Origin: an uncultured virus (IMG/VR IMGVR_UViG_3300032167_007731)
Lineage: Duplodnaviria; Heunggongvirae; Uroviricota; Caudoviricetes
Length of the DNA: 49,408 bases
Reading direction: 5' to 3' (one strand)
IMG/VR virus record: IMGVR_UViG_3300032167_007731
The notes beneath the pieces were generated by a model. The model did not search any database, was not told the origin of the DNA, and worked only from the letters and a program-made list of their open reading frames with translations. The translations under genes were made by a program, and so were the position numbers. Positions 1-49,408 of this stretch are shown in pieces (within the stretch, counting starts at the first letter, position 1; each line of letters starts with the position of its first letter).

Positions 1-3000
1 ACTAAATGCTGTTAATAAACCTGTTTTATAACCTATATGAGTAGCACCACCGCCACTAGCACCATTATGATTAGTACTTCCATATCCTCTTCCACCACCA
101 TTATAACCACCTTCTATAATAGCATTATCATTCAAACCTACCTTACCTTGACCACCAATATTTATATATAATGTGTCAGGACTACTTAAAGTTAATTCAC
201 CTACACTATAACCACCTTTTCCACCATTATAATAAGTATCACCACCTTGAGGACCCCAAGCTTCCAACTTATAACGACCTGCTGGAAGTGTTGTTGAGGT
301 AGAACCATAACCATTTGTAGGATTATAAGTATTACCACCTGTACCATAAGTACGAACTTGACCATCACCACCTACTGGAATTCCACAAGTCAATGTTGTT
401 GCAGTGCCACCACCTGAACTATAACCACAATCTTCTGTATGTGTATGTCCTAATCTTGTAATACGAGCATAACCATTTCCGCTATGACCTGTTTCAGAAG
501 TGCCTGTTGGAGAATTAAAAGTTTGTGAACCTGATTTATTCACTTCATTACTTCCTATATTATATGAAGTTCCACCTTCACCACCAACATTATAATTAGA
601 ACTATTACCAGATACCCCACTTCCAAAATCACCACCAACATAACCACCACCACCACCACCAGGATTTCCACCACCTATTCCACCACCACCAAAACCACCT
701 GAACCACCATATTGTGTAGTGGTTAAAGCGCCATTACCACCATTTATAAATGCTTTAGCAAAAGTGCTGCCATTGAGACTACCACTATTATTACTACCAT
801 CTGCATGAAAACCTGCACCACCTGAACCACCATTTCCTGAACCTGAACCACCTGTTCCTGTACTTCCATCTGGTGTTACAACCGCACCACCTACTTCACC
901 ATCACTATTATTATAACCTGCACCACCACCGCCACCTGCTACTATTAAAGGTGTTGCAGTTGAATATGAATTTCCACTTGCTATATATGTTCCACCACCA
1001 CCACCTGCAGCATACCAATTACCTGTTCCATTTCCAGCAGAACCTTGACCACCTACTAGAACTTGTAAAGTAGTAGAACTATTAAAAGTAAAATTACCTG
1101 ATGAATAAGCACCTTTACCACCTATATTATTAGGTGAAGTTCCACCTTGAGCACCCCAAACTTCTAATTTGTATTGACCTGCTGATAATGTTATATTTTC
1201 TATGCTTCCTTTATAACTAAATTCTTTAACTATTTCTTCTGAATTTTCATCTAATCCACAATTATAACCACCTACACCACCACCACCATAACATTCATCT
1301 GTATGTGTATGGCTTAAAGGTGTAATTCTTGCTAAACCATCTAAACCTACTATATTATTGTTACCACGTTTTCCATTTTCAGTAACTCCATTTTTAACTC
1401 CACCAATATATCCTGAACCACCATTACCAATAGTATTTGAAGTAGTTCCGCAATAACCACCATACCAGCCACCACCACCTGAACCCATATGTGTTCCATT
1501 TACACTCTGTCCTAAACCAAAAGCATATCCAGAAGTTTGTGTTGCTGCAGTAGAATTTCCTGCTTCGCTTAAAGCAATACCACCTGTTGTTCCACCGCCT
1601 GAACCACCTTGAACGCTTGCACTAGAAACACCTACATGTTCTGTACCACCACCACCACCTGCAACTATTAAAACATCTGACCTATAAGAATTTAATGAAC
1701 TTAATAATCCTGTTCTTGTTGCTATATGAGTAGCACCACCACCACCTGCTGAACCATCATTACCATTTGGTGTTAATGTTACATTACCACCACCATTATA
1801 ACCATTATGATATGAAGTATAATTACCTAATTCAGTATAGCCACCTGAACCACCAACTGCAACATATAATGTTGTAGGACTATTTAAATTTATAGTACCA
1901 CTAGAATACCCACCATAACCACCATAAGAAGTATTATTACTATTAGGATAACTATGTCCTCCACCTTGAGCACCCCAGACTTCCAACTTATACTCACCCG
2001 CAGGTAAATTAACTGTTTCTATTTTACCACTATATTTTATCTCTATTGGAGTACCTGGGTCATTTTCTGTCTTACCACATATCAAACTTGCACCACCATA
2101 CAAAAGTTTTGAATTTTGAACTTCTGTAAATCCTTTTGTATTATTATAAGTCCAATCTTCCCAAGTATGTAATAACCCTTCTTTTCCTTCCATAATCTTA
2201 TTATAAACAGTTTCACCTAAATATTTTTTAGCCTCTTCATGAGTCATTTGACCTGTTATAATCTTATTATAGATATCTTCCATTGCTGTGTTTTCACAAG
2301 TAATAATTACCCTACCATTTTCACTATTACCCCTTATTTCTCTTTGCAACAATTCTACAGCACAAGCGCTATTGGCTCCCTTATTACTATCTGTTCTATT
2401 TGCATATAGTAATTTTGTTTTATCTGAAATTGCTGTCAAATCTGCTATACTATTACCATCTACATTATCTGAACTGTTAGGTAAAGGATAAGTTCTTACA
2501 TCAGTAGTATAATTGTTATATCCTGCAATACCACCTACATAGATATACAATACAGTATTTGCTTTTAAGTATGTTCTTACCTTAGAATAACCACTTCTAC
2601 CGCTTGTTGTTGTAGAAGGACCATATGCTTCTATTGTATAGTAATCTGTATAAGGTACAACAAATGTCTGAACACCACCTGTATATCTAAACCATTTTGC
2701 ATCAAAAGTTGCTGTTGTTGTTAAACATTCAGCAGTATGAATATGAACATTGAAATCTGTTTCAGTATTCAATTCACCTGTGCATACTAAATGACCTATT
2801 GGTAATGTTTCACAAGTTGAGCTATAATTTGTAGTTTTGTAACAAGTTTCTGTATGAGTATGTGTTAATCTTGTTATTTTTGCCTGTCCATCACCTGTTT
2901 TTGTGCCATTTGAACCTGAAATTGAAGTTAATAATGAAGTATTTGCATAGCCTGAACCACCACCACCACCTGCGTCATCATCATCATTTCTAGTATAAGA

Positions 3001-5030
3001 TTCATAACTAGCACCACCACCATAGAAACCACCACCACCACCACAAGAGTTTTTACCACCATTACCACCTTGACCAAAACTTCCATTATAATATAACTGA
3101 CCTGCTGCAGAGGTAGTTGCACCATCTCCAGGAGTACCACATCCTGTACCACCTTTACCACCTGAAGCATTAGCACCACCACCTGAACCACCTGTTGTAC
3201 TACTAGCGCCACCACCACCGCCTGCTACAATATACAATTTAGTACTATAATCACTACTATATCCACTTAACTGACTATTTTTCAAACCTATATGAGTAGC
3301 GCCACCACCATAACCATGGTCCCCTGTACCACCACCATTAAAGGTCTTACCTTTACCACCAACTGCTATATATACAGTTGTATTAGATTTTAATGTTACT
3401 TCACCTGTTGCATATCCACCTGAACCACCTGTACCATTTCCTGAACCTTGAGCACCCCATACTTCTAATTTATAACGACCTGCAGGAAGTGTTTCACTAA
3501 CAACAGAACCTTTATAATTATATGTATATACTGTTCCATCACTATCCTCTGGAATAGTACAAGTTAAATCTTTTCTTGTATAAGAAAGATTATGCTTATG
3601 AACAGTAGGTGTTGTATAACAACCATTAGCATAATCAAGACCTGCTGTACCTATATGTCTATGACCTTTTGAAGTAATTACTATATAACCATTTCCTGAA
3701 TTTACATTATGTTTTACTTCATAAGAATCAGTTGAAACATCTGAAGTATATTCAGTTCCATTAACATAAGAAGTACCTATATATCCACCTACGTCAATTG
3801 TTTGACCTGTATAACCACCATGATAACCACCACCACCACCACCACCATCATTTGATGAATGACCTCTTTCACCTGTACCAAGAGTACCACAAGATTTTGC
3901 AGTTGTTTTTCCAGCATTACCTGAAGTTCCTGCACCACCGCCACCACCTGCTACCATTACTCTATTACTTAAAGCAGTGCCACCTATACGAATGTCACTA
4001 GCACCACCACCTGAACCTGAACCGCAACTACAACCACCTGCTTGACCGCCACCATTATAACCACCTGCTGTATTATTACCTGTATTACCTTTTCCACCTA
4101 CATATACATAAACTGTTGTTGTTTTATCTAAGGATAATTCTCCTCTTACATAAGTACCTTTTGAGCCTAATGTTGTACTATAAGAACCACCTTCTGCTCC
4201 ATATAATTCAACAGAATAAATACCTGGTTCTAATGATACAGTTGTATAATTATTTATAAAATCATACCTAACAGGTATTCCTGTTTCTGCTACAAAACCA
4301 TTACCACTATTTGTAGTAATTTTAACATAACCATTACCATTGTTTGAACCTGTTGCACCATTATTTGTAGATACTAAAGTTGCCTTTGAAGTATTCAAAT
4401 AACCTGAACCACCACCACCACCATTAGAGCCATTACCTACACCACCACCATAGTAACCACCGCCACCTGCTGCAACTGAATTATTCCATGTATTAGAGCC
4501 ACCTTGACCAAATGAGCCATTACCATCTGAATAAGTAGAACTTGTGTTCCACAAATTTGTACCACCACCTGTTGTCTTACCTGCACCTGAAGTAGAAGAG
4601 GCATTACCATTAGAATTAAATCCACCACCACCATAGCCATTTCCGCTATACTGGTCTGCTGCACCACCACCACCAACAACAGCTAAAATTTGGGAAGTTT
4701 TACCACTCAATGTTTTCAATTGACCTGATACAAAAGCAATACTTGTTGCACCACCACCTGAACGTTCATTACTATAATTGGTTGAACCACCACCATTATA
4801 TGCAACTGTTCCTGCACCTAATGAATAATTATTACCTGAAGCACCTGCATTCAAATACAAAGTAGTTTTCTGTGTTACAGTATAAGTAAACTTACCATAA
4901 CCACCTGCACCACCTATATAAGAAGTGCTAGAATTTCCACCTGAACCACCTTGCATTTCAATAGTATAAGTCCCTGGTTGTAATTCAACAACTTGTTCTG
5001 TACCTGTATAACCAAATGTTTGAGTCTTGG
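1..5030 (-). repeat. Array of >=7 glycine-rich domain repeats (Gly_rich / ALK-LTK-like) within the giant protein
   Basis: Repeat-start motifs: GTYTIEMQGGSGG (~4940-4975), GIYSVELYGAEGG (~4190-4225), GRYKLEVWGAQGS (~3445-3480), DYYTIEAYGPS (~2620-2650, shortened copy), GEYKLEVWGAQGG (~1960-2000), GQYKLEVWGAQGG (~1141-1180), GRYKLEAWGPQGG (~241-280). Internal GGGATHI, AGGGGG and GGGGGYYGG motifs; closing GNGYARIT-like motifs. Confidence 0.85.
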
Positions 5031-8000
5031 TATAAACTATTTTATCGTCTTTCCATTCACAACCTAATTGATAATTTGCATTTAACGCACCATCACAAGT
5101 AAATAAAGGCTCTTTCAAATAACAATCTTCATCATGAACATGAATTTTATTTGTAGCATGAACTGTTAATCTTTCATAGCAAATAGAACTATGAGTATTT
5201 GTTCCACCTTTTAATATTACTTGTAAATTATCTATTGAGAAATTCGCTTTATAAGCGTCATCCTGACTCCAACCACCTATATTCAAATTACTACCAATAT
5301 CTTTCTTTGTGTAACAAGATGGTTGTTCATCTATCCAATTTTGAGGTGTTTCAACCTTATTTATTTCATTTCTTGTGAATGAAGTTGGTGTTATTGACTT
5401 TTGAGTTCTATTTAATCTTCTAACACCATTAGCATCTGGCTGCCACACATCCTTCAAATCTGATACTGTTAAAGGTACATAAACACCATTTACCACTGCA
5501 TTGCAATCCACTACATTATTAAAACTAAATGTCATTTCTAATGTAATGTTATTAGGTAATTGAGAAGTACCTACATCCATTCTTGCACCTATTTGAGAAT
5601 TATCTAATGGACTCTTTGTTATAAATGAACCTGTTTTACCACTACCATTATTTAATAAGAAACCTAAATTATGGAATGATACAGGCATTAAATTATTAGC
5701 CCAACTATTTACTGTTATATCCATCTTAACAGTAATTCTATTAGTATTTGCATTAGATAAACCAAATTCAGAGAATGGTAAAGACCATCTTGTTCCATTT
5801 GCTCTTAAATAACCACCTGAACCTACTGAACCATTTTTACCTATTGTAAAACCTTCAGGTAAGATATATTCAACACCATTTACTTTATTTGTTGTTATCC
5901 ATCTCTTCAATGTTTCATCATATCTTGTTGCATTTTCCCTTAAACCTATTTCTTTTACAGTTTCTTTTACAGTTCCATCTTCCTGTTTAACCCTTCTGAT
6001 TTCTTTTTCCATATAAGTATCTTCAAAATCAATATCCAATAAAACTGTATCTTTATGAAATTTACAATCCAAAAATCTAAATTCACAAAGTTCAGGGTCT
6101 AAAGGACAAACCTTTAACTTATTAACCAAATCATTCATATTTGGATATTCAAAAGCATTTGTTCTTTGGTCTCTTGATACTTTCATACCATTTATATCTA
6201 AATCAGGTTGATTCATCACCATAGCTTCTTCAGTTGAAACAGGAGTAAATACTACTAATGAATTTACTGTTCCTGTTGAAGAATCTCCTATTGGAGTTTT
6301 AAAATATAATGTAGAATAATCCACACCATTTTTATTACCCCAATATTCCTGATAATAGTCGCCATGAGATACCTGTTGAGGCCAACCAATACTTACATTA
6401 CCACTTGTTGTTACTATATCATAAGTACCTGCCTCTCTATCAAATCTTTCCTTATCAATAGAATAATAACCTAATACTTCTGAATAGAATACTTTAGCAT
6501 TTTCAGGAGTATAAAGTTTATTTGGAGCAGTAGGTAATATTTGAATACCTGTTTGAACTATCTTAAATGAATCATCTTGACCTGTTACTTGTCTCTTTGG
6601 TCTTGTTATTGTCTTAGCAGGGTCTTCATCTAAAATTGTAGTTATAGAATGATTACCTAAAACATTATAAGAACCTTGTTTTGTTCTAGTATTATAATTA
6701 GTCCAATTAGCACCATTATTACCACCAAAATTCTTAAATACTCCTTCTTGTGGATTATAAGGTTTATACTTTTCAGTTGGTTTATTATACTGACCATTAT
6801 AACCACCTACCATTATGAAGTTTGCTGTATGAGTTGATTTTACATCTGTACTATTACAATTCATATCCCCTGTAAACAATGATAATGGGTTATTTAGGAA
6901 TAATTCATTCTCATCTATTTTAACCTTTTGAAAATGCTCTTGTGCCTCTGTTGGTTCTGAAGCCTTTTCATAATAGAAAATACTTTGGTCACCACCAGAA
7001 GTTTGTAATATCAGAAAATCTGATATTACATTTGCAATAACTTTTGTTCTTCTTGCCTTATCAAAGAACTGCCATTCAGCAGTTTGTGTATCTATTTCAT
7101 CAGCTGCGTCATTATACGCAGTTTTCTTTAATTCAGTTGACACACCTGATAAAACTTCTTCTCTAACAACATGATGGTTATAATCTTCTTTATATTTTGT
7201 AATATGTTCATCATTATTACTATATGTTTGAAGTGTATTAGCCTCAAAATTTTGAGTATCAGTAGTTGCACTATATAAGTCACAATCCCAATAACCACTA
7301 TATGCAGAAGTATTTTTACTCATACCAAATCCATCTGGTAATTGATGAACTGTTCTATTTAATATATTTGTATATAAACAACCATCCGCCCACTCATTTA
7401 CATGTCCAGTAGTTAGCATAGGTACAACATTTTCTGTGTCTTTTTTACCAAAATTCGCTGTAGTTGCCATACCATCACAATTCTTACTTCTTGCACCTGC
7501 ATTATAAATAACATCATCATGCTGATTAGGTGCTGCAATCAAATTAGGGTCAAAAGTATATGTACCACCTGTACCATTACCTTGCTCTGTTATTGTAATT
7601 GTTTCAGTAGTTTGACCCTCTGCTAAAGTATATCTCAATCTCCCTGCTCTACTACTTTGAGCTAATTGTCTATTTTGACCACTAAAATATGTTAAAATAT
7701 GACCATCAAATTCATTTAAACCCTTTGTTGAATCATTTACAGTGCTATCATAACCGTCAGGTAAAACTGTTCCATTTTTTGTCTGCTTTTCTGTCATTTG
7801 TGCAATATTCATAAAATATGTAGGATTACCACTAATAACATTAGCAAAAACAGTATCTACACCTGTTAATTCCTGTAAACCATCAACTGAACCCTGGTCT
7901 AACTTAAATAAACGAACCTGTGAAATCTTTGCAAAGTCATAAACTAAACCTTGTCTCCAAGTATCCCATAATTCAGGCATATGATGTCCACAACAAGGAC

Positions 8001-10920
8001 CACAAATTGAATGTTTAGGTATTGTAGAAGTTACAATAATAGTATATGCATGAGCAGTATTACAAGGAGTACCATATACACAATTTGTATTACTATGACT
8101 ATGCTTACTACTAGTACTACTACAAGAACTATGATTACCACCACAAGAACTACCACTTGTACCATTTGTTCCGTGATACACATGGTCATGTGTATCATCA
8201 TCTTCTGGATTTGATGGAGTCCATAACACTTGTCTTAATTTTCCATCACTTGCAGCAGTCCAAACAACATATTCCTGACCTAACTTTTGAGCATACTCTT
8301 TTGCCTGCTCCATAGCTTTATCATAATTAGGATGTTTACCATCTGCAACCGTACAAGATGAAACTAACTTTTTACCACAATCACTACAAGTACCATTTTC
8401 TACTACGGAACATTGGTCAGTTCCAGTCCATTTAGCTACAATAGTATCATCAAAATCACCTGTATGATTTTCATTATTACACTTAATATCTTGGTCATCA
8501 TAAGAACCACCTGTTGGTTGTAATATTGGATGAGTTAAAGGTAATCTATCACCCTGACCTTCAATATCATTATTATACTCACAAATATTTCCATCAAAAT
8601 GAACTGTATAAGTTCTATCTCTACTATGTTCATTCATCCAATATTGCATAACTAAGGCTAATTTGAATTCTGAACCACCAACAGAAAAATAGATTTCTTC
8701 TGAGGAAGGAATACCACCCATTACCTCATACTCTTCATTTAATGGAACATTACTCTTTATTTCTGCAAACTCTTCACCTGAAGAAGAAAACTCCATTCTT
8801 TTTACCATTTGAGTATTCTCCCTCAAATTTTCATCTTTTGAAGGGTCAACAATTTCAGTTGTATCAGTTGAAGTAGGTTTTACAATTACTATATCCTCAG
8901 GTTTACTTAACATATTTGTATATGCTGGTAAATTTATTTCCGCAAAGTCATAATAATCTCTATCAGCACCACCTCTACCTTTTAATACAATATCTTCATA
9001 CTTAAACTCATATGTCTGTTTATCTATTGTTACATCTATATTTATTTCATATTTATAACGATAACTACCACCTGCACCCATATCTCTTGTCAACTTTTCA
9101 CCTATAATTGTAGTATCTCTCAATATAAATGGTTCATTTTGTAATTTAGCAATCATATCATCACCATTTATTACACCATCTAATTGATTCTCTAATTCAG
9201 ACATTTGTTTTCTTGCATCTATAATATTTCCATCTTCCCAACCATTTTTATAAACTGTTCTATATATTTCTGAATCTATTTTTATACCTTCAAAATTAGG
9301 ATTATCCTTTCTTGAGTTCAATGAAGAAATCAAAGAAGAATCACCTTTTATACTAACAGTAATAACAGATGGATTTTCAATGTTTACATCAGGGTCACAA
9401 TCCTTTGGTAATACATCAACTGTACTATCAACGTGATAAGAAACCTCTGGAACAGGATTTACAAAATGATTACCTATAATCATAAAACCAGAAGTACCAC
9501 TACCTTTTGTTCCATCAAATAAAATATGTTCTATTTTACCTGAATAATCTGAAGTACTTGTACCTGTATGTTGCCCATTATATGCACCACCATCCCTAGT
9601 TCTTAAAATTTGATTATCAAAAAATTGTGCTGAATAAGCCCACTGCATAGGTGCATGACTTATTTCACCCATTCTTCCTAAATAATAATCTAAGTATCTT
9701 ACTACTGCACTAGGTCCTCTACCTGCATAATAATCTTTCCAAGATTTTCTATTTAAAGACATATTATACATAGTTGTCAATAATTGTCTTGTATTACCAT
9801 TTGCTGCTGAATTATTAGCTAATATCTGATTATTTGGATTTGTTAATGCCTCATTTTGTTCTGCTAAACCTACAAATTGTAAATAATCAATATCTGCCAA
9901 TATAAAGTTTTTATCATTTTGATATACAAAACCTGAAGCAGTATCAATTATCAAACTAACGGGTTTTGTCTCACTATTTGCATTTAATAAATAATCATTA
10001 ATCGCATCAAAGTAAGTACCACCTACTTTTTCTCTAACTCCTACTTCATCATCAGTAGTATTTATATGCTCCTGATTAAAACTATAATTATAAGTTGAAG
10101 TTATAACACTATATAAACAAGTTAAAAGACCCACATAACCCGCTGATATATCCATTTTTCTATCTGCATCTAATAAAGATGGGTCTTTACTCCAATTGTT
10201 TTCGACATCAAAATTATAATGTGTTGTTTTTCTTTCTATAACATTTGTTAATCTACTATCAACCTGATAACTACCACCTACTTGAGCAAATATATAATTA
10301 AGAACACTCATAGCCTCTGAAGCACTAGGCATATAATCTAACCACTTATTACCTACTGCTAAATCAGATAAACTATTTATATCCCCATTATAATAAGCAT
10401 TCATTACATCCTCTTTAAAAGGATTCTCAGGTACAGAACTACCTGGATTTCCATTTGTTAAATCTATTAATAAACTCCTATAATAACCTGCAAAAAATGA
10501 CAAACCTTGTTCACCTGGTTTATATTGAGCTACCCAACGTCTATGTCCTGAAGGTATTGAATTATAAGTATTAAACCAATTAGCAGTTCTTGGACTAATT
10601 AAATAAATTGTATTACTCTCCAAATCACTATCATTAGGCCATCTAGATTTATAATAACTAACTACTTTATTCCTCTGCTCATCAGTACCATTTAAATATG
10701 TGTTTTCATTTCTTGACAAAACTATTCTAAATTCTACTGAATCTGTCTGTGCTGTACCACCCAAATAGTTTTCATTACCACGAGGTCCATCATTCTGAAC
10801 AGTAGAACCTATCATATTTCCACCATCAGCAAAAGCCGCAGTCATAACTTCTGCGGGCATAACAGTAAATAACATACATATAAACAATAAACTTGCAATA
10901 CTTCTTTTAATAAATCTCAT
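1..10920 (-). CDS. Giant secreted protein (>=3640 aa, 3' end beyond the window) with tandem glycine-rich domains; probable surface adhesin/fibre
   Basis: ATG at 10920 preceded by GGAAGGAGG; N-terminus MRFIKRSIASLLFICMLFTVMPAEVMTAAFA-DG looks like a Sec signal peptide (AFA site). Spot translation at many points is in the same frame down to position 1 (...ASGGGATHIGYKTGLLTAFS). Absence of any ORF-track entry in this frame is what an unterminated ORF would give. I did not check every codon. Confidence 0.9.
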   Translation of the reverse strand, partial: MRFIKRSIASLLFICMLFTVMPAEVMTAAFADGGNMIGSTVQNDGPRGNENYLGGTAQTDSVEFRIVLSRNENTYLNGTDEQRNKVVSYYKSRWPNDSDLESNTIYLISPRTANWFNTYNSIPSGHRRWVAQYKPGEQGLSFFAGYYRSLLIDLTNGNPGSSVPENPFKEDVMNAYYNGDINSLSDLAVGNKWLDYMPSASEAMSVLNYIFAQVGGSYQVDSRLTNVIERKTTHYNFDVENNWSKDPSLLDADRKMDISAGYVGLLTCLYSVITSTYNYSFNQEHINTTDDEVGVREKVGGTYFDAINDYLLNANSETKPVSLIIDTASGFVYQNDKNFILADIDYLQFVGLAEQNEALTNPNNQILANNSAANGNTRQLLTTMYNMSLNRKSWKDYYAGRGPSAVVRYLDYYLGRMGEISHAPMQWAYSAQFFDNQILRTRDGGAYNGQHTGTSTSDYSGKIEHILFDGTKGSGTSGFMIIGNHFVNPVPEVSYHVDSTVDVLPKDCDPDVNIENPSVITVSIKGDSSLISSLNSRKDNPNFEGIKIDSEIYRTVYKNGWEDGNIIDARKQMSELENQLDGVINGDDMIAKLQNEPFILRDTTIIGEKLTRDMGAGGSYRYKYEINIDVTIDKQTYEFKYEDIVLKGRGGADRDYYDFAEINLPAYTNMLSKPEDIVIVKPTSTDTTEIVDPSKDENLRENTQMVKRMEFSSSGEEFAEIKSNVPLNEEYEVMGGIPSSEEIYFSVGGSEFKLALVMQYWMNEHSRDRTYTVHFDGNICEYNNDIEGQGDRLPLTHPILQPTGGSYDDQDIKCNNENHTGDFDDTIVAKWTGTDQCSVVENGTCSDCGKKLVSSCTVADGKHPNYDKAMEQAKEYAQKLGQEYVVWTAASDGKLRQVLWTPSNPEDDDTHDHVYHGTNGTSGSSCGGNHSSCSSTSSKHSHSNTNCVYGTPCNTAHAYTIIVTSTIPKHSICGPCCGHHMPELWDTWRQGLVYDFAKISQVRLFKLDQGSVDGLQELTGVDTVFANVISGNPTYFMNIAQMTEKQTKNGTVLPDGYDSTVNDSTKGLNEFDGHILTYFSGQNRQLAQSSRAGRLRYTLAEGQTTETITITEQGNGTGGTYTFDPNLIAAPNQHDDVIYNAGARSKNCDGMATTANFGKKDTENVVPMLTTGHVNEWADGCLYTNILNRTVHQLPDGFGMSKNTSAYSGYWDCDLYSATTDTQNFEANTLQTYSNNDEHITKYKEDYNHHVVREEVLSGVSTELKKTAYNDAADEIDTQTAEWQFFDKARRTKVIANVISDFLILQTSGGDQSIFYYEKASEPTEAQEHFQKVKIDENELFLNNPLSLFTGDMNCNSTDVKSTHTANFIMVGGYNGQYNKPTEKYKPYNPQEGVFKNFGGNNGANWTNYNTRTKQGSYNVLGNHSITTILDEDPAKTITRPKRQVTGQDDSFKIVQTGIQILPTAPNKLYTPENAKVFYSEVLGYYSIDKERFDREAGTYDIVTTSGNVSIGWPQQVSHGDYYQEYWGNKNGVDYSTLYFKTPIGDSSTGTVNSLVVFTPVSTEEAMVMNQPDLDINGMKVSRDQRTNAFEYPNMNDLVNKLKVCPLDPELCEFRFLDCKFHKDTVLLDIDFEDTYMEKEIRRVKQEDGTVKETVKEIGLRENATRYDETLKRWITTNKVNGVEYILPEGFTIGKNGSVGSGGYLRANGTRWSLPFSEFGLSNANTNRITVKMDITVNSWANNLMPVSFHNLGFLLNNGSGKTGSFITKSPLDNSQIGARMDVGTSQLPNNITLEMTFSFNNVVDCNAVVNGVYVPLTVSDLKDVWQPDANGVRRLNRTQKSITPTSFTRNEINKVETPQNWIDEQPSCYTKKDIGSNLNIGGWSQDDAYKANFSIDNLQVILKGGTNTHSSICYERLTVHATNKIHVHDEDCYLKEPLFTCDGALNANYQLGCEWKDDKIVYTKTQTFGYTGTEQVVELQPGTYTIEMQGGSGGNSSTSYIGGAGGYGKFTYTVTQKTTLYLNAGASGNNYSLGAGTVAYNGGGSTNYSNERSGGGATSIAFVSGQLKTLSGKTSQILAVVGGGGAADQYSGNGYGGGGFNSNGNASSTSGAGKTTGGGTNLWNTSSTYSDGNGSFGQGGSNTWNNSVAAGGGGYYGGGVGNGSNGGGGGSGYLNTSKATLVSTNNGATGSNNGNGYVKITTNSGNGFVAETGIPVRYDFINNYTTVSLEPGIYSVELYGAEGGSYSTTLGSKGTYVRGELSLDKTTTVYVYVGGKGNTGNNTAGGYNGGGQAGGCSCGSGSGGGASDIRIGGTALSNRVMVAGGGGGAGTSGNAGKTTAKSCGTLGTGERGHSSNDGGGGGGGYHGGYTGQTIDVGGYIGTSYVNGTEYTSDVSTDSYEVKHNVNSGNGYIVITSKGHRHIGTAGLDYANGCYTTPTVHKHNLSYTRKDLTCTIPEDSDGTVYTYNYKGSVVSETLPAGRYKLEVWGAQGSGNGTGGSGGYATGEVTLKSNTTVYIAVGGKGKTFNGGGTGDHGYGGGATHIGLKNSQLSGYSSDYSTKLYIVAGGGGGASSTTGGSGGGANASGGKGGTGCGTPGDGATTSAAGQLYYNGSFGQGGNGGKNSCGGGGGFYGGGASYESYTRNDDDDAGGGGGSGYANTSLLTSISGSNGTKTGDGQAKITRLTHTHTETCYKTTNYSSTCETLPIGHLVCTGELNTETDFNVHIHTAECLTTTATFDAKWFRYTGGVQTFVVPYTDYYTIEAYGPSTTTSGRSGYSKVRTYLKANTVLYIYVGGIAGYNNYTTDVRTYPLPNSSDNVDGNSIADLTAISDKTKLLYANRTDSNKGANSACAVELLQREIRGNSENGRVIITCENTAMEDIYNKIITGQMTHEEAKKYLGETVYNKIMEGKEGLLHTWEDWTYNNTKGFTEVQNSKLLYGGASLICGKTENDPGTPIEIKYSGKIETVNLPAGEYKLEVWGAQGGGHSYPNSNNTSYGGYGGYSSGTINLNSPTTLYVAVGGSGGYTELGNYTSYHNGYNGGGNVTLTPNGNDGSAGGGGATHIATRTGLLSSLNSYRSDVLIVAGGGGGTEHVGVSSASVQGGSGGGTTGGIALSEAGNSTAATQTSGYAFGLGQSVNGTHMGSGGGGWYGGYCGTTSNTIGNGGSGYIGGVKNGVTENGKRGNNNIVGLDGLARITPLSHTHTDECYGGGGVGGYNCGLDENSEEIVKEFSYKGSIENITLSAGQYKLEVWGAQGGTSPNNIGGKGAYSSGNFTFNSSTTLQVLVGGQGSAGNGTGNWYAAGGGGGTYIASGNSYSTATPLIVAGGGGGAGYNNSDGEVGGAVVTPDGSTGTGGSGSGNGGSGGAGFHADGSNNSGSLNGSTFAKAFINGGNGALTTTQYGGSGGFGGGGIGGGNPGGGGGGYVGGDFGSGVSGNSSNYNVGGEGGTSYNIGSNEVNKSGSQTFNSPTGTSETGHSGNGYARITRLGHTHTEDCGYSSGGGTATTLTCGIPVGGDGQVRTYGTGGNTYNPTNGYGSTSTTLPAGRYKLEAWGPQGGDTYYNGGKGGYSVGELTLSSPDTLYINIGGQGKVGLNDNAIIEGGYNGGGRGYGSTNHNGASGGGATHIGYKTGLLTAFS

Positions 10921-10935
10921 TTGACTTCCTCCTTC

Positions 10936-11235
10936 CTAAAATACTAACTTTGAAAGTCCAATTATAAACAAAACGAAAAGAAAACAAAGAACAAGTATAA
11001 TAAATATTGAACCTACACTATTGTCTGAACTTGACTTCACTTTTCTTTTCCTACCATTCTTATCAATTAACTGTTCTTCTTCAACAGCCTTACTTACCAT
11101 TTCTAAAAAATCATCTTGTGCTGAATTTCTTGCCTCAAATACTTCCAATGCACTATGGTCTTCTAAAGCATCTAATTTTTGATTTACACTATCATTCAAA
11201 TGAATACGACACTTCTTCTTCTTTACTTTTGACAT
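10936..11235 (-). CDS. Small hypothetical protein with C-terminal membrane anchor
   Basis: 99 aa, AAAGGGG RBS, hydrophobic C-terminus IFIILVLCFLFVLFIIGL; ends just upstream of the giant gene RBS. Confidence 0.75.
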   Translation of the reverse strand: MSKVKKKKCRIHLNDSVNQKLDALEDHSALEVFEARNSAQDDFLEMVSKAVEEEQLIDKNGRKRKVKSSSDNSVGSIFIILVLCFLFVLFIIGLSKLVF

Positions 11236-11292
11236 TCAACACACCCCTTTGCTTAAATTATTTCATCTTTATATTAAAATTTTTTGTTACTA

Positions 11293-11302
11293 TTTATGTC
11301 CA
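11293..11302 (-). promoter_or_regulatory. Recurring upstream motif TGGACATAAA, copy 1
   Basis: Intergenic, 58 nt before the 11235 start; similar copies at 15261, 25549, 31496, 46037. Confidence 0.45.
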
Positions 11303-11430
11303 ACTATGCTTTTTTATGCCTATTTTACATACTCATAAAACTTCCAATTAAAGGTAAAACAAAACTTAAACATAAACAAACAATTAAAAAACAAGCAACT
11401 ATTTTATAAACTACACCTGAACTTTTCTTT

Positions 11431-12165
11431 TTATTTTTCATTTTTCTTAATCTCCTTTTCTACTAATAATACCATAACTATATCTACATCTGTTTTACTT
11501 TCTAAAATAATAACAGGTTTATCTAATCTAAATGAAGTTTCCTTAACCTTTGCTAAATCTAAAAATGATTGCAAAAATTCTTTTCTTGTTTTATACTTAA
11601 AAGAATGTCTTTCATTCAAACCTATATCAACCATAGCAACAGGATAAAAATATCTCATTTGACCATTTTCACATAACTTAACTATACCTTTTTCTTTTAT
11701 TTTCACACTCATTTTCCTTAATAATGAAAAATTAGCATGTCTTAAATTATGACCTATTCCTTTATAATTACCTTTTATTATAGAGAGGTCTTTTACTATA
11801 TGGTCATCTTGTAACCCCAAGTTTAGTAACTTTTTAGCTTTTGTATCCCCTGATATAAATAATTCACCAAACATATTTTCTTTCTGTAGAAAATTGTGAT
11901 TTTTATATTTACCATCACAATACTCCATTACAGGTGAATAACAAATATCAGAAATACTTAACCAGCATTTACCCTCTTTATTTACATAATTCAATAATTT
12001 ACAATCAGTTACTATATTATTTGAAAATACAGCTAAACCATTCTTCGCTAAAAATTTCATAGCAGTCAAATTACCAATTAAAACTAATGCAAAGAATCCT
12101 AATATTAAACAAGCAACAACTATAATTATACCTGTTATAATCATTGTTAAATCTAACATAATCAA
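11431..12165 (-). CDS. Hypothetical protein with N-terminal membrane segment
   Basis: 244 aa; hydrophobic N-terminus; start overlaps the signal peptidase stop (coupled). Confidence 0.75.
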   Translation of the reverse strand: MIMLDLTMIITGIIIVVACLILGFFALVLIGNLTAMKFLAKNGLAVFSNNIVTDCKLLNYVNKEGKCWLSISDICYSPVMEYCDGKYKNHNFLQKENMFGELFISGDTKAKKLLNLGLQDDHIVKDLSIIKGNYKGIGHNLRHANFSLLRKMSVKIKEKGIVKLCENGQMRYFYPVAMVDIGLNERHSFKYKTRKEFLQSFLDLAKVKETSFRLDKPVIILESKTDVDIVMVLLVEKEIKKNEK

Positions 12166-13046
12166 TCCTCTTTTCTATCTAAACTATTCATTATTTTTGA
12201 ATACCTATATTCTATTCTATTTTTTAATCTTTGTGTAGATAATAAATTACGATGAAGTTTCATAATATTAAATCGATATTTCAAATGATTAAAAAATCCT
12301 TTTTCCTTACCTATACTATCAAACACCTCAAGTATTTTATTTATATCTAATTCATCTCTTAAATAAGGATAATATTCTTTAATTACATTTTCTGCACCTT
12401 TTTTCTCACTCTTTTTCAAAAAATAATATATACAAATATAATTATATAAAACCTTTATCAAATATATTATTCCTACTAAAAACAACGCTAATATTATATA
12501 CCCTAATAATAACTTGCCTATATTTATATTATCTAAATCTCCAAATAATATAGTTATAAATGGTGCAAATTCATTATATATTTCAGTAACAGTTCCTTTA
12601 TACATTTCAGAAGTAACTATCCAACTATCCTCTAACTTATTATTATCTCCTTTTGTTCTAAAACCTTTTGTAGATAACCCTTTTTCTCTTATTTCTTTAT
12701 TTTTAACTAATCTTACTTCATGCACTATTCTATGTGTTACCAAACCATATTCCTTAGTTTGAAACATAATTATATCACCAATTTGTAAGTCTTCAAAAGG
12801 TTTATTTTCAATCATTAACAATCCATTTACTGCAATAGTAGGTGTCATTGATTCTGATATTACAATAGAGGGTTTTTTACTACTAAACCAAGTATCATAA
12901 CTTATTCCACCATAACCTATTAAAGTGCCACCCATCCACATAACACTAACAAATATAAATACTGCTACCAATAAAGTTATAATAGAATTACAAACTTCAA
13001 AAGGTGTCATACGAATTTTAACTTTATCTTTTTTCAATATTTTCAC
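12162..13046 (-). CDS. sipW: Signal peptidase I, SipW/ER-type (S26B)
   Basis: VISESMTP (catalytic Ser), GDIIMF, VTHRIV (His rather than Lys), TKGDNN..D; flanking TM helices. Confidence 0.85.
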   Translation of the reverse strand: MKILKKDKVKIRMTPFEVCNSIITLLVAVFIFVSVMWMGGTLIGYGGISYDTWFSSKKPSIVISESMTPTIAVNGLLMIENKPFEDLQIGDIIMFQTKEYGLVTHRIVHEVRLVKNKEIREKGLSTKGFRTKGDNNKLEDSWIVTSEMYKGTVTEIYNEFAPFITILFGDLDNINIGKLLLGYIILALFLVGIIYLIKVLYNYICIYYFLKKSEKKGAENVIKEYYPYLRDELDINKILEVFDSIGKEKGFFNHLKYRFNIMKLHRNLLSTQRLKNRIEYRYSKIMNSLDRKED

Positions 13047-13108
13047 CTCAATAATTTACTTTTCTCTATCAATATATATTTTACACCTTTGATTTCCTTT
13101 TTTATGTT

Positions 13109-13149
13109 AAAAAAAGACACGTATAAGTCTATAAAAACTTACACATGTC
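13109..13149 (-). terminator. Rho-independent terminator
   Basis: Minus strand GACATGTGTAAGT-loop-ACTTATACGTGTC followed by T7, directly after the 13152 stop. Confidence 0.75.
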
Positions 13150-13151
13150 CT

Positions 13152-13991
13152 TTAACTTTTTTCATCTGTTATTTTTTGATACAGAATTAAAAACTCACCC
13201 TCTGAAACATTATTCATAATATTATTAAATTCTATACCCTCTAAATAACCTTTTAACCTAAAATATTCATATTCTCCAAAATAACTTAAAGCATAATAAT
13301 TATATAATGAAATCTCTGCGTCTGTCCACTGTGATTTTGCCTTACCTGTAATAGATATTACTTTATCAGTTATAATTTCTTTTATAATTTCTTTTTTATT
13401 TTCTTTAACATCAATCGACATTAAGACATCTAAAACAAAACCTAATGACGCATTTTTATTAAGATTTATTTCCTCTAAATCACCTACTGTTGAAAAAGCA
13501 GAATAAAAATATAACTGAGGTGGTATTAAACCTTTTTTTAATAAATCATAACCTTGTTGATTTAAATAAATCTTCAAATACCCTTGTATCAAATTAATTG
13601 CATAAGTATTTTCATTTGTTTTCTCAAATACCACTTTACCTGTTGCAATATCTCTCCACAAATTCTCCCAAGCAGTTATATCATAAACCAAATCAGAGGG
13701 AAGGCAAATAGAAGTTTCATTACAAATAACTTTTGCTTCTTCTACACTTGCTACATCCTTACCTAATATTCTACTATAAAAAACTAAAAGTTGCCCCACA
13801 GTTAAATATTCATTTGCTTCAAACCCTGACATTAAAACTGTCTCAGCACTTGAACTATTTAATTTGTCTTTTAACAACAAACTTTCAACATTACTTTCAT
13901 CACTATTTTTATATTTTATGCCTAAAATAGTTATAGATAAGGAGAGTAATAAAATTAAACAAGTAATTACAATTAAAAATCTCTTATTCAT
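13152..13991 (-). CDS. Secreted or membrane-anchored hypothetical protein
   Basis: 279 aa; MNKRFLIVITCLILLLSLSITILG N-terminus; AGGTG RBS. Confidence 0.8.
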   Translation of the reverse strand: MNKRFLIVITCLILLLSLSITILGIKYKNSDESNVESLLLKDKLNSSSAETVLMSGFEANEYLTVGQLLVFYSRILGKDVASVEEAKVICNETSICLPSDLVYDITAWENLWRDIATGKVVFEKTNENTYAINLIQGYLKIYLNQQGYDLLKKGLIPPQLYFYSAFSTVGDLEEINLNKNASLGFVLDVLMSIDVKENKKEIIKEIITDKVISITGKAKSQWTDAEISLYNYYALSYFGEYEYFRLKGYLEGIEFNNIMNNVSEGEFLILYQKITDEKS

Positions 13992-14074
13992 TTCACACCT
14001 GCTCTAATTTTCTCCAAATACTTTGATAAGGGGTTAGGAAACCCCAACCCCTCAAACCTTACCATTATGTACTA

Positions 14075-14500
14075 TTATCTCAAAAATTCGCCAACCTTAA
14101 CCATAACTTTAAAGAAATTCCAATCCCAAATCTTTTCAGGTGTAGTAAGGTTATTAGCAATTACATTGAAATAACTGATTACAAACCACGCAATCATTAC
14201 AATACCTGCTGCAAAGAAAAGATTTACAATAAATTCTTTTCTTGCCTTTTTACGAGCAAGTTTACGATTCTTTTCTCTTTCAATTCTTGCTCTCAAAATC
14301 TTATTTTCTGTTTCAAGTTCAAGATTTCTCTGTTCCAACATAAACCTATCATGATTTCTGTTTACCATATCAATTACAGAAGTATCAAAATCATAGTTAC
14401 TTTTTACTTCTTTAATCTCTTTTTCTAGCTTAATAGGCTTATTATTATTAACTTCTTGACTTTTTACCTTTTCCTTAATGTTTGTATTTTCCATTTTCAT
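14075..14500 (-). CDS. Hypothetical coiled-coil protein with one C-terminal TM helix
   Basis: 141 aa; AGGAG RBS; charged helix then FIVNLFFAAGIVMIAWFVISYF. Confidence 0.8.
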   Translation of the reverse strand: MKMENTNIKEKVKSQEVNNNKPIKLEKEIKEVKSNYDFDTSVIDMVNRNHDRFMLEQRNLELETENKILRARIEREKNRKLARKKARKEFIVNLFFAAGIVMIAWFVISYFNVIANNLTTPEKIWDWNFFKVMVKVGEFLR

Positions 14501-14558
14501 ACACTCCTATGTATTAAAATATTTTTTATTTTCCTCAAGGTTTTCACCTTATGTATAT

Positions 14559-14587
14559 ATAATACCATACTTTTTACTTTTTGTCAA
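14559..14587 (-). promoter_or_regulatory. sigmaA/sigma70 promoter with extended -10
   Basis: TTGACA (14587-14582), 17-nt spacer ending TGG, TATTAT (14564-14559). Confidence 0.8.
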
Positions 14588-14624
14588 CACTTTTTTAAAA
14601 AATTAATTTTCTTTTAATTTTAAA

Positions 14625-14656
14625 ATTAATAAAGCACAAATCTTAATCTGTGCTTT
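14625..14656 (-). terminator. Rho-independent terminator
   Basis: AAAGCACAGAT-TAAG-ATTTGTGCTTT then T-rich tract at the stop of 14656..15207. Confidence 0.65.
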
Positions 14657-15207
14657 TATGAATAACCTACTGCATAACAATCTAAATCAGTTAATTTCTT
14701 CTTAGTTGATTTATTAAAAGTATAAATGACTGCATTTCTCAAAACTTCATATTCTGCACCTTTCACATCTTGCAAAGATATATCAAGTTTTATTACTTCC
14801 TCACCATCAGTTACACCATAAGTCAATGTCTTTACCTTTTTAACATTTATATTTACTAAATCAGTTACTTTACATTTTGCAATCTCTACAAAACTTGCGT
14901 CTTCCAAAAATGTAATCCATAACATAAAATTAGTATTCCAATTCTCCAATGAATTTAAATTTTTTAATCTTGTATAAGAAGTATCAAGTATTTCCATTAA
15001 AACACTATTTTTATCAAATACCCTTATAACATCCACACCCTCTATCTTTTTACCAACTATTATCAGAGATACTTTAGAGGGGTTTAAATCTAAATTTTTG
15101 CATAAAAATAATTGCTTATTTATAGCATCAATAACTACATTCATATTCTTTTTAGTTATCTTAAACTTTTTTAAGCCATCTTCTAAATTCTTTACATCTA
15201 CAAGCAT
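14656..15207 (-). CDS. Hypothetical protein
   Basis: 183 aa with GAGGAGGG RBS; no recognised motif. Confidence 0.8.
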   Translation of the reverse strand: MLVDVKNLEDGLKKFKITKKNMNVVIDAINKQLFLCKNLDLNPSKVSLIIVGKKIEGVDVIRVFDKNSVLMEILDTSYTRLKNLNSLENWNTNFMLWITFLEDASFVEIAKCKVTDLVNINVKKVKTLTYGVTDGEEVIKLDISLQDVKGAEYEVLRNAVIYTFNKSTKKKLTDLDCYAVGYS

Positions 15208-15260
15208 TAGTTTATCCCTCCTCTTATTTTAACATAAGAAAAACTGTAGAAAAAAACTAA

Positions 15261-15270
15261 TTTATGGCCA
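15261..15270 (-). promoter_or_regulatory. Recurring upstream motif variant TGGCCATAAA
   Basis: Intergenic, 54 nt before the 15207 start; one mismatch to TGGACATAAA. Confidence 0.35.
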
Positions 15271-15282
15271 ATATTTTACTTA

Positions 15283-16395
15283 TTAGTTTAAAATTATTTC
15301 ATTATTTTTAGTTATAGGTAATATACCCATATCACCAAAATATGCAAATGTAACTTCTTCATCTATATTTATATCTAATATCAATAATAAGTTTATACTA
15401 TTTAATACAAATTCACTTATTTCCAAACCCTCTTCTATTTTTATAGGGTATTCAAAAACTAATTTAGGAACTTTTTTACACTTTTTATCTATCCATTTTA
15501 TTTCTTTAACATATCCTTTAAATGTCTTAATTTTCCAAGAACCTGCTTTAAGTATTATAATATCTTCTGTATTAGTCAATAAACGAATACCATCTGTTGT
15601 ATAATCATACATCATTTTCAAATCTTCTGCCTGATATATTGCACTTTCTAAATCATATACAAAATTACCTGACCTCTCTACTTCAAAAAAGTTAGGTACA
15701 AGAAACTCATAATTTTCAAGCATTTCATATTTATTATTCACACTATCAAATGGTATATCTTTAACATATATATCAGTAGCAATAAAATGTATTACATCTT
15801 CAAGATTTTCATTCTTTTCATCTTCTACATTTTCTGAATAATTTATATATGAAAATAAACCCTGATAAGTATTTTTTACAAAGCACAAATCTCTTATCAT
15901 ATTTATATTATCTGTTGGTAATACTATTACACCCTCTACTTCTACATATTCCATATCAACCAAATATTCATTTCTATTAGTTAATAACTCTGTCATTAAA
16001 TTTAAAAAGTCATTATTCTTAAAACTTCTACCTATTGTAAAAGCATCGACTAATTCACCATATTCATACACCAAACGAACATTTAAACCTTGTGGATTTA
16101 AATAAAATTTCAATACTTCCATATCAGAAACTTTTGGTTCTATTTCTTTTATAGATTCTTCATTTATATCTTTAACAAATATTACAGGCTTATCATTAGA
16201 AAGAACAGGAGAATTAGGTTTAAGCATAGTTAATAATTCTATACAATTATTATACGTATCGTCATCAACATAAGTCACACCACGCAAAAGTTCACTATTA
16301 TACTTAATAATAGTGTTCTCCAATTTAGTTATATAACTTTCCCTATTACCTTTATTCTCTATACAAAAATCATTTGTAAATAACAATTTTAACAT
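15283..16395 (-). CDS. NAD+-dependent DNA ligase homolog (Ia + adenylation + OB domains), catalytic Lys apparently absent
   Basis: VDDDTYNNCIELL ~ LigA SDAEYD; YLNPQGLNVRLVYEYGELVDAFTIG ~ EPKIDGLAVSLxYxxGxLVxAxTRG; VEVEGVIVLP ~ EVRGEVFMP; YTTDGI ~ YEIDGV; C-terminus resembles the OB fold; no Zn finger/HhH/BRCT. Confidence 0.7.
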   Translation of the reverse strand: MLKLLFTNDFCIENKGNRESYITKLENTIIKYNSELLRGVTYVDDDTYNNCIELLTMLKPNSPVLSNDKPVIFVKDINEESIKEIEPKVSDMEVLKFYLNPQGLNVRLVYEYGELVDAFTIGRSFKNNDFLNLMTELLTNRNEYLVDMEYVEVEGVIVLPTDNINMIRDLCFVKNTYQGLFSYINYSENVEDEKNENLEDVIHFIATDIYVKDIPFDSVNNKYEMLENYEFLVPNFFEVERSGNFVYDLESAIYQAEDLKMMYDYTTDGIRLLTNTEDIIILKAGSWKIKTFKGYVKEIKWIDKKCKKVPKLVFEYPIKIEEGLEISEFVLNSINLLLILDINIDEEVTFAYFGDMGILPITKNNEIILN

Positions 16396-16418
16396 TCTAA
16401 TACCACCTAACTAAATTA

Positions 16419-16799
16419 TTACATAAATGCCTTTTCAATATGATAATGAACCTTATAACAATATGGACAATAAACAAAAGTAATAAGTGAATTATCATAA
16501 TAATAAAATTGTTCTGGTTGTAATTTAATAATACCTGACTGCATACAACTATGTTTCCAATTATCTAATGGTGGTAATTCTTCAAATTTCACCATTTCCT
16601 TATCAGCTAAATCAATATTCAATCTTTCTCTTATAGCCCACTTTATATTATTTGGAGTAGCCTTTGGTATTTTTCCTCTGCCTGAACCACCACATCCCCC
16701 ACAAGAATTACAACTTGAACAAGAAGAGCATGAACTACAAGACGCACAAGAAGAACAAGCACTACAAGAAGTACAACTACTACAACCCATATCAAACAT
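16419..16799 (-). CDS. Cys/Ser-rich protein with (Cxx)11 N-terminus and a CPYC motif
   Basis: GGGAGG RBS; CSSCTSCSACSSCASCSSCSSCSSCNSCGGCGG; later HSC and YCPYC. Confidence 0.75.
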   Translation of the reverse strand: MFDMGCSSCTSCSACSSCASCSSCSSCSSCNSCGGCGGSGRGKIPKATPNNIKWAIRERLNIDLADKEMVKFEELPPLDNWKHSCMQSGIIKLQPEQFYYYDNSLITFVYCPYCYKVHYHIEKAFM

Positions 16800-16822
16800 A
16801 ATAAAAACCTCCCAACAAAATT

Positions 16823-17689
16823 TTATTTTGTTTTTGTTATCATCAAATAACTATAAGGAGTATCAGTATTTAATTTTTTAGTTAAAGCTAATACACCTAA
16901 CTTCATATTATTTACTTTAATAATATAAATATTATCATCCTTATCATCTCTAACTATTTTCTGCTTAAACAAATACAAAACATCTCTTACTTCTTTAGTC
17001 CAATCAACACTTTCTATTTGTCTATCAGGATATTTTTTTACTAATTTTTCTAAATATTTATCTGTTTTAACACCTATATCTTCAAACTGTTTTATAGTAT
17101 AACCACGCTTTAAATCCTTTTTTAATACTGCATCAGTTTTAGAAACTTCCCCTAATACTTTATCCCTAAATATTACAGCCACAGCCATACCCAAAGCATC
17201 ATAAATATCTTGCTTTACATCCTCATTAAAGCCTAACTCCACCATACAATTATGAATTAAAACTTTATCTTCTTCTTTCTTAATTTCACCCTCATAATTT
17301 GAAGCTTGTTTCAAATATTTTTTCCACTTTTTATTATCTATTCTTTTTATTTCACCAACTGATACTAAATTATATTCTTTTAAATCATCTATAATACTAT
17401 TTAACTGAATTAAACCTTTTGTTGTCTTAAAATTAGTACCAGCAATAACATCCTCTACTACAACCAAAGGTATTTCCATATTACCTATTAAATCTACTAA
17501 AAACTCACGAAATTCCCTTCTACGACCTAACTCATCTTGACTTTCAATACTATAAGTACCATATTGAACTTCACCATTTATGCATAAAACCCAACCTGTA
17601 CTTCTTACAGATATATCAAGACTTAAAAAAGTAGGCTCCATTTTTATAAAATCTTTATAAGTAACTTTACTATTAACCATTAGACTCAC
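16823..17689 (-). CDS. RuvC-like Holliday junction resolvase with C-terminal extension
   Basis: RNase H-fold acidic motifs LSLDISVRSTGW, VVVED, WKK, DIYDALGMA. True start may be the ATG at 17680. Confidence 0.8.
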   Translation of the reverse strand: MSLMVNSKVTYKDFIKMEPTFLSLDISVRSTGWVLCINGEVQYGTYSIESQDELGRRREFREFLVDLIGNMEIPLVVVEDVIAGTNFKTTKGLIQLNSIIDDLKEYNLVSVGEIKRIDNKKWKKYLKQASNYEGEIKKEEDKVLIHNCMVELGFNEDVKQDIYDALGMAVAVIFRDKVLGEVSKTDAVLKKDLKRGYTIKQFEDIGVKTDKYLEKLVKKYPDRQIESVDWTKEVRDVLYLFKQKIVRDDKDDNIYIIKVNNMKLGVLALTKKLNTDTPYSYLMITKTK

Positions 17690-18266
17690 TAACTTCCTTC
17701 TTTTCTGCTAAATATCCACTCAATCTTAAATCCAATTTATAATATAATTGAGCTGCCTGTTCACCCATTATATAAGGACTTCTATCTATATTTGCCTTAA
17801 CCTGATTATTAAATGTTCTAAATCCTGCAACAGACATATTTTTCATATCATAAGGATTTGAATTATACTGTTCTCTACTATTCTTTTTCCTTGCAATATC
17901 AAAAACACTTTCTACCTTTGCTTCACCTGTTTCATCTAATTCAAGTTCAACACCATACATTTGAGCTAATTCTTTAACAGCAGTATTTTTATCTACATAT
18001 CTCTTATGAAACTCTTTTTGCCAAAGCATATGCATACGAATTACATTACCAGAAGTCTTACAACCAAAACAGTGAAAAGCCTTTTTCTCTCTCCAAAAAT
18101 GAAAAGAAGGGTCTGTATCACTATGAAAAGGACAAATACCTGAAGGCCTCTCTGCTGAAATAGGTCTAAACCCCTGTTTATTTGGAACTATATTATCATT
18201 ATAATATTGAGGAATACTTACATTATCAACTATTTTTTGTTCATTTACACTTAAAGTAAAAGCCAT
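17673..18266 (-). CDS. Stand-alone CHC2 zinc-finger protein (DnaG primase Zn-binding domain)
   Basis: CPFHSDTDPSF...FHCFGCKTSGNVI...AVKELAQMYGVEL; no TOPRIM domain follows. Confidence 0.85.
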   Translation of the reverse strand: MAFTLSVNEQKIVDNVSIPQYYNDNIVPNKQGFRPISAERPSGICPFHSDTDPSFHFWREKKAFHCFGCKTSGNVIRMHMLWQKEFHKRYVDKNTAVKELAQMYGVELELDETGEAKVESVFDIARKKNSREQYNSNPYDMKNMSVAGFRTFNNQVKANIDRSPYIMGEQAAQLYYKLDLRLSGYLAEKKEVSESNG

Positions 18267-18274
18267 ATTATCAC

Positions 18275-18601
18275 CTAACTAAATATCAATTTTTTCTTCA
18301 TATTCTTTTTAAACACAGAATACAAATTACTACTATTTAAATTTCTTTCTTCTACATAATCACTACAATAAAAACCAAGCAAATTACTTATGTTTACAAA
18401 ATCAACCTTAAAAACATCTGGTAATTCAAACATAACCATATAAGCACCTGCTTCCATAGTCCATTCATAATGAGTATCTGATATATTATCAGCCAACTTC
18501 ATACAAACAGAACTTAAATTATTTTCAGCAAATCTTTTAGTTACCATCAATATTTCAGAATCTTTTACCTTTATACATTTATTTATTGTTTGATATTCCA
18601 T
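18275..18601 (-). CDS. Hypothetical protein
   Basis: 108 aa, AGGTG RBS, tightly packed in the operon. Confidence 0.7.
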   Translation of the reverse strand: MEYQTINKCIKVKDSEILMVTKRFAENNLSSVCMKLADNISDTHYEWTMEAGAYMVMFELPDVFKVDFVNISNLLGFYCSDYVEERNLNSSNLYSVFKKNMKKKLIFS

Positions 18602-18622
18602 TTTAGATTCACCTACTTTTCT

Positions 18623-19237
18623 TTATTTACTTATTCTTATTGTTAAAAATACAGCATTTGTACTATTTGCAATATCCATACCATTATAAAATACTGACAT
18701 ATTCTTCTGTGATAACAACTGATTTAATTCAAAAAAGCCATCTTGTGTATTTACATAAATAGTCATTTTATCACGAAGTTTAACAATCTCTTTTAATGCC
18801 TCCTGTAAAGTCAAAGAAAATGCAGGATATTCTATACCATTAACTCTTACTTTATGAAGATTATTACAAGAATATAAACCAATATTATACTCCACATAAG
18901 AACCACAATCATTCATATACTTTGAAGAACCTCTTAAAACTTCTGTTAAAAATTTCTGAAATTCTGGTACTTCTACTTTTAATCTATTAGAATACTTATT
19001 CACTACATCTTGAGATACTTGTTCTACTCTACGAATAGTCTCTAATAAATAATTATAATCACAAAAAACTATAGAACCATTATTTACTTTTGTTTTCTTT
19101 ACAGTAGGTTCACTATTTAATACATTCATAATATCATCATATTCTGAATTACTTTCTAATACAAAACCCCAATTTCCACCATTATAAAATGATGAAGAAG
19201 CCACAACAGCAGCCATATTTACAGCAGTATTATTCAT
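18623..19237 (-). CDS. Hypothetical protein
   Basis: 204 aa, AAGGGG RBS. Confidence 0.75.
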   Translation of the reverse strand: MNNTAVNMAAVVASSSFYNGGNWGFVLESNSEYDDIMNVLNSEPTVKKTKVNNGSIVFCDYNYLLETIRRVEQVSQDVVNKYSNRLKVEVPEFQKFLTEVLRGSSKYMNDCGSYVEYNIGLYSCNNLHKVRVNGIEYPAFSLTLQEALKEIVKLRDKMTIYVNTQDGFFELNQLLSQKNMSVFYNGMDIANSTNAVFLTIRISK

Positions 19238-19258
19238 AAATTACACCCCTTTTATAAT

Positions 19259-19858
19259 TTATAACCAACGAATAATTGGTTCACCTTCATACCCTTTTTC
19301 AAATATAAACCACGCAAAACACATTGTACTACTCCATTTTTTACCATTCTCATTCAATGGATTACCATTCATCCAAGGTGCCTGTCTTGCTCTAAACACA
19401 TATACATATTTCAATGGTGCTTTTTCAAAAAATTCTTGTCTGCCTGTTCCCTCTAAAAATTGAACTTTTAAGAACATAGCAACTTTTCCACCATCTTTAA
19501 CTAAATCAAGACTTTTTTCAATAAAACTTTGTGCCAAAACAAAAGGTGGATTTGTTATTACATTATCAAACTTCACTTCTGAATTATATGTAAGAAAATC
19601 TATTCCACCTATTCCATAACCCCTATCAACTAAATCAATAGCAGTTATTTTAGCATTTGGATAATATTCTTCAATAACCTTTGCTATATGTCCCTGTCCA
19701 CAACAAGGTTCCAAAAACAAATCACCATCAAATTTAACATTATCTAATAAAGCCTTTGTACTCTTTGGGTCAGTAGCATAAAAATCATTCTCTACTCTAC
19801 CCCTTTCAGGATTTCCACCTGCCAATTTACCACCTGCTAAATATTTACTTTCACTCAT
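19259..19858 (-). CDS. Orphan amino (N6-adenine-type) DNA methyltransferase, phage/plasmid type
   Basis: DFYATDP, LEPCCGQG (SAM motif I), VITNPPF (motif IV). Confidence 0.85.
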   Translation of the reverse strand: MSESKYLAGGKLAGGNPERGRVENDFYATDPKSTKALLDNVKFDGDLFLEPCCGQGHIAKVIEEYYPNAKITAIDLVDRGYGIGGIDFLTYNSEVKFDNVITNPPFVLAQSFIEKSLDLVKDGGKVAMFLKVQFLEGTGRQEFFEKAPLKYVYVFRARQAPWMNGNPLNENGKKWSSTMCFAWFIFEKGYEGEPIIRWL

Positions 19859-19878
19859 TACTCATATACTCCTTTTCT

Positions 19879-21342
19879 TTAATTCTGTGCAGAAGCATCC
19901 ACAAAAGTACAACTACCTAATGAACAATTTAATTCAATAGGGTCAAACTGTTTATGGTTACGAGAAGGAATGGATAATATTCTCATTCTACCTTGTTTTA
20001 ATTCTTCTACATTCGCATATAAAGCAAGGTTTACGTCAGGTGTTTTAATAACTTCATAAGATTCACCAGCAGCATCACGAAGTTCTGTATTTACTATATC
20101 TGCTGCATCCATTTTACTCAATGAACCTGTTGCTGTCTGTTTCAACTGACCTGGGAATATACCTGCTATTTTATTACCTTTAAGATACTGAAGTGTTTTC
20201 TGATATGCTTCAGCAACTCTTTCCTGTTTACTTGCCCTACCACTACCTTGAACTAACTGTAAGTAGTCAATACAAATTAACTTAATATCATTCATTTTTA
20301 CAGCATTATCAATAATCTCTAAAAATGTATCTATATCAAAATCTTCATCTAATGAAGTAATTTTTCCATAGGTATGATTACTCTTTAAGTCAGTCCAAGA
20401 AGCTAATTCCATATCTTTTACATCAGGTGGTAAACTACCTTTTCTAATCATATCATCATCTACCCACCTACGTTGAGAACCGTCACTTGCATGACTATTA
20501 TAAAAATGTTCAAAATGTCTTGCTCTCATAAGAGCTTCCCAACCTTTATAACCATTTTCTATAGACCACATCAAAATATTAGTTCCATGAATTACAGCAT
20601 TATGTAACATAAAAGTAGCCATACGAGACTTACCACCTTTTGCAGGTGCAAGAAGTGAAACCATTTCACCCTCCCAAATACCACCTACATGGTCATCTAA
20701 TGACTTAATACCATAAGGTGCAACTAACTTTACAGCCTCTTTTTCTCTATCTGCATCATCCATATCATTGATACCATAAGTTATTATACCTTTTCTCTCT
20801 TTCTTTTCAGTTAATTCATCAAGAGTTTTAAAACCTGTATTTAAATGAGCACGCATATCCTCATACCCTACTTTTGTTTTATAACCCTGTTTAACACCCT
20901 CTGAAAGAATTTGAGCACTTTCCTCTAACAATGCAATACTCTTATCATTTATATAATGCATTTTATAAATTTCAAGACTTTCCATAAATTCACCATTAGT
21001 GAATGTTACCTTTTGTAATTCATCATGCAAAGTTAAACAACTCTGCAAAAACTCTACATAAGGGTCATCATCTGATGTCATTTTAAATCTTTGTAATATA
21101 ACATTAGGTGATTTTTCTAATGACGCTCTATTAGAAATCAAGAAACTATTAAAGAATTTCTTACTTAAAGATAGTTTAGGATATGTTTTTACCAATACAG
21201 CCAACACATAATATTCATCCTCAAATACTTTTGAATCATTAAATGTTTTCAAAAATTCCTGACGACGAACTTCCCAACCCTCTTCACTTACTTTCAGCAT
21301 ACCTGAAAATATTATATTTTTTGTTGCTACAATATCATCCAT
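19879..21342 (-). CDS. dnaB: DnaB-like SF4 replicative helicase
   Basis: Walker A APAKGGKS, WSIE (H1a), CIDYLQL (H2), PGQL (H3). Confidence 0.85.
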   Translation of the reverse strand: MDDIVATKNIIFSGMLKVSEEGWEVRRQEFLKTFNDSKVFEDEYYVLAVLVKTYPKLSLSKKFFNSFLISNRASLEKSPNVILQRFKMTSDDDPYVEFLQSCLTLHDELQKVTFTNGEFMESLEIYKMHYINDKSIALLEESAQILSEGVKQGYKTKVGYEDMRAHLNTGFKTLDELTEKKERKGIITYGINDMDDADREKEAVKLVAPYGIKSLDDHVGGIWEGEMVSLLAPAKGGKSRMATFMLHNAVIHGTNILMWSIENGYKGWEALMRARHFEHFYNSHASDGSQRRWVDDDMIRKGSLPPDVKDMELASWTDLKSNHTYGKITSLDEDFDIDTFLEIIDNAVKMNDIKLICIDYLQLVQGSGRASKQERVAEAYQKTLQYLKGNKIAGIFPGQLKQTATGSLSKMDAADIVNTELRDAAGESYEVIKTPDVNLALYANVEELKQGRMRILSIPSRNHKQFDPIELNCSLGSCTFVDASAQN

Positions 21343-21369
21343 AACTAATCTATTCTCCTAACATATAAG

Positions 21370-22233
21370 TTATTTCTTCTTATTTACATATTTATGATTT
21401 GGTAAAACTATTACTTCACGAGGTATATCTTTTAATGCACTTCTTTTACTTGCTGGAACATTATATAAAAATACTATTCTATTATTTAAATAATATAAAT
21501 TTATAAAAGCCACTAACGCATTTATCACTTCAGCAGATAAAAACTCACAATCCAAGAAATAAATACCTCTATGTTTACCCCTCACTAATAAAACTTCTAT
21601 TAACTTAAAGAAAACAAACACATCATCATCTTTTATATCCTCTATACTTTCTAAAGCTATACCTTTATATGTGTATTCTATTTTCTTTGTTTTCTCATTC
21701 ATTGTTATATCATAATCAGAGAAATTACAAGCAACAGCAGTAATTAAACTATCTATAAACCTTCTACTTCTCTTTTCTTTATTCTGTATTAAACCATCAT
21801 TTATTAAATGGTCTGAAAACATCATTTGACCTTCTGCTAAAATATCCTCATTACGAGTAAAATATAATTTTTCATTAAATAAATCTCTATATAAATTAAA
21901 TACTATTAAACCATATTTTGCTAAAGTATCTTCTTCACCCTCAAAATTTCTAAAACATACATACTCTTTTGTTTTAGTTAAAGTACCAATAAAGAAATTA
22001 CCTAATTCAAATTCATCAATATCTGTCTCATGTTTATTTATTAAATCCCTAAAACCATAAACCAATGATATTATATAATCATTAGTTGCTGCTTGTTTTG
22101 TTCTTCCATTTGAACCCGCTATTTTTAACTCAAATATGGGTGCATCCCACCCTTTGACTCTTGGAATATCTTTTTCAAAGGGTGGGGTATCATTAGAATA
22201 CTTAAACTTTAAATACATATTTTTCTTACTCAT
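21370..22233 (-). CDS. Hypothetical protein, probably a degenerate ABC-type (AAA_21-like) ATPase
   Basis: IAGSNGRTKQ at the Walker A position; GIYFLDCEFLSAEVINALVAFI at the Walker B/D-loop position; IVFLYN at the H-loop position. Confidence 0.5.
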   Translation of the reverse strand: MSKKNMYLKFKYSNDTPPFEKDIPRVKGWDAPIFELKIAGSNGRTKQAATNDYIISLVYGFRDLINKHETDIDEFELGNFFIGTLTKTKEYVCFRNFEGEEDTLAKYGLIVFNLYRDLFNEKLYFTRNEDILAEGQMMFSDHLINDGLIQNKEKRSRRFIDSLITAVACNFSDYDITMNEKTKKIEYTYKGIALESIEDIKDDDVFVFFKLIEVLLVRGKHRGIYFLDCEFLSAEVINALVAFINLYYLNNRIVFLYNVPASKRSALKDIPREVIVLPNHKYVNKKK

Positions 22234-22267
22234 ATGAGATACCCCACTTTCAATTCTATTTTAAAAC

Positions 22268-24532
22268 TTATCTTCTCTTAACTACAATTTTATCATAGAA
22301 CTCTTTGTTAAAGTTGTCTTTCTTATTAACAACTCTAAATCCACCTTTGAATCTTTCAGGTTCAGCAACTAATTCAGCCAAATTTTCTTCTGTCATACTA
22401 GTTACTTCTACTATCTTATCACCTTTACCTACTCTAATAAGTTTAGTACGAGCAGTTCTCTTTTTCTCAATAAACTTACTCTCTACAATACCTATTTTAC
22501 CCATTTTGGTCTTTAAGACAATATAACCCTTATCCAATCTTACTCTACCAATCATTTGATTTATATAGGCAGGACAAAGACCAACATCAGTTATCTTTAA
22601 TCTTCTTTTTGCACTATACCATTCATTATAATCAATTACTGCTATATAACCATCATCATACATATAACCCATTTTCTTATTCGCTACTACTGCAATATCT
22701 AAAATCTTAAATTCATCAATATTATCAAAGTAACGAGGGAGATATGTACCCTTTTCATTTGGACTATTAAAGTCTAAATCTTCAAGCATTACCCTTAACA
22801 ATCTACCATTACTGTCAAGATAACTTACAATATCATCTGACATACATTTAACAGCACCAGGTAAAGCAGCATTTGAAGGTACCCCTTTTAATTTCTTTAA
22901 GAACATACCATTGCAAATTATAACTACAGGCACAGGTTCAGGTTTTGTTTTCTTAACTGTTTCAAATGTATAGTCATCAGTAGTAATTTCAGTTTTTCTT
23001 GGGAATTTATATTTCTTATTTAATTCCTCTAATTCACGAACTATTCTACCACCAACATTTTCAAAATCTGCCTCCTGTGAAGCCTTTTCTGCTCTTAATT
23101 CTTCTAAATAACTTCTTTGTTTATTTCCTACACCCTTTAAACTTCTCAAACTTCTATCCAAAATCCAGTCAAATATAGCTTCATCTGCATCTGGATAATA
23201 ACCACGAAGTAAATCTTTTGTAGGTTGATAATCACTTGTTTCATCTTTTAACAAAGTTTCCAAAAAGACATCTCTCTTATCAGTTGTCATTAAATCTACT
23301 AATATGTCATATCTTTCAATCAATGCACCTAGTCTATCAATATCTTTTTTAATCTCTGTTTTTAATACTTCTTCTCTAAATTTTACCCACTCTTTAATTA
23401 CATCATAAACACCTAAAACAACAGGCTTATTATCTATAATTAAAACAATATTTGAAGTAATCTGCATTTGTAAATTACTTACCCTTAATACTTCTTTTAA
23501 TACACTATCTACCAACTTTTTAGAAGAACATTCAATAGTTAAACGAAGACCTGTTTTATCACATTCATCTTTAACATCATTTACACCAGCTAAATCTTTA
23601 ACTGCATTTTTTATTTCTTCTACTGTTGTATAATAAGGTATTTCATCAATTACAATTATTTTACCCTCAATATGCCATTTACCACGAAGTTTTATCTTTG
23701 CATTACCTGTTCTCATTAACTTTTTCAATTCAGTTTCATTAAGAACATAACAACCACCTGTTGTAAAATCAGGTGCTAAACCTTTCTTGATTTCACCTGT
23801 TTTAATATATTCAATAGTTGCCTTATTAACTTCATGAAAATTAAAACTTGGTATATTTGAAGCAAGACCTACAGCAATACCCTGTGAAGTATTACATAAA
23901 ATACTTGGATAACTTACAGGTAACAATAAAGGTTCTTTCAACTTATTATCATAAGATGGTATCATTTCAATACCATCCATACCTCTAAAACATTCATCAG
24001 CAATCTTTGTAAACATACATTCTGTATAACGAGCTGCTGCAGGTTTTTCATCAGTTGAAAATACATGACCAAATGAACCTTTACCTTTAATAAAAGGAGT
24101 ATTTAAATACATAGCCTCATCTGTCATACGAACCATTGTATCATAAATTGAAGCATCACCATGAGGGTGAATTTTCATTGTTGTACCTGCAATACCACCA
24201 CATTTTGTAAAATCCTTAGTTAAATCATTATCTCTTTCTAAATATTTCATAGCATACATAATTCTACGCTGTGAAGGTTTAAAACCATCAATAGCAGGAA
24301 TTGCTCTGTCTAAAACAACTTCCTTTGCATAATCAAGATAACCATTTACTAAAAATCTTAAACTTTCTGGTATATTTCTCTGATAAGCCTTTTTATCAAC
24401 TTCTACTACATCACTTGTTTCTTCATTTTCTACAATTTCAGTAGTTTCTGTTTCTATATTATCAACTTCTTCTATATTTTCAGAAGGAGTTAATTCTTCA
24501 TTTATATTCATATCATCATTAAAACTCATCAT
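22268..24532 (-). CDS. gyrA: Type IIA topoisomerase subunit A (GyrA/ParC family)
   Basis: RAIPAIDGFKPSQRR, HPHGDASIYD, AAARYTE (catalytic Tyr), GIAVGLASNIP, PDFTTG; divergent CTD with no GyrA-box seen. Confidence 0.95.
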   Translation of the reverse strand: MMSFNDDMNINEELTPSENIEEVDNIETETTEIVENEETSDVVEVDKKAYQRNIPESLRFLVNGYLDYAKEVVLDRAIPAIDGFKPSQRRIMYAMKYLERDNDLTKDFTKCGGIAGTTMKIHPHGDASIYDTMVRMTDEAMYLNTPFIKGKGSFGHVFSTDEKPAAARYTECMFTKIADECFRGMDGIEMIPSYDNKLKEPLLLPVSYPSILCNTSQGIAVGLASNIPSFNFHEVNKATIEYIKTGEIKKGLAPDFTTGGCYVLNETELKKLMRTGNAKIKLRGKWHIEGKIIVIDEIPYYTTVEEIKNAVKDLAGVNDVKDECDKTGLRLTIECSSKKLVDSVLKEVLRVSNLQMQITSNIVLIIDNKPVVLGVYDVIKEWVKFREEVLKTEIKKDIDRLGALIERYDILVDLMTTDKRDVFLETLLKDETSDYQPTKDLLRGYYPDADEAIFDWILDRSLRSLKGVGNKQRSYLEELRAEKASQEADFENVGGRIVRELEELNKKYKFPRKTEITTDDYTFETVKKTKPEPVPVVIICNGMFLKKLKGVPSNAALPGAVKCMSDDIVSYLDSNGRLLRVMLEDLDFNSPNEKGTYLPRYFDNIDEFKILDIAVVANKKMGYMYDDGYIAVIDYNEWYSAKRRLKITDVGLCPAYINQMIGRVRLDKGYIVLKTKMGKIGIVESKFIEKKRTARTKLIRVGKGDKIVEVTSMTEENLAELVAEPERFKGGFRVVNKKDNFNKEFYDKIVVKRR

Positions 24533-24554
24533 TTAACCACCTTTATAAATTATA

Positions 24555-24998
24555 TTAATATTCTAAACCACTTAAACCTGCACCTAATCCTGCTATTCCT
24601 ACTGAAAGAACAAGCATTAAAATCCACATTACAATTACTATACCATACATAATAACCATAAACCAAAATGCAAATTTTCCTGCTTTATTCCAAGATTTTT
24701 GAACTGCATTAAATTCTTCTACTGTTTTCCAAGTACCACTATTCATTGCCCATTCATTACCTTTTGCACCACAAACAAACATCCAAATTAAATTCAAAAA
24801 AGGTACAAAAATTAATAAAGGTAAATAACAACCATTTGCAATACCCCAAATCCAATTATACATAAATGCACCCCAATTCCAACCTGTTACTGGTTGAACT
24901 CTACCTTGATTATAATGAGGTGTTCTTTCTACATACTGATTTTGATATGTAGGTTCTTGAATAGGTTGATTATTCTGATAATTATTATTCATATCCAT
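24555..24998 (-). CDS. Small integral membrane protein (GWNWGAF family)
   Basis: GWNWGAFMYNWIWG, GAKGNEWA, FxxVQKxW motifs; 2-3 TM helices. Confidence 0.75.
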   Translation of the reverse strand: MDMNNNYQNNQPIQEPTYQNQYVERTPHYNQGRVQPVTGWNWGAFMYNWIWGIANGCYLPLLIFVPFLNLIWMFVCGAKGNEWAMNSGTWKTVEEFNAVQKSWNKAGKFAFWFMVIMYGIVIVMWILMLVLSVGIAGLGAGLSGLEY

Positions 24999-25011
24999 AA
25001 CAATTTACCTC

Positions 25012-25482
25012 CTAATTATTTTTATTATTTATCATTTCTAAACAAAGAGGACATAAACCTGAATTTATATTCTCAGTACCCTCTAATATTTCACCACAAC
25101 GACCACAAAAACCAAAATGTTCTACTATAAAATGGATGGGGAGTTTAGGAGCATTACGCAATACATATAACAAACCTTTAATGCGAATGTCATCCTCTGT
25201 TAAGTTACCATTTTCACCCTTACGATAATCATAATAACCTACATTTTCATAAAAATAACCTGCATATATATCACCTAAACCTGATTCTACATACACATAA
25301 TACATATTTTTTCTATCCTTACTCTTTTTTATTTTATATGTATATTCATTTTGACTTTTTAAATTTTCTATCTTAAATCTACTTTTACCTGATAATACAA
25401 ATTTTCTTATACTTGCATTATCTACTATACCTTTTATAATTTTCTTTTCTTCACTATTTTCAAATAACTCTTTATTATCCAT
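25012..25482 (-). CDS. Phage-type hypothetical protein with C-terminal Zn finger (DUF6011-like)
   Basis: HFGFCGRCGEILEGTENINSGLCPLC; GAGGTG RBS. Confidence 0.65.
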   Translation of the reverse strand: MDNKELFENSEEKKIIKGIVDNASIRKFVLSGKSRFKIENLKSQNEYTYKIKKSKDRKNMYYVYVESGLGDIYAGYFYENVGYYDYRKGENGNLTEDDIRIKGLLYVLRNAPKLPIHFIVEHFGFCGRCGEILEGTENINSGLCPLCLEMINNKNN

Positions 25483-25548
25483 TTCCTAAACTCACCTCTC
25501 TCCATAATATAATATTTTATGTTATTTTTATATTATAAAGTCCCACTT

Positions 25549-25558
25549 TTTATGTCCA
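25549..25558 (-). promoter_or_regulatory. Recurring upstream motif TGGACATAAA
   Basis: Immediately after the gyrB stop, 67 nt before the 25482 start; a TATAAT lies 15 nt after TGGACA. Confidence 0.45.
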
Positions 25559-26002
25559 TTACACAACAGAGTTTTCAACCTCTAAATCTACAAGACCTTC
25601 TGATAACATTTCAAAAATATAATCTTTTCTCTCATTATCAGTATCATTACCAAATAACATATTTGACATTTTTACTACACTTTCTTCAACTATATCCATA
25701 GTTAAAGGCACTAATCTACGAGTTTCAGGATTCATTGTTGTCATCCATAACATTTCCTTAGTATTTTCACCAAGTCCTTTTGAACGATGAATTTTCTTAA
25801 ATTTCTTACCCTTTTTCTCTAAATCTGCCAATATTTTATTCTTTTCTTCTACACTATATGCAAATACACTACCATCTTTACCACCTAAAACTATTTCAAA
25901 CAAAGGAGTTTCTGCAACATATACTTTTCCTTTTCTCAATAATTCTGGCATTAAACGATAGAATACTGTATATAACAACACTCTAATTTGAAAACCGTCA
26001 AC
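25559..26002 (-). CDS. gyrB: GyrB/ParE exon 2 (147 aa)
   Basis: GTT GAC GGT TTT CAA ATT AGA = VDGFQIR in frame with the tracked ORF (LLYTVFYRLMPEL...ETPLF...RSKGLGE...TTMNPETRRL). Confidence 0.93.
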   Translation of the reverse strand, partial: VDGFQIRVLLYTVFYRLMPELLRKGKVYVAETPLFEIVLGGKDGSVFAYSVEEKNKILADLEKKGKKFKKIHRSKGLGENTKEMLWMTTMNPETRRLVPLTMDIVEESVVKMSNMLFGNDTDNERKDYIFEMLSEGLVDLEVENSVV

Positions 26003-27248
26003 CCTTTATACCCTGCATTACTGCATATTTATATATTTCTTATAAATATTATATTTCCTATCCATATATACTGTACTATTTCTATACATTTCATTTAATA
26101 CAAATAATGCTTTTTTATGTGTATAATGTATATCACTAATACTTCTTGTTTTTACAATATTTTTACTACATCCTAAATTTTCAAAATATTTTGTTATACC
26201 TAATAATAAATCTTTATTACCACAAATATGTACTCCCAAACATTTATCTCTTTTAGCATAATATACACTACCATCTCCGTCAAAAACACCACGAATAAAA
26301 TGTCTTTGTAAATGTAAAGGTATTTTTGGAAATTGTTCAAGAAATGTTTTATTTTCAACTATACCATATTTTCCTAAATCATTATATAATTTTTCAGAGC
26401 ATATTAAAATCCTTGCTATTTTACTATCTTGTTTATACCCTTTTCCATTATATATTTTTATTTCATAAGTAGCATTCATATCTTTCTTAAATTTTTCTAA
26501 ATGACCTTTATCTTCTACTTTTAACCCTATACATAAATATTTACCATAATCATGAGTTTGAACATATCCATCTGCAAGGATAAAACCTAACCAATATGCT
26601 TTCTTCTCTGTATCTATTGTCTCAAAAAAGTTTTCATTGCAATAATATTTACGAGAAGTTATTTTTTGATTTCTTATAGGTATATTATGTTCTTTTAAAT
26701 ATTTTGAAAGATTATTTCTACTTATATGATATTGTTCTGCAATTTCTCTTAAAGATTTACCATTTATATATTCTTTAACATACTTTTCATACATTTTATC
26801 ACCTACTTTTAATAGATGATTTATAAGAAATATAGGGAGTAGACTATATCATTATCTACCAAATATTATAAATTTTAATATCAATATGTATAAAACATAT
26901 TTCCCAAGATTTAATCTTGTGGTTTAGATATACTGCACTTCCATTTAAGAGATTTTCACTCACTTGCTTTCACAAGCCGTACACCTATTGACTTTTATTT
27001 ATACAGACAGTCCATTGGGTTAGTCGTTGAGGCCAACTCTATTCAAGTCGTGCCTGCTGATTAGTGATTTTGTTTTCAGACTTTTAGGGTTTCCCCTTGA
27101 GTTATCCATATTTTTATTTCTGTCTTTCGACCACATTCATATAGATTTATTTCATCCTATATTGTAGTAAATATGGCTTTACACCTTCCCAGCATATCAC
27201 AGTATTTTTTATCCCACACCATTTCTGATATGGGCGACATTGCTACAT
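26003..27248 (-). mobile_element. Group I self-splicing intron (1246 nt) in gyrB, carrying a homing endonuclease
   Basis: 5' exon ends GGCGAU and pairs with intron GUCGCC (P1, U-G at the splice site); P element UGCUGGGAA (~27186-27194), Q AAUCAGCAGG (~27053-27062), R UCAACGACUA (27021-27030), S AUGAUAUAGUCU (~26841-26852); P3 AUACUG/CAGUAU; P7 GACUA/UAGUC; terminal omega-G at 26003; excision restores TTDGD|VDGFQIR. Confidence 0.93.
26018..26794 (-). CDS. Intron-encoded LAGLIDADG homing endonuclease with N-terminal HTH
   Basis: Two motifs YWLGFILADG and FIRGVFDGDG; N-terminal KSLREIAEQYHISRNNLSKYLK; own AGGTG RBS; lies between P7 3' strand and omega-G (P9 region). Confidence 0.92.
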   Translation of the reverse strand: MYEKYVKEYINGKSLREIAEQYHISRNNLSKYLKEHNIPIRNQKITSRKYYCNENFFETIDTEKKAYWLGFILADGYVQTHDYGKYLCIGLKVEDKGHLEKFKKDMNATYEIKIYNGKGYKQDSKIARILICSEKLYNDLGKYGIVENKTFLEQFPKIPLHLQRHFIRGVFDGDGSVYYAKRDKCLGVHICGNKDLLLGITKYFENLGCSKNIVKTRSISDIHYTHKKALFVLNEMYRNSTVYMDRKYNIYKKYINMQ

Positions 27249-28775
27249 ATCGCCATCTGTTGTTAAGATTACTTTATCAAACTGCAATTTATTTATATCA
27301 AATAAATCTTCACTACCACCTATATCTACACCACAGCCTAATGTTGTAATCAAATCTTTTATAACCTTATTTTCAAGAACTTGTTCAATAGGAGCCTTCA
27401 AACAATTCAATGTTTTACCTCTTACAGGTAATAATGCTTGGAATTTACTATCACGAGCATTTTTACAGGAGCCTAAAGCTGAATCACCCTCAAGGATAAA
27501 TAGTTCTTTTTCTTTTGGGTCATTACTTCTACAATCTACATATTTCTCTGCCTTAACTTTTTTACCACCTGTTGTCTTACGAATCAATCTTTCTTGACTC
27601 TCCAACTCTTTTGCTTTTTTACGAGCAATAGCAGCATTAACTACATTTTCCATTAAGACATTCATACTGTTAAGACCTTTTGCAACTGATTCCTCTAACA
27701 AATCACTTACAGTCTTTTTAACCAAATCATAAATAAATTTATTATCTACACCATCTTTGGTCTGATTTGCAAATGAAGTAATATTACTATAACTACTTAC
27801 TAAAATACTTAAATAATCATTATAGTCATAAGGCATAATTGTTACACCATTTTTCTTACCTAATGCCTTAAAGAAACCACTTACTGCATCTTGAACTGCT
27901 TGAATATGATAACCTGTTGTCATTGTTGCAGTATTATGAAAGAATAATTGCTTACTTTCTGTTTCTTCTGTTATAGCCAAACATAACTCACAAACAGCAG
28001 TATATCTTTGATTTCTTTCCTCAAAACCCTCTGTTTTCTCTTTCTTCTGCAATACTTCTATTACATTATCACCTACTTGCTCACGAAGATAATATTCAAT
28101 ACCTTTACCTTCAAAACGAGCAGTTTCACCTGACTTTTCATCTGTTAATGTAAAGTTTACCTCATTTATATGAGCCTGACCCTCACAATACTCTAAAAAG
28201 TCTTTAAACTTAAAGTTTGTATTCCTAAATACTTCATTATCAATTTTCCACTTAATAAATGTACCATGCTGTTCTTCATCCAAAGTTACCTCAATAGGCT
28301 TTTTCATATCAGAAGGATTACCTTTTGCAAACTCCTTCTTATACATTTTATCACCCTGATAACTCTCTACAATAAAATACTCTGATACATACTGAACTGC
28401 TGCAGCACCTAAACCATTCAAACCAACTGAGAACTTATAAACTTCATCATCCTCATATTTACCACCTGCATACAATTCATTAAATACTAAATCCCAATTC
28501 CAACGCTCTTCAGACTGATTCCAACCCATAGGAACACCACGACCATAATCTCGAACTGAAATTGCACCATCCTTATAATATACAACCTCAATCTCTTTAC
28601 CATAGCCACCACGAGCCTCATCCAAAGAGTTACCTAAAATCTCCTTAAATGTGTGAAAAGCACCTTTAATATTATCTGAACCAAACATTACACCTGGTCT
28701 TAAACGCACTCTATCCGCACCTTTTAGAGATTTTATGCTGTCATCATTGTAATTAGTGTCCAACTTTTTTGACAT
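27249..28775 (-). CDS. gyrB: GyrB/ParE exon 1 (509 aa); spliced product 656 aa
   Basis: VRLRPGVM, EILGNSLDE, RDYGRGVP, AGGKY, GLNGLG (GHKL), FANQTK, LEGDSA, PVRGK, VILTTDGD; GGAGG RBS. Confidence 0.95.
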
Positions 28776-28822
28776 CGCATTAACCTCCTAAATATTTAAT
28801 TTTCAAATTAACATAAAATATA

Positions 28823-29818
28823 TCATAAGGTATCAGAAAAATCATTTACTACTTTTTCTTCTTTACCCTTATAACCACTTAAATTATAACCTTTTACTTC
28901 CAAAGGATTATCTATACCACCCTCTAAAGCACCTTTACTTCTTAACCAACCATGCTCACGAGCAGTTGCCTCTTGATTTTTACCTATTAATAAATAAGGT
29001 GTCAAACGACTTAATTTTCTATTACCCCATTTATCAAACAAATATTTCTCTCTTGTTAAATCAAAATATGTAGTAGAGAAAACATAAGTAGGTAAATCTC
29101 TTTGACCTCTTTCTTCCAAAAAACCTGCAAACATTGGTAAATTTTCATCCAATGTACCACCATTATCAAATATAATACAAACGCTGGCACGAAGATAATC
29201 ACTATAAGTCAATTTTGTCCTATAATACCAATCTGCACCCTCACCTGCTAATCTATTAAAACTACTTATATAACTTATATCTGATTCATTCCTTATTGGA
29301 ACACTTGCATAACCTTGTAAAGCAAGTAAACCACATAAATTATTTATGGTTGTAGCAGGAAGAACACTCATATTTTTTTCAAATGCCACACGTTGTAGTG
29401 TATAAGCAAAGGGTTTTAAGTCTAATAAATTTGGATTGGCATAAAAGAACAAACTATTCATATATAAATTGTTTTCTATTGCCAACACATTATACATATC
29501 TTCCATTACTTCTCTTAATTGTCTTACAGAATCCCTAATACAATTATTTATTATATCATCATTCTTAAACATATTAGACACATTTGTTACCCAACAATCT
29601 GCCATTTCTTTATTTCTATTATCTCGATATTCCCTATATTCCAAAGGTATTTTCAAAATGTCAAACAAATTTTCACCATTTGGCAACTTACCATCTAATA
29701 ATAAACTATTACCCTTTGGTCCATGTATAGGACAAGGCTCCCATCTACCCTTAAATAAAATCTGACCTAATGAATTACAACCATGAGGACATCCTGCATT
29801 ATTTATCATAACAATCAA
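28823..29818 (-). CDS. DnaC/DnaI/IstB-like helicase-loader homolog with degenerate Walker motifs
   Basis: N-terminal CPHGC...CPIH; IPLEYR; SLFFYANPNLLDLKPFAYTL at the Walker A position; ASVCIIFDNG at Walker B; LEERGQRDLPTYVFST ~ IDxRYxxxxPTIITSN. Confidence 0.55.
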   Translation of the reverse strand: MIVMINNAGCPHGCNSLGQILFKGRWEPCPIHGPKGNSLLLDGKLPNGENLFDILKIPLEYREYRDNRNKEMADCWVTNVSNMFKNDDIINNCIRDSVRQLREVMEDMYNVLAIENNLYMNSLFFYANPNLLDLKPFAYTLQRVAFEKNMSVLPATTINNLCGLLALQGYASVPIRNESDISYISSFNRLAGEGADWYYRTKLTYSDYLRASVCIIFDNGGTLDENLPMFAGFLEERGQRDLPTYVFSTTYFDLTREKYLFDKWGNRKLSRLTPYLLIGKNQEATAREHGWLRSKGALEGGIDNPLEVKGYNLSGYKGKEEKVVNDFSDTL

Positions 29819-31425
29819 CCCTCTTTCCCATAACTCGTCTTATTTATATCAAACATTTCAATATTTCTTTCTTCACCAAGCGCTGCAACTGTCATACTTT
29901 TACCCTGATTTACAAACGCTTTGGAAGCATCAACCCTCAATTTTAATGTCTCTTCTACAAACTTCTTCTCTTTACCCATACTTACTAATAAATACAAAGA
30001 TTTATACATTACATTAAAATCTCTTGTCATTCTACCCTCAAATTGAACCATTTTTTGAGGGTTAGGGTCTATTGTATACATTATACAATTATCACAATTA
30101 TTTAAGTCCAAACCACGCTGAATATTTGTTATTAAAATATCATACGCATTTGACAAAAACTTATCAACTGTCTCATTCTTTTCTTTTACTTTTGTAGTAC
30201 CATTCAATACAGCAACTCTATAACCATTTTCTTCTAATAATTCTTTTAATTTCTGCTGACAATCTACAAATCTACAATAAATTAAAGCTTTACCCGTACT
30301 TACATCTATTTTACTTAATAAATCTAATAAGGCTGCTGCTTTTGGTGTAGTTGTAGGATTAAATGGAACATTCCTATCTACCCCTGTTGGATAATCATGA
30401 ACTAACGAATATAATGTAGTCTTTTTTATCAATCTTTTTTGTTCCTCTGATAAAGGAACTAAAATTGTTTTATATGTATTATCTACATATTCTGCACCCA
30501 AACCCGCACGAGTTCTTGCCAAATATCTAAAACTTACTGCTGTCTTAAATTCTTCTGTATTTTTATACCCTGCTATTTCATTATATCCAAACATACCTTG
30601 TTTCATCACACAATATCTACGCTTAAACTCTTCCAATGTTGGCATAAAACTACTATCTAATAAGTCTAACTGATTATAAAATTCAAGAACATTTTGCTCT
30701 AATGGTGTTGCATTTAACAATACTTTACGCTTATGAAACTTTAATAAAGCCTTTGTATTCTTAAATATATCTGAAGTAGTATTCTTGATAATACTACTCT
30801 CATCTATAATAATCAAATCAAATGGATTTTTTGCAGTATGTATTAAAAATTCTGAACTATTTAATAAACTATGACCACCTACTATACTACAACGATTACC
30901 ATTTTCATAACTTTTCAAATACTTTTTTACAATACCCTGTTCACCACTTTCCAACATTCCTACATATTGACCTGTGAACTGTATCATTTTATTTCTAATC
31001 TGATTTATTGTTGATTTCTCTGTTAAAAAACAATATCTAAAATTGTTACCTTTTTTCTTAAACTCATTATATAATAAATTTACTAAACCCGCACATTGAA
31101 CTGTTTTACCCAATCCTACTTCATCACCCAATAATGCACTTCCAGCCAAATACATAAAAGTTACACCAACTGTTTGAGTATCACGAAGTTCACCTGCTAC
31201 TGTTGGATAACTTTTACTAAAACCAACAATAGAACCATTTTCTTTTTCATAACTCTCATAATCATTAATAATATCTTTTACTGTATGAGCAGGTAAATTT
31301 TGAATACAATGTTTTATACCCTCAACACATTCAACATTTTCAATCAAATTTAACAATGCACTACAAGTAGCATCATTTAAATTACCTTGAAGATATTTAT
31401 TCAAATACCATTTTTCACCTTTCAA
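29815..31425 (-). CDS. SNF2-family SF2 helicase/ATPase
   Basis: LLGDEVGLGKTVQ, IIIDESSIIKN, LNATPLEQN, RGLDL, QFEGRMTR. Confidence 0.9.
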   Translation of the reverse strand: MKGEKWYLNKYLQGNLNDATCSALLNLIENVECVEGIKHCIQNLPAHTVKDIINDYESYEKENGSIVGFSKSYPTVAGELRDTQTVGVTFMYLAGSALLGDEVGLGKTVQCAGLVNLLYNEFKKKGNNFRYCFLTEKSTINQIRNKMIQFTGQYVGMLESGEQGIVKKYLKSYENGNRCSIVGGHSLLNSSEFLIHTAKNPFDLIIIDESSIIKNTTSDIFKNTKALLKFHKRKVLLNATPLEQNVLEFYNQLDLLDSSFMPTLEEFKRRYCVMKQGMFGYNEIAGYKNTEEFKTAVSFRYLARTRAGLGAEYVDNTYKTILVPLSEEQKRLIKKTTLYSLVHDYPTGVDRNVPFNPTTTPKAAALLDLLSKIDVSTGKALIYCRFVDCQQKLKELLEENGYRVAVLNGTTKVKEKNETVDKFLSNAYDILITNIQRGLDLNNCDNCIMYTIDPNPQKMVQFEGRMTRDFNVMYKSLYLLVSMGKEKKFVEETLKLRVDASKAFVNQGKSMTVAALGEERNIEMFDINKTSYGKEG

Positions 31426-31495
31426 TGCTATATAACCCCCTTCAGAAGGACCAAATTATAGTATTAGTCTTATTAATAATTTTACACTGTGTTTA

Positions 31496-31505
31496 TTTAT
31501 GTCCA
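31496..31505 (-). promoter_or_regulatory. Recurring upstream motif TGGACATAAA
   Basis: Intergenic, 71 nt before the SNF2 start; a TTGACA lies 18 nt before its CATAAA. Confidence 0.45.
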
Positions 31506-31530
31506 ACATAAAAATATTTTGTCAAATAAC

Positions 31531-31623
31531 TTAATCAAAAGCATCTATAATTGCCTCTAATATTTCTTCTATTAAATCTAAAATAAACTCAAACCATCCA
31601 CTATCTTTATCTTTTTTACTCAT
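31531..31623 (-). CDS. 30-aa acidic amphipathic peptide (not in ORF track)
   Basis: MSKKDKDSGWFEFILDLIEEILEAIIDAFD*; ATGA overlap with the coaD stop. Confidence 0.55.
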   Translation of the reverse strand: MSKKDKDSGWFEFILDLIEEILEAIIDAFD

Positions 31624-32123
31624 TTTTTACAACCCTTTAATATTTGTTCTTCTCTAATTAAATTATAAATAGGAGTTGGTACATATTTTGAAATATCTTC
31701 ATTATATTTAAGTAACTCTCTTACTAATGAAGAAGATATAACTTCATTATTACTACGAAAATAAACAGTTTTTAATGTAGGATTTAACTCACTATTTATC
31801 TTTGCAATATTTTCTTCATACATATAATCACTTGTATTTCTTAAACCACGAACTAAATATTCTACCCCTAACTTTTTACAAAGATTTGCTATCATACCAC
31901 TATGATAAATTACCTTTACATTAGGAATACCTGCTTCAACAATACTATCATTTATTGCCTTAATCTTTTCATTTACAGATTTATTATCAGACTGAACTTT
32001 TTCTGCATTTACCGCAATACAAACATATAATTCATCAAAAAATCTACTTGCCTCTTCAACTACAGCAAGATGACCATTTGTAAATGGATTAAAACTACCC
32101 GCATATAAACCAACTATTTTCAT
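31620..32123 (-). CDS. coaD: Pantetheine-phosphate adenylyltransferase
   Basis: YAGSFNPFTNGH, LVRGLR, YEENIAKINSEL, ISSSLVRELL; GGAGG RBS. Confidence 0.92.
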   Translation of the reverse strand: MKIVGLYAGSFNPFTNGHLAVVEEASRFFDELYVCIAVNAEKVQSDNKSVNEKIKAINDSIVEAGIPNVKVIYHSGMIANLCKKLGVEYLVRGLRNTSDYMYEENIAKINSELNPTLKTVYFRSNNEVISSSLVRELLKYNEDISKYVPTPIYNLIREEQILKGCKK

Positions 32124-32201
32124 AAAACTAAAACCTCCTTAACAACAACAGAGTAAGAGAAAAAACATAATTAATCCCTTACTCCATCACCACCAACCAT
32201 A

Positions 32202-32813
32202 TTAAATATTTTTCTCTGACATTTTAGATATTTCATTTCTTAATTTATCCATATCTATCAGTTTATCTATATTATTTTCAAGATATTTTCTTACTTTTGT
32301 TCCTGCATTATCCTGAATTTCATAAACCTCAACACCATTAAAGTATGCTGCCTGTCTTATTTGTGAGGAAAAAAGAGTATATTCAGAAGCACCTATAACA
32401 AGTAATACATCTTCTGGTCCTAATATATCTATCCAATTAAATGCTTTATTATAATTAGGAGCAGCATCGCCATAAAGAACAGGTACACCCCTTAATTTAT
32501 CGCAAATTGGTAACTCATCTTCTGAGGGTAGTCTACCATGAACTTTTAACACATATTCTGAACCTGCATTTTCATGAAGCATATCTACATTCATAGTAAT
32601 AATAGGTACACCATACTCTGCTAACGCTTTATGAGCATCATTTGGTTCTTTACCTTTTACTGTATCTATAAATTCTTTCATAACTTCTCTAAATTTTTCA
32701 GAATTTAACTCTGCAAATTCACGAGTTAAATAATCTCTAATTCCTGGTCTGTCTTGAAAAGTATCAATACCTGATTCCTTACTTACACCTGCACCTGTGA
32801 AAGCTATTATCAT
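32202..32813 (-). CDS. Sir2/CobB-family NAD-dependent deacylase lacking the Zn module
   Basis: FTGAGVSKESGIDTF, PNDAH, ITMNVDMLH, VHG, VLYGD, VIGAS. Confidence 0.9.
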   Translation of the reverse strand: MIIAFTGAGVSKESGIDTFQDRPGIRDYLTREFAELNSEKFREVMKEFIDTVKGKEPNDAHKALAEYGVPIITMNVDMLHENAGSEYVLKVHGRLPSEDELPICDKLRGVPVLYGDAAPNYNKAFNWIDILGPEDVLLVIGASEYTLFSSQIRQAAYFNGVEVYEIQDNAGTKVRKYLENNIDKLIDMDKLRNEISKMSEKNI

Positions 32814-32845
32814 CTTTTTTTCACCACCTTAATTAATATATGAAT

Positions 32846-32874
32846 ATTATACCATAAAATTTTATACTTGTCAA
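32846..32874 (-). promoter_or_regulatory. Consensus sigmaA promoter with extended -10 for sir2-coaD
   Basis: TTGACA (32874-32869), 17-nt spacer ending TGG, TATAAT (32851-32846). Confidence 0.88.
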
Positions 32875-33014
32875 TGTGTGTGTAAAATATTTTTAGATTT
32901 TTTTAATCTTATTTATTTTTAACCACTACTTTATCACTTAATTATTACTTTATTTCAAATTAAACAAAAATATTGAAAAAGCAGCTTTAAAATACATAGT
33001 AATAACAACAATAT

Positions 33015-33054
33015 AAAAAATAAAAATGACAATGTTATAAAAACATTGTCATTT
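33015..33054 (-). terminator. Rho-independent terminator closing the transfer operon
   Basis: 13-bp inverted repeat AAATGACAATGTT/AACATTGTCATTT followed by a T-rich tract. Confidence 0.75.
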
Positions 33055-33091
33055 CAATCTAAATTATTACTTTTTCAAAATTTTATAAAAA

Positions 33092-35107
33092 TTAATCAAA
33101 ATCACCACTACCCTCTTCATTTGAAGGTTCTACAACAGTAGGTGTAGATGGTTCACTTACAACGGGTTCACTACCACTTGTTTCTGATTCACTTGAAGAA
33201 GGCTCACTTACATTACTCTCATTTTCATTAACACTTGTTGAAGGCTCTTCTACTTCTTCTGGAACTTCCATAGGACTTAAAGGATTTCTCTCAGTAGTCT
33301 CAGTTTGAGTAGGTTCATTTACCTTTATATCTTCTCTTTCTTTCACTTCTTCAATAACAGTAGTTTCACCATCTGCTGTTCTGGTTGACTCATAGAAAGC
33401 AGTAGTCTTATCTTGAACAACTGAATTTGTCTTAATATTCAAAGTTCTTGTATAATTCACAACTTTCCACTCACCATTTCTATTACCCATATCTATTACT
33501 GCTTCTGTATCAAAATTACCATTATTACATTCAAATACTTCACGAACAGTTACACTACAATATACATTAGTCTTTGTATCCCAATTTACAATATACATTG
33601 TTTTCTTATTTGGAGTAATAGCCTTAATTGTATCAGCCATACGATTAAGTGTTTCCTGTGATACACCTATATCTACACAACTTAAGAACTTATCTGATTT
33701 ATAATCACTATTTGTAACCACATCACTAAATTTCTTCAACAATTCTTCAACTTTAGCTTTATTAGAACTTGCAAAAGCAGTATCAGAATATTGAATTTGG
33801 TCTGAAATACCTGTAACATTTCTTATTACACTTAAAGGTTCACCTATTAACTTACTATCCAACAAATAAACATCTGTTATAGTAATTGTATCATCTTTAC
33901 CTAATTGCATATTGAAAATTAATCTTTCCTCATAAGTAGGCAACGACATATTAGCACCACGAGCCCTTATTTGATTTACCCTATAAACTATTACTGCTAC
34001 TTCCTTACCATTATTCTTTCTTTCAAGTATATCAAACTGATAAGAACCTATTGAATTATAAGTATAATTATTTATTTCATCATAATACTTATCAATCATT
34101 GAGTAATCTGTAAATAACTGATGTAAGCCAACATGATTACTTTCTTCAACACACTTATTATACCCTAACAAAACTTTGTCAATAAATGGCTTTAATACTT
34201 CTAAAGCTGCCTCATCTTTTAATGTATAACTCTTAATCAAATTCTCAACATCATTAACAGCATAATTTTTCACATATAATGCCTCTACTGATAAATCAGA
34301 CTCTTCACCTAAATTCAAAGCATATTTCAAGATATAACGCACAGTCATCTTTGCACCTCTATCTTTGAAATTATTATCTCTTACTAAACCTGAATAAGTC
34401 AAACGACCTATTCCACCACTTTCACCTGTTCTACTTGCTGTTCTTTCATATAAACTAACACCCTGTTGTTCATCATATATATCCTGAACATTACCCCAAG
34501 CATTTGTAAATTTCCATAAAGAATCATTATATTTTGCAGCATCACCCCTATGTTTATATGTTAACATAGAAATATAATCACTATAACGCTTTTTACGAAG
34601 TCTATCTGCATCTGAATGACCAAGTGGTATAGCACTATTTGGTACAACATTCTTATATGTTTGAGTTGTAGTATAAGTTACATCTACAAAATACAAACGA
34701 GCAGCAGGGTCAAAACCAACAATATCTTTACTACTCATTAACCACTCATAAGGTGTTTTTGCAAATTCCAATAATAAATAATTTGCATATTCTTCTGTTA
34801 AAACATTACCACCTTTACCACTTAATTGTATATTTATATTCTCCAATAAAGCAGTTATATTCTTTTCATCTTTTGCTGTTACTTTTATTAACTTTGAACC
34901 ATCTACAACTATTCTATCACTAACATAATTGTAAATCTCTGATTCCAAAGACTGACTTGTTGATGCTAATAATCTACTACCTGCCACTTCTTCCATACTC
35001 ATAGAACTTATGGAATTCAGATTAACACTACTACTACCAACACCACAGCCTGTCAATAAACCTATACACATACAAATAAGTAATAACAAACTGACATATT
35101 TTTTCAT
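33092..35107 (-). CDS. Lipoprotein in the transfer operon, with acidic S/E/P-rich tail
   Basis: MKKYVSLLLLICMCIGLLTG-C lipobox; GGAGG RBS; C-terminal module ends in RNGEWKVVNY (NTF2-like by eye). Confidence 0.8.
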   Translation of the reverse strand: MKKYVSLLLLICMCIGLLTGCGVGSSSVNLNSISSMSMEEVAGSRLLASTSQSLESEIYNYVSDRIVVDGSKLIKVTAKDEKNITALLENINIQLSGKGGNVLTEEYANYLLLEFAKTPYEWLMSSKDIVGFDPAARLYFVDVTYTTTQTYKNVVPNSAIPLGHSDADRLRKKRYSDYISMLTYKHRGDAAKYNDSLWKFTNAWGNVQDIYDEQQGVSLYERTASRTGESGGIGRLTYSGLVRDNNFKDRGAKMTVRYILKYALNLGEESDLSVEALYVKNYAVNDVENLIKSYTLKDEAALEVLKPFIDKVLLGYNKCVEESNHVGLHQLFTDYSMIDKYYDEINNYTYNSIGSYQFDILERKNNGKEVAVIVYRVNQIRARGANMSLPTYEERLIFNMQLGKDDTITITDVYLLDSKLIGEPLSVIRNVTGISDQIQYSDTAFASSNKAKVEELLKKFSDVVTNSDYKSDKFLSCVDIGVSQETLNRMADTIKAITPNKKTMYIVNWDTKTNVYCSVTVREVFECNNGNFDTEAVIDMGNRNGEWKVVNYTRTLNIKTNSVVQDKTTAFYESTRTADGETTVIEEVKEREDIKVNEPTQTETTERNPLSPMEVPEEVEEPSTSVNENESNVSEPSSSESETSGSEPVVSEPSTPTVVEPSNEEGSGDFD

Positions 35108-35132
35108 TTCACTATTCCTCCAATTCTAAACA

Positions 35133-36458
35133 TTATAAGCGATACATACCTTTACGATATAATATTAAACCTGATTTTAACATATCATCTAACATTTCTT
35201 TATTATAAAAATGTTCTACATATAAAGCCTCACGATAATTTGGATTTGCCCTTAAAAATTCTTCAACACTCATACCCAAATAATAATTACAATCCTTAAA
35301 CTTATCATCCACTTCATTTATTTCTTCTATTTTTGTTTCCTCTTGCTCTATAAAATTATTTATAGAATCTAAATCCATTTGACTATCTTCATCACTAAAC
35401 GAAATAACCCCTGTATTTACAGATTTTGGTTCTGATTTCTTTTTAACCACTTTTGGTTTTTCTTCTATAACTTCTTCAATTATAGGTGTTTCAGTCAATT
35501 CCTCTTGAACTTCTATTTCTTCAAGAGTGTTTGGCACAGATTCTATATTTTCTTCCTCTAATTCTTCAACCTCTGTCAATTTTTCAATATTTTCATCAAC
35601 ATCTTCTGAAGTTATTTCTGTTTCTTCTTCCAAAGTTTCTTCAATTTCTTCTTTTTCTTCTAAATCACTTTCAAATTCATCTAATAAATCTAACATATCT
35701 ACTGACATTAAATCTTCCAAAGAACTATCATCTATTTCCTCTAAAACTTCAACTTTTTCAGAATTTTCTTCAATTAATTCCACTTTATTTATTTCTACAT
35801 CTTCAACAATATCTACCAAAGGTTCAACAACTACTTCATTTTCTTCAACTTGTTCTACTTGTTCTACCAATGGTTTTTCTTGTTTTTCAACAATAGGTTT
35901 TTTCTTACGAGGTCCACGCTTAAAAGGATTACCACCTCTATCTATTTTGGGTTTCCTATTGTTGTTAGACATCTTAGGTTTAATATTCCCCTCATTAATT
36001 AATCCATTTTTCTCTTCAGATTTATGTCCAACATCAGCTTCTTCAGTTATTTCAACTTCTAAAGCATGCTCTTCTAATATATTATTTTCTGCTATGTTTT
36101 CAACATTATTTTCTAATTCATTTAAATTTTCTTCTTCTGAAAAATTATTTTCATAACCACTATCAAAATACTCATCTTCATAAGTTTCTTCATAAACTTC
36201 TTCTATATAAGTTTCCTCATAACTATCTTCTACAAAAGTATCCTCAAACTCTTTTTCCTCATTTATAGGAGTTAACAAACTATTCTCTTTTTCCACTACT
36301 GTTTCAGTTGTAACTTCTTTCAATAAACCACTTTTCTTCTTACCCCTTAAACTAGTGTTTACTTTATAAGAAACTCCCTCACCTTGTTTTAAAGATTCTG
36401 AGGATGCTTTATTGTTTACACCATTAGTTAATGATTTTAATAAGTCTAAACTATCCAT
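35133..36458 (-). CDS. Very acidic, largely disordered protein with small C-terminal domain
   Basis: 441 aa, Glu-rich low complexity; ordered tail MSVEEFLRANP...GLILYRKGMYRL. Confidence 0.8.
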   Translation of the reverse strand: MDSLDLLKSLTNGVNNKASSESLKQGEGVSYKVNTSLRGKKKSGLLKEVTTETVVEKENSLLTPINEEKEFEDTFVEDSYEETYIEEVYEETYEDEYFDSGYENNFSEEENLNELENNVENIAENNILEEHALEVEITEEADVGHKSEEKNGLINEGNIKPKMSNNNRKPKIDRGGNPFKRGPRKKKPIVEKQEKPLVEQVEQVEENEVVVEPLVDIVEDVEINKVELIEENSEKVEVLEEIDDSSLEDLMSVDMLDLLDEFESDLEEKEEIEETLEEETEITSEDVDENIEKLTEVEELEEENIESVPNTLEEIEVQEELTETPIIEEVIEEKPKVVKKKSEPKSVNTGVISFSDEDSQMDLDSINNFIEQEETKIEEINEVDDKFKDCNYYLGMSVEEFLRANPNYREALYVEHFYNKEMLDDMLKSGLILYRKGMYRL

Positions 36459-36475
36459 TAAAGCATCCCCTTTCC

Positions 36476-39106
36476 TTAATCATCTAAAATATCATCATTT
36501 TGAATATAATTACTTTTTGCCTCAGATTTCTCAACATCTTTATGAATATTCTTCAACATATCATGTTGAGTTTTCGCATCTAATTTAGGCTGATTTGCAA
36601 CATATTCACTACCCGCATACTGCTTTGAAGTGTTCTCACCTACTATACGAGGTTTATTTCTTGTAGGCATAGGCTTTTTAACTTCTTCTACAACACTATC
36701 TACTTCTTCTGTATCATCAACTTCTTCTTGCTTTACAACAGGTTTAACCAATTTATCTCTTTTTGGTCTATTACTATTTACTTTTAACCTATCTTCTTCA
36801 ATATAACTTAAATCCATGTTTTGAAGTGCAGGATAATTTTCTATTTTTCTAATACCTGCCCTTATATCAGATTCTAATTTACTACCCTTAAAACTATCTG
36901 GCTCTAATTTTAACCAGAAATTTGTTAAGAAATCAAATGCCTTATTTGTCGCTTCATTATTATCAGCAATAATAGTACTATGAGCAAATTGAGTTCCCTC
37001 TTTCAAACCTACTGCCATATCACCTGGATGAACCAAAGCATATGGAAAATCTTTTGGTTTTGCACCTGTAACACTCTCAATAGCCTTTGCATTACCACGA
37101 ACATTAATCCTTATAGGAATATTATCTGTAATATTCTTATTTAATACATTATGTTTAACAACATGGGGAATTAAAATAGGCTTTATACCTAACGCTGGCA
37201 TCTGTGTTACCATAATATTTAACAAACCCTGAAATTCTTCATTTGTTTCTTTATCCATTCTTTCAACTAATGTCATAACTTCATCTACAACAACAAACAA
37301 AAATGGTAATTCTATCTCTGGATGTTCTTTATGTAAATCCTTAATATCTTTATATCCAAATTGTGATAATAAAGCCTTACGTCTTTCAGCCTCTACCTCT
37401 ACAACCCATCTTAATTTCTTTACAATAGCCTCATCTGTTTGTGCAAACGCTCTTATATGAGGAACAGTTAAAGAATAATAATCTGATACTGTATTTTTAG
37501 GGTCCATAAAAATAATATTTACCATTTTTGGACTGTTAAACATCATTAACTGAAATACCAATGCTAACACTGTCCAAGATTTACCTGAACGAGGTTCACC
37601 TGATACTAACAAAGAAAAGAAATCTCCAAAATCTTTCCATAATACACCACCTGAAGGTGTTATACCAAATATAATTGGTAACTTAATTTTAGGGTCTAAT
37701 AATTCATCCTTAATACTCATAAAAGCGTCTTTAAGAGTTATACAAGCTGTTTCACCCTTCATTATCTTTATGTGTGCCTTCTGACCTACTACCTTACCTG
37801 AACCTGTAACAGATTCATCCATTTCTTGTGTTTCTTCATTAAAAGCACAAGTATTTATAATCTCTTCAACCATATTATCTAATGTTGTCTGATTTAACCA
37901 CTTTGGTCTTGTTAATTCCAATGTTGTATAAAATAATTTATCAACAACCTTTACTACATCCACAGGGTCAGAATCACTCTTATCTTTTGAAACAATAGGA
38001 GCAGCTTCTTCCACCATTCTACAAAAACTCAAAAATTCTCTACTATCTTCATCCAATTCAACTGAATCAGAAAAATGTTTTGATTTATGGTCCATAACAG
38101 CAGTTATATGTTGAAATAAATAATCCCTACCATATCCTTTTACTTCATTCATTCTTTCAATTATATCTAATGGGTTTATCTTTTCCTCATCTCCACCATC
38201 TAAATCTCTAACTGTTGTTGTTGAAGAAAAAATAGAAGTTTTTGGTTCCTCTACCTCTTCAGGTTTATCCCAATCAAAAGAAGATACAGGAACAGTATTA
38301 GTTTCAGGGTCATCTACTTCCCAGCCATCATTTTTATCACCTACATCCTCTGGAGTATCAAAATCAATAACCTCATCACCATCTGGACTTAAAGTGGTTG
38401 TTGCTGTGGATATACCTTGCTTTTCCATCCTTCTATAATCTTCATAATTACACGCAAACAAAGGAATACCTATTCCTAAACTCGCAAAACCACTTAAAAA
38501 TATATCACGACCAAAATCTACTTTTAATACCCACAATATCAAACCTATTCCAGACAATGCTGCACCTGTATATGATAAATTTCTTCCAAAGAAAGTCCAT
38601 TTATATTTATCAAAAGTCTTGAAAGAATTAAAAAATTCTTTCAGAAATGTTAATCCACCCTTTAATACTTTTCCTATATATTCAAAAAATCTATCTTCTG
38701 GATTTTGTTGCTGTTGCATTTGGTTCTGTTGAGGCTGACCATACTGTGCTTGAAAACCACCCATTTGTCCACCAAAAGAACTTCCACCAAACCCATTATT
38801 AAAGCCACCACCAAATGAATCACCACCAAATGAACTTCCACCTCCAAAGCCATTATTAAAACCTCCACCACCAAAAGAACTTCCGCCAAAGGAATTACCG
38901 CCACTACCACCACCAAATCCACTATCCCAAGATGAATCACTGTCGTCTGAACCAAATCCACCTATGTTACCCCAATCATCATCACCATCGTCACCACTCA
39001 TAGCAGGGTCAATATCTGGTCTATTTATACCGTTATTTCTATTCGCTTGAGCATCCAATAAATCATCATCACTAAAATTAGAAGTAAAATCTCTCACAAT
39101 AATCAC
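36476..39106 (-). CDS. Membrane-anchored FtsK/SpoIIIE-family ATPase (candidate coupling protein/DNA translocase)
   Basis: LLVSGEPRSGKS, IFMDPK, VEAERR, LPFLFVVVDE, PGDM; two TM helices; Gly/Phe- and Gln-rich N-terminus. Confidence 0.88.
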   Translation of the reverse strand: MIIVRDFTSNFSDDDLLDAQANRNNGINRPDIDPAMSGDDGDDDWGNIGGFGSDDSDSSWDSGFGGGSGGNSFGGSSFGGGGFNNGFGGGSSFGGDSFGGGFNNGFGGSSFGGQMGGFQAQYGQPQQNQMQQQQNPEDRFFEYIGKVLKGGLTFLKEFFNSFKTFDKYKWTFFGRNLSYTGAALSGIGLILWVLKVDFGRDIFLSGFASLGIGIPLFACNYEDYRRMEKQGISTATTTLSPDGDEVIDFDTPEDVGDKNDGWEVDDPETNTVPVSSFDWDKPEEVEEPKTSIFSSTTTVRDLDGGDEEKINPLDIIERMNEVKGYGRDYLFQHITAVMDHKSKHFSDSVELDEDSREFLSFCRMVEEAAPIVSKDKSDSDPVDVVKVVDKLFYTTLELTRPKWLNQTTLDNMVEEIINTCAFNEETQEMDESVTGSGKVVGQKAHIKIMKGETACITLKDAFMSIKDELLDPKIKLPIIFGITPSGGVLWKDFGDFFSLLVSGEPRSGKSWTVLALVFQLMMFNSPKMVNIIFMDPKNTVSDYYSLTVPHIRAFAQTDEAIVKKLRWVVEVEAERRKALLSQFGYKDIKDLHKEHPEIELPFLFVVVDEVMTLVERMDKETNEEFQGLLNIMVTQMPALGIKPILIPHVVKHNVLNKNITDNIPIRINVRGNAKAIESVTGAKPKDFPYALVHPGDMAVGLKEGTQFAHSTIIADNNEATNKAFDFLTNFWLKLEPDSFKGSKLESDIRAGIRKIENYPALQNMDLSYIEEDRLKVNSNRPKRDKLVKPVVKQEEVDDTEEVDSVVEEVKKPMPTRNKPRIVGENTSKQYAGSEYVANQPKLDAKTQHDMLKNIHKDVEKSEAKSNYIQNDDILDD

Positions 39107-39247
39107 CTACCCTAAAAGTTTTGTAATTATAACCAATATTGCTATAATTGATGCTGCAATATAATAAAATGTTTTTGTTTCCTGTTGTATATCTGAAATA
39201 ACTACATAATTAGTTAAAACAGATAAGAAAAACACTAAAAAGAACAT
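39107..39247 (-). CDS. 46-aa two-helix membrane peptide (not in ORF track)
   Basis: AAGGAG RBS; MFFLVFFLSVLTNYVVISDIQQETKTFYYIAASIIAILVIITKLLG*; TAG abuts the GTG start of the FtsK gene. Confidence 0.75.
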   Translation of the reverse strand: MFFLVFFLSVLTNYVVISDIQQETKTFYYIAASIIAILVIITKLLG

Positions 39248-39259
39248 ATTAACAACTCC

Positions 39260-41344
39260 TTAAAATTCAGCAGGTGTTTCTTCCTCATTCTTTTTAATTT
39301 CAACACCTGTCTTAAATATATTAGTTTTTGCAATATCTTGTGGTATAAGCATCTTAACTATACCATATTTGCTTCTGTCCAAACCACACAAAAATGCGTG
39401 TGTATATAAAGATTCTGAATAACTACTAGATTGATTATCATAATCATCTTTCTTAGCAGAAGATAATAAATCCATTTCATATTTCATTCTTGGTATAGAA
39501 AGTCTATCACAAAATTCTGCTCTTACCTTTTCATCACCTATTGCACCAGCCAAAAATGAAGTAATATTACCAAAAACACCAAATCTATCATCATCTAATA
39601 ATTCTTTAACAACATTAGTAATAATTATATTAACATCACCTAATTTACGACCACCTGTAAGAGCTACACCTAAAGTCTTATCTGAATCAGGAAATTTACC
39701 CCAACGCTGAAACTCTTCCCAAAGTTTGAAATTGAATTTTCCTTGTGATTTACTAAATATTGAACGCTGATGACTTAACTGTGCAGCACTTAATTGCATA
39801 AGAGCCAACTGAACCTCATCAATAGATTGAGGAGATTTACCTGCCATACCAAAAGAACAAATAATTAAATCAGAATCTATAATTTCACCTATTCTAATTC
39901 TATCCTTAAAAAGTGCTGAACGGGTACCATCTTCTTCAAAGTATTTACTTACAACTGCAATAGACTGTTTTACTGCATCTGAATACTCATCATTATCTCT
40001 AAATCTCTCTAATCTTAATAATGTGTCATAAACATCAAATAATGTTAAATTTTTAGATAAATGCCATGTATATGGACTTTCTGTTACACCAGCATCCTTA
40101 TAAGTTTCAGTTACAGCATCATTTAATACTGTATCTATCCATATATTTTCATTATAAGTTCTACCTAATAAAACCTTAAAAATAGATAATGTAAAGTTTA
40201 TTGACATTTGTTTAGCATCTTTATCTATATCAGGTAATCCTGTTGGTTCTGCTATTTCCATAGGGTCAAAATACTTACCGTCACCTTCACCCATATTTAT
40301 TATATTCACCTTACTATGATGACTAACTACATTAGCCAATGGTATATATTCAAAACCCTCTATATCCATTATTGTTCCATTATAACCCAATGCCAATAAT
40401 TGTAATAATAAAGCCTTTACCAAAAATGATTTACCACCACCTGTTTCAGCAGTAACTAACCAGTTTTCAGCAGTATCTTCTTTTGGTTTTACTTTTTTCA
40501 AAACAGGAAACTTTGAATAAATATCTGTTCCAAAATACACACCTGAAAAACCTAATGTTCCTTGTGTATAAGAATTAAATCTTGATAACAATTCATCTGT
40601 TAAAACATAAGAAGGTACAGTACCAACTATATTTTTATTAGGAGAATTATTAAAAGGACTATAATACTCTAATGTATCAGGTATTTCATACATAATCCTT
40701 GTCAAAGTTAAACCTATATGCTTTGCATATTCTTCTATTAATTTAACAGAGTCATCAAAATCTTCACCACGTTTACCTGATATTATCATAAACTCTGTAT
40801 TCTTAAATAATGACCTACCCCTTGTTTTATCCGCTTCTGATAAATATAAGAGTGAGTCTTCAATCCATCTCTGCTTACTTAAATCTTTAATATTCTTATG
40901 CATATTATAAGCGTCTATCTCTTTTTCATCACTTTCTTCTCTAACTTGACGTAATATTCTTAAACGTGACTGCATTTGTGGAGATTCCCAAGCAATACTA
41001 TGTCTTCTTATATTATTTATAAAAGTAAGTCTAACACCATTTTTACATTCTCCACGTAATCTTTCTTTCCAATCAATATAAATTTCTTTAGGTAGTCTTG
41101 AAACAATATAATAAAAAGAAATATTTTCACCATCATAACTACCTAAAAAATCAATACCTAAAAAACCTGTTTCTTGTTCTATATATCTACATTTAGAACT
41201 CTCTTTATTTGCTAATTTGCAAAAAATTAGTTCATCATATAAATCTATAACATTTTTAACTTTTTCTTTAAAAGTGTATTTTCTCCTACCCCTTTTATCA
41301 TATTTTATTTTTTCTTCAGTAGAAGTACCATTATTCTTTTTCAC
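39260..41344 (-). CDS. virB4: VirB4-family T4SS ATPase
   Basis: GVYFGTD, NWLVTAETGGGKSF, IMDIEGFEY, FDPME, TLFDVY, LWEEFQ, GRKLG. Confidence 0.85.
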   Translation of the reverse strand: MKKNNGTSTEEKIKYDKRGRRKYTFKEKVKNVIDLYDELIFCKLANKESSKCRYIEQETGFLGIDFLGSYDGENISFYYIVSRLPKEIYIDWKERLRGECKNGVRLTFINNIRRHSIAWESPQMQSRLRILRQVREESDEKEIDAYNMHKNIKDLSKQRWIEDSLLYLSEADKTRGRSLFKNTEFMIISGKRGEDFDDSVKLIEEYAKHIGLTLTRIMYEIPDTLEYYSPFNNSPNKNIVGTVPSYVLTDELLSRFNSYTQGTLGFSGVYFGTDIYSKFPVLKKVKPKEDTAENWLVTAETGGGKSFLVKALLLQLLALGYNGTIMDIEGFEYIPLANVVSHHSKVNIINMGEGDGKYFDPMEIAEPTGLPDIDKDAKQMSINFTLSIFKVLLGRTYNENIWIDTVLNDAVTETYKDAGVTESPYTWHLSKNLTLFDVYDTLLRLERFRDNDEYSDAVKQSIAVVSKYFEEDGTRSALFKDRIRIGEIIDSDLIICSFGMAGKSPQSIDEVQLALMQLSAAQLSHQRSIFSKSQGKFNFKLWEEFQRWGKFPDSDKTLGVALTGGRKLGDVNIIITNVVKELLDDDRFGVFGNITSFLAGAIGDEKVRAEFCDRLSIPRMKYEMDLLSSAKKDDYDNQSSSYSESLYTHAFLCGLDRSKYGIVKMLIPQDIAKTNIFKTGVEIKKNEEETPAEF

Positions 41345-41384
41345 TTTTAAATCAACCCCTTTATTAATAAATTTATATGACTTT

Positions 41385-42683
41385 TTATAAACCTAATATT
41401 TTATCTAATTTTTCATATAATCCATCTGCACCCATACATCTTTCTGCATATTTATTTATTCTTAAGTTCTTACCTACATTTGTATCTGATTCTGGACCAT
41501 TACCTGCAAAACCTGGTATATGAGGCATAACTAAACTTGCCTTTGGACCAAATGTAGAAATAAAACATTTAGTAGGTTGCAAATTATATCTCTTAATATC
41601 AGAAATACCACTTACACCTGACATTTGAAGAACTTTTGCACCCTGAAGTAATGGAACATCACCATAAAACATATCTACAACTATCATTAAATCAACTCTT
41701 ACATTAAAAAATGAACTTAATATCTTATGTGTAGGTTCTGTAGTAACAAAAACTTCATTTTCAGCCTTAAATATTTGAGGCATATCAATAGTTTCCTTTG
41801 CTAATCTTGTCAAATTACTATATCTTGAAATCGTTAAAGGAAATGGGGGAACAGCCAACAATATTTTTGAAGTCTTTTGCTTTGCCATTTTCAAATAATG
41901 CTGATAAGCAATCAAAAATGACATTAAATATCTACAAGGACCATAACATCTTATATACAGAGTTTTTGGTGCTACATTTGGAACTGTATATGTTGGAAAA
42001 CGATATAAAGTGTTTGCACCTGTATTACCTGACGCTACCATAGCCTTTTTCAATTCCTCTGATAAAGATTCAATCTCACCTGTAAGATTTTCATGCTTAT
42101 CCTGCAAATCACCTATTATTTGAGAAGTTTTATTAAACATCTCAACCAAACCAACATTTACATCATCTGTTCTTACAAGAGAAGTCTCTACTTTACTTAC
42201 TGTTTCTTCTAATGACTTTAACCATAAAGCATTTTTCTTTAACTTCTCAAGAGACTCACCACTCTCTTTTGATACAGTATTTACAAATTCTGAAAGTTTT
42301 TCTAAATATAAATTACCTGCTGGAACAGAAAAACCTGTATTCTTATATTCAGCTAATAAAAACTCTAATGTTTCTTCATCCTCCAGCATACTTTCACAAG
42401 TATCATTATTATAAATATCTGCGTCCATACCCGCAAATAAACTAAATATAATAGGATTTATATTTTCATTTATATATACTAATTTTTCAGGACCTTTACC
42501 TGATTTTCTTAAATCACCAAGTTTAGATAACTCCAAAGAAACTTTAACCTCTGATTCGATAGAATCACAATAAATTAAACAATCTACATTTCTCCATTTT
42601 ATACCATCTAGACTATTTTTCCATTCAAATTCAAGATAGTCATAACGCTTTTTACTTATTACCAATTTTTTCACTTTATTCAC
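41385..42683 (-). CDS. Hypothetical protein with central coiled coil
   Basis: 432 aa; overlaps the upstream gene stop; helical segment LQDKHENLTGEIESLSEELKK. Confidence 0.8.
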   Translation of the reverse strand: MNKVKKLVISKKRYDYLEFEWKNSLDGIKWRNVDCLIYCDSIESEVKVSLELSKLGDLRKSGKGPEKLVYINENINPIIFSLFAGMDADIYNNDTCESMLEDEETLEFLLAEYKNTGFSVPAGNLYLEKLSEFVNTVSKESGESLEKLKKNALWLKSLEETVSKVETSLVRTDDVNVGLVEMFNKTSQIIGDLQDKHENLTGEIESLSEELKKAMVASGNTGANTLYRFPTYTVPNVAPKTLYIRCYGPCRYLMSFLIAYQHYLKMAKQKTSKILLAVPPFPLTISRYSNLTRLAKETIDMPQIFKAENEVFVTTEPTHKILSSFFNVRVDLMIVVDMFYGDVPLLQGAKVLQMSGVSGISDIKRYNLQPTKCFISTFGPKASLVMPHIPGFAGNGPESDTNVGKNLRINKYAERCMGADGLYEKLDKILGL

Positions 42684-44694
42684 CTATCTTCCCTAATAAT
42701 TCTACTGTATTTTTTATTGTTCCTAATACATTTATTGAACTCCAATCATAACCATTTCTATAATCAAACAATGTTTCACCTAATGCTCTCAATAAACCAC
42801 TAAATTTTTGAACATTTCCTCTGCGACCTATTACAAAATTTGCTTTTGAATATAGCTCTGACATCATATTTTCATCTTTACAGCTACAACTTAACATAGT
42901 TAATAAATTAGTTATACCTATTTGGTCGTCCTCTGCACAAATAACAACATTGGACAAATGCAACAAAGTATCCAATAAATATAAATTTTCCAAAGGACAA
43001 TCTACAATAACTGTTGTAAAAAATGTCTGCCTCGCCAACAATGACTGAACTAATGACATTTGTTCATCAGAAACATACTCACCATAATCACCTAATAAAC
43101 AATTAAAACCACCTTTTCTATACTGATAAATGAGGTTAGGTAATATTCTCAATTCTTTTAAATGATTTATTCCATCTCTAACGTGTTCAGGCTCATTTGA
43201 AATATCATCAATATCTAAATACCCTAAACAACCATGTCTCATTCTGTCAAAATCCACATATAAAACATTTTCAGTTCTTGCACACAAATTTGCTAAATTT
43301 AATGATAGTTTAGTAGAGCCCACTCTTCTATCCCCTGTTATTATTATAGTTCTTATACCATTCTTGCTTCTAAATGGATTTGAGCCTACTGTTACTATTT
43401 TTTCTCTAACTACTTCTTTTACAACCTCTACCTCTTTTACCTCTGTTACAACTTTTACATTACTATTATCATAGTCTTTCTGCATAGACTCCAAATCAAC
43501 GTCATCTGCAATTTCAATCATTTCATCCTCAATTTCTTCTATATATTCTTGTTTTACAATAGAAGACTCTGTATCATCATCATAAGTGAAATTAATATTT
43601 TGCGCTGAACTTTTTACTTTATCAAAATCTGGTGATTTAACTTCTATATTATTTGGACTTTCTTCTACTTCTTCAAATTTTTCATTTTCTTCCACTTCAT
43701 TATCTATATTCCAATTATTTTCCTCTTCTACTTCTTCTGATTTTTCCAAACTAAATCCTAATTTAATTGGAGTATATTCTTCTTCAATATCCTCTACACC
43801 ACTATTTACTGTATCTTCTTGAGAAATAAAATCTGCTTGTTTTTCTTGATAATTATTAGTATCATTATTAAATAAATCATTATTTAAATTATTATTATCT
43901 ATTTCATTAAAAAACGCTTCTTCCTCTTCAAAACCTGTATTATCTGTCTGATTTAAAGCGTCATCAAAAACAGTATATTCTATATCATCCTCAAAATTAG
44001 GATTTTCCACAATAGATTCATTATTAAAAGGACTTTCAATTTGAGAAGAAAATTCATCTACACCTTGACCTTGACCTATAGGTTTTAAGTCATCTTTCAA
44101 TATTTTTTCATTCTTCTGCTTTGGTTTTGCACCAAATAATCTTGCAACAAACCCCCTATTATCTTTCTTTTCATCTACTTTTTTAGGAGGTATATAGCCT
44201 GGTATTTGAGAATTATCCACTACTTGATTATTTGTATCTTCTAATTCTTCAGGATATTCCACAACAGACTCTACTTTCTTTTTATATAAATTATTATCAT
44301 ATTTTTTCTGCAAGGCTGGTAAATCCATAGATGCAAAATCTATTATTGTCTTTGCACTCATACTCTTGCCAAACATAAAATGAGCACAATTTGCACCACC
44401 CAATAATTGAGATAAGAAATCCACAGTATCCTCATCAAAAGAAATAGTTAATATTTTCATAGCTGGATATGCTGCTAATATAAAATCAACAAAAGCATAA
44501 ACATCATTATCATCTATACTTTCTATACCATTCTGTAACAATATCATTCTATGTGCATCAATAGAATGAGAAGCAGTAACCATTCTAAATTCTTCTGTAT
44601 CTTTATAACCCATTACATTAATATCATCAAATGCTTCATTCAATGTATTTGCTATTTTTACAGGGTCTTTACCACCTATCAAAACCAAATTCAT
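42676..44694 (-). CDS. MinD/CpaE(TadZ)-like protein: receiver-like N-domain, acidic linker, degenerate P-loop domain
   Basis: C-terminal IIITGDRRVGSTKLSLNLA, VLYVDFD, VIVDCP match MinD/ParA layout. Confidence 0.65.
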   Translation of the reverse strand: MNLVLIGGKDPVKIANTLNEAFDDINVMGYKDTEEFRMVTASHSIDAHRMILLQNGIESIDDNDVYAFVDFILAAYPAMKILTISFDEDTVDFLSQLLGGANCAHFMFGKSMSAKTIIDFASMDLPALQKKYDNNLYKKKVESVVEYPEELEDTNNQVVDNSQIPGYIPPKKVDEKKDNRGFVARLFGAKPKQKNEKILKDDLKPIGQGQGVDEFSSQIESPFNNESIVENPNFEDDIEYTVFDDALNQTDNTGFEEEEAFFNEIDNNNLNNDLFNNDTNNYQEKQADFISQEDTVNSGVEDIEEEYTPIKLGFSLEKSEEVEEENNWNIDNEVEENEKFEEVEESPNNIEVKSPDFDKVKSSAQNINFTYDDDTESSIVKQEYIEEIEDEMIEIADDVDLESMQKDYDNSNVKVVTEVKEVEVVKEVVREKIVTVGSNPFRSKNGIRTIIITGDRRVGSTKLSLNLANLCARTENVLYVDFDRMRHGCLGYLDIDDISNEPEHVRDGINHLKELRILPNLIYQYRKGGFNCLLGDYGEYVSDEQMSLVQSLLARQTFFTTVIVDCPLENLYLLDTLLHLSNVVICAEDDQIGITNLLTMLSCSCKDENMMSELYSKANFVIGRRGNVQKFSGLLRALGETLFDYRNGYDWSSINVLGTIKNTVELLGKIGE

Positions 44695-44706
44695 ACTATC
44701 ACCTCA

Positions 44707-45987
44707 TTAAAATAACTCTATTTCTTCATCTTCATCAAAAGTATTATTATTTTTAACAACCTTATTTTCATTAGGTTCTTCTATAAAAGTTTCCTCAAAC
44801 TGTTCTGAATTATCTACATAATCCATATTATTATTATCTTGATAAACTTCTTGTTGATTATCAAATTGTTCTGAATACTGTTCTTTATACTGCTCTTTTT
44901 GATATTCAGTATTATTTACATATTCATCACCAAACAATTCTATTTCTTCATTATCCCTCAATTTACCTAGCATCTTATCTTTTCTTGTCTTACGCTTTAC
45001 TTTACTACTACGCAAATTCTTTTCAGCTTCTCTTGTTGCTCTTTCAGCCTCTTTTTCTTCTCTTGTCTTATTAAGTATCTTCTTTTCATCTCCACGCTGA
45101 ACCCAAATTGGTGTTAAATAATAAGAGCCACCCAAATCTGAAAACAACTTTTCACTTGCATAATTAACAGAAAACTTTTCTAAATTAAAAACTGATTTTA
45201 CTAATTCAGATACACCATCTTTATCCAATATTCTATATCTGATATAATTTGCTTCTAGAAAAGCGTCTATTACTACTTCCAGTTCATCATAAAACAATTC
45301 ATCTTTACCATTATAGTAAAAACAATATACGTCATAAGAGGCATAGGAATGTTGCATAATACCTTCTACATTATCAAAAATTCTTGTTAAAACTTCACTC
45401 AAAATAGGATTTTCAGCACTTTTTGCCATATCAAATAATTGATTTACCCTATCATCTTTTCCTACTGTATCCATATAATCAATATGCATACAATCAATAT
45501 TTCTTTTATACATTTGCCTATATGCTTCTGCTATAGCTTCATAATGATAATATTCATTATCCTCAGACCTACCTACTATAACATCTTTTTCAAACATTAC
45601 AAAAACAGCTTTTAACCCATTTGCAAACCTACAAATATGAGGATATGTATTAGACACTTCATATATATTCCAAAATGTACTATAGGGATATTTGTACTCT
45701 TTTTCCAATAACTCTTTTCTTTTTTTCATAAAATAATACTCTCTTAATATTATAAAACGAGCAAATGTAGAAACGCATAAAAAAGAAATAACAACATACA
45801 ATATTTTTTGAAAAAGTGTCAAATCCACAAAAAAACATAATATTGCTGTTAAAAACCATACAAATAAACAAAGACCAGCTAATAAAAATTTATCATTACC
45901 TAAACCACCTGGCTTTGAAACACTATCAAATGTTACAGGTATTTCTATATATAAATTATCTTTTTTTGGTATCAAGCAAAACACCAC
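44707..45987 (-). CDS. Two-TM protein heading the VirB4 operon (PrgI/VirB3-like, tentative)
   Basis: Two adjacent N-terminal TM helices, soluble domain, acidic tail; position upstream of virB4. Confidence 0.5.
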   Translation of the reverse strand: MVFCLIPKKDNLYIEIPVTFDSVSKPGGLGNDKFLLAGLCLFVWFLTAILCFFVDLTLFQKILYVVISFLCVSTFARFIILREYYFMKKRKELLEKEYKYPYSTFWNIYEVSNTYPHICRFANGLKAVFVMFEKDVIVGRSEDNEYYHYEAIAEAYRQMYKRNIDCMHIDYMDTVGKDDRVNQLFDMAKSAENPILSEVLTRIFDNVEGIMQHSYASYDVYCFYYNGKDELFYDELEVVIDAFLEANYIRYRILDKDGVSELVKSVFNLEKFSVNYASEKLFSDLGGSYYLTPIWVQRGDEKKILNKTREEKEAERATREAEKNLRSSKVKRKTRKDKMLGKLRDNEEIELFGDEYVNNTEYQKEQYKEQYSEQFDNQQEVYQDNNNMDYVDNSEQFEETFIEEPNENKVVKNNNTFDEDEEIELF

Positions 45988-46036
45988 CTTTATTTTACTT
46001 AATCTATAATAATTTTATATGCTTAAATAACTATAA

Positions 46037-46046
46037 TATATGTCCA
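46037..46046 (-). promoter_or_regulatory. Recurring upstream motif variant TGGACATATA
   Basis: Between a terminator and the transfer operon start (50 nt upstream). Confidence 0.45.
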
Positions 46047-46103
46047 TAAATTTTAATATTTTGCACATTTTTTTATTTACATGCTTTTTTTATTTAAAAT
46101 AAT

Positions 46104-46130
46104 TTAAGGCTTGATAATATCAAGCCTTGA
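46104..46130 (-). terminator. Probable terminator hairpin
   Basis: AAGGCTTGA-loop-TCAAGCCTT right after the 46135 stop. Confidence 0.65.
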
Positions 46131-46134
46131 ATTT

Positions 46135-46515
46135 TTATTTTTCTGTTGTATCTATATACTCTGTTTCATCTTTACCTATACCGTTTATTTTAAATTCTAT
46201 AACATCTTCACAATAAATATAATTTTCTTCTAATAATTTTTCAAAATTATCAATTAAACTATCTAATTCTTTTTCTTTAATATCTTCCATATCTTCAATA
46301 TTTAATTTTTCACCATCTATACAAGGTCTTTCCATCAAAACCATATTTTCTATTTCTACATCTACTAATTTACTTGAAGGAATCTCTAATAATGCTTCTA
46401 CAAATTCATCTGAGTCAGTTAAATCATCCATTTCAGTAAACCCCTCATAAAATATTTCTTCTCTTTCTTCTGTAAAAATAGTAACCACACTAAACTTTTT
46501 CATTTTATAAAACAC
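46135..46515 (-). CDS. Small acidic hypothetical protein
   Basis: 126 aa; GAGGTG RBS suggests the real start is the ATG at 46503; flanked by two hairpins. Confidence 0.75.
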   Translation of the reverse strand: MFYKMKKFSVVTIFTEEREEIFYEGFTEMDDLTDSDEFVEALLEIPSSKLVDVEIENMVLMERPCIDGEKLNIEDMEDIKEKELDSLIDNFEKLLEENYIYCEDVIEFKINGIGKDETEYIDTTEK

Positions 46516-46540
46516 CTCACAAACTAAAAATAAAAGTTTA

Positions 46541-46576
46541 ATATATGTTGTAGGATTTAAACCCTACAACATATAT
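46541..46576 (-). terminator. Probable terminator hairpin
   Basis: 14-bp perfect inverted repeat ATATATGTTGTAGG/CCTACAACATATAT after the 46586 stop. Confidence 0.7.
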
Positions 46577-46585
46577 CACTATAAA

Positions 46586-49408
46586 TTATTTCTTCTTTCC
46601 CTTTTTCTTACCTTTTTTCTTTTTACTATTACCTTTTCTAGCTTTATTGTCATTATGTGATTTTTGTTGTTGCTCACGCTTTTTCCTATTACTATTAGCA
46701 TTTTCTTGTGCTTTTTGTTTATTTTCTTGGTCTCTTTCCCATCTCTCTTTTTGCTTTTCTAATTTTTCATACTCCCTATCTTCTTTCCACTTATCTAATT
46801 CTTTTCTCTTCTTTGCTTCAGCCATTGCTTCTTCTGCTTTTCTTCTTGCTTCTTCTTTTTCCTCTGGTGTTCTATTATCAGGATTTACACCACCTGCTGG
46901 AACAATACCCTCTGGTGGTTTCTGATGTGCTCCATTATTATTATCATTATTATCATTTTTATTTCGTTTAGATAAAATATCTAACTTTTCTGCCAAATCA
47001 TCATTCTGTTTTGACATTTGCTCTTGACGCTTATTGTCTCTAATTCTTTGTTTAATAGCACCTTTTAAACCATTTGAGCCACCCTCAAAAGCACCAGCTA
47101 ATCTCTTACCTTTTTCTGCACCTGCAGCACCTACAACTGCACCACCTACTGCACTTGCACCACGACCTACACCACGAACTGTCTTTCCTGTTAATTTAGT
47201 TACTTTATTTGCTATTCCTTTTGAACCTGCTGCTATAGCAGAACCTACTATTCCTACTGTTGCTAACATAGTACTCATACCAAATTTTTTATATGCTTGA
47301 ATTATCAATTTCATAATTTTCCAAGCAAAGAATAAGTAAACAATACCCATACCTATCATCAAAAGCATTGTCATTGATGGGTCATTAGTAGAAAAGTTCA
47401 TCGATTTACTACCCACATAAGCAGTTAAACCCTCGCCTACAACAAACGAAGTTGCATAAGAAAAACCTATATTTAATGCAGTAAATAATACAGTTGGAAA
47501 TAACATAGTTTTATTAACTGCTTCAAATATTTTATCTGGTGGATTAACCACACAAGCAACACATATTAAAATACCTAAAAAGAATAAACTTAAAAGTATT
47601 ATAAACTTAAATAATGGTATCGCAATACAAGCAATTAAATCACATACAATTAGTAATAACCCTGTAAATATTGATGTTTTAGCCAATACCCTTTCATACA
47701 AATCATTTGTAGCAAATACAGTTTCACCAGTTGAATTTAATAATGCTAATCTCATAAATGCGTCATAATTAAAATTTTTCAATTCAAAACCTTGAGGATA
47801 TAGCATTACAGACTGACCTAAAAACTTATCTTGTGAGAATTCAGCATTAAAATTAAATGTAGCATACATAGCTGCTGCAGACAATAATACATCCTCTCTC
47901 ATATCATAATAATTTACAAGATATAATAGGTCTTCATAAGTTTTTTCAGTTACAGCCTGAATTCTTCTCTCTACATCTGTTAAATCCTTATAAGTGTAAC
48001 CCCTTAAAATCATTTCTGCCTCACTAAATAACATAGGTCTTCCAGCAATAACATAGGATGATGGATTCAAAGTATTATGAATCATAACTTTATTATTACC
48101 AACTGTTACCCTCTTATTATAAACATTTAAATCATATAAGGAATCAACCCAAGGACAATACATATTCCAAACTTTATTCATATCATTTTTTCTTTGCACT
48201 GCTTCTGCATAACCCTCTGAACCATCAGATGTTGTACTTGTTACATTACCATTATCATCTTCCTCAACTTCATATTGGAAATTAAATTCTTCTACTTCAT
48301 AATCATTAGTTTTTTTCCACTCTGCTACATAATCATTACTATCTTTCATATAAGGTATTAAATGAGCAAATAAACCTTCTAAGTCCAAGAAGTCTCTATA
48401 AGTTCCTACCAAATGTTTTTCACTATTTAATAATAAACTCTCTTCTTTACTTATTTTAAACATATCATTACGCAACAATGCTTTATTAAATTCATTTGTT
48501 TCATTTCCTATATGTTCTGAACCATATCTTTCTCTCAATACACTATAAAAATAATAATAAGGACTTTCAGTATTTTTCAAATATATTGCTTTAGATATTT
48601 GTTCTGCACTTTTACCTTCAAAATAATCCTCATCAGGACTAGCAGGTAAATTACTTCCTATTCCACTAACACCAGAAGTGCCTGTCATTCTATTTGTTAT
48701 ATATGGATTCAATGAACCCCATAAACCTATTTTATTTGCAACTTTAAAAACACCTTTCTCATCTTTTTGACCTATTATTTTTATATCTGATAATCTTTCA
48801 TCAGAATATTTAACCTTTGATTTTGAAATTGCATCACTTTGACTTATAAAACCATTATTTATTTCATTTGTTCTAATCAAAGAATACAGATAATTTTTAG
48901 AGTCTATACCTTGACCTAATGTACTAACATAACCTGAAGGTATATTCTTAAACTCATAACTCCCTAGTGAATCAGAACTCAAATCCAATGTATATGAACC
49001 CTCTGAGGTATAAGCAGAAGTTTTCTCTATTTCCTTTCCCCAAGCATAATACGCCTTAGCCTCCAATGCAATAGTATTATAAGGTCTATATACAAAATTA
49101 CCTGCTACTTCTGTATCTACAAATTCTGAATCATATATAAAACTACTAAATAACCACTTAAATATCTCCATATTAGTTATAAAAGAATCAGATAAACTAG
49201 AATCACTATATAAATTCTTAAACATTTCTGCTTTCTTAGGTGACATCCATTTAATTTTAACACCTGCATCACCTGTTGTAGTCAAATCAGAAGTAGCATT
49301 AGATAATGTTAATAATCTATCTTTTTCATTCATTACATCAATACCTGTTAAAGAACTTAATCTTTGTTGGTGCTGACTCATTGCCCAAAAATCAAATCTA
49401 TCTGAATA
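46586..49408 (-). CDS. Large polytopic membrane protein, 5'-truncated by the window (VirB6-like, tentative)
   Basis: Frame is open to the window edge (YSDRFDFWA-MSQ, no RBS before 49381); large soluble domain, ~4-5 TM helices, Gly/Ala-rich segment and charged tail as in extended VirB6 proteins. Confidence 0.6.
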   Translation of the reverse strand, partial: YSDRFDFWAMSQHQQRLSSLTGIDVMNEKDRLLTLSNATSDLTTTGDAGVKIKWMSPKKAEMFKNLYSDSSLSDSFITNMEIFKWLFSSFIYDSEFVDTEVAGNFVYRPYNTIALEAKAYYAWGKEIEKTSAYTSEGSYTLDLSSDSLGSYEFKNIPSGYVSTLGQGIDSKNYLYSLIRTNEINNGFISQSDAISKSKVKYSDERLSDIKIIGQKDEKGVFKVANKIGLWGSLNPYITNRMTGTSGVSGIGSNLPASPDEDYFEGKSAEQISKAIYLKNTESPYYYFYSVLRERYGSEHIGNETNEFNKALLRNDMFKISKEESLLLNSEKHLVGTYRDFLDLEGLFAHLIPYMKDSNDYVAEWKKTNDYEVEEFNFQYEVEEDDNGNVTSTTSDGSEGYAEAVQRKNDMNKVWNMYCPWVDSLYDLNVYNKRVTVGNNKVMIHNTLNPSSYVIAGRPMLFSEAEMILRGYTYKDLTDVERRIQAVTEKTYEDLLYLVNYYDMREDVLLSAAAMYATFNFNAEFSQDKFLGQSVMLYPQGFELKNFNYDAFMRLALLNSTGETVFATNDLYERVLAKTSIFTGLLLIVCDLIACIAIPLFKFIILLSLFFLGILICVACVVNPPDKIFEAVNKTMLFPTVLFTALNIGFSYATSFVVGEGLTAYVGSKSMNFSTNDPSMTMLLMIGMGIVYLFFAWKIMKLIIQAYKKFGMSTMLATVGIVGSAIAAGSKGIANKVTKLTGKTVRGVGRGASAVGGAVVGAAGAEKGKRLAGAFEGGSNGLKGAIKQRIRDNKRQEQMSKQNDDLAEKLDILSKRNKNDNNDNNNGAHQKPPEGIVPAGGVNPDNRTPEEKEEARRKAEEAMAEAKKRKELDKWKEDREYEKLEKQKERWERDQENKQKAQENANSNRKKREQQQKSHNDNKARKGNSKKKKGKKKGKKK

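Follow-up and report, generated by a model that had tools for sequence, protein, structure and literature searches.

The gyrB locus and its interruption

The window, that is, the whole stretch of 49,408 nt analysed here, comes from an uncultured gut phage, and in the region of interest, where all its genes lie on the minus strand, it carries a gyrB-type topoisomerase gene in two pieces. The upstream open reading frame (ORF; 27243-28775, minus strand, 510 aa) ends in ...ILTTDGDM followed by TAG, and contains exon 1 of the topoisomerase II large subunit (27249..28775, minus strand; 509 codons, C-terminal end ...TTDGD), assigned from the ORF list and from matches to Pfam (DNA_gyraseB, Toprim, and HATPase_c) and PHROG (543 and 28877); the identity of exon 1 to its public relatives ranges from 100% to 70%. 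Exon 2 (25559..26002, minus strand) comprises 147 codons plus a stop, opens with VDGFQIR, and matches Pfam DNA_gyraseB_C (E 4.2e-16) and PHROG 543. The latter profile is split over both pieces, positions 17-518 falling in exon 1 and positions 527-640 in the downstream ORF, the first start of which lies 7 codons past the junction, and the Pfam Toprim match ends with the final residue of exon 1, at profile position 66 of 96. A gyrA-type partner subunit (22268..24532, minus strand; Pfam DNA_topoisoIV, E 1e-87) is found in the same context, outside the intron.

The insert between the exons measures 1246 nt (26003..27248, minus strand), and its conceptual removal (27249|26002) gives 657 codons with a sole stop, at the very end, and LTTDGD|VDGFQIRV where the two pieces meet. 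The spliced 656-aa product aligns without gap columns to the intron-free proteins P0001 (651/656 residues identical) and P0002 (649/656), and in P0002 and P0004, both uninterrupted public proteins, DGDVDGFQIR runs across the join (...ILTTDGDVDGFQIRV...); given this gapless alignment to intron-free alleles, the intron boundaries at 26003 and 27248 are exact. A preliminary description of this DNA, made from its letters, had proposed that the two GyrB pieces join on removal of 26003-27248, that the insert splits the Toprim metal-binding motif, and that unspliced mRNA stops after DGDM; all three hold, the motif being interrupted as DxD|xDG (junction TTDGD|VDG), in the neighbourhood between its second and third Asp codons. 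An ending of the TD[GA]DM type, as in the window gene, occurs in 5 of 120 relatives among those listed. Homologs with and without the insertion were both found, intron-free and intron-bearing gyrB alleles coexisting at 94-99% identity, and a search of IMG/VR for related loci with exon 1 alone returned none.

Architecture of the intron

The insert starts with AUGUAG, a Met codon plus a stop, and ends in ...AAAGG; its three frames hold 54, 14, and 37 stops, so it is not an in-frame insertion. At the 5′ end, the six terminal exon bases GGCGAU and the intron AU pair with AUGUCGCC to form P1 (27233..27254, minus strand), with GGCGAU(AU) at 27254-27247 opposite (AU)GUCGCC at 27240-27233, 8 bp in all, and the 5′ splice site is a U.G pair between U27249 and G27238, as is characteristic of group I introns; this pairing is recovered alike by direct reading, in the Rfam alignment, and in the MFE fold. 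A P10 part of the internal guide (27239..27242, minus strand), in which CAAU would pair over 4 bp with GUUG of exon 2 (26002-25999), is predicted from direct reading, and this guide segment overlaps the P1 extension. The 3′ end is the terminal G 26003 (omega G), also characteristic of group I introns, and removal up to this position restores the frame exactly.

Helix strands from P2 to P8 were located in the ribozyme core (26842..27232, minus strand) by manual mapping guided by the alignment to Rfam RF00028. They are P2 (27232-27/27220-15), P3 (27205-00/26935-30), P4 (27194-89/27060-55), P5 (27185-82/27066-63), P5a (27176-69/27113-06), P6 (27054-52/27033-31 with 27050-46/27038-34), P7 (27025-21/26846-42), P8 (26929-25/26858-54), and two hairpins between P7 and P3′ (27012-09/26993-90 and, with a GAAA loop, 26976-72/26967-63), all on the minus strand. 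The core strands from P3 to P8 are all complementary, those of the P3/P7 pseudoknot and of the P4-P6 stack of group I introns among them, and the MFE fold recovers P1, P3, P4, P5, P5a, P6, and both of the hairpins just named (z = -4.43; none of 100 shuffles equally stable). The 3′ tail (26003..26014, minus strand) consists of AGGG (26014-26011), a strand of P9, followed by UAUAAAGG to the terminal G 26003; P9 pairs this AGGG with CCCU (26837-26834), and closes the loop holding an endonuclease ORF. Inside P5 the core is expanded by 118 nt and from P7 to P3′ by 85 nt, and the P9 loop with its ORF extends it by a further ~820 nt. The RNA elements named in the preliminary description (P1, the predicted P10, the strands of P4, P7, and P3, the terminal G, and the extra sequence, 85 nt, between P7 and P3′) are thus all present. 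Subgroup IA is plausible from the two hairpins between P7 and P3′, which the small relatives in Staphylococcus phages do not have.

Covariance models and motif signature

Rfam at gathering threshold gave no match over the whole window, and at E <= 10 a 1651-nt stretch gave only chance matches, RF00028 not being among them. On a 471-nt stretch, RF00028 produced an alignment that is weak (16.3 bits against a gathering threshold of 50, E 0.095, bias 30.1), and that covers model positions 5-253 of 253 with P1 at the predicted site. The covariance-model check on the earlier intron call came out in its favor as to a full-length alignment, and against it as to the score. The threshold itself is insensitive for gyrB introns, since other gyrB introns also stay below 50 (29.9 bits for locus L021 and 26.3 bits for L025), and Rfam at gathering threshold yielded no match in 12 other loci with interrupted gyrB.

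An ordered four-motif signature, derived from the gyrB introns of cultured jumbo phages, has a single match in the window (27194-26841, minus strand) and none in 300 shuffles. The same signature picks up phage PALS_2, left out of its derivation, and is found in 8 of 130 loci, every one a jumbo-phage gyrB record. Among 11 core substitutions in RNA contigs of relatives, drawn from a longer list and serving as the basis for assessing covariation, none disrupts a helix; in P5, G27184A and C27064U are compensatory, and U27063C converts a G.U to a G-C pair. Pattern searches for near relatives of the core at the DNA level retrieved none: a 15-nt pattern returned 40 IMG/VR loci, none alike by blastn, a 20-nt pattern found nothing in JGI metagenomes, and a two-anchor pattern found nothing in JGI metagenomes, GTDB genomes, or IMG/VR. 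A covariance model (R1), for which five gyrB introns of Staphylococcus phages were aligned (A3), did not match the intron when run on the window with filters off, its best match being noise at <=15 bits, nor did it match anything in 65 loci that included the known introns L021, L022, L124, L127, and L128 as positive controls; the model is too narrow and fails these controls, so its miss in the window is uninformative. Six introns combined in one mixed alignment (A2) aligned too poorly for use.

The intron-encoded endonuclease

The loop of P9 contains a gene for a LAGLIDADG homing endonuclease of 258 aa (26018..26794, minus strand), assigned from Pfam (LAGLIDADG_3, PF14528, E 3.3e-9, 37.3 bits against a cutoff of 22.5) and from PHROG 4645 'endonuclease' (E 6e-59). 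The ORF is intact, and its single chain has two motifs, ..WLGFILADGYV.. and ..FIRGVFDGDGSV.., both of which (..ILADG.. and ..FDGDG..) keep the acidic residue, as in LAGLIDADG enzymes. Its N-terminus has a helix-turn-helix-like segment, with weak matches to HTH_28 and ANT, below the cutoffs, and a sequence search of the PDB returned nothing significant (best E 0.14). By direct reading, a Shine-Dalgarno-like AGGUGA (26799..26804, minus strand) lies 4 nt 5′ of the endonuclease ATG. The preliminary description had not mentioned this gene.

RNA contigs from close relatives

Transcript data come from RNA assemblies of relatives ~95% identical to the window, matched at a minimum likeness of 85%, and therefore do not concern the window's own copy. 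In one RNA library (X20), a contig of 640 nt and depth 11.7 runs from 26001.. to ..27242, with 230 nt on the shorter side of the junction, and represents the ORF-bearing architecture, ~95% identical to the window intron. In a library from a second study (X18), a contig of 470 nt and depth 7.19 has the same 3′-to-5′ junction in an ORF-less relative, with 110 nt on the shorter side. These contigs join the intron 3′ end to its 5′ end as would excised circular intron RNA in close relatives. The ORF-less relative keeps the same CCC...GGG spacing and 12-nt tail as the window, and L021 and the introns of Staphylococcus phages have tails of similar form. An exon-exon contig from X18, joining 26002 to 27249 and skipping 1246 nt, has a depth of 2.1 and only 21 nt on the shorter side; it was not counted, since it falls below the 31-nt rule and an intron-free allele could be its source. 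In both X18 and X20, intron contigs are deeper than exon contigs, contig depth not being a valid measure.

Interpretation and alternative readings

Taken together, the data make it very probable that the insert is a mobile group I intron of 1246 nt that interrupts a phage gyrB-type gene within its Toprim metal-binding motif (..TTDGD|VDG..). The group I call of the preliminary description is upheld by the intron-free alleles, the structure map, the shared motif signature, and the circle-junction RNA contigs of relatives. As deduced from the anatomy, transcription would run through the intron, and ribosomes on unspliced RNA would halt two codons in (AUG UAG); once the RNA had folded as a group I core, an external guanosine would attack after U27249, held in P1 by the U.G pair, and the freed exon-1 end would attack after the terminal G 26003, with P10 aligning the exons, so that the ligated mRNA would yield the whole 656-aa subunit. 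The excised intron would then be circularised, as the contigs from close relatives, distinct from the window's copy, suggest. In mixed infections, the LAGLIDADG protein, made from its own ribosome-binding site, may cut intron-free gyrB at DGD|VDG, and repair of the cut allele would copy the intron in, that is, homing. Intron-free, ORF-less, and ORF-bearing forms are all present among near-identical phages, as expected of an element that is still moving.

It is quite improbable that the insert, although a group I intron by descent, has lost splicing in the window copy, gyrB being then a pseudogene or dependent on a helper, a loss that might follow if the ORF or the sizeable insertions at the periphery disturbed the fold. 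The low covariance-model score and the stretching of the core by the expansions given above fit such a decay, and the RNA contigs come from relatives. Against it, both exons are preserved without frameshift or stop, at 99% identity to alleles that have no interruption, every core helix pairs, the endonuclease ORF is also intact with both catalytic motifs, and the ORF-bearing architecture in X20, at ~95% identity, yields a circle-junction contig.

Very improbable, too, is a gyrB lastingly divided by a selfish endonuclease gene, after the two-gene pattern of T4, a state in which no splicing takes place and chains of 510 aa and ~140 aa, the latter starting at GTG 25981, assemble into an active enzyme. 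Gene calls do show two ORFs, GenBank labels each member of such a gene pair 'DNA gyrase subunit B' in phages PALS_2, AH12, PB50, Internexus, and BpSp, a related LAGLIDADG gene is free-standing between gyrB and gyrA in locus L011, and phage T4 is described as having a pair of genes in place of the single gene of phage SH7. With such a split, however, DGD would stay on one chain and VDGFQIR would be lost, since the first start is 7 codons downstream; that start, the first in frame in exon 2, has no Shine-Dalgarno-like motif upstream, whereas 20 of 32 mechanically called gene starts within the window have one. Moreover, the insert has the full group I core, with P1 pairing to the exact exon end, and circular intron RNA is indicated in relatives. 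The reading of the insert as an intein or as a group II intron is practically negligible: the same site does hold an intein in phage L013 (Pfam Intein_splicing, E 2.8e-15), and GyrB inteins are known (n=33 in the survey table of PMC4760082), but an intein is already refuted by the stop codons, the frame closing two codons into the insert, and there is neither a reverse transcriptase nor an Rfam group II match.

Implications

The mobile group I intron in the window belongs to a MarsHill-type lineage, of which it is an enlarged form carrying a LAGLIDADG gene, and it raises no new question of principle. It matters for annotation: gene callers cut the essential gyrB in two, and the curated Rfam threshold misses the intron here and in 12/12 related loci, so that metagenomic phage gyrB will often be miscalled as truncated or duplicated. 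The series of intron-free, ORF-less, and endonuclease-bearing forms in near-identical phages, together with the circular RNA of relatives, is usable for the study of homing and of ORF invasion. Four kinds of element are found at or within three codons of the DxD|xDG junction, namely, MarsHill-type introns, another intron lineage that carries GIY-YIG genes, an ORF-less intron of small size, and an intein. With the balance about even for and against, we suggest that the GyrB Toprim DxD|xDG is a convergent landing site, with further hot spots at EG|DSA and KG|LG, that unrelated nuclease families have converged on a few catalytic-motif codons, and that, in the gut, the excised intron of the window lineage persists as circular RNA above the level of the host mRNA.

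Comparison with known systems

The general plan of the window intron is that of the group I introns in td, nrdB, and nrdD of phage T4, which have I-TevI-type endonucleases, and which interrupt DNA-metabolism genes at catalytic motifs, with a stop codon shortly past the 5′ splice site and an ORF for the endonuclease that loops away from the core. The T4 enzymes are of the GIY-YIG or HNH type and are encoded in other loops, whereas the window intron encodes a LAGLIDADG enzyme in P9. The intein of L013 is placed exactly between ..TDAD and TDG.., the same site as the window insert, but it is in frame and is spliced at the protein level, in contrast to the stop-filled insert of the window.

The closest counterparts by position are the gyrB introns of the Staphylococcus jumbo phages MarsHill (MW248466), Madawaska (MW349129), Machias (MW349128), AH12 (OR455461), and PB50 (OR770614), which occupy the same codon junction, SDAD|DDG in these phages versus TDGD|VDG in the window. 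The GenBank records of MarsHill, Madawaska, and Machias join the two gyrB exons, while those of AH12 and PB50 give two separate genes, and DNA gyrase B is among the intron-disrupted genes in the portion of Korn et al. (bioRxiv 10.1101/2020.12.14.422802) that bears on this point. Together with the 19 of 80 distant IMG/VR gyrB loci that are interrupted at the same junction, these records run counter to the earlier proposal of an unusual host site: phage gyrB introns at the same position have been reported before, in the literature and in GenBank, so the window intron is a good example of a known element type, and the novelty that had been suggested falls away, leaving the intron call unaffected. 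Other sources add little, since in the passages concerned of PMC7685451 and PMC5238451 the terms 'group I intron' and 'gyrase subunit B' are both present, unconnected, and the main text of PMC11835236, on a group I intron database, mentions neither gyrase, topoisomerase, nor phage.

Among uncultured gut phages, PMC12880540 describes, in the sections relevant here, 2513 group I introns in 136 of 139 genomes of jumbo ('Jug') and crAss-like phages, with 17 LAGLIDADG genes, and metatranscriptome reads supporting splicing for 37 of 76 introns. The hosts named in those sections are terL, nrdD, and DNA polymerase, without gyrB, and GyrB-like fragments, one ending directly after ..CEG, figure in the part of supplementary table S4 concerned. 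The window resembles the phages of these sections in being from an uncultured gut phage with an essential gene broken by a group I intron with a homing endonuclease, and over 77 nt its endonuclease gene is 84% identical to one annotated as 'intron-encoded endonuclease' in the crAss-like phage cr6_1.

Bacillus jumbo phages BpSp and Internexus and Staphylococcus phage PALS_2 have the four-motif core in the same Toprim motif as the window, with the insertion one codon-triplet further on (DADDDG|) and an annotation as two gyrB genes; the intron ORF of PALS_2 (287 aa) lies before the core, is unrelated to the window endonuclease, and has no Pfam match. In the window intron and in the MarsHill-type introns, the four core motifs (TGCTG[GA], ATCAGCA, TCAACGACTA, and GATATAGTCT) follow one another in a common order, and both have 3′ ends of the form ..AUAAA(A)G, so that, in site and in shared core sequence, the window intron belongs to this family. 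The likeness does not extend to overall sequence, as blastn detects no similarity between the window intron and the Staphylococcus phage gyrB introns, and the GyrB of Staphylococcus phage SA1, related to the MarsHill group, is ~28% identical to that of the window. The Staphylococcus phage introns, moreover, are ORF-less and 155 or 177 nt long, in contrast to the 1246 nt of the window intron, which, unlike them, is extended at length within P5, within P8, and from P7 to P3′, besides carrying the LAGLIDADG gene in P9. The gyrB intron family, so far small and ORF-less in cultured jumbo phages, thus gains a much enlarged, LAGLIDADG-bearing member.

Organization of the Split gyrB Gene

In the AT-rich window (30% G+C), where every long ORF is on the minus strand, the ORF listing presents the gyrB-type gene as two ORFs: the first (27243-28775, minus strand) encodes 510 aa ending in ..ILTTDGDM before a TAG stop, the last (25559-25981, minus strand) encodes 140 aa from a GTG start, and an ORF of 258 aa (26018-26794, minus strand) lies between them. 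The first piece carries Pfam DNA_gyraseB and Toprim matches, the latter ending on the final residue of exon 1 at profile position 66 of 96, and the last piece carries DNA_gyraseB_C. PHROG 543 is also matched in two parts, at profile positions 17-518 and 527-640, and the frame 5' of the GTG fills the gap of 8 positions with seven residues (VDGFQIR) plus a V at the GTG codon. Once 27249 is placed next to 26002, the reading frame runs for 656 codons to a single terminal stop; the product is identical to the public relatives P0001 and P0002 at 651 and 649 of 656 residues, respectively, with no gaps in either case, and P0002 and P0004, both uninterrupted, read ..ILTTDGDVDGFQIRV... By this conceptual join, the preliminary description was exact in its coordinates for the insert (26003-27248, minus strand), its junction and its protein length.

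At the edge of the window (1-10920, minus strand), a very large ORF (over 3640 aa), which continues past the window edge, contains six matched stretches of the ALK/LTK glycine-rich domain (Pfam, E 3.7e-138), and its neighbourhood encodes FtsK-like and HerA/AAA_10-like ATPases and a DnaB-like helicase; the replicon may be a phage or some other large mobile element.

Structure and Detection of the Intron

The insert is a genuine group I intron, mobile and probably active, that encodes a LAGLIDADG homing endonuclease; for this particular copy, we infer both splicing and homing. In minus-strand reading it begins with AUGUAG and ends with ..AAAGG. The final six exon bases, GGCGAU, lengthened by AU, form a helix with AUGUCGCC, thirteen bases inside the intron, so that the splice-site U sits in a U.G pair, and CAAU immediately 5' of this guide can pair as P10 with GUUG, the first bases of exon 2. 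Helix mapping located complementary strands for each of P2 to P9, with a long extension in P5 bearing three GAAA-capped hairpins, a spacing of 85 nt with two hairpins between P7 and P3', a branched P8, and a P9 (CCCU/AGGG) whose roughly 820-nt loop contains the 258-aa ORF. The minimum-energy fold of 26819-27254, given no prior structure, yields P1, P3, P4, P5, P5a, P6 and hairpins, and is more stable than 100 of 100 shuffles (z = -4.43).

The covariance-model check proposed for this intron gave a weak result: the Rfam search of the window at the gathering score returned no matches, and that of 1651 nt at E <= 10 no group I match, but the group I model RF00028 aligns weakly and at full length on a 471-nt stretch (16.3 bits against a threshold of 50, E 0.095). 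At gathering, RF00028 likewise had no matches in 12 other gyrB loci; in sensitive mode, the gyrB introns of the window and of loci among L013-L068 score 16-30 bits; L021 reaches 29.9 bits and the second L025 intron 26.3 bits. Annotation pipelines that use the RF00028 gathering threshold will overlook gyrB introns of this class.

RNA Contigs of Related Introns

The stretch is found in animal feces and gut metagenomes, with a small share in four metatranscriptome runs from two studies; RNA contigs were mapped at a likeness of at least 85% and represent assemblies from relatives rather than reads of this copy itself. In those about 95% identical to the core, none of 11 substitutions, a partial count taken among the best-supported differences with 216 more beyond them, breaks a helix of the map. 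In P5, G27184A and C27064U compensate for each other and U27063C strengthens the adjoining pair, the P8 hairpin pairs are kept despite two A-to-G changes, and the remainder fall in a loop (two) or in joining regions (four).

Two contigs, in RNA sense, run from the 3' tail of the intron into its 5' part, with the join at 27242: one of 640 nt from run X20 (depth 11.7; 26839..27242, two letters, then 26001..26230) and one of 470 nt from run X18 (depth 7.19; 27133..27242, 38 letters, then 26835..27155). Judged from these contigs of relatives, such a junction is impossible from genomic DNA and would be expected from a circular excised intron. If equal tail lengths are assumed, both junctions read as the terminal G followed by GUGACAAUG, which would fit a circle from which the two 5'-most intron bases are missing, provided that the introns of the relatives begin with AU. 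A further X18 contig (151 nt) joins 26002 exactly to 27249, but its shorter side is 21 nt and it is not counted as evidence.

In the X18 form, from a bovine gut metatranscriptome (contig over 26835-27242), the P9 loop of roughly 820 nt is replaced after P7 by 38 nt that keep the CCC...GGG pairing and a tail of 12 nt. The intron therefore also occurs without its ORF, and the endonuclease gene looks like a later arrival in it.

The Intron-Encoded Endonuclease

The 258-aa ORF matches LAGLIDADG_3 over the curated cutoff (Pfam, E 3.3e-9) and PHROG 4645 'endonuclease' (E 6e-59), retains an acidic residue in each of two LAGLIDADG motifs, and gives a weak N-terminal helix-turn-helix signal. AGGUGA lies 4 nt 5' of its ATG, and such motifs occur at 20 of the 32 mechanical starts of the window. 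Its relatives include a gene of the crAss-like phage cr6_1 annotated 'intron-encoded endonuclease' (84% of 77 nt), Lak-A1 (72% of about 150 nt), and a LAGLIDADG gene standing on its own between gyrB and gyrA at the IMG/VR locus L011 (40% protein identity, E 2e-25). At that locus the gene occupies L011:5979-6731, and the adjoining gyrB is uninterrupted with an altered motif (..CDSDAFG..).

Distribution among Close and Distant Relatives

Homologs with and without the interruption, the comparison suggested at the outset, both occur among the best 120 relatives of exon 1: 103 are full length with the D.D.DG motif intact, five (70-95% identical) end at TD[GA]DM like the window gene, one ends after TDAD with different letters, ten end right after ..EG of the EGDSA motif, and one is short in another way. 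Phages 94-99% identical in gyrB therefore differ in whether they carry the intron. The intron-free P0001 is identical to the window exons through residue 507 and differs at 508, 510, 555, 581 and 617; residues 508 and 510 flank the insertion site (DGDV to DADT), a pattern that may mark a recombination (co-conversion) boundary or a nuclease-resistant site.

Among distant IMG/VR gyrB loci (27-32% identical), 19 of 80 are interrupted at the same junction, 13 with two flanking matches (one of them an intein, L013) and six with matches that end at the junction, three of these having been followed through in the sequence. The intein (L013:5470-6500, in a 333-kb IMG/VR phage contig) is in frame (Intein_splicing, Pfam, E 2.8e-15) and reads ..MTDAD | S...HN | TDGAHIK..; as this is exactly the same GyrB junction, intron and intein share one site. 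Most interrupted IMG/VR loci have a different-looking core with GIY-YIG genes, and L021 and L022 have an intron of 256 nt without an ORF. The GIY-YIG ORFs in L019:5780, L038:5852, L047:6287 and L056:5982 each contain one in-frame TAG, which the phages may read as a residue, or the ORFs may be decaying.

Two further hot spots are seen in gyrB. One, after EG of the Toprim EGDSA, accounts for the ten close relatives and for three of the 80 IMG/VR loci (examples are P0013-P0020, P0025, P0037, P0051, L061, L063 and L068); P0013 is 98% identical to exon 1 as far as this break. The other lies in the C-terminal domain, behind KG or KGLG, and holds second introns in L025 (6038-6310), L047 (5996 onward) and phage AH12 (L126:2387-2530).

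Comparison with Cultured Jumbo Phages

The literature search on phage group I introns in connection with gyrB, gyrase or topoisomerase found only Korn et al. (bioRxiv 10.1101/2020.12.14.422802) for this site; that preprint includes DNA gyrase B in its list of genes that introns disrupt in Staphylococcus jumbo phages. The site, held in the preliminary description to be an unusual host, is not unusual: the same junction is interrupted in five cultured phages as well as in the 19 IMG/VR loci. The Jug-phage paper (PMC12880540) describes group I introns of this sort as common in gut jumbo phages.

Four ordered motifs common to gyrB introns from jumbo phages in culture (TGCTG[GA], ATCAGCA, TCAACGACTA and GATATAGTCT) match the window once, within the insert (27194-26841, minus strand), and zero times in 300 shuffles, each of the two 10-mers in the signature occurring a single time in the entire window. 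The signature matches eight of 130 loci, all jumbo-phage gyrB records, among them PALS_2, though this phage was left out when the motifs were derived. GenBank annotates the gyrB coding sequence as a two-exon join in the Staphylococcus phages MarsHill, Madawaska and Machias. By tblastn, the break in MarsHill and Madawaska falls at SDAD|DDGLHI, which is the junction interrupted in the window gyrB. An intron of 177 nt occupies that junction in AH12, Machias and PB50, and the Bacillus phages BpSp and Internexus, together with PALS_2, break one triplet further on. The intron of the window is an enlarged member of this gyrB intron family, for which cultured jumbo phages already provide annotated examples.
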